In this document: positions 1-64,000 of the stretch, in pieces
Numbering within the stretch: position 1 is the stretch's first letter
Layout of the letters: the number at the start of each line of letters is the position of its first letter
NCBI GenBank assembly: GCA_964016885.1
Contig: OZ024742.1
Coordinates: 92,504,001-92,568,000, forward strand
From: Eledone cirrhosa
Taxonomy: Eukaryota
Direction of reading: 5' to 3'
Length of the DNA stretch: 64,000 bases
The notes under the pieces: generated by a model
Databases searched by the model: none
The model's input: the letters and a program-made list of their open reading frames with translations, nothing else
What the model was told of the DNA's origin: nothing
Translations under genes and position numbers: made by a program

Positions 1-249
1 TGTCTATTTTCTGATATCACCCGCTAAAGTATTTTATTTCATTTATTGAAATATTAAGGCATGTAGTTTATTATATTTATTTAATTAATTAATTATTGAA
101 ATATTGAGGTAGGTATTTTTATTTTATCTATTTATTTAATTAGTTATCGAAATATTGAGGTAATGACATATATATATATATATATATATATATTCATTTA
201 CTCCGAGGTAAAGAGGTGAAAACTAAAATCTCGTTTCTTGCTCTCGTGA

Positions 250-3200
250 ATCCCAGCGAAATGCACCACATTAAGGAAAACAATGCACATGTAAATAAAA
301 AATCAACGAAACTGGAAAACGAAGGAATTGGAGACATTGCTCACAGCCTGGAGCTTGGTCAATGAGTCCCCGTCAAACAAGCTAATTGCAGAGACTCTGA
401 AAGGCTGTGGCTTTTTGAGCGAAAAAAAGAACAATTTTATCGCGCCTATATGCTCGTAAAGTTACATACGGATCTCCTGAACCATATCTTCAAAGAGGAG
501 ACCAAAGACGAAGAGAAAAAAATATGAGTCACAAAGGACCCACGGAGGCCCAGAAGGATCTGAGAGCCACTAAGAGTGAGATGACCTACGATGCAGACAA
601 TATCACTGGAGAAAATGAAACACTAGAACGTGGCAAAGGTAAAATAAAGAGACACCAGGCAGATCCCTATAAGAAGGAAAAAGTAAATAAACAGGCAGAA
701 GGTGACTAGTGGACAAATGCTAAGGTGAAAAAGACTAGAACCATGAGAAACAGAGACAGTGGGGGAAAAGAAAACCTAAGTACTCAGTAAGTTCTACAAG
801 AAAAGGACCTGCTGACATGGTCAAGCAGGGACAGGTTACAGCTTTGCACACCTCATACTGTATGTGAGCTGAGCCCAACCTGGTTATCATAAATACTCGA
901 ATCAAAACCAGCACAGGCAAACAAAACAGCACACAGGAAATCTGCTGATGTTGGACGTACTGCCTCGATGATAAGGAGACTATGCAGAAGCAGTACTGAC
1001 TGTAATTGCGGAGTAACGATCTTTTTTAGACATAGAAGAAAAGATTAGGAGACAGTTGACTTGACTACAACAGGTATAAAGTCAAAGTCAGTGACACCAA
1101 CTATCGTGACCACAACAAATAAAGGACCCAGAGTAGCCACCACTGACACCCACATAAATATCATGAGCGGCTATTGCTGACACCCAAAATGTCACACCCG
1201 TACGACTGATAAATGTTAGAGATTTGGTAAAACTGACCAGCATGAGTAAGATCCCATACCTGGGAGACCTAACCACAAACAATATGTATGGCACTAACTG
1301 AAACGCACCTGATGTGGAAACACATACCAAATTATGTTTATATTTCGTAATGACAGGAGAAAGAGAACTCGTGATGGAGTTTCTTTGTTCATCCGTGAAG
1401 ATGCCACACTTTTAGTATTGTTGTCACATTCCAGCTCTGTGGCACACAAATTGTACACATGAAGTAACTCAATATGGTAATATGTGTCACGTATAGGGCA
1501 CCAAACGCCACTAGTCGTGAGGACAAGTTTGAATATAGCGTCAGAGAGATGAAAGAATTGCTAATAAAACTGGATCGGAGTTTCGAAACACTGTTGCTGG
1601 AAGAATTTAGCCTCCCCAAGGTCAAATGGTCCGAAGGCCACCCCCTCTCAGGAATGGCGGTACTTGAATAAAGGCAGACAAAATCCTTGCTGGACTTTAC
1701 AAACAGACTGTTTATGGAACAAATAGTACTTCATCCAACATGAGGTAAAAATATCCTGGATCTCTGCTTCACGGCGCTCATCCACAATGGGTAAGTGACA
1801 CTAATCATTTTCTCGGATCATAACATAGTCGGACTAGTAACGTATAGTCCAAAGAATGTAGATATGCAACCAACATGACACTCGGTCTCTATCCAGCCTG
1901 AACTACCACAAAGCTAACTTGAAGTGAAACTGGACCAACAGTCTCTCTACGGAAGATGTCAACATGCAGCTTGAGCAATAATACAAGCCATATACTTTAC
2001 CCCAGACAGAAAGACCAACTGACACAAAAATATTATTATCAGGAACAGAAATATTGTGAGGCTGAGCAGGAAGATCTCAAACCGGCTACATATACAAACA
2101 GACACTATTTGAAAAGGAGATGGCAGAAAAAGAAGTCAAGGCTATAGAAAATATAAAAACGAAATTGGAAAGGCCAATTTTCCATAAAAGTGGCTCACTG
2201 ACCGCAGACCTTCGAGGGATAAGTAAGATCTTGAACGAACAATATAAAAGTGTTTTCACATCTCCAATAACACACATGCAAATAAATAGGCCAGTTGAGT
2301 TCTTTAACACCATTGCGTTACTCGGAGAAATAGCAACTATCAACTATATAGATATAAATGAGGGAGATGTAATATCAGCCATAGATGAAACAAGGCCAAA
2401 TTCGGCTGCTGGCCATGATAGTTTCCCAGCAATCCCCCCTAAAAATATGCAAACGAACATTAACAAAACCACTGCAGACCTTTTCCAAGGCTCCCTTGCA
2501 AGTGGTAAACTATGCAGAAAGCTATAAGAAGGCATAATATGTCCTATCCATAAAAGAGGAAGCAGAGCAGATGCTAAAAACCTACAGGCCTGTCTCCCTG
2601 ACCTCACATATAAGCAGTAAAATCATGGAATGAATCATCAGAAAGAATCTGATCACTAGAGAAAATAGTCTGCTAACTGATACCCAGCACGCCAAGGAAG
2701 CTGCCTTACGGCTTTATGATTGGGTACTGAAACAGCTGCTAGACCGTTTTAACCAGGATGTGATGTATCTTGACAATATTAATCAGGGAATGATATGCAC
2801 AAACTACGCAGCTTTGACATAGTTGGAGAATTAGGTGAATGGCTTCATGACTTCTTAAAATACAAAAGCCAAATTGCTGCAGCCAAACAGGCCCTCTCAA
2901 AAGAAAAACATCGATATCAAGTCCTAGGAAACCATCTTGATATCCTTCTGTTTGTGGTGGTTCTCTCAGACACGTCCTCTGTAATACAGACAGCCTCCTT
3001 CATTAGCTATGCTGATGACACGAAAGTAACACAGGAAATCAAGAAACAAGCTGATGCAACTCTCTTACATGTTTTAGATGCTATATATAAATTTCAAGCC
3101 CATCACTATCAACCACGACGACAGGACCACTACAACAAATGTACACCGAACCAAGAGTAATCGAAACCCACGAGTCGAAATCAGTACGAGACCTGGGTAT

Positions 3201-3590
3201 TGACATGAGCAATGATACATCGTTTCGTGCACACATCACCAAAATAACGACAATGTGCTGACGACTGAAGGGCTGGATTCCGAGAACTTTCAGGACAAGT
3301 GACTGGGAAACCATATTGGTCCTTTGGAGGACCTTTGTCCTCAGCCGACTTGTGGTTGCCCCAGTGTCAAACAAACCACCGAATTTTAAGATATCCGACG
3401 AAGTTACACCAAGAGGATTGCCTGTAGTTGTTTCAAGAAACATCACGGCATTCTGCTAACCAGGATCCCGGATGAACTTACAGCACAAATAAGCATGACA
3501 GCAACAAATTCCTTTTACATCAATGGCCAACCAAGGAAAGCAGTCTGTAGAAAATGTAGCGTCAATCGTGGTGCCCCAGCATGGCCTCAG
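250..3590 (+). mobile_element. Degenerate CR1/Jockey-group non-LTR retrotransposon (APE + RT remnants, many stops and frameshifts)
   Basis: ORF pieces 'ICVTYRAPN', 'NSAAGHDSFPA', 'ICPIHKRGS', 'ISYADDTKV' and C-terminal 'IPDE...TNS' resemble LINE endonuclease/RT motifs; boundaries approximate. Confidence 0.8.
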
Positions 3591-3690
3591 GCTACATTTT
3601 CTACAGCCAGCTTTCCTTGGTTGGCCATTGATGTAAAAGGAATTTGTTGTTGTCACCCTTATTTGTGCTGTAGGTTCATCCGGGATCCTG
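3461..3690. repeat. Inverted repeat (100-bp arms 3461-3560 and 3591-3690, 30-nt spacer) formed from the LINE 3' end
   Basis: caggatcccggatgaac...aaaatgtagc reverse-complements gctacatttt...gttcatccgggatcctg with a few mismatches. Confidence 0.9.
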
Positions 3691-3746
3691 ATTATATACA
3701 TAGAAATATACATACATGTTTGTGTGCATGCGTGTATATATGTATA

Positions 3747-4277
3747 CGAAGGCACTTCAAAAAGTTCGTGGAAAAAGGACAGTTTGAAAAAAAAACGGTT
3801 TAAGTTATGATGTTTATTTTTCAACATATGCTCTATCTAGGTCAATACACTTCTGCAAAAGTTGATACCAGCCTTTAAGTCCATCTGTGTAAAACTGAGG
3901 ACCATGCGATTTAAACCGTCAAATCAGCTTTTTTTTACATCTTCAACCTCATCTCTTCCACTTCTAAAATGACTTATCCGTTTGTAGGTTGTTGATTTCT
4001 TTTGGGCATTGTCCCCATAAACTTGCTCCAGAGCATCAATGATTTGGCTGCTCTTCCAGCCTAGCTTCACGAATTTGATGTTTTGATAGATGCCATGTTG
4101 CTCGATCGGGTGCTAACTTCTGACTGGCGGAGCCACGATGCAACATGCATTTATGGGTTCATATTAGAACATGTTATGACACGTTAGAACGAGAACGTAC
4201 AGGTGTATTGAGATCAAAATCCCTGCATATGACTTTTAGTTATATACTTTTTCCACGAATATTTTGAAACCCCCTCG
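3747..4277 (-). mobile_element. Non-autonomous mariner (Tc1/mariner) element
   Basis: Imperfect ~29-bp TIRs (cgaaggcacttcaaaaagttcgtggaaaa / ttttccacgaatattttgaaaccccctcg) flanked by TA; minus-strand remnant 'NIKFVKLGWKSSQIIDALEQVYGDNA' resembles the mariner transposase HTH. Confidence 0.85.
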
Positions 4278-4619
4278 TATATAGAATTATATATACATGT
4301 GAAGGTGCATGGCTTGTGGTTAGAGCGTTGGGCTTGCAATGGTGAGGTTGTGATTTTGATTCCCGAAAAATAAACATTTGGTCATTCCATGTGAGTATCT
4401 TGATCAGCCTCTGAACTTATCCGTTGACCCTTGTACGTTCGTACATATATACCTACATACAAACATCTATATCCTTATAAAAAGGAAGTTTGTTTGTATG
4501 TTGACTGCTAATAACTCTAAATAAAATTGATAATAATTAAGGTTTTTTTGTGTGTTTTCAACTAATTTTGCCCTCCATTAAGCTAACTGTTAATCCCCAA
4601 CACACTATATTTAACATGA

Positions 4620-6180
4620 TGTTTGGCACCTCTGATGTCTTAGCGACAATAAACAAAATTAAATACAACTCAGCAATAGGGTCTCTGCTTGTCTCTTGAT
4701 GGTGCATTAACACCAACTTGCATTTCCTCTAGCTAATCTATGGAGGAACTTGCTGAATGCTGGCTATATCCCTGTAATCTTTGTCCCAATTATCAAAAAG
4801 GGGGACAAGTTTCTTGCAATGAATTACTATCCTCACTCACCTTTCATATGATTCAGGTATTAGAGAGGGTGGTGAAATCACAAATAACTCACTTCCTTGA
4901 AACAACAATTTGCTGAACTCCAACCAGATGGATTCTGAAATGGTAAGGACTGCCTAACGCAGTTCCTGCATCACTTTGATGAAAGAGCTTTGGGAGAGGA
5001 CTCCAACACTGATGTCATATACCTTAATTTCAGCAAGGCCTTTGTCAGGGTTGATCACAATATCTGTTGAAAAAACTATCCAACATTGGTATCTCTGGAA
5101 AGTTACAATGGATTAAGTGATTCCTGATGAACAAAGCCCAACATGTTGTGGTCGAAGGAATACAATCAAGCTCAGGCAAAGTCAGTTGTGGCATCCCGCA
5201 GGGCACTGTGTTGGGCCCACTACTCTTTATTATTTACATCAACAACATTACCGATGCCATTAAGCACAGCAACAATAATGAAGTGGGAGATCGGACATGC
5301 CTTCAATCAGATCTACCTGCTGTTATCCAATAGGCGGGGAAAAACTATGCTACTGACTGAGGATAAATTTGAATTAATCCACTTTGGAAAAGAGGATGCA
5401 CTGAAGTTATATCTTCTTCCCTCAGGTGAAACCATCATGGCATCCAACAACACCAGAGACCTTGGAGTAACTGTTGATCACCTAAGATGGGCTACTTATA
5501 TAAACAACAAAGCTGACATGGCCCACAGGATGAGTTCCTAGATTCTCAGAACTTTCTGATCAAGAGATATCCACACCATAAATCCTTCTCTTCTCTACTT
5601 TTGCTCAGCCCCACTTTGAATACTGTTGTCCACTGTGATCTCCCCACATAAAACAAAGTATGAAAATTGAAGCACCTCAAAAATCAATCACAAAAAAGAT
5701 AGATAGCATAACAGGCTATCTATTGGGGTCGACTAGAAGAGCTCAAACTTTCTTTCCAGCGCTGCCATGAGTGCTACATCCTCTGCATGATGTGGAAAAT
5801 ATTCCATCAACATTGCCCAAATGATGTTGGCATCATCTTTGAAATCCACCTAAGGCTTGGGCCCCATGCTATCTGCCCACTACAAAAATCAAACTCACAT
5901 CACATAACATTATGGCACAATTATTTCACTTCAAATGGTCCCACTCTCTTTAACATCATACCAAAATACATAAAAACAGAAAGATATCACATAAAATTCA
6001 AAATGTCTTTGGACAAATTCCTCCAAGGAGTTCTGGATAATTCCCCTACACTCAAATATATATCCAAAAAGAATAACTCTCTACTTGAGTGGGCCATAGT
6101 GTCCAAAACATGATTTCAAAGACTTCGCCAGGCGGTGCTATTTAGACATGGCCTGGGTCAATACTAGCTGAAAGTTATCA
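4620..6180 (+). mobile_element. Second degenerate, 5'-truncated CR1-like LINE (RT and C-terminal region)
   Basis: 'DVIYLNFSKAF', 'GIPQGTVLGPLLFIIYINNI', 'RDLGVTVD', 'FKMSLDKFLQGVLD'; frameshifted. Confidence 0.85.
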
Positions 6181-7094
6181 AATATATATATATATATATC
6201 ATCATTGTTTAATGTTCATTTTCCACACTAGCATGGACAGGACAGGCCATCCTGTTGTGAGACAAAGTCAGAGGATCATATTTCGCTCATGCAGAAATGA
6301 TTTTGGCTTGGTTTCTATGGCTGGATGCCCTTCCTAATGCCAACCACATTTACAGTATGTGCTGGGTGCTTTTTGTTGCAACACCTACATGGACACTTTA
6401 CAGTGTAGGCTGGGCACTTTGAGAGGGAGAACCATCATCAGTAATTGATCTCAGCACTACTAGCTAATAAAACATGTATTAAAACAGCAGTCTATCACTC
6501 CTAACATGTGGGAGTTATTTTCAGCTAAGTAGACTGTGTATTAATTGTCTTTTTGGTCGCTGTGACACCATACAAACCACATCTAGTCAGCTTACCCTTG
6601 GCCATCTGCAACGGTACTTTCTCAAGAGTCATAACATCATCATCATCTTCATATGTTAACATTCCATACTGGCGTGAACTGAATGGGTCATTAAAGTTTG
6701 AGATTACATAAATCTGATAAACCTGTCACGTTCATACATTCCATATTTTGGCAGAGTCTCTGTGGTTGGATGCCTTCCTAATGCCAACCACTTTCTGGTG
6801 TGGACTGAATGCATTTTATCATGGCACCAACACTAGAGAGTCTAATTAGTCCACTGCAAGTCTTACAAAGAAATACAAACAAAACAAAACAGCAACCATT
6901 ACTGAAGCGTGTAAATATAACAGTTTATGGTTTAATAATAATGGTTTCTGATTTAGGCACAAGGCCAACAATTTTAGGGGAGGGGAAAGTCCTTTATTTT
7001 ATCAACCCCGTAAGGATGAAAGGCAAAGCTGACCTCAGTGAGATTTGAAATAATAATAATAGTAATAATAATAGTCATTCTTTTATCACATAAA

Positions 7095-7254
7095 TTACAG
7101 TATGAATTTGATAAAGAAAACAAAAAATATGATAAGAACTACGAATATTTTGATCATTAACCATCGATTTGTGGACACAGAACGGAAGAACTTCATTAAT
7201 TCTGTGTGTGCAACTTCAACATTGATTTCAGCATCTTGGACATTGGAATCAATC
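7095..7254 (-). CDS. STX5: Syntaxin-5, last coding exon (SNARE C-terminus + transmembrane anchor, TAA stop)
   Basis: ttttctaaccag| (R)IDSNVQDAEINVEVAHTELMKFFRSVSTNRWLMIKIFVVLIIFFVFFIKFIL*; matches STX5 'RIDENV...SNRWLMVKIF'. Confidence 0.95.
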
Positions 7255-8119
7255 CTGGTTAGAAAAAAGAGAGTAAGAAAGACAGATAATGAATATTATT
7301 ATTGCTATTGGCAATCAATCAGAGGACTATTTAGTCTTGTCGAGCACTGAGCAATCACTGTTGTGCTGGTTCCATGATAAAATTCACACAATACACCCTG
7401 TAAAATGACAGAGCTGGTGACACAATAAAATGCACCTAGTAGATTCTGTAAAGTGGCCATGTTGTTGCCACAATAAAATGAATCTAGTCAACTTTGTAAA
7501 TTGGTAGTCTTGGTGCCACAATAAAATACACCCAATATACTGTGCAAAGTGGTTGGCATTAAGAAGGGTATCCAACCATAGAAAGCATGCCAAAATATGG
7601 AACATAGATGCAAGATGTAGTTATCTGACCCTGAAGTCTTGTCCAATCTATGTCAGAAATGGAAAAATAGAAATAAAATGATAATTTTGTCAGGGCAGTG
7701 GATTGACAGAATTATTAAAGCATTGGACAATGCCTTACATTATTTCTTTATGGCTCTTTGCATTTTGTAATCACAGCAAGGTTAATTTTGATTTTTATCT
7801 CTCCATTTCTCCATGCTTGCATGGGTTGGATGAAGCACAGAGCTTATCCCACTTTCAAGTGTATTAAATTACCAAGAGTACATCATTCCTCTCTGGACAG
7901 AATACCAGTCCACTGCAGAGCCAACCCTCTGCTGCTGCTGCTATTCATTTTCAGTTAAGTATATTGGAACAAGATGAAATGAAGTGTCTTTCTCAAGGAC
8001 AATATGTCATTCAGTCTGGGAATTGAGCCTATGACCGTATGATCAATACCCTAACAGTTATTTTCTACCACAAACAATTCAAGCATTCCTAACTATTAGG
8101 AAGTGGAACTTCCTAATAG

Positions 8120-9000
8120 TTAACCCCTGCCACATAACCCCAACTGTAGTCGTGAAATTAAAATGTCAATGAAAGTTGAATCATGACAGAAATCGTTGCT
8201 TACATTTTCCATTCAAAGTTGAACCACAGTCATGGTCTGAGGGTACTCATTTCTGGTGTAAAATACTCAGTGATTGGATGAATTAGGAAGTTAATTTTAG
8301 TTTAAACCAATCAGGGTGTGTTTAATAATTTTTTAATATAAGGGCACATTGCAATTAATTGCTCCCTTTTGAGAGAGCGAGCAACACATTTTAATAATGA
8401 CAATTTATATTAACAAATATGGCATTGGAAAGAGAAAACATAGGTTTTTTAAGGCTTTACTGAATTTGATTTAGTTGAAGCATAAAAAAAATGATTCTTT
8501 TATTGATAATGAACAGAATATATTATACATTGATTTAATGTCAGAATCTGACTCTGACGATGATATATAAATGAATTCAAATAAAATGAAGATGATAGTA
8601 AACCCATGTCGGAATGGAGCGATTGAGTTTTTTAAGGTTGATGTTGAAGCATTCAGAGGAAATCCTGGACCAATAAATATTTTGAATTCTGAGAAGAAAG
8701 AACTAGATTTTTTTCTTTCAAATATTTAAGAAGTATTTGTTTGATTTGCTAGAGATCGAAACAAACAAATACGCTGAAACAAAAGCCCTGATCAGAAATG
8801 GGGAAACACAACTGCTTCGGAAATGAAGGCCTATATTGCCTTTCAGGTAGTGATGAGAGTTGTTTCTGTCCTTAATCATAACATGTATTTTTTAAAAGAT
8901 AATTTTTCCAGTTGGCAGGGATCAAGGGATTACAATGGACAAACTGGACAAATTGAATCAATATTTATTATATTAAATAATCTGTAAATATAATGAAATT
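8120..9000 (+). mobile_element. Degenerate piggyBac (PGBD4-like) transposase remnant
   Basis: Begins ttaa-cccc; acidic 'MSESDSDDD', then 'FRGNPGP', 'IETNKYA', 'TTASEMKAYIAFQVVM' resemble piggyBac transposase N-terminal motifs; frameshifted. Confidence 0.6.
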
Positions 9001-9231
9001 TTTTGCAATATCCTTTAGAAAATTCAATTTGGAATCTTCACTGAAAATATCATGCATTTTTGTTAATGATTTATAAACTTAGAGCAATTTTTGTATGGTC
9101 ATGTTAAAAAAAAAACTATCGATTCTCCATATTTCGCTTAGGGAGGTAGTGTCAAAACAAAAAGAGGTGTCAAATACTAAGGAAAATAATCACATATGGC
9201 CAAAAAGAAAAAGATGAGTTTATATATATAT

Positions 9232-9490
9232 CATCATCATCACTGTTTTACGTCCGTTCTTCCATGCTAGCATGGGTTAGACGGGTTGTCCTGTTGTGGG
9301 CAGTGTCTGGTCGGCTGACCATGCCTTGCTCATACAGGAACTGATTTTGGCTTGATTTCTACAGCTGGATGCCCTTCCTAACACCAGCCTCATTTACAGT
9401 GAGTGCTGGGTGCTTTTTCCGTGGCACCTACACGTCCACTTTACAGTGTGGGCTGGGTGCTTTTTTGCCGTGACACCTCCACGACCACCT
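9232..9490 (-). mobile_element. Young RTE 3'-UTR/tail fragment
   Basis: Nearly identical to 60625-60890, the 3' end of the long RTE, including the (ATG)n tail. Confidence 0.9.
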
Positions 9491-10552
9491 TTAGCCCTCT
9501 CCTGCTTATTATCATCCTGCAGTCTATAATGGAAAAGTGTAAGATTGGCTGCCCATGGCAGTTTCTGTATGCCAATGATCCAGCCATTATAGCTTATCTA
9601 TCACAGATCTAGAGAAGAAATTCCAAACATGGAAACAAGGCCTAGAATCTAAAGGTCTCAAAGTCAACCTGGCAAAGACCAAAGTCCTAGTATGTAGAAA
9701 GGATAACAGGGCCCAGATTCCCTCAGGGAATGATGCGTGTATACAAACAGTAATGTTGCATGGCAGTGGGACCTGGGCACTGTGTGCAGAGGGCCTACGA
9801 AGATTGGAAAGAAATGAAGCTTCCATGATTTGATGGATGTGTAATAATAATATACATGAACAGCAAAGCATAAATGAACTGAAAGAGAAACTAGGTATAA
9901 GAGGGATCAGATGTAGTGTGAAGGAGAGGAGAATGCATTGGTATGGACATGTGATGCATATGAAAGATGACAGCTGTATAAAAAGGTGCAAGGGGCTCAA
10001 GTTTGATGGAAACTGTGGTGTAGGAAGACCTAGGAAGACTTGGGATGAAGTGATAAAAGCTGACCTTGTACAATAGCACCTCTGAAAGGCGATGACATAG
10101 GATCGAGATCTCTGACGTTAGGAAGTAATACAGAAGACCCGCCTTCCCATGTTCACAGGTTGAAGTATACATCTTGTATGCACTACCTTCCCCTGTTTGC
10201 ATCTCCCATGTCTAACACTCCATCCATGCCAGAACACCCCATCCCCTCACACACACACACACCCTAGATCTATCTCTCCCCCCTGTCCCAGCCCACATTG
10301 TAAAATGGTTTTGATGGCGACACAACAAAAAGCAACAAAAACCCCCAGCCCACACTGTGGCTCATATAGGTGACATGAGAAAAAGTGCCCAGCCCACACT
10401 GTAGTTAGGAATGGCATCCAGCCATAGAAACCAAGTCAAAACCAGTCCTGTAATAAGTAAGTCATTGTCATCAAACCCAGCTTGTCTCACAATGGGGCAA
10501 CTTGTCTAACCCATGGTAGCGGGGAAAATGGATGTTAAACGGTGATGATGAT
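9490..10552 (+). mobile_element. 5'-truncated, internally deleted RTE LINE (RT C-terminus + 3' UTR)
   Basis: 'LSPLLLIIILQ...GCPWQFLYAND', 'ERRMHWYGHVMHM...GRPRKTW'; ends in ggaaaatggatgttaaacggtgatgatg tail. Confidence 0.85.
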
Positions 10553-10908
10553 CATCAAAATTCACATCACAATGGTTGTAGTAGTATGGTTTGAATAAAT
10601 GAGCATGTGGTTAGTATCTTAATCCTTTCATTACTATATTTCACCTGAAAGACATTGCCTATATTTTTTTAATTTTTAAAATAATCAAGAATTTTAAGGA
10701 ATTTTATAATATAACTAACTTTGTCCTTATTCAGCTGCTGCTTGGAACACAACATGACAAAGGATCTTACAAACTTATGAGGCAAGGTTTTTAAATGTAT
10801 ATGATTATTCAAAACAAATAGCTCTATATTGTATAACCCATAATGTGGTAAAAAATCAACAAAGGAAAATAAAAAAGACATAGTGTAGTGTCTTTAGTAA
10901 ATACCAAC

Positions 10909-11030
10909 CTGTGCACCAGTTCTTCTTGTTCTTTGACCATTGTAGCAAGACGCTGGAAAACTGAACCCAGTTCAACAATTGTGGTGTTGATGTTCTGCAT
11001 GGACTGCTCTCGTTCATCCAGAAATGTATC
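10909..11030 (-). CDS. STX5: Syntaxin-5 coding exon 9 (Qa-SNARE motif)
   Basis: gtttag|DTFLDEREQSMQNINTTIVELGSVFQRLATMVKEQEELVH(R)|gttggt; zero-layer Q in KEQEE. Confidence 0.97.
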
Positions 11031-12234
11031 CTAAACAAGGATTAAATAAAATATAAAAGAAGAATATAGACCAAGGGTGAGGAATCTCCAACTTTTTTGA
11101 CACCCACAAGGGTTGCCTTCTTGAAGTACATTTTTAAAACGTAAGGAAGTGTGAAAATATTTTCTACATCATATTTTTTGTTGAAATATTTAGTACACTT
11201 TTAAAACAAAAGAAAGTGAAAATAAATTTATTTTAAACATCATAAAATTTATTAAAATTGCAGCTTCTTTTATTCATGTTCAACTCCTACAAAATCATGA
11301 TCACTATTATCCATGCTGCTACACATGCATGGTTAAGCATCATCACTTAATTTTCTTCCTGACATATGTTATATTATATGAAGTACCAGTAAGTACTACT
11401 GTTATACATTGCTACCTTAGAAAAGAGTTGCAATTGTTGGTGTAGAAGTGATTGCCACTTTAATTACATTTACAGTGATATTTGCAGTTTAATTTAAGTG
11501 TCACTGTAGCACTTGAACTCTTCTGGACAGTAACCCAAACTAACCCATGACATTATAAGACACAAGGTGATTTTCTGGGACATTTTGGGGGGGAAAAAAC
11601 TGTGTCTTATAAGCCATCAAATACGGTATATATTCAATTATGTTTCTTCTCTTCTGAAGTCACTTTCAGAAAAAAAATGTCAATTGAGACTAATCGGAGC
11701 TACATAATTTATCATCATCATCATCATCTTCGTTTAACGTCCATCTTCCATGCTAGCATGGGTTATCATAAATATAAAATACATACAAGAAAACATGAAT
11801 TTAGCTAACTTGTTTTCTTGGCCATATTTTTAATAAAATATGCTCTATTTCAATTAATTATTGAAGAATTTTGAAGGATTTGCTAAAATTATTTATTTCA
11901 TAACTAAGTAACTTAACATATAAACTCTTATATAAAATTATGGTGGAAGATATTCATTTAAATTGAAATGGAGAGCTTTGTTTCATATAACAAGAGCAAG
12001 TTTTGGTCAGGTTGATATCAAAATGGATAATGTAATTTTTGACTTGATATTTTATCAATATTTGTCTCATAAATTTTGACTTTTATTTCAATACAAGAAT
12101 GCAGATTTAATAATTTTTTTTAAATAACAGAATGCCTAAGTGCCACACAAGGAAAACTCAAGTGCTTCATGTGACTTCAGAGCTGCAGGTTCCTGATCTT
12201 AGACAAAATCACAAATGAAGAGGACTAGACTTAC

Positions 12235-12335
12235 ACGTTGTTCAACCAAATAGGTCTGATCCTGCCTCCTGTGAACATCAGTAGAGTCCATGTTGATGAC
12301 TAAATCACCTTGTTGTTCTTCCATCATTAAGGAAT
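12235..12335 (-). CDS. STX5: Syntaxin-5 coding exon 8 (linker)
   Basis: atacag|(N)SLMMEEQQGDLVINMDSTDVHRRQDQTYLVEQR|gtaagt; phase-consistent, aligns with 'DVAIDM...QLQLIDEQ'. Confidence 0.9.
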
Positions 12336-13603
12336 CTGTATAAAATATCAGACATATAATTCTAATGAATTTATTTGTTATGTTTTGTTTCATTGGAAGT
12401 CACCCTCCAACATGGCACCCAGTAACCAGCAATACATCAGGCCCAACAAATCACTCACAATAAGACAGTAAATAACCAGCAATACAACAAGTTGCAACAA
12501 GGTAGCAAATAACCAGCAATACAACAAGCCCTACACGATTACATAGCTTGTTGAGAATTACAAAATAAAAATCTAACAAGATACCATCCTCGAAATCAGG
12601 AAACTGAGCCAAAGAGAGGGAGAAGTAACAGAGAATATTAAAGGTTCAGGATACTGACATGGCATAAACTTGCCCAATTACAAATCATGCGTGTGACAAA
12701 CATTTATATTTTTACAGTACTTAATCAGAGGAGAAACGACGTCATCAATAACCCTTTTCAGAACCTCAAGCATTTATGGGAGGAAGAGAAAAAGTTAAAC
12801 TCAAACTACAGAACTGGCACGAATTCTGACAAACAGAAGACTTCACTAAAGGAACCCAAAGACCAGGTAGTAGTTGTAATGAATTGAAGGAAGAATTAAT
12901 TTTAACAGCAAAGAATATGAGCGGACTTATTGGCTTCAGCAAAACTCAAGTATTAGTCACCAAGATACATATACAACAGACAACTCTACTGCATATATAA
13001 CATCATCCCATTAGTAAATGTTTGTTATTTTTATATACCTAAAAATAGAGAGCAGGAAAAAATGTAAGAGAGATACAAACCACCCGCCTCTCTGAGCATT
13101 TGGTAGAGTGTGAACATACATGAGATGCAAGCCCCTAGCCTGTCTGAGAGGTCTATAGCTCTGTCTGAGAACTGACATAATCTGTAATGACCCATCCAAC
13201 CCTTGCTAGCAGGGAAAACATGTTAAATGATGAAATCCATTACTTAACATTAACTGGATACAAGACAATTTCTGTCTAACAAATTTCACTTACAAGGTTT
13301 TGGTCAACCCAAGCATTTGATCAACCTGAGATTTTAGTTGACAATGTTGCTATACTGCATGACTGATCCCTGAGTACAAATAATTGCAAAGAGAATCTAT
13401 TTAAACCACACATCCATATCTAACTTAGGCCAAACAAAACAAATCTGTCTAAACTACAGCCATACTTAACGTAGTCCAAAGAATAAAGTGTATCTATTTA
13501 AACTATACAACCATACATAACTTAGGCTAAGCAACAAAAAACACCTATTTAAACCACACATCCATTCCTAACTTAGTCCAAACATCAAAGTGAATCTATT
13601 TAA

Positions 13604-13991
13604 CCCTTTAGCATTCACATTACTCTATCGGTAGAGGGTCGGGCGCCATGCTTTGAAGCATAGAGTTACCTCCCTTTATGATCTGAGTTCAAATCTCGCT
13701 GAGGTCAACTTTGCCTTTCATCCTTACGGGGTCGATAAAATAAAGTACCAGTAATACACTCGGATAATTGCTGGCCTTGTGCCAAAAGTAGAAACAATTA
13801 TTACTATATTTTCACAGAAAAGAGTTTATCTCACATAACTATCTCACTTAATATCGAATCTATGAGATTTTGATATTATTTATTTTGAGAACAATACCTT
13901 AATATCGGTATGAGTGGCCGGTTATGACTGGTTTGAACAGAAAGAGGCGATAGAATTCTGGCCAGATATGGCCAGATTAAATGCTAAAGTG
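13604..13991. mobile_element. piggyBac-type MITE with a nested SINE
   Basis: TTAA at 13600-13603 and 13992-13995; TIR ccctttagcatt / aatgctaaagtg; SINE copy at ~13627-13802 inside. Confidence 0.8.
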
Positions 13992-14041
13992 TTAAACCAC
14001 ACATCCAAACCTAACTTAGTTGAAACAACAAAGTGACTTAC

Positions 14042-14099
14042 TATTGGTCCTCATTGGTGTTGGTGTTGATTCATTATGTTGTTTATCGTATCTTAATTT
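14042..14099 (-). CDS. STX5: Syntaxin-5 coding exon 7 (divergent linker)
   Basis: tttctag|KLRYDKQHNESTPTPMRTN+A|gtaagt; 58 nt bridging phase 0 to phase 1 exactly as required. Confidence 0.8.
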
Positions 14100-15657
14100 C
14101 TAGAAATAAAAATGGGAAAAACAGAATTATCCGCTTTGTTATGTTTTTTTTTATTTAATTATTACAATTTATAATAATTGAAAAATAAAAAATACATTTG
14201 CTAGCATGGAAAATGGATGTTAAACAATGATAACAATGATGATGATTTGGATTATCATTAATTTTATAACAAATATAGAATAAAAGAAATCATTATTACT
14301 ATTACTAAGTGATGCCATGGAATTTCCAGTTTAATTAGAAACAACCATCAAGTATTCAAGATCAATACAGCCTTTTATGTGTTTTACTAATAAGTTATTG
14401 TACATACTTGAATATAAGCCAAGGATTATGTGACCAAAAAATTGATGGTAGAAGGGGGTTGATTTATATTCAGGGTTAATATTTTAATTATTTTCACCAA
14501 CTTCAAATTGTATGTGAATAAGGTTTGAATTTTTGCTCATTTTTGAGACATAAAATAGTGGGGTTAGCTTATATTTGAATATATACAGTATATATACAAA
14601 TTATTTATATATATATCATCATTTAACGTCCATCTTCCACGCTAGCATGGGTTTGGACAGGAATGTTCCCACTTGAGGCAAGTTTATATATATGTATGTA
14701 AATTGATACACCCTATATACACATATAGATAATATATTATCAAATGGAACATTTCATTCATAATTTAATGACAAACAGCATTTTTCATACAGCATAGATT
14801 TAAAAAACAAAATTTTCAGCACAACCTCCCTCCCCCTCTCTCTCTCTCTCACCATCCCCTGTCTACAGTGTGACTGAAGTTTGAAAAAGTAATTTGTCTT
14901 TTAGTTCTCTCTCACACACACACTCTTACTTTCCCCTTTCCATAAATATGTGAAATAAAAAGCCATATCAATATAAAAAAATTATTGTTATCATCATCAT
15001 TGTTTTAAATCAATTCTTCATGCTTACCTGGGTTAGACAGGTTAACACATTCTGGAGCCAAACATGTCAAATGACTGTCTTGCTCACTTGTTTTATGGTT
15101 TCCATGGCTGTATGCCCTTCCTAATAGTAACCACTTCATGGCAAGTACCAGTTGCAGTTTATTGTGGCAAGGTGGGATGGGTGCTTTTTATCATGGCACC
15201 AGAATGTTTTATTTTATCAACAACAGAAGTGAAAAAACTAACCTTGGTGAGGTTTGAATCCAAAAGAGTAAGGCATCTAACCAGTGAGGTTTTTCCCAAC
15301 ATATTTCCCCAAAAATATACAACACTGTAAAGTCATGACAAAAAGCACACCGAGCCAACACTGTAAAGTGATCGTGTAGATGTAAGGACAAAAAGCACCC
15401 AGTCCACACTGTAAAGTGGTTGTATAGGTGTCATGTTAAAAAGCATCCAGTACACACTGCAAATATGGTCGGCATTAAGGGCATCCATAGCATAGAAACC
15501 AAGTCAGAAACAGTTCTGTATGAGCAAGACATGGTCATCTGATCTGGCTTGTCTCACAATGAGACAACTCATCTAACCCATGCTAATTGGAAAAATGGAC
15601 ATTAAACAATGATGAGGATGATACAAAGATACCCAACAATCCAAAATAGTAACTTAC

Positions 15658-15714
15658 CTCTGTATGGTCTTCCAACACTTCTTTGAAGGAATTAGACATT
15701 GTCGCTAATCTTGA
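15658..15714 (-). CDS. STX5: Syntaxin-5 coding exon 6
   Basis: ttgcag|SRLATMSNSFKEVLEDHTE|gtaagt; cf. SKLASMSNDFKSVLEVRTE. Confidence 0.95.
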
Positions 15715-15841
15715 CTGCAATTAAAAAGAGAAAATAACACATAACTGACTGCGGAATACTGGATCAAGTAGAATTTTGCTGCTAACTAATGTTACACTGA
15801 AAGATAGTGTAGAATTGCTAACTCCATTTACAGTAAAATAT

Positions 15842-15941
15842 AGAGTGTCCCCCAAAAATGTATACATACTTTGATTTCTTTTACAGGCAATATTTATTAG
15901 AATGCTGTTGAAGTGTGTATACATTTTTTGGGACACCCTGT
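15842..15941. mobile_element. Tc1-like micro-MITE
   Basis: TIRs agagtgtccccaaaaatgtatacat / gtgtatacattttttgggacaccctg, TA flanks. Confidence 0.7.
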
Positions 15942-16348
15942 AGACAACATATAGTGACTTAGTTTACAATCACAAGATTGCTGATTGACACTGTAATCAG
16001 AAAAACAATGGAGAGATGCTAACTTCGTTTACAGTGACAGGGACAATGGAGAGTTGCTAACTTGGTTTACAGTAATAGGGACAATGGCAGGTTACTAATT
16101 GGGACTCTAATCAGAAAGACTTTGTAGAGTTGTTAATTTAGTTCATGGTCTCAGGGAGAATGTAAGATTACTAACTGAGCTTACAACCAGTGGTGGTGAG
16201 GATGGTGGAAACAGTGGAAAAAGATAGTGGTGGTGATGGTAGTAGTGCTCATTGTGATGGCAGTGGTGGTGGTTATGGTGTGGCAGTGACAGTTGGTTTA
16301 AGATGGAGGTGATGACAGTGTAAGGTAATATAAGAAAGTTGTACCCAC

Positions 16349-16426
16349 CTGAAGTGCAACAACCATTGAATTGGAATGACTCTTGCGTTGTGGTTTCCCT
16401 TGATGGGTATGTGGCATTTTTGCAAC
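16349..16426 (-). CDS. STX5: Syntaxin-5 coding exon 5
   Basis: cctcag|VAKMPHTHQGKPQRKSHSNSMVVALQ|gtgggt; cf. 'QTHSNTIVVSLQ'. Confidence 0.93.
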
Positions 16427-16625
16427 CTGAGGACAGAATCAATAGTCAAGATGAATTTAGTTCCTTCAGAAACCTTTCATAACAACTTCTACTGCTGACA
16501 TTCTCAAACAAAACGTAATGTTTTAAGAAACACTATCAAAACCAAAATCTTTGCAGGCAATCTGTTGCAAACAGATATAAACTGGTGTAAAGCAACTTCA
16601 ACATTCAACTATCGCACATCATATA

Positions 16626-19600
16626 AAGCAACTTCAACAACCAACTCTCACAAACAATAACAATACTAGCAACTTCAACAACCAGCTCTCACAAACAATA
16701 TCAATACTAGCAACTTCAACAACCAACTCTCACAAACAATATTAATACTAGCAACTTCAACAACCAACTCTCACAAACAATATCAATACTAGCAACTTCA
16801 ACAACCAGCTCTCACAAACAATATCAATACTAGCAACTTCAACAACTCACTCTCACAAACAATATCAATACTAGCAACTTCAACAACCAGCTCTCACAAA
16901 CAATATTAATACTAGCAACTTCAACAACCAGCTCTCACAAACAATATCAATACTAGCAACTTCAACAACCAGCTCTCACAAACAATATTAATACTAGCAA
17001 CTTCAACAACCAGCTCTCACAAACAATATCAATACTAGCAACTTCAACAACCAGCTCTCACAAACAATATCAATACTAGCAACTTCAACAACCAGCTCTC
17101 ACAAACAATATCAATACTAGCAACTTCAACAACCAGCTCTCACAAACAATATCAATACTAGCAACTTCAACAACTCACTCTCACAAACAATATTAATACT
17201 AGCAACTTCAACAACCAACTCTCACAAACAATATTAATACTAGCAACTTCAACAACCAGCTCTCACAAACAATATCAATACTAGCAACTTCAACAATCAG
17301 CTCTCACAAACAATATCAATACTAGCAACTTCAACAACCAGCTCTCACAAACAATATCAATACTAGCAACTTCAACAACCAACTCTCACAAACAATATCA
17401 ATACTAGCAACTTCAACAACCAACTCTCACAAACAATATCAATACTAGCAACTTCAACAACCAGCTCTCACAAACAATATTAATACTAGCAACTTCAACA
17501 ACCAACTCTCACAAACAATATTAATACTAGCAACTTCAACAACCAACTCTCACAAACAATATCAATACTAGCAACTTCAACAACTCACTCTCACAAACAA
17601 TATCAATACTAGCAACTTCAACAACCAGCTCTCACAAACAATATCAATACTAGCAACTTCAACAACCAGCTCTCACAAACAATATCAATACTAGCAACTT
17701 CAACAACCAGCTCTCACAAACAATATCAATACTAGCAACTTCAACAACCAGCTCTCACAAACAATATCAATACTAGCAACTTCAACAACCAGCTCTCACA
17801 AACAATATCAATACTAGCAACTTCAACAACCAACTCTCACAAACAATATCAATACTAGCAACTTCAACAACCAACTCTCACAAACAATATCAATACTAGC
17901 AACTTCAACAACCAGCTCTCACAAACAATATCAATACTAGCAACTTCAACAACCAGCTCTCACAAACAATATCAATACTAGCAACTTCAACAACCAGCTC
18001 TCACAAACAATATCAATACTAGCAACTTCAACAACCAACTCTCACAAACAATATCAATACTAGCAACTTCAACAACCAACTCTCACAAACAATATCAATA
18101 CTAGCAACTTCAACAACCAGCTCTCACAAACAATATTAATACTAGCAACTTCAACAACCAACTCTCACAAACAATATCAATACTAGCAACTTCAACAACT
18201 CACTCTCACAAACAATATCAATACTAGCAACTTCAACAACTCACTCTCACAAACAATATTAATACTAGCAACTTCAACAACCAGCTCTCACAAACAATAT
18301 CAATACTAGCAACTTCAACAACCAACTCTCACAAACAATATCAATACTAGCAACTTCAACAACCAGCTCTCACAAACAATATTAATACTAGCAACTTCAA
18401 CAACCAACTCTCACAAACAATATCAATACTAGCAACTTCAACAACCAGCTCTCACAAACAATATTAATACTAGCAACTTCAACAACCAGCTCTCACAAAC
18501 AATATCAATACTAGCAACTTCAACAACCAGCTCTCACAAACAATATTAATACTAGCAACTTCAACAACCAGCTCTCACAAACAATATCAATACTAGCAAC
18601 TTCAACAACCAACTCTCACAAACAATATCAATACTAGCAACTTCAACAACCAGCTCTCACAAGCAATATCAATACTAGCAACTTCAACAACCAACTCTCA
18701 CAAACAATATTAATACTAGCAACTTCAACAACCAGCTCTCACAAACAATATCAATACTAGCAACTTCAACAACCAGCTCTCACAAACAATATTAATACTA
18801 GCAACTTCAACAACCAGCTCTCACAAACAATATCAATACTAGCAACTTCAACAACTCACTCTCACAAACAATATTAATACTAGCAACTTCAACAACCAGC
18901 TCTCACAAACAATATCAATACTAGCAACTTCAACAACTCACTCTCACAAACAATATCAATACTAGCAACTTCAACAACCAACTCTCACAAACAATATCAA
19001 TACTAGCAACTTCAACAACTAACTCTCACAAACAATATCAATACTAGCAACTTCAACAACCAGCTCTCACAAACAATATCAATACTAGCAACTTCAACAA
19101 CCAGCTCTCACAAACAATATTAATACTAGCAACTTCAACAACCAGCTCTCACAAACAATATCAATACTAGCAACTTCAACAATCAGCTCTCACAAACAAT
19201 ATCAATACTAGCAACTTCAACAACCAGCTCTCACAAACAATATCAATACTAGCAACTTCAACAACCAACTCTCACAAACAATATCAATACTAGCAACTTC
19301 AACAACCAACTCTCACAAACAATATCAATACTAGCAACTTCAACAACCAGCTCTCACAAACAATATCAATACTAGCAACTTCAACAACCAACTCTCACAA
19401 ACAATATCAATACTAGCAACTTCAACAACCAGCTCTCACAAACAATATTAATACTAGCAACTTCAACAACCAACTCTCACAAACAATATCAATACTAGCA
19501 ACTTCAACAACCAACTCTCACAAACAATATCAATACTAGCAACTTCAACAACCAGCTCTCACAAACAATATCAATACTAGCAACTTCAACAACCAGCTCT

Positions 19601-19884
19601 CACAAACAATATCAATACTAGCAACTTCAACAACCAACTCTCACAAACAATATTAATACTAGCAACTTCAACAACCAACTCTCACAAGCAATATTAATAC
19701 TAGCAACTTCAACAACCAACTCTCACAAACAATATCAATACTAGCAACTTCAACAACCAACTCTCACAAACAATACCAATACTAGCAACTTCAACAACAA
19801 ACTCTCACAAACAATACCAATACTAGCAACTTCAACAACAAACTCTCACAAGCAATATTAATACTAGCAACTTCAACAACCAAT
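16626..19884. repeat. Minisatellite, 41-bp unit, ~79-80 copies, inside an STX5 intron
   Basis: Unit actagcaacttcaacaaccagctctcacaaacaatatcaat in tandem with few variant positions; no spacers. Confidence 0.98.
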
Positions 19885-20776
19885 TCTTGCAAGCAACGTT
19901 GAGTCCACTCTGGAGTAGAAATGACAGAACTGAAAGTGCGGTTGTGTTGTTCATGTTTCAAGAACACAAACGGCCACAAACGGCCACAAACTCAGAACTG
20001 CAATGCAATAAAACACTCATCAATTTTACTATGCTACCCCTACTAACATCAATGAGCTATGCTCCAAGTTCTGGTACCTATTTACAACTAGGTGGCCTGA
20101 CCAATGGACACAATGCCAAATGCCTAGATATCTCTCAATATTGTATGTATTGATTTGGCTGTTCTTTTTGTTTATCAATTAGGTAGGAGGTAGGGTAGAA
20201 CACATGACCATTTTCAGAACCTCCAAGACAGATTGGAAGGAAAGAGGTAGTTATCCTTAAAATTGAAACCTTATCCAAGTGCTTGCAAAAGAGCAAACTG
20301 TTTCAAAGCAGCTAAGAGACAGACAGAAGTGTTAAACAAGGTGATAGGATACAGGATTTGAATTCAGAATGTAAAGAGCTGGAATAAATACTGCAAAGCC
20401 TCCTATCCAATATTATAACCACGCTGTCAGTGCATTGCCCTAGGCTGGTTCTTTATCAACCTTTAAAGGACAGAAGGCAAAGTTGATCTTGCTGACAATT
20501 AAATGCAGAATGCAAAGCACTACAATGAATTACAAAAGTCATTTCATCTTGTGCTCTACTGCTTCTACCAGCTTCAGTGCAAATAAATACAACCACTACC
20601 ATCTCTCACAGTAAACTTTCTCAACAAACTTCTATCACAATTAACTCCAAACACAATTTTCTTCTTCAGCCTAACCTTTCCACTGATCTCCAGTTTTTTT
20701 AAATAAATTCTGGACAAATATAAAAGAACAAAATAAAGTAAGAGTGAAAGCTCCTTGACCAAAATCATAGACTGAC

Positions 20777-20889
20777 CTCTTGAAGTGCAGCTATCTGTTT
20801 GTTAAGACTTGTTATATCTTGTTTGATGATAAAAATCAGTTCTTCAATATCTCCTTGTTTATTATCAAACATGGAACTTCTTTTAACCA
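20777..20889 (-). CDS. STX5: Syntaxin-5 coding exon 4 (Habc)
   Basis: ttaccag|(L)VKRSSMFDNKQGDIEELIFIIKQDITSLNKQIAALQE|gtcagt; cf. AKRKSLFDDKAVEIEELTYIIKQDINSLNKQIAQLQ. Confidence 0.97.
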
Positions 20890-21145
20890 CTGGTAAAAAA
20901 ACAAAACAATGAGAATGTTGTTATAAGAATCATTAAAGCACTGACTTAATTTAAATGGTTAATTCTTTTGATAGCAAACTGCATGAGACCAACCCTGGCT
21001 CTGTGATACAAAGCTATTTATCATCATCATCATTACCATTTTGTATCTATTCTTTTTTGTTTTTGTTTTACATATTAGCATAATAACCATATAGACATTT
21101 ATATATCGGTGTAAATCCTTTTTGAACAAGGACAATACATAATAT

Positions 21146-21226
21146 ACAGAGTGTCCCCCAAAAATTGACATCATTTCGTAGTCTAATAACATCTCAAATG
21201 ATGTCAATTTTTGGGGAATACTCTGT
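21146..21226. mobile_element. Tc1-like micro-MITE
   Basis: cagagtgtcccccaaaaattgacatcattt / aaatgatgtcaatttttggggaatactctg inverted ends, TA flanks. Confidence 0.7.
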
Positions 21227-21256
21227 ATATTTAGTAATGAAATCAGAGTAGACAGA

Positions 21257-21591
21257 GGTTTACTCAGCTGTAGAAATGAGATGATAGGACTGGGGTCTCT
21301 ATCATTCCACTGCAAAGTGGTCGTGGAGGTGCCACAGCAAAAAATCACCCAGCCCACACTGTAAAGTGGACGTGTAGGCGCCACGGGAAAAAAGCACCCA
21401 GCACTCACTGTAAATGAGGTTGGTGTTAGGAAGGGCATCCAGCTGTAGAAATCAAGCCAGAATCAGTTCCCATATGAGCAAGACAAGGTAAGCCGACCAG
21501 ACGCTGCTCACAACAGGACAACCCGTCTAACCCATGCTAGCGTGGAAGAACGGACATAAAACGATGATGATAATGATGATGATGATGATGA
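21257..21591 (+). mobile_element. 5'-truncated copy of the tRNA-SINE with RTE-derived tail
   Basis: Shares body tttactcagctgtagaaatgagatgatagg with 25327-25380 and its tail with the RTE 3' UTR; (GAT)n end. Confidence 0.85.
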
Positions 21592-21994
21592 TATATATAT
21601 ATATATATATATATTCATTTAAGTTTTGTAGTTCACCAATGGATAGAACTAATCATTCTGTTTAGTTAACTATGATGTAATAGTAGGAAGAGTACTCTAC
21701 GTTACACAACTCATCCATCATTGATGTTGAATCCTGTGGCTGGTGTAGGAACAGAGTTAAATATTTGATCAAAATAACTGGTAATATTCCTTTAAAGTTT
21801 TACTGTTGCAAAAAAGACTACATATATTCAATGGCATGGTTATGTAAGATCCTAGAGACATCATCATATGTGGATTGCATAATTAATTAATCAATAAAGG
21901 AATTACGGCAAACACAAACAGAGAAAATATTTGATTCGGAGATAGCCCACAAAATAGGTGTTATTGTTGCTGCAGACCATCTCCGATTTTTAAT

Positions 21995-22054
<60 letters not shown>

Positions 22055-22259
22055 TATATATATAAACATATATATACATATATAATGGGTGCCCACATAG
22101 TTTCATACTAAATTTCACTCACAAGACATTGGTCAACCAGAGGCTACTGCCTGAGGTATCATGCAGTGGGACTGAACCAGAAAGCCAAACAGCTATGTCT
22201 GTGCTATTTTTCTCACCATTAGTTTTACTTAAAAAGACAGCCCAGTCATAATTACTTAC

Positions 22260-22315
22260 ATAATGCTAGTTTCTCTAGTTTGAATGATGTGTTGGCTAAG
22301 TTTTTCCCAACTGAC
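22260..22315 (-). CDS. STX5: Syntaxin-5 coding exon 3
   Basis: tttcag|(R)SVGKNLANTSFKLEKLAL(L)|gtaagt; cf. RIGKDLSNTFAKLEKLTIL. Confidence 0.95.
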
Positions 22316-22946
22316 CTGAAATGAAAACCAAACACAGAGTCAACCATAAACAAAAAATAATACATATTTTTTAATGAAATTCTGCAGGGATATAATTTCC
22401 ATAAATGATGAATTTTATTTTTTTAAATGATAGTAGATGAAATTTATTTTAAAAATTGAGACATAATTGGCAGGACCAGGTATGCAGATACTATTGCAGA
22501 TACTATGCAGATACTATTGCAGAGAATTCCCTGAGGATGTTGAAATGGAGTAGAGATTGTTCAGCTCAACAGGTTCTGCTTCAGCTGTTAAATGTTGTGA
22601 GCAAAAGAGGCTTGGGGCGATGCCAGATGGCAGAGGACCTCTTGGTTCAATTAAGAGGTTAAAGAAGCCAAACTCGCTATATTCAATTCCATATTCATGC
22701 CAACCCTTACCTACATTAATGAATCTTAAGTAATGACTGAAAGGATACAATCATGAATAGAAGAGACCAAAATGGGGTTCCTTTGAAGAGTCTTTGGAAT
22801 AACGTTACTTGATAGAGTGCATAGTTCGGAGTTCAGAGTCACTCCAGTTAGAGTTGCTACTTCTCCAAATTAAGAGATTGCAGCACTGAATGGTGGTAGC
22901 AACAGTGATGATGATTTAATTTTTTTACTTGCTTTCATTATTGTAT

Positions 22947-23133
22947 GTGGATTGGCAGTATTGGTAGAGGGTCGGACGCCATGCTTTGACGCATAGAGTT
23001 ACGGCCCTTGCCATTCTGAGTTCAAATCCCGCCGAGGTTAACTTTGCCTTTCATCCTTACGGGGTCGATAAAATAAAGTACCAGTAATGCACTGGGTAAT
23101 TGATGGTCTTGTGCCAAAAGTAGAAACAATTAT
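22947..23133 (+). mobile_element. SINE (second family, tRNA-like A/B boxes)
   Basis: tggattggcagtattggtagag...gagttcaaatccc...ctttcatccttacggggtcgataaaataaagtacc...gtgccaaaagtagaaacaatta; copies at 13627-13802 and 57895-58078, fragments elsewhere. Confidence 0.85.
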
Positions 23134-25087
23134 TGTATAATTCTATATTTTAATTTGTGATTGTGTTTGTAGTAGGCTACATGGCATGGTATACTAATTC
23201 TAAAATCTAGGATACATACACACATGCACATATATTTATATCCATACACATATGTGGATGTATATATAATTGTTAATATTCCCGTCTGGAATGAAAAGAA
23301 CCACAGTTCAAGACAAGTTACACAATACAGGGAGTAGGGTGGATATATTCTATTTATTAGATAAACAACTCAGTTCTGTTTCCTTCCTGAAGAATTATTT
23401 GGGAATAAAACGAAACTAGAAATTGAAAAATAAATAAAGTCTGACATAAGCAGACGTGGATAAAGAAAAGCATTGGACATGACTTTTCATCTCAAAAGAA
23501 ATAAAGTTGTTATTGTTTAGACCCAGGTCACTCCTGATATAAGAACTATGATCAAATTTATTTCGTCTTTTGTATATCAGGGACTAGATTATGCACTGGA
23601 ACATTTCTTTAATTCTTAAGACGGTAGACTAGGCTGTTCTTTTTAGCGGACCGAACGAACGCGTTCAGATTTTCCAGTTTCTCTTTAATTCTTTAGTGTA
23701 CTATATGTTTAGGGGAGATAACTCTAACTATATCTTCAAGGGAAATAACTGTAGGCAAAGTACAATAACATGTCAGTAAATGTTAATTGTTTCTACTTTA
23801 GGCACAAGGCCAGCAATTACCCAGTGCATTACTGGTACTTTATTTTATCGATGTTAATGATGTTTAAATATAATTTACACAGAATTTATTGGGAAGGCTG
23901 ATTATATTGATCATTGTTTTACGTCCGTTTTCAATGCCGGCATGAGTTGGACGGTTTGTCACAGCTCTGTCTTGCTCATATGTTCCATACTTGGTGTAGT
24001 TTCTATGGCTGAATGCTCTCCTGCTTAACACCAACCACTTTAATGAGTCACTTGGTGCATTATACCACGACACCAGCACTACCACTTTGCAGAGTGAACA
24101 TGGTGTATTTTATCGTGGCACCAACACTAATCTTTTGTGACACCAGCACTGCCACTTTATAGAATATACTAAGTACATTTTATCATGGCACCAGAGTGTA
24201 CTGGGTGTTTTTGTGGCACCAGCACTACCACATCACAATTATAATGATATATTTTGTTCTTCATTCTTGCTGTTTTCTCTCTCTGTCATATATGTAGTAC
24301 CAGTTGTTTGATGTATGACACTATGGACGCAACATGGCCAAATGTTGAAGAAGTTCACTTTGCAATAATAAAGTCCCAGGTTCACAATGGTACCCTATGT
24401 TTTCATGAGTAATTAAGTATCAAGGAGAATGGACTTCCTCTGGAAGTATGCAAAACAAATGTATCTTAAAACACAGATGACTTTTAAGGGTTGGTGTTTA
24501 CCATCTCTGATTACATATCCTTTCATTGTATTAACTAGGTGTGAAATTAACATTAACCCTCTTGATAGGATGCTGGTATACAACAGGTAACATTTATAGA
24601 TCATCTAATAGGCCTCTGTTCCTTCTGACAGTATGTGAATTGAGCTAATTTAAAATACAATGTTCTACAACAGAAACATAACAGAGATAATGAGAGATAA
24701 ATCTTCCTTTGGACAGAGAAAAACAAGAGAAGAATCGACCCTAGTGCTAGACAGGTACTTTTGATCCTGAAAAATGAAATCTAAAGTATTTCATTCTTTC
24801 CAGATTAGAACTCAGATCATTGAGTGCCAGAATGGAGACCACAACACATCATCATTACTGTTTTTACATTCATTTTTCTCTGCTAGTCTTTTGGAGGCAG
24901 TGTTTTATAGTCAGATGTTTTTCCTGACACCTACCCTATTAGTTAACCCTAACAGTACGCAAGGATAGGATACAGCGTACCTATTTTAAAAACTGGGATA
25001 AACATTGTATATAATGATAACAAATGAACTTAAATTGAATGTTGGGTAAACAGAAAAAAGCTCAGACAAATTTCTAAAAAAACTGAC

Positions 25088-25158
25088 CGAGATCTCAATG
25101 TGAATTCTGTCGTCTGGGGTTGGTTGCGGTGCTGTTGGATTGAAACAAGACCATTGTT
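25088..25158 (-). CDS. STX5: Syntaxin-5 coding exon 2
   Basis: tttcag|NNGLVSIQQHRNQPQTTEFTLRS(R)|gtcagt; cf. NGIQ...RSEFTLMAK. Confidence 0.9.
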
Positions 25159-25206
25159 CTGAAATAGATATAAAACAAGACAATATAAATATAGTTAACA
25201 TAACAT

Positions 25207-25548
25207 GAAGGCACATGGCTTAGTGGTTAGAGCATTGGCCTTGCAATCGAAAGGTTGTGAGTTCAATTCTCAGACCAGGTGATGTGTTGTTTCCTTGAGC
25301 AAGACACTTTATTTCACATTGCTCCAGTTTACTCAGCTGTAGAAATGAGATGATAGGGACTGGGGTCCCTATCATACCACTGCAAAGTGGTCGTGGAGGT
25401 GCCACGGCAAAAAAGCACCCAGCACTCACTGTAAATGAGGTTGGTGTTAGGAAGGGCATCCAGCTGTAGAAATCAAGCCAGCATCAGTTACCGTCCCACC
25501 CTTGCAAGCAGGGAAAAGCGGACGTAAAATGAATGATGATGATGATGA
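25207..25548 (+). mobile_element. tRNA-derived SINE with RTE-LINE 3' tail
   Basis: A box tggcttagtgg, B box gtgagttcaattc, conserved body, then sequence matching the RTE 3' UTR and a (GAT)n tail. Confidence 0.9.
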
Positions 25549-26161
25549 AATAATATACCATAACATTAACATAATATAACATAAGATAAACTAGAGAGGA
25601 CACTCTGGCTTTGCCAAGAATCTGACAACCTGCACATATACACTCAGTAAAGTGCATAGCAATCAGAGACAGTATAGGGTGGAGAGGACTCTCCACTCTG
25701 ACTGAGCATATGGCTTCATTAATGTTGGAAAAATGATAAAATGCATTGATTACACTCTGTAAAATGGTTGGTGATAAAACAGATACAATATACAGCCTGA
25801 GAAGACTTTTCAGTTTGGCTGAGAATATGACAATCTCTGGTGCTAGTGCCACAATAAAAGGCACCCAGTACATCATATAAAGAGTTAATACTGGAGCCAT
25901 GATAATATGCATGAAGTCCATTTTGTAAGGTCATTGGCAGTAGGAAAGGTTTCCAGTCATAAAAACTATGACAAATATGAAACATACAAGCAAGAGGTTT
26001 CTTCAATTTGCCTGGTCTTCAACTGTGACAACCCACCCAACCCATGCCAGCATTAAGGTAGAGGATGATGATGAACATGGCATATAGAACTCAACATTAT
26101 TTTAATGCATGTTTTGAGTATTTCCAAAGCAATATTTATATATACATATATACTGAGGTCG

Positions 26162-26192
<31 letters not shown>

Positions 26193-27630
26193 ACACTAGT
26201 ATATACTAGTGTATATAAAATATTTAAACATTAACTGAATAATCACTCAATTCATGTGAGCAGAGTATAAGATAAGATGTATTTTCTAAAGAAGCATACA
26301 TCAAAACTTAGAAGTCATTGCCACCTTTTGAGTCAGAAATAGATACATACGTACTGTAAGGTGGTCATGTTGGTGACACAAGTTCCCAGTCAACACTGTA
26401 AAGTGGTCATTTCAGTGCCACAAAAAAAAACACCCAGTCATAACTGTAACATATGGCTGGTGTTAGGAAGAGCATCAAGCAGTAGAAACCAAGCCAAAAT
26501 ACAGAGCCATATGAGCAAGACATAGTTTTTAGACCTAACTTGTCTCATAATCTGACAACCTGCCTAACCCATGCTAACGTGAAAATGGACATTTAACGAT
26601 GATGATGATATCTACATTGCCCAACACATGCAAGCATGGAAAATCATCATCATCAATTTACATCCGCTGTTCCACACTATGGGCTGGATGGGTCTTTTTC
26701 AGTACAGCCTCTCTCTACATGTCATCTAAAACAGTGATGATGATGATGATCTAAGAGACTAACAGGGCAAAAAAATGTAAGCATTGGTGCTGAAAGTTTA
26801 AGAGGAGGCTATTTTGTTAGTACTGTGTTCCCACTATAGTGGTAATAGCCTAAATGTAATCTCTACTAGATTCCCATTAATACTGTAATGAACAACGCAT
26901 ATAGAAAAAAGAAGATAAAACACTAAAAATAGGCAAGCGCTCACAGAGCAGCTTTATAGTTACATATCTTTATAACTCATTGTTAATGGTGTCCTCTAAA
27001 GCTGTTGTTTACATTTGTTTTTAATTGAAAAAAACAGATTTTTTCTGCAATGAAATGAGCATATGATGAACCCAGCACCCCGTTTTGTAAACAAGCAAGG
27101 CCTAGACTCTTTACAGTGGAGGAAAATATTGATATATATTCTATGGATGAAAATTAGTTTAACTGCATCCATTACTCTTGAGCTGTGTATGCAACTATTT
27201 ATTTTTTTGCTCAGGAACCCAGGTGAGGGGTAAAGTTAGACACAAGAGCCCAGGTCTGAGTGGGTTAAGGTTAAAAATAAGTTTAATACAATATACAATA
27301 ATGCACAATATAAAAGTATTAAATCATAGTAAAGAATATGTATACATGACTACCCAGTAGTTTGAGACAAACAATGACAGGAGGAGGAGGATGATGATGG
27401 TGTTGAAAGAGAGGGTGGTAGAAGAGGAGGATAATGGAGGAGGAGGTAGAAGAGATTGATGATTGAGGGGTGGAAAAGGAAAATGATGATGATGATGATG
27501 GAGGAGGCAGCTAGAAAATGATAGAGGTGGTGGAAGAGGATGGTGACAAGAGCAATAACAACAAAAAGATGTGAAAAGAAGATAAGAAGAAACCAAAAAA
27601 TTACAGAAAAATATAAAAACGAGTACATAC

Positions 27631-27825
27631 TCTTCTCATTTGCATTGACTTGACAGCTGATAAGAATTCACTGGTTCGATCCCGGCATGTTCCATCTGGA
27701 ACTGTTAATACATCACGTGGGGGAGATTTAGAAGATGAATTCAAATTAGAGCTCAAGTTGTGTGAACCTTCCAGGAGTTGGACTGTTTCCTGGTTGTAAT
27801 GTGTGTGCCGTCTTCGTGCAATCAT
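27631..27825 (-). CDS. STX5: Syntaxin-5 first coding exon (acceptor at 27837, ATG at 27825)
   Basis: MIARRR...PDGTCRDRTSEFLSAVKSMQMRR|gtatgt; di-Arg N-terminus and RDRT-x-EF Sly1-binding N-peptide. Joined CDS = 1011 nt, 336 aa. Confidence 0.95.
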
Positions 27826-28530
27826 TGTTGAGCAGGTCTGAAAGAGACAAAAAGAGTGTGTGTGAGAGCTGCTGTAGAAGTTTGTGAATGTCTGCATGTG
27901 TGTGGAATATCATGGAAGTCTGTATGTGTATGTGGGATATGCTGTAGAAGTCTGTATAGGTAAAATACGATGGCTGTTTATGTGTGTGAAATGCTGCGGA
28001 TGTTTATGTGTGCATGTGATATGCTGTGGAAGTCTGAATGTATGTGTATGATTTGGTGTGTGGATGTTTCTGTATGAATTGCTGTGAAAATCTGCATGCG
28101 AGTTGGAGTGTATGTGCATATGAATTGCTGTGTAAGACTGCATGTGCGTGTGTGCAAGTTGTTATGTAAATCTGCATGTGTGTATGTGCATGTGATCATT
28201 ACCATTGGTGTGTTGGCAGGATCATTAGTGTTGAAGAAAATGCTTTATGGCTCTATATGTTCTGAATTCAAATCCTGTTGAGGTCAACTAGAATCAATAA
28301 AATAAAGTATCATTCAACTACCAAGATTGATATGATAGACTTTCTCCTCCCAATAAATAGCTAACTTTGTGGCTAAATTAGAAATTACTAGGTGCCCCTC
28401 CCCACCATCCCGCCAACAGACCTCTACCGTATTACCACTAATCTTTGTAATAAACTATATGCATGACATAAGTTATCTCCCTTCACTCAACTTAAAAAGG
28501 GGTTTTCTCCCCTTTTCATTCATTCATATA

Positions 28531-28705
28531 TATGTAATAAACAACATAAGGCAATTATTCCATTTACCAGTGGTTTCTTAAAAGCAAAAAATTTTGCTTT
28601 CAATCATCACCAGGATTTTTTCATTCTGATGATTAAAAGCAAAATTTTTTGCTTTTAAGAAACCACTGGTCAATGGGATAATTGCCTTATGCTGTTTATT
28701 ACATA
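28531..28705. repeat. Inverted repeat, 79-bp arms (28531-28609 / 28627-28705), 17-nt spacer
   Basis: Direct reverse-complement match with a few mismatches. Confidence 0.92.
28619..28678 (+). ncRNA. Type I hammerhead ribozyme motif (Penelope-type, short palindromic stem III)
   Basis: Stem I tttcatt / aatggga; CTGATGA 28626-32; stem II ttaaaagcaaaa..ttttgcttttaa; GAAA 28659-62; stem III aCCA-c-TGGt; GUC cleavage triplet 28669-71. Confidence 0.8.
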
Positions 28706-28795
28706 ACTATTAAGCTCTGTTACCTACATAGAGCACTCTTTTTTCCTGGACTTTTCCGACGGAATTACTTCATTCATACACATATATATATATAT

Positions 28796-29108
28796 ATATT
28801 AAAATACAAATATTAATAAAATAGATGTTCTTTTGATCAATTACATTTTATTATACATATTTCGGATGTACAACAGTACGTCCTCATCAGACAAGATATA
28901 ATGATACATGACATACCCTGAGATGTTAAATGGTTAAGATTTAATCAATACTACCTTGATTAAATCTTAACCATTTAACATCTCAGGGTATGTCATGTAT
29001 CATTATATCTTGTCTGATGAGGACGTACTGTTGTACATCCGAAATATGTATAATAAAATGTAATTGATCAAAAGAACATCTATTTTATTAATATTTGTAT
29101 TTTAATAT
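28796..29108. repeat. Perfect inverted repeat, 153-bp arms (28796-28948 / 28956-29108), 7-nt loop tactacc
   Basis: Arms are exact reverse complements by inspection. Confidence 0.95.
29002..29064 (+). ncRNA. Type I hammerhead ribozyme motif (mirror copy on minus strand at 28840-28902)
   Basis: Stem I attatatcttgt / ataaaatgtaat (11 of 12 pairs incl. wobble); CTGATGA 29014-20; stem II ggacgtac-tgtt-gtacatcc; GAAA 29041-44; self-complementary stem III atatgtat; AUA triplet ending 29052. Confidence 0.7.
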
Positions 29109-29204
29109 TAATAACTCTGGAAAATTATTTTTTCCGTAGAGTGCTTCCAATCTACTGTAAAACTCATTCTTTGATATACTCATTGAATCTTGTTTAACTT
29201 TTTA

Positions 29205-29244
<40 letters not shown>

Positions 29245-29591
29245 CCAATATAACATTTGTTGTTTTGTAAACTAACTTTCGGTGAATACTATGGTTGGTA
29301 AATATATATTTTTTTTTTCTTCGACCTCGCGTCGGTGTGTGTGAGTGTGTGTGCACTCACTCACACTAACTGTGACCGATTGTAATTCTAAAGATTTGAT
29401 GTTGAGATTAGACCCGTCCAGCGTCTTTTACAGCTATTGAGAGATAGAGACTTGATAGTTTTATGACCCTAACTGAGGACGATAGCAGTCGGCGTGTTTT
29501 GGCTGCTTAATCTTCATATGGGGGACAAAACTCTAGTGAGTGAACATCGTTAAATTTTCTCCCTCATATCAAGGATTTGAAGACAATTCAT

Positions 29592-29666
29592 TTTCACCTG
29601 ACGAGATCAGTGATAATCGATCATGACCGCACGATCGATCTATCTCTTATTGAAACGTGTCATGAT
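29592..29666 (+). ncRNA. Degenerate hammerhead motif with long stem II
   Basis: CTGACGA 29598-604, long hairpin containing atcgatc/gatcgat, GAAA-CGTG-TC 29652-61; weak stem I. Confidence 0.55.
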
Positions 29667-29852
29667 TAAAATTATTGGAAATTTATACCATGCCTTCGGA
29701 TCTTTATTTTGATACAAATACTCCGTTTTACATCATCTAGCTGTTCCCATAAATGGAATTGGAGATATACAAAAGCATGGAGAACTTAATATTGCTAACA
29801 AAAGTTTATTGGACCGTATGACACAACCAATAATACACCTTACTATATAACA

Positions 29853-29911
<59 letters not shown>

Positions 29912-30189
29912 ATAGATATATATATGTGTGACGGGCAGACAGACTAAGAAACAGCTTTTCTTTTATAATATAGATTATCATTTTTACATCCAATTTTCCA
30001 TACCGGCATGAGCAGAATGGGAGTTTTAGGAGCAGTGCTTCATGGGAGGAGGATTTTTCTCACACTAATCTTTTTAGTAATAAAGATTCTAAAAACTGAA
30101 ATACAAATATTACAAAACTATTAAATGTCTCCAGAGTCTCTATTCACGCGTATGTATATATATATACTTACATATGTGTGTGTGTGTGC

Positions 30190-31000
30190 ATGTGATTCCC
30201 CCACCTACCTCAACTTCCCCTCCTTCCTTCCCACTCATACCAAACTCTCCATATCCTACTCCCAATTCCTTCATCTTCGCCAGCTCGGTAGCCAGGATGA
30301 CGATTTTGTGACCCAGTCCCAACACATGGCCTCCCGCTTCCTCTAGCATGAATATTCCCCCACCCAGAACCAAGCTGCTCTCACCCACACCCATGAAACC
30401 GACAGTACCACAGCCCTCTCACCCCCCCCCCCCCCTCACCTACCACCCCACCTCTCCAGCGACATATCCTCCTTTGCTTCAGCCCTCTCTCTTCTGACCC
30501 CCATCACTTCTTGCTTCTTTCCGAACCCACACATCACCACCTTTAAACGCACCTGTAATCTTCATGATGCCTGGTACACAGTTCCTACCTTTCCTCTCCT
30601 AGGACTCCACCCAGCTTCCGTCCCTGTCCTCATTCCCGCTGCAACACCTGTCTCTTCATTTCTAACCCCACCACTCTTACAGGCACTAACAGTTCCTTCT
30701 GTATCCACCATTCCTTCACCTGCACATCCACCAACGCAGTCTTTGCCCTTCAGTATTCCTTTTGCAAGTCCATAGTCACTGGATAAACAGGCTGCCACAT
30801 GAACACTTGAGAGACATATGACTGGGTATGAATACCCCTGTGGCTCATCATTTCTATTTCCGATGCCACCCTACATGTTTCAGTCCTTGGTGTCCTTTTA
30901 CATCACAGATCACTGGCCTCGAGCACTAGAACTGAACAGAGTCTGATTTTCCGCTTTGGGTCCAGTTTCCCTTATGGACTCAACTTTCCCCCCTAATTTC
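30190..31000 (+). mobile_element. Penelope-like element remnant (RT C-terminus + GIY-YIG endonuclease)
   Basis: 'SYSQFLHLRQLGSQDDDF' resembles PLE 'IPYSQFLRLRRLCS'; downstream 'TPVAHHF'; degenerate hammerhead-like ctggtga...gaaa at ~31473. Confidence 0.7.
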
Positions 31001-31599
31001 TTTAATCTTGCACACATGCACTCGCCCTTACTTCTATACACCTAGCCAGTCATCCCTACCTCGTCCACTGTCACATGTGTGCAGACATTCACCCTCTAGC
31101 TTCTTTCCTATGGTTTTATTACAACTTTTACAGACCAACAACACGCACACGCACTCATAAACTTATATACACATACATATTCTCACAGCTTCGTACTTAC
31201 AACAAAACACACACACTCTTAAACTTATATATACACACAAATATCCTCTTAACTTCATACAGACAAATAACACACACACACTTTATATACAAAACAATTA
31301 TTTTCCTTTTCAGCTAGACACATTCAATCACCACCTTTTAAAACAAGATGTAATTATACAAAGCCAGAACCAACTTGAATGGACCTGCTTTTTCTCTAAG
31401 GATTTTTTTTTCGTTTCTGCCATGGTCAACTCTCCTCTATCTTTCTATTTCTTTGATTTCTTATTCTATTTTCTGGTGAAGGACTAGTATCTGAAATATT
31501 AACACTCTTTTCTTAATATATCAAGTGTAAAACTAATAATATATTTCATTGCACTGTGTTGTTTGCTTTGTTATTTCTGTTGGCCTTTTGCATACATAT

Positions 31600-32960
31600 A
31601 TATACACATTTCACATCGCAAGACATTAGAAAACCTTCTTTCAACATCGTTCTGAGCTATGTATACTTGTCGTCTAGCTTCTCTCCTGGTTACCTGACAC
31701 TGGTCTCTGCTACCTCCATTTTCCCAGTCTTACTATGCTTGTCTTGTGGCCTCAGTGGCTCTATTAACTGTACTGTTCCACCACAATGTCACCCTCTGTC
31801 TGGCTAGTGCTTTGTTGCATCCACAAGTCTCATCAGTAGTTCACAGTAGATTGCCGAGTAAGAATTTCCTTTTGTTCTCTATGTCAAATGTTCCCAGTTC
31901 ATCTCCCCTCTCATTATATGACTCCCAGAGCCTTTTTGAACCTACATTTAACAGAAAGGTTCTTTAGCTTTTATATATATTCCTGTGTCTTGTTTCATCA
32001 TGTTTATTCTGAAGTCACTAACTAAATTGTGTTGGGCAGCACATCCTTCACCAGGGAAAGACTTAGCATTTATAACTGCCTGTCTGCATCATTATCTTAC
32101 AAGTAAGTAGTTAATCTGGCTCGTATATTCATCTGATTGGCAGGCGATTAGATGGCTGGCAGATTTGTAATTAGGGTTGCTAACGGGTAATTCATTTACA
32201 TCACAGATTTCTAGGAGCCTCACTTGCTTTTCATTTGTTTAGCCATATCCATATCCACCATGCACTCCCACATGTCTATTGAAGTCACCAGCCAGGATGA
32301 TGAGGTTCTGTCATCACTAATTGCAGTCATTTGTATGAGGTCCTCATAGAAATGGTCCTTTTGTTCTTTACTCAGTGCTGCTTGTGGTGCATAGGTAGAG
32401 GTTAACTTATCTGAGCTTAATAATTCTGTCACTTTATCTATCCATTTCTCAACTAGTAGAATGCCTAGACCACCTACCCTATCATCATTTCTTACCAGAA
32501 GACTATGCTGTTTGCCTGTGAGTAGTCTTGCTGAGGCACCTATCCATCTCACCTCTTGTACACAGCATATACCTACACACTTCTCTAGCACCTCCATAAT
32601 TTCACCTGATAGAAATTTAAGAGTAACCACATTGAGTAGAAGTTCTGAAATGTGTTAATTGATGGTGACTTCTTAGTACCTGGAAGGGAAAGATGGTATG
32701 TGATATCTTGATGATGGTTGAAGGGTTCTTGTACATGGCTACTTTAGCCACTCCACTACCATGCACAGCACTAATATGACTAATGTGAGTCCTGTATACA
32801 CAATTAGTGTGAGTCGTATGTATAGTGCTTTTGATAATTTTGGCAGAGTTTTTCTGGCTGGATGCCCATCCTATAACCAACCACTTTACAGCATGAATGA
32901 GTGCATTTATTCTTGCAACCAGCACTAGGGAGGTCGTTTTACTGAACTCAAGAGTCCTCT
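31600..32960 (-). mobile_element. Degenerate RTE LINE, endonuclease region
   Basis: 'ICCVQEVRW', 'GGLGILLVEKW', 'YAPQAAL...KDHFYE' are RTE APE motifs. Confidence 0.75.
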
Positions 32961-34710
32961 CCACCCTCTTATCAGTTTTTATTCAGAGTGCCAGCACTCC
33001 TAGACAGGTTGCCTTCACTATGGCTTGCAGGCTCCATGTCAGCCTCATGCAGTTATTTTTAATTAGGGTCACTGCCCATCCACAAACCTGATTTGAATGT
33101 TTGCACTCAAGAGTCAGATGGAGGTGGTGTTAAAATGGACAGCTAATGAAGTTTATCACCAAAGTAGGCCACAGCACGATTTGAAGTCAGAGGGCAAAGA
33201 GCCAGAACAAATAACATAAGGTGTCTCATCCAATATTCTCACCAATGCACTGCCTTTGATTGCTACTTCATTTAAAACCCCCAGAAGGATGAAATGCAAA
33301 GTTGGTATTGAATACTACACAGCATTATATCCAATGTTCTAAATCTTCGGCTAATTTGTCACCAAACAGTTTTAGATATTAAAAAATAAGCACTGGGGTC
33401 GATATAATCAACTTAAACTTTTCAGGGCAGTGACCCAGTATAATAATGAAATTATTGTATAGCCACAATCAAATGATTGAAGCCAATAACAGAATCAATA
33501 AATACCTCTATTTCCACAAACGAAACATGGAACTAGAGAAAATAGATCTGAAGCAAGATTCCCATTTTATTTATATATATATAAATGTGTGTGAGTTTTC
33601 TTTTTTATTCGAAAACGTTTAGATTTGGTTCTGTACTTTAAAATAACATCGACATATTTTTAATTTTCTAATTACAATTAGACTGGTCAAACAATGTTAC
33701 CGCCTTAAAAGGATTTTAATCGATCAAATCGACCCCAGTACTTATTTTTTTCTGTTGTGTTTATTTTATCGATCTTTTTTGTTGAAAAGCTACATTACCG
33801 GACAAAGACAAACAATACATTTGGTGTGTTTAACTATTTCGTCTCTCTATATATCTATCTTTCTCATACACACACACACAAAGGCATTTGTTATTTTTTT
33901 TACTCCTCCAATGGAAGTTTGACAACTCGTGCAAATAGCACCAGCTTTTAATTTAGCTCTTTTCTTTGTTAAATATTAACTGTTGAAATATTAACTGGGA
34001 AATATATTGGAATTTAATATTACTCTTCCTCTCTATCTCAAATTGGCTTACAAAAAGAAACTATTATACATTGTGCATCTGTGTGAGTATATACGCACAC
34101 ATATGTATATTATATATACGTGTGTGTGTGTGTGTGTGTGTGTAAATATATATATATATGTATGTATTTATATTTACACACACACGTATTATAATGGATG
34201 TCAGTCTGGCTGGCAAAAAAGGGTATAAGTTTTATACACACACTCATACAAACAAACATATGTATTTGTGTATTTCTGTGTTAAATGAAACAGTTGCCTT
34301 ACGAAAATCCTGTTTATCTTATACATATGACAGCCGCACACTTCTTACATAAAATATTAAAAGTGCACAGATGGTACACCTTTAATATTTTTGTACCATA
34401 AAATAAAGAGACAGCGGGGAAGGTGAGACACAGAGAAAGGCAGGGAGGCAGGTATCAGATAAAGATAGGCAAGTACAACAGATAATTTGAAGGAAATCCG
34501 TTTAGCTGTCAAAGTAGATCGGATGAGTTTGTGCAAACTCATTGGCTCCGCTTAAAATATGCTGATTTCGATGAAAAGTTGTAAAGCGAGGATAAAAATG
34601 TCGGCACAAATATTTGCGGAATGTAAATAGAGTTTCTTAACGGATACAATATTTGACAAGTTGATATGGGAGGCGAAAATAAGCCAAAAAGGATAATAAA
34701 AATAACCTAC

Positions 34711-34790
34711 CCTGGACACCAATACCAGCAGATGCGTGCTTTAATAAACTAACTCTATCCACGTAACCAGATAGACGTAAAACTTCCGGT
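34711..34790 (-). promoter_or_regulatory. Probable STX5 promoter and non-coding exon 1
   Basis: Minus-strand ETS motif ACCGGAAGT (34782-34790) in a CpG-containing stretch, followed ~70 nt later by donor cagg|gtaggt at 34711/34710; coding exon 1 has an acceptor that needs an upstream exon. Confidence 0.55.
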
Positions 34791-35282
34791 GAGTAGCATA
34801 AGAGTAGCCCCCCCTTACGAATATGACTGAAGAAAGAATTATTCACATGTCTATGATTTTAGAATAACTTTGAAAATAATCAAGATTTTGGAGGGATTTA
34901 GTAATATAAATAACTTTCGAATTATTTTTTCTCGTGTTTGGAATATAATCATTTCGTTACCATATTTTCAACCTTTTCATTACTTCTTTACACCGGTCGC
35001 CGCTGAGATATCAGGTGCCCTCAGACTGCCTACAGCTGACCTCCTCCGTGAAATCGGAATGATAGCTGCCAGTCTGAGGAAGGAGACCCACAGGTGTCGC
35101 TGGCCATTGTCCGCAGTAATGCCTTTGCCATTTAATTCGCGGGGCGCAGCCGAAACACCACTCTGACTTTGGTGTAGAGTCCATCATCTTCTCCCCTTCC
35201 CCTATTTTCGCTGCTTAATCCCAGCCCGTTCCCCATTTTCCTCTCATGTAAGCACTCAATGTCATGAGTTTTCTTCCAAAAA

Positions 35283-35461
35283 CAGGTAAAATTCCTTTAT
35301 AACAAATACCATTATAACGAATTTTTCTTTATAACGAATTTTTTTCAATCCCTGGGGTTTGAAAACGTTCGATTTGTTTCGGTCGATCTCGTTATAAAGA
35401 ATTTTTCGTTACAACGAATTTTTTATACCCCGTGAATTTCGTTATAACGGAATTTCACTTG
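35283..35461. mobile_element. Tigger/pogo-like MITE
   Basis: Inverted ends caggtaaaattcctttataac / gttataacggaatttcacttg with internal ttataacgaattt repeats. Confidence 0.65.
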
Positions 35462-37630
35462 ATATTAAACTGGTTTGTTTGTTTTTTTCTTTCGTTGCTT
35501 ATTTGGTATTTAGATTGGCTGAGTCGATAGTGCGTTGGATATTTTTTGCAGGATTCGTTCTATCTCTCTGTTCTTTGAATGCAAATTCCGCCGATGTCAA
35601 CTTTGCCTTTTATTCTTTTGAGGTCGATGAAAAAATACTAGTCCAGTACTAGGGTCGATTCTTCCTCTATATATTTTTCTCACTTCCCCATTATCACCCT
35701 CTTTTTTTATCTGGAAGAAGTCGGCTGTGTTCAGACTTGGAGAGGGGATCGGTTCCTCCGTGTTTAAAGTGCCCAAAAGTTGTGGATCCATACATCCTAG
35801 AATCAGGGGTCGTTTGATGCCGTTTGGTATCAAAAAGGTTAAAAGAAATTTCTAAAGATTTTTTTGGCAGGCTAAGAAATTCCATTTCCATAGCCGAGTT
35901 AAGGCGCTAGAATAGTCAAGTCCCTCAACGAGCATCCTCAGATACTTCGCAGTAAGGCGAGCCGTCTACAATGATGATAATAATCGTTTGTACTTTAGGC
36001 ACAAGGCTATGATAATAATAATAAAAAATAAAATAAAAACACGTTGTCGGTGATCCAGCTCCTGCAAACCTCTAGAACGTCAAGTTGAAATATATAGTTT
36101 ACCGATAATTTACGGTACAAAATGTTCTAATGAATAAAGAGCCTTCAAAAAATTTTCAGGCACTGTGGATAGGACGGTAGCCTTGGTATTTAGCGCCCTG
36201 GGCTAGCTCTACAATGTGTAGCCTTTTTTTTTTTTTTTTTTTTTTTTTAAATAAAGTAATTTAAAATAACAGTTTGTGAACTGACGAACCTAGTTTTTGA
36301 CGATTCTTGCTCTGACCACACTAAGAAAATTGATAACCCAGCGTTTTCTACTACACAGTCCACATACACTAACTCATGTTGCAGGTCATAATACCATACG
36401 GCATTTTCCACCGTTTTCCACCCGACAAAACGTGGCGAATTGGCAAAGTTGTTAGAACGTCGGATAGAATGCTTTGAAGTATTCGTTTCGACTCTCTGCT
36501 CTCTGATTTCAAATCCAGCCGAAATCAACTTTGCCTTCCATCTATTTGAGGTTGTTAAAAATGTACCAGTCTAGTACTGAAGGTCGATTTTTCCTCTATA
36601 TCTCTTTCTCACTTCCAACCTCACTTTTTATCCTTCTCTGGAAAAAATTTGCTGTATTCAGACCTGGAAAGGAGATAGGCTCCGCCAAATTTAAAAATGC
36701 CCTAGAAACGCCGTATTTCAATGCGACTCCCTCAAAAGTTACGGGACTCTGCTTGCATGCTACGCGACAAAGCACTTCAATGGTTTATTTATTAATCGTA
36801 GGAAATTATGATATTTTAAAACTAATTAGCAGTAACACTAATAATATATCTTATATGTCTTCATATACACCTCTATTCGTGTTAATTATACAAACTTGTG
36901 TAAAACTGTGACCCGTTATGGTTCAATCATGCGCCTCTTTGCGGTTTAATTCACCCTTATGGTAGCGCTGGCCCTGAATATGGCACAGGCACATCCAAAG
37001 ACTAAGTCATCTATAACAAGACAGTGATAATAATTATTTCTTACATTAGCATAAATCAAAAAATTAGGTGGGGTATAGTAGATTATATCGATCTTAGTAC
37101 ACGACTGGTACTTATTTTATCAATCCTTTAAGGATGAAAGGCAAATTTTAAAGTTGCAAGCAGTCCAAATTAAAAATTAAACTATTTTGTCCAGTACAGA
37201 AAAGGGAAATCCGCGATGTGAACCAATCTGGTTATCTTGGCTTTATGATGATTGTCTGAGAACTTATACAATATGTACGTATATTAACATCTGAGAGAGA
37301 GAGAGAGAGGGGGATTAGTAGAGGGAATAAGGAAGGGAAAGAAAGAAATAGAAAGAAATGCGCAAAGAGAGAGAGGGGGAGCAAAGAGAATGCTTAGTTA
37401 AACGAACAAGGATTTTCTCAAGTTCAATAAAGAAAACAAAATTTTAACACCCCTACATCAAAGGGTATCAATAGATTCGTCCAGTGTTGTATATAAACAG
37501 TGACGCTTACACGATGGAGATATACAAAGATTGATAGAGAAAAGACAAATATAAGCAAATTGAAGCACACGCCAAAATGAAAATGAAACGAAATGTTTCT
37601 ATTATTTGCTCAAAAATGGTTGAGCCCACT

Positions 37631-37640
37631 ATGACGTCAT
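37631..37640. promoter_or_regulatory. Full CRE palindrome (aTGACGTCAt) ~330 bp upstream of the PIN-gene ATG
   Basis: Exact TGACGTCA extended to a 10-bp palindrome; function not shown. Confidence 0.45.
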
Positions 37641-37972
37641 AATTAATAGTGATTTTAACCTTTCGGTCAGCGAAGAAATAAAGAAAGAAGGAAAAAATAC
37701 AGACAAATAAAAGGGGAGGGGGATAAAAAATTTGGTGTTATATTTAAAACTTAATTTTTCCCTATGAGAAAGTAAAGAAAAAGAGGAAAGGGGAAAAGGG
37801 GGGGAAAAGAGAAGAAAAAGAGGGAGAAACGGAGGAAGAAGAAAAAAGGAAGACTAGAATCAATGCGATGATTGCTTGGCCAACGAATCCCTTTTCAGTT
37901 ACGAATCAACCCAAACTATTTCGTTTCCAGCATCCTACAATACATCTGGCAAATTTCTTGCGATATGACATC

Positions 37973-38009
37973 ATGAAGAAACAGGACAGTTATTTCAATA
38001 ACTACCAAG
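37973..38009 (+). CDS. PIN-like nuclease gene, putative exon 1
   Basis: atcATG MKKQDSYFNNYQ+G|gtgaga; phase 1 matches the acceptor at 39077. Confidence 0.6.
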
Positions 38010-38045
38010 GTGAGACACACACACACAGTTATTAATCCTTTTGGG

Positions 38046-38214
38046 CAGTGCCGGATTTAGGACAAATGAGGTCCTGTGCTAGTTAAGTTATGAGGCCCCT
38101 TACTTGGGCCCTGAAGGGGCCTCGTAACTTTTGGGGGCTGGAAGATGCCCCCCATCCCGGTCGACGGGGCCCTGTGCTTAAGCACACCTAAGCATAATGG
38201 TCAATCCGGCATTG
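38046..38214. mobile_element. hAT-like MITE
   Basis: TIRs cagtgccggatt / aatccggcattg, internal ggggccc motifs; no clean TSD. Confidence 0.7.
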
Positions 38215-39076
38215 CTTCCGTGGTTAAAGCTTGACTCATACTTATTTAAATATGAGTCAAGCAACGCCTTCGAAAGAAATTTTGCTTGGTGGAACAGGAC
38301 TTGTTTCGATCCCAAAGAGAGTTTGAGAGGGTTATGGAGGTAGTCGTCAGGATTCTATCAGAACCGCTTGGATTCCCTACCAAGCTTATTGATGTTATCC
38401 AACCATCTTCGTCTACCTCGGGGTATCTCGCCAATGGGCTTTGCCTGTAAAACCTGGTCGTCGATTCTTTCCGACCGGAGTAAACCTATCCCGTGCACGT
38501 TGGAAATTACCTTCGGATTGAGTTAAGTAGCACAATATCGTCTGCTTCCAACTTCCTACTACACTCACAGATTTTGACACCATTTCTAACCCGGGTTTGC
38601 TTGTCAATCCTGTTCATGTATATGAACCAGAGAGGTGATACAACCTATTACAGGTTCCTTCGAACGCAGTTGTATGCCTTTTCGAGGTTTACAAAACAAG
38701 CATACACCCCTTGGCAATACTCCCACGATTTCTCGAAGACCCACCGTAGAGTGAATACCTGGTCGGCTGTGTTAGGTCAGGGGTGAAAATCACACTGTTC
38801 GACAATATCCCTACATCCTCTTTAGCAGGCACTCAATTTGTCTGAGTAGCTACTCTAAAATTCCTTACCATAGGTTTTGAAAACATCGATTTTTATACGC
38901 GAAGATCTCTAGATTATTATTCCATGTAAAAGCCCCAATCTTTCAATACATTTACAGGAATTAGTGTTATTCACAATACTTCAAAAGCTTATCCCTTATA
39001 TAGAGATGAAATTGAGATGCTTTTGGTTTGCTTGTTTGTTCTTTTTCATTGAACTTTAATGGTGGATATTTCCCAG

Positions 39077-39560
39077 GCCGTCATCAGCCAAGAGGAAGAA
39101 CCAGGCATCCTAATCTAAAAAGAAGAAATCGATCGAAATTTCAAAGAAGGAGAGTACATGATGTCAGAAAATTGCAGAAAGTTGCCATACCTCACCGCCC
39201 TTTCTACCAACGTTGGTCTGTCACTGGCTACAAACACCTACCACCGCGTCCCAACATATCACGATTGACACACCGAAGGTGGCAGCCGGTACGCGCCCGT
39301 GGAGGATTTGCTGTTATCAATAGAAGGCATAGTACACATTGCCCAAATCATCGCCGAGCGAATCCAGTCGCGTTCAGATCCAGACTTCATCATCGACGTT
39401 ATCGTCTGCTACCTTTGAAACATAAATTATCCAGGATGGATCACATTATATTTTGGGATATAGATAACTGGAGTCGTTTATTTGAAAAGCTGAAATTTTT
39501 CGTGCCCATTAATACCTTCGTATGGGGTTTCCATAGTACGATGTGGAACGAGCCAACCAG
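39077..39560 (+). CDS. PIN-like nuclease gene, exon 2 (Arg-rich region + PIN N-terminus)
   Basis: ttcccag|GRHQPRGRTR...KLSRMDHIIFWDIDNWSRLFEKLKFFVPINTFVWGFHSTMWNEPT(R)|gtaaag; cf. ZNF451 'THIVFVDFDNWSNFF...TFIWGFQ'. Confidence 0.85.
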
Positions 39561-40029
39561 GTAAAGCATTCCTATTACAGATTTCTAATTTCGAAGGGGT
39601 GTCATCCAAATAACGCAAGGCATTTAGGCAGACACCCCTTGCGTGATTTAGCTATGTCCCTTTATGTTGTTTTTGATGTCAACTTTGTTTTTCACCCTTT
39701 CGGAATCGATAAAATAAGTACCAATCAAGTACTTGATCGATATAACTGACCTCCCTAATGTAGTTGTAAATAAAGATGGGAAAATATATGCTATGAAATG
39801 TCAAGCGAAAACAGACAGGCAAGTTATTTATTTACGTGATTATACTGAACTGAATAGATGAGTGGAACAAAGTTGAGAAATACAGAAGAAATAAAATTGT
39901 CACCACATAGACGGATGGTGATTTTTGCTAATTCTCAGATCTTTAAGTCAAGAGTTCTTGAGCTCTTGAAGATCGCTGCGTTACATTATCTCATAGTTGC
40001 TGGTTAGAGTGAAATCGAATCCCTGGTCC

Positions 40030-40810
40030 AGGAGACGATCTATCAAGCTGGAGCGAGCTCTCTTCGAAGCCTGAATCCCAGTGCTGATTCTCCTTCCATC
40101 GCCTCCAGCGGTTTCCTGGTTAACCCAAACCTTACAAGGTGACTTGAGACTTCTGTTGCCGACACCACGATGTCAGCTACCACGACATCGTCGATATAGG
40201 AATTAGTGACCCTCTTCATCTTGTTCACCTTCCCAGAATGGCTTTGAGAACCGTCACCATGATTTTTAGTGCCAAATTCAACCCGAAATCCAGCTTGGTC
40301 AGACAGTATGTCTGGCCATTATACCTGACCAGCTCATACTTCCACAGTGGAAGTTTTTTCCGCAAACATCTGTGACCTCGCTGCCTGTGTGACACGATAA
40401 ATTCAGTTCACGAAAGTCCAGCACCAGCCTGACTTTGTTGTTGGTTGTACTCCTGCCACTACTGTCAACACTCTGCTCTTCCGAGAGATTAATATGTCTC
40501 TTTGCACCTCTTCTTCAAACTCGCTTCTAGCATCTCCTTTCAGGGTATGCTGATAGCAGTTCATTCTGTTCTTCAACGTCAGGGGCTCTCCTTTCCAGTA
40601 CCACTCAACTATCCACCACTGGCCGTCGAACAGAGCCCTGAAATCCTTGTCTTGTATGGTATAAACAGCACAATTTTCCTTCATGGATATCCCTGCTCCC
40701 CTGCTGCACACTCATGGTGCATAATGTTATGCTTCCTAAATAGCAGATCACATCCATATCAATACCATCCACTATGTGGTTGATCACGATCACCCACAGC
40801 CTTTTCATTC
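40030..40810 (-). mobile_element. Degenerate LTR-retrotransposon-like RT fragment in the PIN-gene intron
   Basis: 'YCLTKLDFGLNLA', 'SYIDDVVV', 'HLVRFGL...LGFRL' RT-type motifs with frameshifts. Confidence 0.6.
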
Positions 40811-41103
40811 CTCATACAGCCATCTCCACCTCATTCTGCATCTAATCTCTCTGCCGTTGACTGCTCTTAGATTATTCATTCAGCTTTTTAACCACCCCTG
40901 GGATCACTAATGTCTTTGTACAGCCAGTGTCCCTGTGGATTGGCAGTCGTTAGAGCAGTATTTGTTCTGGCTTCAAATCAGCTGAAGCCAACTTTGCCTT
41001 CATCTTTCCTAAGTCGATAAACTGATATAATTGGCATTTCCCCTTCCTTCTAGGAAAATTAGAACCTATGATTACACACACACACCTATAATTTTAATTT
41101 CAG

Positions 41104-41203
41104 GTGCCTGGCGTTCCACCGGCTGATAAATAGCGGGGGATTTCACAAGAATAATCAAAGTGGGAGGACGAAAAATGCAGCAGATTTTGCCATGATGCTT
41201 CAA
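41104..41203 (+). CDS. PIN-like nuclease gene, exon 3
   Basis: tttcag|(R)CLAFHRLINSGGFHKNNQSGRTKNAADFAMMLQ|gtgaga; cf. ZNF451 'KDAADFAICMH'. Confidence 0.9.
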
Positions 41204-42306
41204 GTGAGATGAAACCCGACTCACGGTTATTTTTTCGTTACTATTTTGTGATTACTATATGGACATACACCGTTTCCCAACTAATATGTATATTTTAATC
41301 TCTCTGTGGTACCAAGGGCACGTGTCTTCTACTATAGACTCGACCCAATCAAATTTGGAAGCACTGAGCTTCACAACTGAGTCCCATGTAGTTTTTCTTT
41401 TTTTGTATTTGCTTTGTTGATATATAGTCTGCATGCAAGCTGTGATGATGTAAGCACTGTGGTTTTTGTAGTTGTTTTTTGAAATGAGGACCAGTAAGGC
41501 CATGATGAAACTAATGTATTGTTTGAAACGATTGTACAGAATAAGATCTATGCAAATTATGGTATTTATTGGGCGATGATAGTAGAAAGTTATAGTGTTG
41601 GGCTGGTCATTGTAGAATGTGATGTGTAAATTGTTATATAGTATTGGCTGGTCGCTGTACAGAATATTGTATTGGGAAACATATATTGTTACAAATGGGC
41701 CCTTTTTAGTCGTGACTGTTTCTGGGTTTGCACCTGGAAAGTTTTGTGGAAGACTAGTAGTCATTAATACATGCCAGTTTTCTCTCTCTACACTACTAAT
41801 GTTGTCCAAGGGAAAAGGCATTGGCACTAGTGTCACTGCAACTTATTTCTTCCAGATGAAGTAGTTTAAAAACAACTATTTTTATACTCATATCCCATTA
41901 TGGATATTGTTGTGATTTGGTATTTCTTTCTTTGGAGTGATGATTTAGATGGAAGGGACAGAGATGGCTATCAGAGTACATAGGCTTTCCTGAGTGTTTG
42001 ATTATAATATCAACATAGTTCAATGTCAGTAAATTCACTTTTAATTGCATAATGCATTACAGTCCCAGACATTTTAGTCTGAAACTAAAGTTGTGACTAT
42101 AATCTCTGCATGTGTCCCTGCAAGTTGTTCATTTTTATTTATCCCTTTTGTTACCATTCTTAAACTAACGTTTAGAACATAAAATTTTCTTATAGAATTA
42201 TAATGGAAGGTTTTAAACATTTAAAAATAAATAAATAGCTCTGTATAAGAGAATGTGGGGTGATTTGGTATCAAGGGTTAAACTGATAAATTGTTTTTCT
42301 CCGTAG

Positions 42307-42489
42307 ATTGGCAAGATGGATGAGCTGCTTCCGAATCGTGTTCAGTTCACAATATTTTCTGGCGACAAAGGGTTTCAAGAAGCTATTCATCAAATGAAAG
42401 ATTCAAAAAGAATCATAAGAATTCTGAATCCACATATTCCTGGCTGGCAGTCAAGACTTCATCACATTTTGAACAACATCAACCCCTAA
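42307..42489 (+). CDS. PIN-like nuclease gene, last exon (TAA stop)
   Basis: tctccgtag|IGKMDELLPNRVQFTIFSGDKGFQEAIHQMKDSKRIIRILNPH...*; cf. ZNF451 'AGRLDEQLPKQIPFTILSGDQGF...ILNPH'. Confidence 0.9.
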   Translation: MGKMDELLPNRVQFTIFSGDKGFQEAIHQMKDSKRIIRILNPHIPGWQSRLHHILNNINP

Positions 42490-42899
42490 ACTGATGGTAC
42501 AAATTCAAACATTACATATAATGCTACTACATATAATTAGTACTACTCAGTCGTACCACTCATATTTAAATACGGCTTTTTCATAGATTTCTATGCTTTC
42601 ATTCGCCATAATTTTCATAAGGTAAAAAAAACCCCACCCATTGACTTCGTTTTTTATTGTTTTATACATACACACACACAATGATACATGTGTACACATA
42701 TTTGTATGGATGGATATATATGGTGCAATACCAAGGAACCCTTTTATTTCAATGAATCTTCTCAACAAAGTAGTTGAAATTTTGAACATAGTACATGAAC
42801 CACAAGTACTATCTTTACAAACCCCAGCTTGAGAACCCCCCGGTACATATATATAGGTTAGGTTAGATTGTGGACATGATAGAGCAAATGTGAGTGGAT

Positions 42900-44600
42900 G
42901 TATGTTGTGTAATAAGGAACAAGATGGAGAGGAGCCTCAGCTAACAAATTATTCTGGGTAGGTGGTGTGGCATTCTGTTAGAAGAGAAATGAGTAGACAA
43001 GGTGATTGGGGTAGTCAGAGCAAGTGACAGAATCATTAAGCTTAGGCTAGCTCTAGATAGAATAGTGACATATGCACCAACAGTTGGGCTGTTAGCAGAT
43101 CTGAAGGACCACTTCTTTGAGGCCTTTATGCACACTACCGTGATTTTTTTGGACATGCATGACAACTCAGTGATGGCTTCAATGGAGAATATGGTACAAG
43201 AAACAAGGGGGATCATAGCTTCAGCAGTTTTGTGATTCAAACAAACTTATCTGCAACATCAGCCAACCAACTGATCACCCTCCAATCAAGCAATCATACA
43301 TGCCAAATAAATTATATTCTCATCAGAAATCAGGATAAACTGATTGTTGTAAATACAGAGATAGTCCCCAGTGAACAATATAACTTAGTAATTAGCAAAC
43401 TTAAAATTAACGACAAAGGGTAATTTGAAGGAAAAAAAAACATGATCACTCAGCTAGGGACAAATTCAGATAAAACCTGCTATTATAAGAGGAAAGAGGA
43501 GATAGAAACCTACAACATACAGGGAAAGTAGAGGTTCAATTTGCTGAAGACTAGACATGGTCTGTGGTTGGTGCAAGGCTCCAGGACAAAGGGTAACATG
43601 ATGGTGGAAGTATGGAACTATACCAAAAAGCAAGGAGGGAAGTTAGGTGCCAGGTGAAGTAAAAAGTAAAAAGTTTGCATGTGTCTTTAAGCTGTGAGTA
43701 CCAAAGGTGCCAGATGTTCCAGGTTGCAAGGCAGTGTTAGAGAAAAATCAAGACATAGTTGGTGAGAAGTTTATACAGGATGACAATGGTGAACTTGCTT
43801 TTACCGATGCAGAAAAGTAGTTTGGAATGTCATGAGAAACTGTATAAGCAAATAACCTTGTTCTTGTATATGAATATATATCAGAATTGGAACCAAAAAG
43901 ATCTCTAGTAAATAAAGAAGAGCACTGATCCCATCAATAAAATAGCTATGCACTGTATGCAGAAAAGGTGTTCAATATTGTATACAAAATGTATACTAGG
44001 CTAACAAAGAATGTAAACTTCAAATGTGGCAGATGCACAGGAGCAGTAGGCAGCAAGAATGCACATGAAACAGGTTCCATCAAATGCTCAGATGGCTCTC
44101 TAGAAATAGCTAGCACTTTATAGTACTTAGGTACCAATTAGTAGCGCAGGTGGGTGTTCAGAAAGCTGGGTGAGAATAGGTAAAAAGGTTCAGGGAGTTA
44201 CTTCCTTAGGTGGGACCAAAGGGGTTTCCTCAGAGTGAAAGGCATGATGCCTGTGCATGAACTGCAATACTGCATGGAAGTGAGATTGGGCACTGAAAGC
44301 TGAGGATATGCAAAGAGGAATTGAATCCAGTATACAAAAGAGAGAAGACTGTGTTGGTAGGCCATGTGATGCATATGAAGGGTGAAAGCTGCATGAAGAA
44401 ATGCTGGACACTAAGTTGAAGGAACCTGTGGAAGCGGAAAACCTAGAAAAATGTAGAATGAAGTGGTAAAGACAGACCTTAAAATGTTGGACCTCACGAT
44501 CGAGATGGTTGGCAATATGACATACTATAGAAGTCTTGTGTCCCTCCATAAGTAGGATAAAAGTCAGTAAGATATAACAGTTAGGATGCCCCATCCCTCT
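42900..44600 (+). mobile_element. Highly degenerate RTE LINE
   Basis: 'VVRASDRIIKLRL', 'YAPTVGL', 'QINYILIR'; patchy similarity to the RTE at 61-63 kb. Confidence 0.75.
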
Positions 44601-45019
44601 CCCCTTCATTCACATCCCTAACTGCATAAGCATGGGGAGGATGGTTCACCTTCTCACTAGCTATTCCTCTCATCTAGCCTTACACAATCTCCCTTCCCCT
44701 ACACCCTTGACTTCTTACCAAAGGTGGATGCACTTTCACTGTACTGCTAGCTCACTTTCTTTCCTTCACACCAAGACAACCCTACTGCCCAACACTTACT
44801 CTCTCTTACCCCATAACTATCTCCATGCCCAACTACAACAGCATGGAAATCTGTGCTTACTCCTCCCTCCTACCACAAAACCTCCAGACATCACATGGCC
44901 ACCCACCTTCCCTCTAATAGCTGTCAGCCTATAAGTACCATAAACTTTTCCTTCAACACAAAGTTAGTTACTCCTTTTTAGATAACATTGTTTTGAATAT
45001 CACCCATACAAACCCCAAC

Positions 45020-45420
45020 ACACACCAACCTGCAATTGCCAAAACCCTGCCAATTTGCTGTCAATCCTTTAGGTGGATCCTGCCTATCTAAGGCTGTAAT
45101 CTACAGAGCCATCTTCATACCCCAGATGGTTTTCAGAGAAACTATACACATGTAACAACCAATAAGTTAAAAGGTAGGTTTACCTAGCACGTTCACTCAT
45201 GCATATAACAGTGAAAATTTCCGATGGAGGCTTTGTGACCAAGGACACAACATCCCCAATATCAAATGGAGCATTCTAGACATAGTTTCGATCCCTACAA
45301 CTTACTCATGTTGTCAATGACTTAACACCACCATGTAACTTAAACCAACCAATGGAGGCCTTCAAAATGGACCTGATGATTTAACATGTTTTCATCTTGA
45401 AACCACTGGTAGTCTGAAAT
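45020..45420 (+). mobile_element. Penelope-like element 3' remnant (GIY-YIG region) ending in a hammerhead-like motif (45369-45415)
   Basis: 'CNCQNPAN..PLGGSCLSKAVIYRA', 'KWSIL'; then ggac-CTGATGA...GAAA-CCACTGG-TA-gtct. Confidence 0.7.
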
Positions 45421-46877
45421 TGAGTCAAACTTAAATATATAGATGTGTGTGTGTACACACTGATCTTAACCTGACACTGAGATATTTGTGACATGAACAC
45501 ATTAAAATATTCATAGTGCGGAAAAGCAAAATGTATGTATGTTATATATAAACATCGTTTGTGGGGCCATATAAAACTTTATTTTGAATCAATATCTCTT
45601 CAAAGTAGTGCCCTAAGATGGCTGCAGTCTAATGACTGAAAGCAGTAAACAAAAAGAAAACATACACATCATCATCATCACCATATAACATCCATTTTTC
45701 CACACTAGCATTGGTTAAACAAGTTGTCCTGTTGTGAGACGAGCCAGATCAGATGACTCTCTTATTCATACAGAACGGATTTTGGTTTGGACACCATTCA
45801 CATATTACAGAGAGATACACACACATATGCATACATACATACGCAAATTTAATACACGTATAAAAACTACAACACACACACACAGGTAATGAAATGATGA
45901 AAAAACAAAACAAAACAACAATATAAAATATAAATGAACAAAACTAATTATAAATGAGATTAACAAATTTAGACTTTATTTCAAATTTGAGGACATTGTA
46001 CAAATATAAAATGAGCAGTTGCTGAAGAGAAGTTTAGGTATAACTTGGTAAATTTGGACAAAATATAAGTGTGTATGTATGTATGTATGTATGTATGTGT
46101 GTGTGTGTGTATGTATATAAATGAAAGTGTATGCATACATGTGTGTGTGTGAATAGATATATATATATATATCATCAATTGGACAGGTTATCACGGTTCG
46201 AGATTAGATGTGTCAGAGATATTTTGCTCATAGATTCCATATATATATGGTGATAATGAGAGCATATGTATATATGTGTGCAAAAGGTAAATGAATGCCT
46301 ATGCCTGTATATAATTAAAATATAACATGATGATAGAATGGAAAGAGTAAAGGTGGAAACACTTTCATATACAAAGATATTCTTCCTCCTACTTCTCTCT
46401 CTCTCTCATATACACACACACTATCAGCTACTCCTTTCAATAAAACCAAGTAAAGAAACAATCCCAGAATGCTGCAGTATTTCATCACCATAGTAAATGC
46501 TTAACAAACAATGCATATCTGAAGTTTCTCAGAACATGGTAAGCATATTGTTTTGAGTGTGTGTAAATATATGTATATTTTTTGAAAATACAGTAGCCAA
46601 AATGCATGAAGATGGAAAAAAAAAAAAGGACAGATGCCTGCAAGGAATCAAACCATGCATCTCTTGTATACTATAATGGTTAAATATGCTAACCCTGCAT
46701 ACATGAGACATGTGATTCCATTCCCGGTGTCCACATTTTCCCATCTCTACTGGTACTTTACCTGATTTATTCAAGGATTATTGATGTTTATCAATTATTA
46801 TTATAGTTATCCGCATTGTAGAAACTATATTTTCAAATTTCTCAATGTTTCGTAAATCAACCAAATTATTTATATAT

Positions 46878-47056
46878 GTATAGTGTGTGTGTATAATTTA
46901 CATATAATATGCATACATATGTAGACAGGTGCTGGTATGTATAATGTATGTGTATAATTTACATATAATATACATACATATGTAGACAGGTGCTGGTATG
47001 TATAGTGTATGTGTATAATTTACATATAATATAGATACATATGTAGACAGGTGCCG
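46878..47056. repeat. Tandem repeat, 61-bp unit, ~3 copies
   Basis: gtagacaggtg recurs at 46921, 46982, 47043. Confidence 0.85.
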
Positions 47057-48246
47057 GTACAAATCAATGAAAAGAGGAATCAATACATTAGGGAGTTGGA
47101 AATATTTATATTAACAATTTGACTTCTGCATTACCATTGGTTCTGTTAAATGTAAACAAACACGCTTAATTCTTTGGATGCTGTTTGAATAAGCATCAGA
47201 AGTGTGAAACATGTTTAGAGTTAATAAAGTCACTGGTGTGCTAGAATAAATCAAATTGTTAATACAAATATATATAAATACACACACATGTATGCTTGTA
47301 TGTGGCATATAACAGCTAATACCAATCAGATTCACTGTTTATCTGAGGTTGCTGAAGAAATGGTGGTGTATATATTTCATATGTATTGTGTGTGTGTATG
47401 TATTTCCACACACAGGGCAAATGAGAGCAAATCAGTAAAAGAAAAAGAATTTAAAAAAACCTTTCATGGACCTCAACCAACAACTTGGCTGGTATTCAGG
47501 TCCAGTTTATGTGGTGTTAAAAAATGAGAGCCTACTACAAGTTAACCATTGTAAATATTGAATGAAAAATCATTCAATAATTTTGTAGTAGTTCCAAAAC
47601 CTTTCACAACTAAAAAACCTTTTTATTTAAAGGAATCACATTCTTCCCCACCACCACACTAAAATTAATCCCCTCTCAGATTATTATATTACAGAAGTGA
47701 AAGGCATGTTAATCTAATCCACGATTTGAACTTAAATCTGACCCTAAATACTATTAGTCTGTCTAGCATTCTATAATGTAGTTATTATTTCCACCACCTT
47801 AGAAAGTAGTAGATGCAGATATGGCTAAGTGATTAAAAACTTTACTTCACAATCATTTGGTCTCAGGTTCAATAAGATTGAAGGAAGAGTCACAATAATG
47901 GACACTGTAACCGGGGTTTAAAATCCAGACTTGCTAGACACCAATGGTTTCTTATATGGCTGCTAACATTTATGATTGTTGACAATGTGAGGCAGTTTGC
48001 ACTTTTCTGGAAACACTGTAAAAGGTTGGTTCATATTACAACTGTTTAGTATTAGTAAGATGAATTTTTAATGTGTCCAACCAGTTTCAGGCACCTTTCA
48101 GTGATAGTGTCAGTCAGTAGCCTCTGTTTACTTCTCTTCAACACCTCTACATTAGTAATCTGGTGATTTTCAGGATTTTTTTTAGGCATCTTTGTTGGAA
48201 AATGTTGAGCTTTAGAATTTTGGCAGTCATTTTCCAAGTTTCACTA

Positions 48247-48299
<53 letters not shown>

Positions 48300-48455
48300 A
48301 CCCATGCAAGCATAAAAAGACAGACAAAAAGGATGAGACATATATCAACACAAAGAGGAGTAGAAAAATGACCTACCACAATTTCCACTGTTTCATTTCA
48401 ACCATACGTTTGCCCCTACATATTCACATATACTTTAAAGAAATTTATCACATTG

Positions 48456-48498
<43 letters not shown>

Positions 48499-48514
48499 CA
48501 TACACACACACACA

Positions 48515-48554
<40 letters not shown>

Positions 48555-51030
48555 ACAATTGATATGTATTTTATATGTATTGATTAAACCTAAAATTAGC
48601 ATATACACACATCTATAAATACATATATATACCCAAACATATATACACACATATGCACTCGCAGTTATTGATTTGAATTAATAAGTTTTAACAGAGCCAT
48701 CTTTGCAATAATACATCTGTATCAGCCAATTGCTGATAACAGAGAGGGAGAGCAGTGAGATGGTAGTGATAGGGAAATAAGTTTGCTTTAATAAATGCAT
48801 ATATCTGGCAAGTGACCGAATAGATAGACTTCAGGTTCTAGTATGTTCTTTTCATATCATATCACACAAACAATCAAAATATTACGATATAATATATTCA
48901 AAACGAAACAAAATACAAAACAACCTCAAACAAACCAGCATGCATGACTTTGAAGATATTTCAATTCAACAGACATGACAACACTCATGTTTATTATTTT
49001 ACTTCTTTTTAGTCATTAGACAGTGGCCATGTTGGGGCACTGCCTTAAAGGATATCAGTTTCTCATATCAACCATAGTAATTATTTTTTCAAGCTTTGTA
49101 CTTATTTTACCGATACCTTTTTTGTCGAACCACAACGTTACAGGACATAAACACAGATACAGACATGGAGAGACACACATATATGATGGGCTTCTGTAGT
49201 TACTGTCTACCAAATATTATCCTGAAAGCATTGGACAACCCAAGGCTATAGCAAAAGATATTTGCCCAAGGTGCTGGACAAGGAGACTAAAACTCGGTAC
49301 CACATGGTTGCAAAGTGAACTCTTTAAACACAAAGCCATGTTTGTGTTTGTTTGTTTAGTTTTATTTTTCAAGAGGCATATTTACCACACTTTGAAATAA
49401 CTCTATAGGTAAGCATCTAAAATCATCTTGTACCATCTAAGTTATTAAATATCAAGTAACTGAAACCAAAGTCTAAGCGAAAATGGAGAAGTCATTCAAC
49501 TTTCTACAAGACCAGTTGTTAAGCTTCAAGTGAGTCCAATCTGGATATAGAATGAAATGTTCCAATTGTTTGATCAATGGAACAGCCTGCTCATGAAATT
49601 AATGTGCAAGTTGCTGAGCATTCCAGAGATGTATATCCTTAATATAATTCTCAGGGAGATTCAGAGTGAAACAGTGTGTGATAATGCTGGCCTTTTGAAT
49701 TACATGTTCAGTCTTTCCAATGAGCTTCTAAATAGTTTCCATCTTTCATCCTTCTAAGCTTTGATAAAATAAGACATAATAAACATTGAATATAAAATAA
49801 CAGGATTAAATTTCAGTTTTATTCCAGGCTAAACACCACAACTTTATTAAATATAACCTGTTTTTTTTTAAATATATTAATTCCTTCTGTGTGTCTGGGT
49901 TAGAATATGTATGCTGTATCCCTGCTTGTTGTAACAGGTGACTAAAAGAGTTGGCACTAAGAAAGGGCATCTAGCAATGAAATATTGCTTCAAAAAAAGA
50001 TTTTCATGTAACTTGCAATGCTAATCCCTGTTTTAGCAGGTAAAAATGATGTTTAACACAGGTGTTGCTGTTAATTTTTAATTAATTTTATAAATTTAGT
50101 AGTACTAAATAACAGTAAGTAATACAAGCAAATTATTTACTTATAACTAGGGTAACAAGGAAAAATACAATGATTTTAAATATTTCTTTATTCATTTAGA
50201 AATAAAAAAAACTGTTATAATTTACTGTTTTAATCATAGTAAATATGACAAGAAAAAAACAACTGTGCTTCTTGGTGTTCTAAAGCATTTTAAGGCTTTT
50301 TTCCCTGCTAAGGTCTATTTTAAAGCCCTTTCCCCAGCTAAAGTTTATTTTTGAGGCATTGTTTTACAGCCAGATTCCTTTGGCGCTGCTTTTAAATGAT
50401 GAATTCAAGTTTCTAGCACTTAGCTCTCTCTCTCTCACACACAGAGTAGATAAGGTGGGTGGAATACACACAGACAGAGTAGATAGGGGTGGAAAGAGGT
50501 AAACAAATATTGGTTGATCTGTTGAAATATTCTTAATCATCCTAATTTGAGAAAGCAGGAAAATATAGATATCAATCATTGCTTAGACAATTTTCTATTG
50601 AAAATATTTTTCAGAGAAATATATAAAATTATTTTGTTTCAGTTAGAAGATAGTTAAAAAAAAAGAAGAAAAAAAAAAGAAGAAAAAAAAAAAGAAAAGT
50701 AAAAAAAGAAAAATGGTTGAAATGCATTGAAAAAGTCAAACTAAACGAGATGAGTAAAATGAGAAAAAAACCTGAATAGCAGTAGTAGTAATGAATTTAA
50801 AAATGTGTAAAATATATAAACAGAATGAAAAAAGTAATATAGAAAAATTAGTTTAGAAAAATAAAACGAAATAAAAAATATGGAAAATAAAATAAATAAG
50901 ATGAAAATATATATATTGTGAGATATTGATAGGTTTGTGGTTTTTATTGCTGTGATGTGTCTATATATGTGAAGATATTTGGTTGGTGTGTGTTTGTTAT
51001 ATAAATACTGAATAGGAGAAAGGTAGACGA

Positions 51031-51032
<2 letters not shown>

Positions 51033-51085
<53 letters not shown>

Positions 51086-51163
51086 TATGTCTGAGACTTA
51101 ACACGTCATTGTAACTTGGAAGGTGATAAATGCAGCAGGAGTTGATAATTCATATACACACAC

Positions 51164-51194
<31 letters not shown>

Positions 51195-51590
51195 TATGTA
51201 TATATATACACACACATATATGTATATACATATGCATATAAACATATATACACATATATATATATACATATACATACATACATATACACATATATATATA
51301 CATGTATATATATATATATATGTGCACATATATATTTATATATATACATACATAGATACATACACGCACATATATATATACATACATACATGTATATATA
51401 TATACATATATATATATACACATATACATACATACATATATACATATACATACATATGTATATATATACATATACACACATATATATATATATACATATA
51501 TATATATATGCATGTATGTATCCATACATTTGTATATAAACGTGTACACATGTATATAATATACATATACACACACATTGATACACACAT
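51033..51590. repeat. (GT)n and compound (TA/CA)n microsatellites
   Basis: Direct inspection; source of spurious Y/I/H-rich ORFs. Confidence 0.95.
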
Positions 51591-51881
51591 ATGCATGTAC
51601 AGGGTAAAAAATTACTGAAGGGGAAATGCAACATTAGCTGAAACATGTGTGTGTGTGTGTATAACATATGTTAACACACACACACACATTTTATGTAGTA
51701 AAAGGTTTGAGGAGTTTGGCAAGTGGAAAAATTGCAACAATAGCTGTAGGAAGGAGAGGATGGTAGTAGTAAGAGTAACCTTAGCAACTACCCCCTAGTT
51801 TTTTTAATAATAACAACAACAATAAAAGGCAGAACAAGGATGAGTGTCAGTAGCTGTCAAGGTGGGCTTATATATCTTACT

Positions 51882-51930
51882 TCACACAAGGGAACTGTTT
51901 GGAGAATGGATTCTTCGAGCTCTGTCTTTA
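51882..51930 (-). CDS. DOCK7: DOCK-C family GEF, probable last coding exon
   Basis: cttttcag|(S)KDRARRIHSPNSSLV*; phase 2 matches the donor at 57611. Confidence 0.65.
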
Positions 51931-51979
51931 CTGAAAAGATAAAATGAAGAAAATATTACAAATGTGTGTGCAAGCACAG

Positions 51980-52035
<56 letters not shown>

Positions 52036-53929
52036 GTTTTATTATAGAAATGACTTCTACAGAACTAGAACTGTTTCATTTGTAAGAAATCATCAGGGAA
52101 TATATATGGGTTGTTCAAAGTAGCTAATACCAGGTTAATTGGCCTGATATATATTACCACCCTGTCTATGCATGGCCCCACCATAAAATGATTAGACCCA
52201 ACCCAATACAACCATTCACTGGCTTGATAATTAGTAAACTGATACTGTTATATGTGTATGTATATCAGTATGATGCTGGAGGCCCTAGCAATGAAAATGT
52301 TCTGATTTGAGTCCTCACATCTGATGAGCAGATCAATACTAGTATCAGATCTATCACATTGATAAAAACCTAGAGCCAATCATCTGTGAAGCATATGTAA
52401 CATTCGATGTGGAATACAAACATTTTCAAGTGAAACTTCATTCTTTCATACATTAAATATATACATAACTGTCAGAAGATATAATAGAATACTGAATATC
52501 ACTTAAATTTAAAAAAATAAATAAAACAATGTTTATATGAATCTAGCACACACATACATATATGTATATAATGCATGCAAGCATGGAAAAATTGATTTTA
52601 AACGATGATGATGATATATATATATAAAGTGTTATACTAATATAGTTTTTCATTGTACTGTGTTTGCTTTGTTGTTTCCATTTTTTGCACACATACAGAA
52701 ACACCTACCCATGCTAGTGTGGAAAATGGATGTTAAACGATGAAGATGATGATATATATAGACATACACACACACACACACACACACAATATTACTGTGT
52801 AATGGCATTGAAGGGATATACTCCGGCTTCTTGGCAGCATATTGTCCTGTAAATAACTTCAAACTGACAGCCAACATGCAAATCAGCTCAAATAAACTAA
52901 CTACTGTAAAAAAATAATAATAATGATAAAAATTCTAAATATTCCTTCTAAGCTGTTTAGAGTGAGATTTTTAATGGTGTCCAGCAGATGATAGTATTTT
53001 GGATTTGGATGAGAAGTAACATGCACTAAAATGCTACCTGTCATATGAGGGGTAATTTATGGAAAATACTTTTGATACTTAGCTTAACATCATGTGATAT
53101 TACACAGGTAAAATAATTACAATTTTTTTTTCAAATTTCAAGATGTGTATACGAAATAGTATGAATAATAATTTTGAAAATAGAAATATAGTGTTATAAA
53201 GCATTTGGCTAAAATAATTCATAATCCCATGCTCTAACACTATAAATATAGTTCTAAAGAAAGCAGAAATTTGAGAAAAGGAAAAGAAAAATTGAGAAAT
53301 GGAATATATATTTTTGCATTCCAGGAAAAATGTATATTGTACAAATCTAAGCATTCACACTTCATTCAAAAGTTACTACACACACACACAAATTTAAAGG
53401 ATATTTCAAAAAATCTTTTTTGTAAGGGTTGGACAGGTTTTTACAGACCGAGTCAGTTCTAAAGTGGGACTACTTACCTCTCAGATGGGCTGTGGGCCTG
53501 CATCTTGCTTACATATGACTGTGCACTCTACCAAGTGCATTTTATCCTGATACCAACACTAGAGAGGTTGTTATGTCTTTGACACAGATAAAGGATCCTC
53601 TCGACTAGTGTGAGTATTAAAGATGCAGTTAATAGTCCCCAATATGATAATCTTATTGACAACTCTCATTAAATATGTAGGCATTTAATACTGCTGGCAT
53701 GGGACCACATTGGATAAATAAGCTCTACAAACTTATTCTGGACACAAAACTCTTCTTTCATAACCTACCTCCTTTCCCCATCAAACAATTATTAATTTAG
53801 TGAATAACTACATAAATAAAATAGATAATGCCAAATAGAACTGAATTATAATAAGGTATTAATATTTAAGAAAAGTGGATATTTATAGTGCTGCTGTAAG
53901 AAATGTAAACCCGAGACATTTGTGCAGGA

Positions 53930-54500
53930 GAAAAAGGAAGGCAAATTGGTTTATGGAGAAAAGTTAAGGCAAACTCATTTATGGAGAATGTAAGGCAAGC
54001 TGGTTTATGGAAAAAAGTAAAGCAAATTGCTTTATGGGAAATTTAAGGCAAAGCAAAGTGCTTTATGGAAAATTTAAGGCAAAGCATAGTATAAAGAAAT
54101 CTAAGATAAACTGCTTTAAGGAGAAAGTTAAGGCAAACTAATCTATAAGTAAATATAAAGAAATGTAAAGCAAACTACTTTATAAAGAAAAGTAAGCCAA
54201 ATTGTTTCATAGGAAATTTAAAGCAAACTACTTTATAAGAAAATATAAAGAAAAGTTAAAGCAAACTGCTTTATAAGGAAAATAGAGAAAACTGCTTTAT
54301 AAGGGGTAGAGTGGAAAAGTGGGGCAAACCCCTTTATGGAGAATATCAAACTGTTTTATAGGAAAAGGTAGGGCACTCTGCTTTATAGAGGAACATGAGA
54401 TAAAAAATCTTTATAAGGAAAAGACAAACTGTTTTATGGAGAAAGGTAAGGTAATCTATAAAGCAAATTACTTCATGGAAATTGTAAAGCAAACCATTCT
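53930..54500. repeat. Degenerate ~30-bp tandem array
   Basis: Recurring aaggcaaactgctttat(g/a)gagaaa motif. Confidence 0.75.
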
Positions 54501-57500
54501 AAGGAACATGCAGGTCTTGGTGTTGTCAGAAGTAAAGTGGGAATGTGTTACATAACAAATAATATATCTTTGATGAATATTAAAAGATAAAAAGTGTTAG
54601 TGAAGGATTAAATAAAAATCACTTTTTAAGAATATTAGTGTTGGAATATCTTAAAGAGTTGAAGGTGAAGAGTAAAGTTGGTTTAATTCAATATTATTAT
54701 CATTATCTATATTGTTGTTGATGTTTTACACCTCCATTTATCACACGGCACCATGAACAAAATGCTTTCTGCTCTTTTATTTGGAATAATTGCTGTTGTT
54801 TTAAATCCCAGGTAGGTACCAAAAACTACATCATATCCTCCCAACCCTTTGTTTGGCAGAGTTTCTACAGCTGGATGCCGTTCTTAACAGCAACAACTCT
54901 ACAGAGTAAATTCAGTATATCTAGGATTGCATTATCCTGTATGACCTTGTTTTTTTGAAATGGTAGAGTGGGAGCTGAAGATTTTGGCTGCTATTTCTAG
55001 CAAGTCTAGCTACCTCATTGGTTTATTTTGAAAGTCATTTTTCACAGCTGGATGCTCTTTTTACTCATAACCACTGAAATATTGAACCTATTGCCAATCA
55101 GACAAACCAAGACAAGCAGAATCACACCCCTGCCTACAGACACAACAACATGAAAAGTAATAATACAATTTGAATCAATAACTTAACCTCACTACCATTG
55201 TACCCTAATTTTCTATGCTAAGTAACAGAGATGTGAGGTTTCTTACAATGTTGAACTTAAGCAAGTGTTTTATATTATATAGCCTTGGACCTAGCAATGC
55301 TTTAGTAGATGGAAACTGTGTGGAAGCCAGTTGATTTGCTTACCAGTAATTAACAATGTAAAGCCTCCATTCAACAAAAGGTAAATGAGCCAATGAGAGA
55401 TTATGTGGTCGCTTGATTTGCTTGAAATAGCATCCAAATCTCTATTAAATTACACCCTACTCTCTTACAAAAAGAAGAGTACATTATATAGTGTAGTAGT
55501 AGATACACTATGTCAGATTAAAGACAGGTTGATTACAGCTGGAAAAGAACACCTTTGATTATAGGTCTGCTCAATCATGGCTTTTTTTATCATTCAGTCA
55601 GGAGGAAAGCCTCTAAGACTGGTAAGTACGTACGAGTGAGGATGATATCCTCAAACTGGATACCTAGTTCAAACGATCATAACAGAATGGACTCTGCTAC
55701 AGACATGCAACAGCCAAATATTAGGGATAAAATCAAGTGACGGATTATGTCTACCACTCAAATAGGCCATAGTAGAATTTAAACTCAGAATACAAAGACC
55801 CAGAACAAAGCCATCCCATCAAACACTAATACTTCTGCCAATTTGATGTCTGGGGCTAAACAACAATTGGAATGAGCTAATGAAGAAGCAGAAAATTTCT
55901 ACACAGCCTTGCTTAAACTGCTATAATTAGCAGCCAAATCTCCTTTAAATCCCCACACCATATCAGCTTATAAAAGGATGGACACATTGCAAGATGTAGT
56001 CTCAGATATACTAAATCTGAAAAAGAAAATGGATGAGATAGCTATGTTTGGAAAGTCTTTGATAATGTATCTGCTAAGTTGTTAAGAAGTTCACTTCACA
56101 ATGAAAATAATCCAGGTTTCAGTATGGCATCTTAGGCAACTGTCGAGTCAGCCCAAACTTTCTGATTGAAGTTCAGGAGACAGAAGCTGTATGGAAGCTC
56201 ATTGGATAGATTACACCTGGTATTTAAAATTCAAGTCTTGTCACACCCTGTCATGGATTTGGCCTGTGAATTCTGACAAGCTCCTAGTTCTACAATACAA
56301 AACTGTTTATTTTAAAATGATTATATTTTATCTAAAATCCTTCCATCATATCTTATGTAAGAATCTGTAGAAGATCACGCCATCTAGCGTCGACTGCCTA
56401 CACAGTCGATTAACTGCCCTTAGTTCTGACGTCAGTGGCTGAGACAAACACTTGGACAATAACACTTGAAGACAATAGACGTGCGATAATCACGCAGCGG
56501 CTCAAGAGATGACACCAACACCATGTGGCAGTATTTGACGTTTTAAACATATTCCCAACCTAGGAGCATTAATGTATTCGTATATATTTTGTAATTGCTC
56601 CTACATATAAAAAATGTTTTTTGTAACAAATTGAGGTATGTCTTTATTCCTTGTTTGAAATGTGCCAGTAAACCATAACCAATTAGACAGGATGACTGAC
56701 GACCACCTTCTGCATAAAAATCTTTGTTAAGTTATGCTCTAAACACCAACTTAATAAATGTGAAAGTTATTATATTTCTTAATCACTCAAAATTCTTGAT
56801 TAATTTTAAAATCAACGGCAGTGTTTTTCATTAAAAATACAGTAATGAAAGAGTTAAACTGTATATATGCCTGTGGAAAATTTTTCAATTGATTAACAAA
56901 TTGGACATTCATAACTGAATTCTCTGCATCAAAACTGATGAAGAATCCTTCATCACATTCATGTGTGCCCAGTCACAGCTGACCTTGTGACAACTAAATA
57001 ACAACATCAACAACAATGTGAATAATGGCTATATGAAATGACCATAACAAGAAGAAAATTAAACTGAAGGTGTAGATAGACGAGAAACTAGATAGAAAGT
57101 ATACAAGCAGTTGAAAAAAGCTAATTGAACAAAAGTCAATTAAAACAATGCACTGCTGTCTCAAGACAAAGAGTGATTGTAAGAATGTTAATTTGCTTAC
57201 AAAAATATTAGTTGATAGGATTATTATCAGTAAAATAGAAAGGGTTATTCAATCAGGGCCTAGAATAATAAAAAACAAGAAAAAAAAGGAAAGAAAAGGT
57301 AGTTTTAATTAGATTGTTTAATTTCATTCTTAAAGTATAGCATATGTAGGTAATGAAACAGGAGAGAAAGAGAGAAAAAAATTACAGTGAGACCAATTTG
57401 GAAATTTGACTTGAAGGCCCTGTACACATACATAAGCTAAGAACCACTTTATGTGTGAGTGCATGTATGTGTGAGTGCATGTATATGTGAGTGCATGTAT

Positions 57501-57610
57501 GTGTGTGTGAGAGAAGAGGACAAGACTAAAGAGAAGAATGTAGAAATGGGCAATAAACAGTAAAGACACAAGGAAGTATGGAGAGTGACACCTGCCATTG
57601 TTTTACTTAC

Positions 57611-57766
57611 CTCTTATGTTTGGCTCGTTTCAGTGTGACTGTTGAGGAACATATGAGTGGAGTTAACTTATCCCGGATACTGTGGAATGTTCTCTCCATT
57701 TCTCTTTGGTATTCCTTTTGTTCAAATGTTATCAATGTCTTGTTTCTCTGTAAAGCATCCCAGCAT
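57611..57766 (-). CDS. DOCK7: DOCK-C family GEF exon (end of DHR-2)
   Basis: ctacag|(R)CWDALQRNKTLITFEQKEYQREMERTFHSIRDKLTPLICSSTVTLKRAKHK|gtaagt; cf. DOCK7 [27 protein letters not shown]. Confidence 0.95.
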
Positions 57767-57894
57767 CTGTAGAGTAGAAACAGAAAAACATGTATATATA
57801 ATCATATTGCCAAAATGTATGCATGTCAAACATTTTTCTGACCATTTCATCTATATTATATGTCCTGCTTGAAATATATAGCATTGATATAGTA

Positions 57895-58078
57895 ATATTG
57901 TTTCTACTTTTGGCACAAGGCCAGCAATTACCCAGTGCATTACTGGTACTTTATTTTATTGACCCCATAAGGATGAAAGGCAAAGTCAACCTTGGCAGGA
58001 TTTGAACTCAGATTGTAAAGGGACGTAACTATGCTGGAAAGCATGGCGTCCGACCCTCTACCGATACTGCCAATCCAC
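57895..58078 (-). mobile_element. SINE (same family as 22947-23133)
   Basis: Reverse-complement match along nearly the full length. Confidence 0.85.
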
Positions 58079-59228
58079 TCTGTATACAGTATCATGATGA
58101 TGATGAATTGGTGGAGTCATTAGAACATTGGATAGAGCACTTAGCAGTATTTGTTCCAGTTCTAAATACTCTGAAATGAAATTCCACCAGGGTCATCTTT
58201 CATCTTTTCGAAGACAATGAAAAAAGTGCCAGTTCAGTACTAAGGTCAATTTTTCCACTATATCTCTTTCTTACTTCCTCTCTCTCTCTTTTCATGGAAG
58301 AATTTGACTGTGTTCAAACCAGGAGAGGGAATGGGTTCTGACAGGTTTAAATTGCCCGAGATACACCGCATGTCTCTATGGTACCCATATGACTCCTTCA
58401 GGAGCTACATCTCCATACAGATTTTTGATGAGGAGACAAAAATCTTCAAAATAAATAAATGTGATCCCTTATATTTTTCTATTTACAGAGGAATAGTGGG
58501 ATATGTTTACACTTCATTCTTTTGACAACAAGACTTCATCATCATCGTCATTTCAAATTTGTTCGCCAGCTAGCAAGGGTTAGACAGGTTGCCACAAACT
58601 GAATTGGTACTTAAGTAGATGGACAAGAGGAAGCTTCACCTCATTTACATATATTCCAGCACCCTACTGAGTGCTCAGGTGGGCCAGGGATCTGCATTAC
58701 ACTTACATATGTTCCTATACTCATTCAAAAACTAGTATTCATTGAGCACTTTGCTGTTTTATATAGAATAAAGAACAGCATCTAATTGGTCCGTTTACAC
58801 AAAACAGTAAATTATCATCATTTTATGTTAACTTTCCATGATAGCAGGGCTATGATGGTCGTCACGGTCAGTCAGAAAACCACATGCCTAAGTTCCATTT
58901 TTGACATGGTTCCTATGGCTGGATGCCTTTTCTAACATGAATCCCTTTACAGAGTGTACTGGGTGCTTTTTATCAAGGAAAGATCGTTATCTTCTCAGCA
59001 GGACCAAAGGGTTCCCTCAATCCTATTTACAAAAATGTACTGAATGTATCTATTGAGATAAATAAGTCTGTTATTTCTAGCAGGTTTATCAACCATGTAG
59101 ATGTTTCCTAGTTGACTTGTCAATAATGCCATTTAAAATTTAGGTAGATTATAGCTAGCAATGATAATTGATGATGACAATGAATTGAAAAGACAAAACA
59201 TAAAACCTTTTCCTTCTCCTTTTATTAA

Positions 59229-59458
59229 CCCTTTTGTTACCGCTTTTCTCATGAAATAAACTGCCTATGGTTTTCAAATATTAAAAAATAATAAACAAAA
59301 AATGGAGGGATTTAGTAATATAACTACCTTTTTCGTTATTAAATTGATGCTTAGAACATAACTTAAGAAAAGGAGATTACAAAAATTGTTTTCTTAAATT
59401 TAAACATGAACACTACAATGAAGAAGGGGTGTTTACAGGCAGGTTGGTATCAAATGTG
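59229..59458. mobile_element. piggyBac-type MITE
   Basis: ttaa-cccttttgttacc ... ggtatcaaatgtg-ttaa; related copy at ~42143-42277. Confidence 0.65.
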
Positions 59459-59493
59459 TTAAGATAAAGAAATAAAATCTGTGAGGACATTAC

Positions 59494-59597
59494 CGTTTCA
59501 AAAATTCTTTGAAGCATAATCTAAGTTTGTTGTGATGTTTGCCATGGGTTTGATTTGGTTCTGCTTTAAGGAATACAAGAGCAATTTCTACTGGACC
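59494..59597 (-). CDS. DOCK7: DOCK-C family GEF exon (DHR-2)
   Basis: gtacag|[34 protein letters not shown](R)|gtaatg. Confidence 0.96.
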
Positions 59598-59877
59598 CTG
59601 TACATAAAAAAAAAAGGAAAATAATGTGACAAAATGAAATTAATATGTAACTACAACAGCAGCTTATGACGGAATCTTTTTAGATAACTATAAACACTTT
59701 AAAAGCAATAATTTTGTATCATGGAACCAGAGTCAATTTCAAGCAGTTTGGTATCAAAGGGTTTAATCTAAGTGCAGAGGTTATGTCACAGCTGGTTCAC
59801 AGACTGGGTGAATAATGTTACAATATCAAAATTATCCACAATTTAACACCTCAGTACAAACTTAACTGCAGCCATAC

Positions 59878-60021
59878 CTGATTTACTGTTGTTCCAATGC
59901 AACCTTGTAGCACCATCTGTAGCATCTTGGGGTCAGGTGGTTCCTGAGTTAGTGCTAGCGCTAATTCTTTGGTCTTCTTTTGTATGTCTTCTATTGCTAC
60001 TTCAATAGGTGAAAGAATAAT
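59878..60021 (-). CDS. DOCK7: DOCK-C family GEF exon (DHR-2, nucleotide-sensor region); upstream exons not found in this window
   Basis: ttccag|[48 protein letters not shown]|gtatgg; near-identical to DOCK6/7/8 '[32 protein letters not shown]'. Confidence 0.97.
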
Positions 60022-60624
60022 CTGGAAAATATAAAAACAGTATTATAAATGAACAGCTTAAGGTAAATTATATCAGACATTAGAAAACACATGTATTGAT
60101 ATACCATCTCCTTTTTGACATAATATTTTATAACTGGATGCTATTTCTGATGCCAACCTTTATTGTTTATAAGCAAAGTTTAAAACACTCATGCTTCCCA
60201 AAATATGCCAAAACTACACCTGATGTACCCCTTCCATACACATGCACACATGTGTATATCATGACTCATGCACTGTTCATTTTCCTGACGTTTGTACATT
60301 ACCCTATGTACTATGCATACACTTTTTGATGAGTTGTAGTGCACCTGAGCACTGTACACAATATTTCATTATTATTATTATTGATCCTTGCATGTCAAAT
60401 TGCTTGTCTTTTACTCTTTTACTGGTGTCAGTCATTATACTGCAGTCATGCTGGGGCACCATCTGGAGTATAGAAAACACTTGCCCAAGGTACCATGCAG
60501 TGAGATTAAACCTAAAGAAAACTCCTTAACCACACAGCCATAACTTTGCCTATATGTAATTTGAGAAGGATAGGCAGGTGCTCTCTATAGTAAAATCAGT
60601 AATGCCAGTCACTCCACAATGGTT

Positions 60625-63483
60625 CATCATCATCATCATCATCACCGTTTTACGTCCGTTCTTCCACGCTAGCATGGGTTAGACGGGTTGTCCTGTTGTG
60701 GGCAGTGTCTGGTCGGCTGACCATGCCTTGCTCATACAGGAACTGATCTGGCTTGATTTCTACAGCTGGATGCCCTTCCTAACACCAACCTCATTTACAG
60801 TGAGTGCTGGGTGCTTTTCCGTGGCGCCTACACGTCCACTTTACAGTGTGGGCTGGGTGCTTTTTTGCCGTGACACCTCCACGACCACCTTGCAGTGTGA
60901 GGGTGTGGGGGCATATTGTCTATATGCTTCAGCTTGTACCCATGGGAGGTCGGGTACTCTGTATTACTGCGTGACGCCAGAGGTCACGGTCGTGTGTCAT
61001 CGCCTTTGAGAGGTGTAATTGGGTAAGGTCGGCTTTTATCACCTCATCCCAGGTCATCTTGGGTCTCCCCACTCCGCGGTTTCCATCGACTTCTAGTGCT
61101 CTGCACCTTTTTATGCAGCTGTCATCCTTCATACGCATCACATGTCCATACCAACACAACCGCCTCTCCTGCACACAGCATTTGATTCCTCTTATGCTCA
61201 GTCTCTCTCTCAATTCATTTATGCTTTGTCGTTCGCTTATATTACTATTACACATCCATCAGAGCATGCAGGCTTCGTTTCTCTCTAATCTACGTAATTC
61301 TTCCACCTTCAGCGCCCAGATCTCACTACCATGTAACATTGCTGTTCGGATACACGCATCATACAATCTGCCTTTCATTTTGAGGGAGAAGCCTTTTGCA
61401 GCTAGCAGTGGCAGTAGTTCCCTGAACTTCTTCCATCCCATTCTTACCATAGTTATTGTATTTTCTGAACACCCACCTCCGCTGCTAATTCGGTCACCTA
61501 GGTAGCAGAAGCTGTCTACTGTCTCTACAGAGCCTTCCCAGAGATTGGTGGTACTTGTTTCCTGTGGCTGTTTGCTGCTTGCTGTCTCAGTACAGCTGCT
61601 GCATGTGAAGCCTACATTCTTAATTAAGCTTCCTAAGATCCCGCTACATCTCTTGTGTACCCATTGTTTGCATTTGGGGCAGAGAATGGAGTTCCTACCT
61701 ACACCTTTCCTACATACTGAGCAAGGCCATTTCCCTGAGGGGATCTGGGTTCTGTTTTCTCGTCTACTTACAAGGACCTTAGTCTTTGTCATGTTGACTT
61801 TGAGACCCTTTCTTTCTAGTCCCTGCTTCCAAGTTTGGAATTTCTTCTCTAGTTCTACCATAGATTCAGCTATAAGTGCGAGGTCATCAGCATACAGGAG
61901 TTTCCATGGGCATCCGGTCTTAAACTTCTCCGTTATTGCCTGCAGGACTATGATGAACAGGAGAGGGCTAAGAACAGAGCCCTGGTGGACACCAACCAGT
62001 ACGCTAAATTCCTCGCTATACTCATTGCTAATCCTAACTTTGCTGACTGCTCCCCTATACATGGCTTGTACAGCTTTCACAAGCCATTCATCTACTCCTA
62101 GTTTTCTAAGAGCCCACCAGATTATAGCACGTGGAACTCTGTCAAAGGCTTTCTCGAGATCGACAAATGCCAGGTAGAGTGGCTTACTTTTAGCTAGATA
62201 CTTTTCCTGTAACTGCCTCACAAGGAAGAGGGCATCAGTCGTGCCTCTTCCTGGTACAAACCCAAATTGCATCTCATCTAGTTTCACCTGGTCCCTAATC
62301 AACTGTGCTATAACTCTTTCTGTTACTTTCATGACCTGGTCCATCAGCTTTATACCTCTATAGTTTCCTCGATCGAGTGCATCACCTTTACCTTTGTAGC
62401 AGTTGACAATGATGCTACTGCACCAATCTTTTGGTATGACACCTTCTAGTATTACCTGGTTAACAATACGTGTGGTTATAGTGTGACCTACAGACCCAGA
62501 TGCCTTCAGCATCTCGGCAGCTATACCCGATGGACCGGTTGCCTTCCCCATCGTCATATCTTTGATTGCCTTACTACGCTGCTGCTTACTTGTACTGCTG
62601 GCCCCTCTATAGGGTCTACTTGGGGGTAGGGTCTCTTCTTCCCATGCATTCTCCTCATTTAGTAATCTATCATAATGACTCTTCCATGCATCTTTCTTCT
62701 CAGCACTTGTGAGGGCAAGCTCACCTTTATCATTCCGGATACATTTCTCTCCAATGACATCACAATTCTCTCTGACACACTTCCTCGCAACCTTGAACAC
62801 CTCCTGTTTCTGGTCCTCACGTTGCAAAACATGCTTGAATTTTCTATCCTCTGCTTCCCTCCTAGCTAAGTATACTTGTCGCCTCGCTTCCCTCTTGGTC
62901 TCTATGTAATGTACCCTGCTCCCCCCGTTCTTCCATTCTTTCCATGCCTGTCTCTTGGCCTTAACTGCCTCATCTACCTTATTGTTCCACCACCAAGTCA
63001 CTCTCCTCCTGCTTGTGGTCTTACTCCAGCCACAAACCTCATCCGTCGCCTCTAGTAAGTTATTTTTTAGGAACTCCCAGTGCTCTTCTACATTGAATGT
63101 CTCTATCTGTTCTTCTCTACTGTCGTAGGCGTTGAGTAAAATATCTTTAAATCTGTTACTGGCTGAGGGGTCTTTCAGCTTCCAGATCTTTCTTCTCCAG
63201 GCTGGCCTCTGTTTCCAGGTTCGTCTAGTTCTGACCGTGAGGTCGCTGACAACTAAGCTATGTTGGGAGGTACATTCCTCACAGGGAAGGCTTTTGTGTT
63301 TCCGACCGTCCATCTGTCACGTCCTCTATCTGACTAGAATGCTCCCCTGATCTATAGGTGATCAGGTGGTTGTCGGGTTTTTTGAAGTTTGTGTTACATA
63401 TCGACATGTCATTGGCGTCGCAGAATTCTAGAAGTCTAAATCGTTCTTCATTTCTTGTGCCAACCCCATGGCCTCCATGGACT
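60625..63483 (-). mobile_element. Young 5'-truncated RTE-clade LINE (partial APE, RT with internal PHD-like Zn finger, 3' UTR, (ATG)n tail) in a DOCK intron
   Basis: 684-aa ORF with YRGIKL, QFGFVPGRGTTDA, FVDLEKAFDRV, GVHQGSVLSPLLF, YADD, CSVC..CPKC..H..C..CSSC; one premature TGA at 61259-61261, after which the ORF continues to 60929. Confidence 0.95.
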
Positions 63484-63557
63484 CTATTTAATAATATAAC
63501 TTTCTCACTTTTAACCGGGTGTTTAGAGCATATATGTAAGTATGATAGGTTTTAGAC

Positions 63558-63864
63558 CAGTGGTTCCCAAACTTTTCCAAATTTTTTTCTCGGCAGTCCC
63601 CTTACCATTTTTTGGATGCCTCACGGTCCCCTATCATATTATGGCAGCATTTCCAAAATTTTTCAAAGACAAAATTTTATGAAATGCATGACAATTTTAC
63701 TACAATTTTATTTAAGTAGTATCAAAATGCTCAAAACTGCTATCATGTTCGATGCTTTCTAAATGTTTATTCAAGAAAAATTGCTTCCTAGATTTAAAAC
63801 TTCAATCTCAGTATACCATAAAAATTTGGCTCAGTCTTCGCAGTCCCAAGTTTGGGAACTACTG
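63558..63864. mobile_element. hAT (Charlie-type) MITE
   Basis: TIRs cagtggttcccaaactt / aagtttgggaactactg; perfect 8-bp TSD ttttagac at 63550-57 and 63865-72. Confidence 0.92.
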
Positions 63865-64000
63865 TTTTAGACAAATATAAACACATTAAAAAACAAACAA
63901 GTTAATATCTTAAAACCAGGGATGGTTTGAGACAACTTGATAACAAAAGTGTTAAAACAAAAAAAGATGAAAAGTGATAAAAAATGGAAGGAAGAAGAGA

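Follow-up and report, generated by a model that had tools for sequence, protein, structure and literature searches.

A perfect hairpin at positions 28796 to 29108 of the window, by which we mean the whole 64-kb stretch of Eledone cirrhosa DNA analysed here, places a hammerhead motif on each strand. We interpret this hairpin, at a probability of roughly 0.88, as a head-to-head end of a Hydra-type Penelope-like element (PLE) in a (TA)n tract of STX5 intron 1, likely very young and likely polymorphic, whose two-strand hammerhead is likely a passive by-product without host function.

Anatomy of the insert and its host gene

Sequence comparison confirmed exact inverted arms, 28796-28948 and 28956-29108, which are reverse complements over 153/153 bp and enclose a 7-nt loop, TACTACC, as the sequence-only reading had described. 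The insert as a whole is asymmetric. It consists, in this order, of (TA)n (28781-28795), the inverted short-ended arm, the loop, the direct arm with its tail, and (TA)n again (29207-29242); because (TA)n lies on either flank, any target-site duplication would be hidden. The inverted arm (28796-28948, minus strand), which is sense to the STX5 pre-mRNA, covers the element from +7 to its short 3' end (q633-785 of the reference) and is followed by ATATAT. The direct arm (28950-29108, plus strand) extends from the putative +1 to the short 3' end, and the loop (28949-28955, plus strand) is made up of one T and of ACTACC, the first six bases of this right arm. From its start at 28950 the right arm continues through a tail of ~97 nt (29109-29206, plus strand), which is present on one arm only and which, in a full-length copy, leads into the 5' leader of the open reading frame (ORF). 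The arm symmetry stops at the ends of the 153-bp arms, the next two positions outside being unpaired.

The hairpin was also claimed to lie inside the STX5 transcript, and the exon structure bears this out. The Pfam model Syntaxin-5_N matched the exon at about 27837->27631 with 28.1 bits (cut-off 16.6); this match and the span of a contig define the first coding exon of the host gene (27631-27837, minus strand). In run X4, one contig connects 27837 directly with 34711 across a gap bounded by CT..AC, equivalent to GT..AG on the minus strand, and thereby reaches an upstream exon of at least 43 nt (34711-34753, minus strand; donor GTAGGT at 34710). The kind of run is not on record for X4, which we took as RNA by inference only, because its contig covers exon only. 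Based on this joint, the hairpin is located in intron 1, which precedes the first coding exon. A CpG-rich stretch at 34500-40500 begins at the upstream exon and is likely the STX5 promoter region; a CCGGAAGT motif near 34785 on the minus strand is presumably ETS-like. The STX5 exon (27604-27909) also contains an upstream in-frame ATG (MIARRRH..), and it reads GTCRDRT at the place where the short isoform is expected to have its second start Met.

Three such element ends stand side by side, at 28523-28780, 28796-29206 and 29244-29856. The first, neighbour B, is a second head-to-head Hydra-type PLE end, with an inverted arm at 28523-28609, a direct arm whose core CTGATGA is at 28626, and a tail of ~70 nt; on the minus strand, its arm ends one base before the core C is reached. 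At another locus of this family (L082), an ORF with RMRWKA and DKT motifs lies behind the tail. An inverted short-ended arm was found in 15 of the 23 other fetched loci of family B, several of which are nearly loop-less palindromes, and the pooled arm difference was 2.1%. The third end, neighbour C (plus strand, core CTGACGA at 29598), has the same anatomy with a single arm; its family has a long helix II and two 3' ends ~130 nt apart, and 4 of 15 other copies carry an inverted short-ended arm; no parent ORF was found for it. The block 28484-29946, with three young PLE-type ends in one (TA)n, may be a serial landing pad in which each insert leaves TA behind, or it may have been deleted in the other sample described below.

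A high-copy Penelope-like family of the Hydra type

As a query, the arm gave 33 genome matches in a first search, the near-full ones being 93-99% identical, and the upstream piece adjoining the arm gave 2,250 first-look candidates. The exact 38-nt hammerhead string (core, helix II and helix III) occurs 1,404 times in the genome, its reversed control 0 times. No other copy of the arm family is present within the 64-kb window. Judged by its sequence motifs, the arm is the hammerhead-bearing end (pLTR) of a high-copy PLE with Hydra-clade features that inserts into (TA)n.

The parent element was recognised at locus L061, where the arm sequence ends a minus-strand element with a broken ORF, in sense with the arm, for a reverse transcriptase (RT), a linker and a GIY-YIG-type nuclease. 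The RT motif YRDD is found in the L061 pieces and the nuclease motif VYKC..YIG(S/A)T in L047, L057 and L122. The latter locus is a relative, 84% identical at the arm, with a 750-aa open frame; the Atlas neighbours of this frame score 0.96-0.98, and part of their members carry GIY-YIG, HTH_animal or RVT_1. A Pfam search of the parent ORF pieces returned nothing significant. Arm and tail adjoin the ORF-bearing loci L110, L111, L113 and L117, where the hammerhead pLTR is thus repeated upstream of the ORF, and at L061 the tail sequence runs on into the ORF leader. The 3' UTR of the family is about 1.6 kb long (L061) and its copy number is in the thousands.

The Hydra clade has been defined by RWK, DKT in place of DKG, a CxCx5C linker and (TA)n targets (Craig et al. 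2021, PMC8557442). Our assignment is a comparison of motifs with this published definition. L061 has RMGWRA, a decayed RWK, and VKSDKT, and the family B locus L082 has RMRWKA and SDKT. The linker KCNCRNKIDC fits CxCx5C, and CALCTME..INKKSELFSNCLH provides the CxxC and the CxH around E and N, with CxxC altered to YNLC in L122/L123; CCHH, judged by eye, is absent from the parent ORF. Nearly all listed family ends are followed by ATAT or TATA, in keeping with insertion into (TA)n. Thus, the window family resembles the Hydra clade as described in PMC8557442 in its RWK-like, DKT, CxCx5C and CxxC/CxH motifs, its (TA)n targets, and a hammerhead near the 3' end with a helix III of 3-4 bp. It is a different family from Hydra-1_Obim of Octopus bimaculoides (also written Hydra-1_oBim), since its helix sequences do not match those given there. 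The helix III of neighbour B (ACCA C TGGT) resembles the one listed for Hydra-1_oBim in the PMC8557442 supplement.

Three other classifications were set aside. The Neptune label was dropped, as a CxCx5C linker with DKT fits the Hydra definition instead. A MITE or palindromic DNA transposon was ruled out by the asymmetric ends (short versus tailed), the varying apex and a parent that encodes RT. Non-LTR retrozymes (10.64898/2026.07.22.740005; PMC7229834) are likewise short, non-coding, PLE-end-related repeats with a type-I hammerhead, but they consist of tandem head-to-tail units (10.64898/2026.07.22.740005), whereas the window holds an inverted pair with an autonomous parent; among the first 100 motif hits, 16 pairs are head-to-head versus 1 on the same strand.

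Several observations concern repeats around these loci. The 3' UTR of L061, a locus with a complex direct/inverted structure, contains (TA)n (2210-2260 and 5945-6105), so that copies can receive further insertions. A second palindromic repeat with GACCCCGACGGC..GCCGTCGGGGTC arms, found repeatedly next to these elements, lies between (TA)n tracts in L125 (1180-1380 and 1790-1950), L004, L012 and L018. SINE-like repeats of the kind known from octopus are also present in the genome. In the window itself, long RT open frames occupy 60932-63316 on the minus strand (685 aa), with a decayed copy near 9580-10070; we take the former to be RTE-like LINE sequences.

Construction and age of the inverted pair

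Two termination points are shared by 66 of the 77 family segments in the first loci, with ATAT following nearly all of them. The short end (window 29108) accounts for 35 of the 77 and the long end, ~95-98 nt further on (29206), for 31. We counted by eye the head-to-head pairs with both outer ends readable, leaving out L003, L016 and L023, in which one arm was cut or did not pass the filter: 28 of 29 pairs combine one short with one tail-extending end and none has two tailed ends, the exception being L127 with two short ends. Of the 1,404 exact motif hits, 32 of the first 100 listed stand in head-to-head pairs, which within 5 kb makes 16 such pairs (12 of them within 600 bp), next to 1 same-strand pair and 0 tail-to-tail pairs; 68 have no exact partner within 5 kb. 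Extrapolated from these 16 pairs per 100 hits, there are probably a few hundred exact-motif head-to-head pairs genome-wide. The subfamily type agrees between the arms in 13 of 14 pairs (exception, L064). In many pairs, the apex lies elsewhere, the arms have unequal 5' reach and the loops span hundreds of bases.

The apex of the window hairpin coincides with a recurrent 5' boundary. At 57 distinct sites holding ACTACCTTGATT, 44 extend further upstream and 13 rows (12 loci) begin exactly at its A; an exact start at ACTACC was seen in 5 of 30 motif hits fetched in genome order, and single-arm copies likewise stop there. In longer copies, the apex A at 28950 lies in TCACT, which is Inr-like, and a TATA box is found at -31/-30 in 33 of the 42 scored copies with sequence beyond this point. 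The palindrome at L153 has no loop and its centre is the apex base, and L125 (G000:C18:16728168), of another subfamily and on another contig, repeats the 29-nt apex of the window; as its flanks are different, this junction forms repeatedly. These motifs and end pile-ups suggest that the copied RNA begins at 28950, a putative transcription start. A TATA box and a TCACT motif have been described in rotifer pLTRs (Arkhipova et al. 2013, PMC3846280), and Penelope has its start site within the pLTR (PMC8557442). At the apex, near the 5' end of the element, L061 also has a native 7-bp inverted repeat, TTAATCA-ctacct-TGATTAA.

We propose the following working model. The GIY-YIG nuclease of the element would cut both strands of (TA)n, and the pLTR-leader RNA would be reverse-transcribed from each 3' end, priming taking place at either of two sites that end in ATAT and are separated by ~97 nt. 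The two cDNAs would then reach the 5' end of the RNA, or come near it (the putative TATA/Inr start at 28950; under run-off, the element would start at the A of TCACTACC), and would be joined there, giving arms identical at birth, one tail and a tiny loop. The Poseidon protein PAc cuts and extends both strands, and two internal RT starts bound its tail (Frangieh et al. 2024, PMC11167929). The likeness to PAc in vitro extends to the template, both starts lying within RNA that spans the pLTR-ORF junction, and the hammerhead is dispensable for PAc insertion; the PAc start sites described have no homology to the cut DNA (PMC11167929), whereas the window ends ATAT/ATATAT presumably match (TA)n. The agreement of subfamily type in 13 of 14 pairs is what a single template predicts, although subfamilies active at different times would match too. 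The arms of different subfamily type in L064 and the two short ends of L127 mean that double priming on one RNA is not universal. Since the first-search copies were enriched for the rare C of the window by the search itself, C/T arm differences were not taken as evidence for two templates. We give about even odds to the broader proposition that the two-armed stumps, present in thousands, record how PLEs build inverted ends, by double priming on one RNA, run-off at +1 and head-to-head joining.

Possible, though in our estimate unlikely, is that the same element acquired its inverted arm by self-priming or fold-back at the native TTAATCA-ctacct-TGATTAA hairpin and not by two independent primings. 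The repeat sits at the apex in L061, copying one strand back would give the agreement of arm subfamilies (13/14), and self-priming on an antisense template has been argued for rotifer Penelope palindromes (Arkhipova et al. 2013, PMC3846280). In that rotifer, Adineta vaga, head-to-head arms, a one-arm tail and a pLTR with TATA and a TCACT Inr-like motif are found as here; its target-site duplications are visible (PMC3846280), whereas any in the window would be hidden by (TA)n. Self-priming alone, however, leaves the combination of one short and one tailed end (28/29) unexplained, and it does not sit well with the many pairs whose apex lies elsewhere, with arms of unequal 5' reach or loops of hundreds of bases, nor with single-arm copies ending at ACTACC. 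Far less credible still is a fold-back read or assembly artefact, which the sequence-only reading had considered. In its favour, one other genomic sample does not show the block; yet a fold-back would produce mirrored flanks and run past the terminus typical of the family, whereas here the flanks are unmirrored, the symmetry halts exactly at the short 3' end of the family, a tail is present on one arm only, and the same anatomy, down to the same apex, recurs at unlinked loci.

The arms could also belong to an older insertion that gene conversion or hairpin repair made identical, which we consider improbable. Relative to the family majority, the two arms share 4 deviating sites, three of which are subfamily marks and one a rare C that is seen in 0 of 36 majority-set segments. 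This shared C is compatible with conversion, and other pairs differ by 1-10%; the probability of zero arm mismatches would be only 0.4% at an arm divergence of 3.5%. It would be 0.21-0.46, however, at a divergence of 0.5-1%, and the tail, which is present only once, likewise differs little from its subfamily, so that the whole insert appears young and conversion is not needed. The right arm and tail together are within a few changes of their subfamily, and the nearest other copy differs from the arm at 1 of 153 positions. Arm identity in other pairs ranges from 77% (edge-affected) through 90% up to 99%, and in the exact-motif sample, 3 of 6 scored pair loci show no arm difference over 66-75 columns. 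Conversion had been named together with a very recent insertion; the recent insertion is upheld by these similarities and by the contigs of another sample.

In that sample, X1 and X2 each contain one contig that matches the window up to 28483 and again from 29947, with at most ~219 letters in between. Past 28483, the contig has 248 further letters, of which 29 match 29947 onward, and it therefore cannot hold the 313-bp hairpin. This presence/absence comparison among individuals thus indicates that the insert, and with it the whole 1.46-kb block, is missing from the genomic contigs of one other sample, a result that comes from one individual and one contig per run with 29 letters on the short side and that could also reflect a deletion there. 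The RAD-seq run X7 gave family reads on the arms but hardly covered the unique flanks, and X5 and X6 gave repeat pieces only.

Hammerheads on both strands and the antisense arm

As claimed, a hammerhead lies wholly inside each arm, with core, triplet and helices I-III located, and the 28902->28840 copy is sense to STX5. This type-I minimal hammerhead (28840-28902, minus strand) has its core, CTGATGA..GAAA, at 28890, helix III AUAUGUAU and a predicted cut after 28852; the copy antisense to STX5 (29002-29064, plus strand) has its core at 29014. Helix I forms 11 of 12 pairs and helix II 7 of 8, with one C-A mismatch apiece, and helix III is 3 bp long with a 2-nt UG loop; the triplet is AUA. The subfamily of the window has the canonical G10.1-C11.1 pair, and in the sense hammerhead, a C disrupts one helix I pair that the family majority retains. 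Among 16 young copies, 91% of the cells in the predicted helices were paired versus 25-56% in slid controls; compensatory double changes were found in none of them, a sample that is uninformative for covariation. Related families keep the core and helix III and differ in helix II. Rfam gave no hammerhead match at the gathering score or among the 65 matches at E<=10, which were generic hairpin hits to miRNA models below cut-off. A forced hammerhead dimer was not recovered as the minimum-energy fold, and 5' ends such as cleavage would leave were not seen, no listed family segment beginning 5 nt or less from the predicted cut.

Inverted copies with a hammerhead on both strands are already in print. 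Penelope-13_HM, an example from the Hydra clade, is catalogued as having a 5'-truncated inverted copy and the same hammerhead on both strands (Craig et al. 2021 File S1/S2, PMC8557442), and pairs of minimal hammerheads on opposite strands, ~100-700 bp from each other, have been reported (Cervera and de la Pena 2014, PMC4209133), an arrangement that the window pair fits at 161 bp. The metazoan PLE hammerheads described in PMC4209133 are, as here, type I with a long helix II and a near-palindromic helix III, mostly in truncated copies; the window differs from them in its long helix I (12 bp) and in having no extra base between A9 and G10.1. For EN+ PLEs, an adjacent inverted 5'-truncated copy with a tail of 30-40 bp has been described (PMC8557442), whereas the tails here measure ~97 nt (70 nt in B and about 130 nt in C). 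Beyond print, in the literature searched, are the long tail, the rule of one short and one tailed end, and the apex at the putative start site.

The sequence-only reading had seen in the duplex a lock that keeps the ribozyme off. Its geometric part stands, as the antisense arm is transcribed first on either strand in any head-to-head pair, and masking is reproduced in silico, with all helix I and II pair probabilities falling to 0.0 in a hairpin of -241 kcal/mol. That masking would explain tolerance in a housekeeping intron does not follow. In folding, the lone sense arm is also without helix I (0.0; helix II about 0.85), and no exact partner lies within 5 kb for 68 of the first 100 exact copies listed. 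Minimal PLE hammerheads did not cleave as single motifs in vitro (Cervera and de la Pena 2014, PMC4209133), and the PAc hammerhead did not cleave without protein (PMC11167929). The lone minimal hammerhead here is predicted not to cut, masked or not. Masking is unneeded because lone ribozymes cut poorly, most copies are unmasked and another sample is without the block; tolerance in the STX5 intron, which is spliced out, seems to need no special explanation.

We therefore regard it as very improbable that the STX5 intron tolerates an active sense hammerhead because of the antisense arm and that editing acts as a regulatory switch by unmasking cleavage. Such a lock is suggested by the sense copy in intron 1, by the loss of the ribozyme helices when the hairpin is folded, and by the canonical G10.1-C11.1 pair; furthermore, octopus gave the highest hyper-editing signal and palindromic repeats of frog are heavily edited (PMC5625713). 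Against it, a helix III of 3 bp with a 2-nt loop is of the dimer-needing type, the window offers no second family copy beyond this pair, single motifs did not cut in vitro, the block is absent from another sample, and pairing is the default product of insertion. Dimeric PLE hammerheads were reportedly described by Lunse et al. in 2017. By analogy, action of ADAR or Dicer on the hairpin is plausible; unmasking by editing is doubtful, as editing would presumably hit core adenosines too. X4 shows A>G differences at 28635 and 29176, which DNA runs have too, and where X4 pieces cover the arms, they have the base of the family majority and therefore come from other copies. In the literature outside subscription journals, we found no statement of a double-priming model for PLEs or of an intronic antisense lock.

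Hammerheads facing both ways in a hairpin are thus best read as the signature of a Penelope-like insertion and not as a regulatory switch. As a locus, the hairpin matters little, being one of many such pairs and apparently not fixed; as a likely insertion polymorphism in STX5 intron 1, it offers a natural with/without comparison for a perfect intronic duplex. Inverted pLTRs were named as unexplained by Craig et al. 2021 (PMC8557442), and the two 3' ends, one per arm, the 5' pile-up and the ATAT-target homology provide a testable model for them. If this model is true, a question of PLE integration that has stayed open would be answered by the 28/29 rule and the +1 position of the apex, and these families would represent a built-in factory of perfect intronic dsRNA for editing in Eledone cirrhosa.

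Follow-up and report, generated by a model that had tools for sequence, protein, structure and literature searches.

Structure of the gene and its orthologues

The window analyzed here, a 64-kb stretch of the Eledone cirrhosa genome, contains a four-exon gene on its forward strand encoding a 267-aa protein, in which a basic, Arg-rich N-terminal arm precedes a PIN-like domain. Coding exon 1 (37973..38009) runs from the ATG start codon for 12 codons plus 1 nt to a GT donor and aligns across the junction Gly with the N-termini of database proteins P0004 and P0003. Exon 2 (39077..39560; 57% identity to P0004 by tblastn) encodes arm residues 13–132 and the initial third of the PIN domain, which carries D140, D142, and N143; exon 3 (41104..41203) encodes the middle of the domain, with K197 and D201; and exon 4 (42307..42489) encodes its end, with S225, D227, E232, R242, P249, and H250, and the stop codon. 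Intron 1 (38010..39076, GT–AG) is in phase 1, intron 2 (39561..41103) in phase 2, and intron 3 (41204..42306) in phase 0. The AG/GT exon ends, the phases, and the coding length (804 nt, that is, 267 aa and a stop) bear out the model drawn in a first-pass annotation of this DNA. The motifs it quoted (W-D-I-D-N-W, TFVWGF, KNAADFA, FTIFSGDKGF, and ILNPH) begin at residues 139, 159, 197, 221, and 246, with only 17 residues between the last of them and the protein end. The first AATAAA 3′ of the stop codon (43306..43311, forward strand) is a candidate polyadenylation signal by pattern match only. A high-copy repeat lies in intron 1 near 38.0–38.8 kb, where summed contig depth reaches hundreds to thousands.

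The gene is real, and its reading frame is intact. The Arg-rich frame of exon 2 has no stops, compared with five and nine in the other two frames. Among 72 stop-free frames of at least 120 aa in the window and its 60-kb flanks, a single one had at least 24 Arg and at most four acidic residues per 120 aa, and it was the arm of this gene. The exons were identical to contigs of runs X1–X3, which are DNA-like contigs from one sample, possibly the same source as the assembly, and contain no exon joints. A 1411-base Logan contig carries exons 1–3 as a single reading frame (protein P0003), implying that the transcript is spliced in a relative.

Orthologues are on record from Octopus bimaculoides (LOC106868266; XP_014768937.1, UniProt A0A0L8HW07), Octopus sinensis (XP_036361509.1), and Argonauta hians (GAB1600464.1). 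The O. bimaculoides protein is identical to ours at 113 of 135 PIN positions (84%) and 67 of 131 arm positions (51%). Decay of a duplicate, or an artefact of the gene model, would be consistent with a model known in E. cirrhosa from DNA alone, and with O. sinensis and A. hians records that hold the C-terminal half of the PIN domain only. We consider it very improbable, given a frame intact over four exons, the strong PIN identity, an arm that can be aligned at 43%–56% identity in three sequences, the four RefSeq isoforms of O. bimaculoides, and the spliced-looking Logan contig.

A complete PIN_11 domain

A profile search, proposed in the first-pass annotation as a check on the PIN fold, recovered a complete PIN_11 domain (PF18479). 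The three PIN exons matched the 118-position profile in order, at 2–43 (E = 6.7e-9), 48–78 (E = 5e-4), and 80–118 (E = 1.2e-10), and two of the three exceeded the PIN_11 cut-off singly. The orthologue gave a full match (profile 2–118) of 128.6 bits, well above the curated gathering score of 26.6, so that the identification of the domain as ZNF451-type held.

The predicted active site of PIN_11 holds at least four conserved Asp (PMC5499597). D140, D142, D201, and D227 are all present in the window protein, as are N143, S225, and E232. The full set of D140, D142, N143, D201, and D227 is likewise found in 111 of 121 aligned PIN_11 domains, and the D/D/N/D/S/D set is conserved at 96%–99% per column in these 121 domains, which range from sponge to vertebrate-like sequences. 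A zinc loop of conserved Cys and His was also put forward for PIN_11, as a suggestion (PMC5499597). At the two positions concerned, the family has His in 51% (190) and Cys in 62% (193) of sequences, and the window protein has Asn and Ser; Cys175 and His250 are kept.

A paralogue of ZNF451

We found two PIN_11 loci in the genome (G000), on contigs C3 and C9. The C9 gene is the ordinary ZNF451: It begins with a SIM-like motif and encodes C2H2 fingers (zf-C2H2, E = 9e-4). Within the PIN domain, it shares with the window gene introns at the same positions and in the same phases (2 and 0, the two ends of our exon 3), 71% DNA identity over 130 nt of the last exon, Ser193, and 65 of 129 PIN residues. 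By these sequence comparisons, the window gene is a paralogue of ZNF451 that has been conserved, and it is distinct from the ordinary ZNF451 gene. The name "E3 SUMO-protein ligase ZNF451," given by RefSeq to three of four isoforms from O. bimaculoides, could be taken to mean that the window gene is itself the ordinary orthologue of ZNF451, with its finger exons farther 5′. The chance of this is negligible in our view: A separate fingered gene exists on C9, a strict C2H2 pattern has no site in any of the six frames of the 64-kb window, and the orthologues begin at the same exon 1.

In a tree of 34 rows, in which the taxa of four rows (P0010, P0012, P0015, and P0003) were assigned by similarity only, the window protein and four orthologues form a clade (support 100/100), which groups in turn with the C9 gene and the fingered proteins nearest to it (support 95/91). 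The stem of the octopus clade is long (0.92) and its tips are short (0–0.22), as expected from change after duplication followed by constraint. The paralogue very probably arose by DNA-level duplication within cephalopods. The copied part would have been the 3′ exons of ZNF451, and the window gene is thus a likely example of a new octopod gene formed from a partial copy that gained a new N-terminus. No squid or cuttlefish orthologue was recognized among the best 150 of 165 matches (names were looked up for 20, with an organism given for nine). A metagenome scan confirmed none of 93 candidate stretches, and a word-based search for longer homologues confirmed none of 16 candidates, a weak negative since the HMMER scan gave many matches.

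The orthologue records are products of automatic annotation. The orthologue is already annotated in RefSeq and UniProt under ZNF451 names and is undescribed in the literature searched, where no paper mentioned the locus id LOC106868266 or an octopus ZNF451 in this sense. Neither ZNF451 nor the accession was found in the supplement of an O. sinensis gonad paper (PMC11202624; one file, without a per-gene expression table) or in that of a paper on cephalopod C2H2 genes (PMC12513265; two files).

Fingerless PIN_11 proteins are widespread

Like ZNF451/ZATT, the window protein ends in a PIN-like domain with conserved acidic residues. In ZNF451/ZATT, this domain is accompanied by a SIM and C2H2 fingers, in whose place the window protein has the 132-aa Arg-rich arm. 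ZATT also carries a TOP2-binding coiled coil and a C-terminal UIM, according to a preprint (bioRxiv 2026.07.14.738426). The fingerless state claimed for the window gene was upheld: In addition to the empty C2H2 scan, a Pfam search returned no finger family in the gene. The arm contains no hydrophobic-acidic SIM; a loose pattern had one match, which lacked an acidic flank, and none in two orthologues. The window protein is not expected to act as a SUMO E3 ligase, and the database label is wrong for its architecture.

The lack of fingers is shared by 46 of 78 other full-domain PIN_11 proteins. Named cases come from a sponge (Oscarella XP_065844481.1), octocorals (Xenia XP_046856494.1 and Paramuricea CAB4026341.1), a rotifer (Adineta CAF1412281.1), and a bivalve (Dreissena XP_052251597.1), all with a C-terminal PIN_11 domain and no C2H2 pattern before it. 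Those other fingerless proteins that were placed in trees fall outside the octopus clade. The "stand-alone" state is therefore not special. The first-pass annotation had allowed that the same architecture might already be common and annotated across metazoans, and this turned out to be so for the stand-alone domain but not for the basic arm.

The arginine-rich arm

Recounting residues 13–132 gave the claimed 29 Arg, seven Lys, and one acidic residue; the whole arm (1–132) has 29 Arg, nine Lys, 12 His, and two Asp, along with 12 aromatic residues, 11 Pro, and one Cys. All three full octopus arms seen were basic (R+K 25%–32%, two to three acidic residues), and the corresponding whole proteins have a net charge of +34 to +50 and a pI of 11.9–12.0. 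Arg content was 22%–25% in octopus arms versus at most 13% in the N-termini of other fingerless PIN_11 proteins, and net basic excess was 27%–30% versus at most 12%; the N-termini of those other proteins are mixed in charge. As judged from composition, it is the basic arm, unlike the fingerless state, that sets the octopus protein apart from other PIN_11 proteins, and the arm is restricted to this lineage, in line with the lineage specificity first suggested for the gene.

The arm contains conserved motifs and changes faster than the PIN domain. A Pfam scan found no domain in it (LOTUS and RRM were absent), a comparison with the ESM Atlas gave no usable match, and the arm is single-copy in the genome. 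Comparison with three frames of the parental PIN exon, with the parental basic exon, and at the DNA level gave no match above 200 shuffles. The C9 parent gene has a K/R/S-rich exon of its own (48 of 170 residues basic), so that a basic segment has some precedent there.

We considered whether the protein might act in spermiogenesis, with a transition- or protamine-like arm, perhaps cleaved off, and a PIN domain that clears RNA or nicks DNA during sperm chromatin condensation. Protamines consist of about 30% Arg or more. With protamines and protamine-like sperm nuclear basic proteins, the arm shares a high pI, richness in Arg, His, and Lys, and near-zero acidic content; its fast evolution relative to the PIN domain also fits. 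It differs from them in its lower Arg content (22%), a longest Arg run of three, many aromatic residues, and the attached folded domain, and its 11 Pro and alignable motifs speak against the idea as well. We know of no precedent for a PIN domain fused to a sperm basic protein. In PMC12216123, invertebrate protamines are described as cut from precursors and protamine-like proteins as mixing Lys, His, and Arg; the same paper defines protamines by Arg clusters, a pI of 12 or more, and a mature size of 30–106 aa, and cautions that richness in Arg is not enough to call a protein a protamine. The window protein has a pI of 11.9 and a 132-aa arm fused to a domain. Of the term "protamine-like," the high pI and scarcity of acidic residues stand, and the Arg content, short runs, and 12 aromatics do not, so that the arm is only loosely protamine-like; a composition of this looser kind is possible. 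We regard the spermiogenesis explanation as unlikely.

Fold and predicted active site

The AlphaFold model of the orthologue was confident over the PIN domain (pLDDT 93–98) and low over the arm (53–60); a single-sequence model (pLDDT 37) was set aside. The best structural match of the orthologue model among 48,161 chains (VIA) was the NYN endoribonuclease domain of mouse MARF1 (PDB 5yaa; Z 8.8, rmsd 4.0, 122 aligned), a modest match given that the next, unrelated row had a Z of 7.9; VPA0982 (2qip) had 7.0. With Foldseek, MARF1 and 2qip came in at ranks 7–8, and no match had an E of 0.001 or below. In a sequence search of solved structures, the single protein had no match, and the profile picked up only low-complexity noise. 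The NYN fold originally proposed, in PIN_11 a minimized variant of the PIN fold, is thus supported by a confident model and by its top match, with a modest margin over unrelated rows.

MARF1 NYN, VPA0982, and the window protein have in common an Asp after strand 1, an Asn three residues on, an Asp at the start of a helix, and Ser-x-Asp after strand 4. Identity to MARF1 NYN is 14%, LOTUS/RRM domains are found on the MARF1 side only, and activity of the window protein is a prediction. As described in PMC6217404, mouse MARF1 NYN is an RNase that requires an attached RNA-binding domain; of its four Asp, three come at the end of strands 1, 2, and 4, that of strand 2 (D215) being required, and one where helix 3 begins. 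When placed by secondary structure rather than superposition, three of the four have counterparts in the window protein; the place of D215 is taken by F164-H165-S166, and Asp or Glu occurs there in at most 4% of the 121 family rows. Of the claim that acidic residues occupy the PIN/NYN metal site, the conserved set is intact, and the strand-2 Asp of MARF1 lacks a counterpart.

The missing strand-2 Asp also fits a non-catalytic adaptor or decoy, in which the PIN domain binds protein, the arm tethers it to chromatin, and the whole competes with or modulates full-length ZNF451. PIN_11 has been called a potential active nuclease (PMC5499597), and the one activity reported for the human ZNF451 PIN is p300 binding (cited in the same paper). 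In bioRxiv 2026.07.14.738426, base-editing guides in the human PIN confer etoposide sensitivity, which ties the domain to protein-DNA repair without showing catalysis, and deletion of PIN and UIM impairs ZATT only modestly in frog extracts. Our literature searches found no report of nuclease activity for any PIN_11. Against a mere adaptor stands the retention of the D/D/N/D/S/D set, both throughout the family and along the long post-duplication branch, a pattern typical of an active site. We think an adaptor has a small but real chance, somewhat better than that of a spermiogenesis protein.

Proposed role

The reading we prefer, about evenly balanced in our estimation, is that this ZNF451 paralogue, formed by partial duplication and composed of arm and PIN_11, acts as a small metal-dependent ribonuclease held on nucleic acid by its arm. 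The basic arm would tether the nuclease to nucleic acid, substituting for the lost zinc fingers. Its binding to RNA or DNA is probably charge-driven and not sequence-specific, and the arm probably directs the protein to the nucleus, nucleolus, or RNA granules. D140, D142, D201, and D227 may well, with no better than an even chance, bind a divalent ion in an exposed NYN-type site that is predicted to cut single-stranded RNA.

ZNF451/ZATT is a human TOP2-repair factor, and the enzymatic nature of its PIN-like domain, reportedly predicted as a nuclease in 2017, is at stake. The octopus gene has lost all other ZNF451 modules and keeps the acidic pocket under constraint, which is an argument for an independent function of the domain. 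It encodes a small protein suited to a PIN_11 activity assay, for which the human domain or many other fingerless PIN_11 proteins would also serve.

Expression mainly in the germline or testis is a tentative suggestion that we rate below even, and the germline or RNA-surveillance role first proposed for the gene is likewise conjectural. A still more specific and rather improbable extension is an octopod-specific germline nuclease, in which the ZNF451 PIN, freed from the SUMO-ligase body and given a transition-protein-like arm, would degrade RNA on spermatid chromatin or in RNA granules, with conserved splice forms that lack half of the active site as a putative off switch. If true, this would make it the first PIN_11 whose nuclease role has been demonstrated, and a counterpart of MARF1 on the male side. 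In several database isoforms, half of the active site is absent. Read-through of intron 3 in the window gene adds two residues before a stop, an ending identical to that of database proteins P0003 and P0005, and an AATAAA lies within this intron at 42226.

A PIN_11 gene in addition to an ordinary ZNF451

All four exons proposed in the first-pass annotation (window 37973..42489, plus strand) are present, with canonical splice ends and agreeing phases (1, 2, and 0), and their translation gives 267 aa. The motifs quoted there begin at residues 139, 159, 197, 221, and 246. Residues 13–132 of the N-terminal arm (residues 1–132) hold 29 Arg, seven Lys, and one acidic residue, an Asp. Exon 2 is open in the Arg-rich frame only; among 72 long stop-free frames in 124 kb, no other had such a composition. 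Scanned singly, exons 2, 3, and 4 span the Pfam PIN_11 profile in order, bearing out the ZNF451-type PIN domain. A three-codon upstream ORF (window 37965–37976) ends in a stop that overlaps the start codon.

We searched the genome (3.0 Gb, including the window's contig, C3) for PIN_11 and obtained five matches at two loci, on C3 and on a second contig, C9. The genome's ordinary ZNF451 is the C9 gene, which starts with a SIM-like motif (our own reading), has a basic K/R/S-rich exon terminating in a C2H2 finger, and corresponds exon for exon to a fingered protein of 695 aa. A strict C2H2 pattern had no site in the window, upholding the description of the window gene as fingerless. Its product is a PIN_11 member and not the ZNF451 SUMO ligase; that it is plain ZNF451 is exceedingly improbable. 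A long K/R/S-rich exon of the C9 gene (L011:8053–9099) contains short tandem repeats and Ser-Pro-Arg-type motifs, and two close relatives (P0012 and P0015) carry basic segments at the same place.

The two PIN domains share 65/129 residues and have phase-2 and phase-0 introns at the same positions, with a middle PIN exon of 97 nt in the C9 gene versus 100 nt in the window gene. The common introns rule out a retrocopy and point to a DNA-level duplication of the ZNF451 3′ exons. The arm is single-copy in the genome and aligned to the C9 ZNF451 exons no better than shuffles did, so it is either new or too diverged to recognize.

Orthologs and phylogeny

The nearest named homologs come from octopuses. 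An ortholog is already in databases, but we found no description of it in the literature searched. Octopus bimaculoides XP_014768937.1, at 275 aa, is built the same way, with identities of 113/135 in the PIN and 67/131 in the arm; that the window gene is a decaying duplicate is very unlikely. On a 1411-base Logan contig, exons 1–3 run as a single frame encoding an unnamed 210-aa protein (P0003), implying that a spliced transcript exists in a relative. Records from O. sinensis and Argonauta hians contain the C-terminal half of the PIN.

A careful tree was built from 34 selected domains (126 columns, three rows partial, taxa of unnamed rows inferred). In it, the window protein and its orthologs formed a five-row clade (support 100/100) that grouped with the C9 ZNF451 and three fingered relatives (95/91). 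The stem of the octopus paralog clade was long and its tips were short, and the grouping recurred in a quick 102-row tree (support 89).

The putative nuclease site

The acidic residues at the predicted metal site (D140, D142, D201, and D227) are kept as claimed; together with N143, they also occur in 111 of 121 aligned domains. Built on 74 sequences, the AlphaFold model of the ortholog was confident in the PIN; the arm, for which the alignment has little depth, came out structureless. Its best structural match was the NYN domain of the RNase MARF1 (Z 8.8, rmsd 4.0, 122 residues), with a Z margin of 0.9 over the next unrelated row; Foldseek gave no match at E 0.001 or better. According to PMC6217404, mouse MARF1 requires D178, D215, D246, and D272 plus a LOTUS RNA-binding domain, and PMC6294520 names D358, D426, D427, and D452 in human MARF1 instead. 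The strand-2 position is acidic in mouse MARF1 but non-acidic across the PIN_11 family, indicating a predicted site that is NYN-like yet not identical. Judged by the four Asp of MARF1, the window protein falls short; at best it would work in a MARF1-like way.

In the most likely reading, to which we give roughly even chances, the duplicated PIN_11 would cleave RNA in a metal-dependent manner and the arm would act as a charge-based tether replacing the zinc fingers. A non-catalytic adaptor is somewhat unlikely. In PMC5499597, PIN_11 is described as a potentially active nuclease whose function is unknown, and binding to p300 is cited. In a 2026 preprint (bioRxiv 2026.07.14.738426), guides in the PIN make cells etoposide-sensitive, while a PIN-plus-UIM deletion has only a modest effect in extracts. 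We found no activity test of PIN_11 in the literature searched.

Database forms without half of the active site are recurrent. P0003 and P0005 end by read-through into intron 3, which the window donor also permits. In two others, O. bimaculoides X4 and the model from O. sinensis, the arm is translated in the +1 frame (46/46 and 42/46 residues compatible; shuffles ≤20) before the join to exon 3; window exon 2 contains stops in that frame. These half-site isoforms may reflect regulation or splicing noise. RefSeq isoforms P0168, P0169, and P0006 have an acidic N-terminus that comes from reading the Arg-rich arm in its +1 frame.

Fingerless architectures and the Arg-rich arm

We surveyed PIN_11 with HMMER over 1.84 billion representatives (165 matches, 150 listed). 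Of 185 proteins compared, 117 covered 85% or more of a PIN profile. Once 22 near-duplicate domain rows had been removed, 80 proteins began with Met and had no fewer than 60 residues ahead of the PIN, and these made up the architecture set. The C2H2 pattern was absent in 46 of the 78 proteins other than the window protein and its ortholog, an upper estimate given the strict pattern and possible fragments; 22 of the 46 are ≤350 aa. Even so, fingerless PIN_11 is a recurrent form, as named genome records from a sponge, two octocorals, a rotifer, and a bivalve attest. Of the stand-alone, basic-armed architecture, fingerlessness is shared and the arm is distinctive: Arg makes up 22%–25% of the residues before the PIN in the window protein and ortholog versus ≤13% in the other 78, and net basic excess is 27%–30% versus ≤12%. 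A Dreissena protein has two PIN_11 copies. PIN_11-like domains in the sponge Oscarella and, more weakly, the green alga Cymbomonas (E 1.4e-5) fall outside the Eumetazoa, the range stated in PMC5499597.

The parent ZNF451 has a basic segment of its own. An Arg content of about 30% or more is a mark of protamines. The arm is 22% Arg with Arg runs of at most three, contains 12 His, 11 Pro, and 12 aromatic residues, and has motifs that can be aligned. It fits the proposed protamine likeness (compared with PMC12216123) less well than a basic, likely disordered segment for nucleic-acid binding and localization. A spermiogenesis protein, which would partly overlap the RNase reading, is rather improbable.

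Neighboring elements

The 3′ exons of a DOCK-family gene (window 57658–57777 and 59878–59964, minus strand; DHR-2 lobe C matches and frames) run toward the PIN gene and offer a useful synteny marker. The terminal exon of the DOCK-family gene was not recognized. A LINE-type element with a 685-aa frame (window 61259–63316, minus strand) encodes a reverse transcriptase domain and a PHD-like finger. Window 17000–20000 is strongly skewed between strands (GC skew about −0.77, AT skew +0.37) and is probably a simple repeat array. On C9, a VWC-domain exon (L011:4261–4665, minus strand; VWC E 2e-6) with a signal-peptide-like start lies between the first two recognized ZNF451 exons, on the opposite strand, and is likely a nested gene. 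Upstream of ZNF451 we saw frames that we take to be a HECT-ligase-like exon (L017:8114–8719) and Helitron-like helicase fragments (L012–L013).
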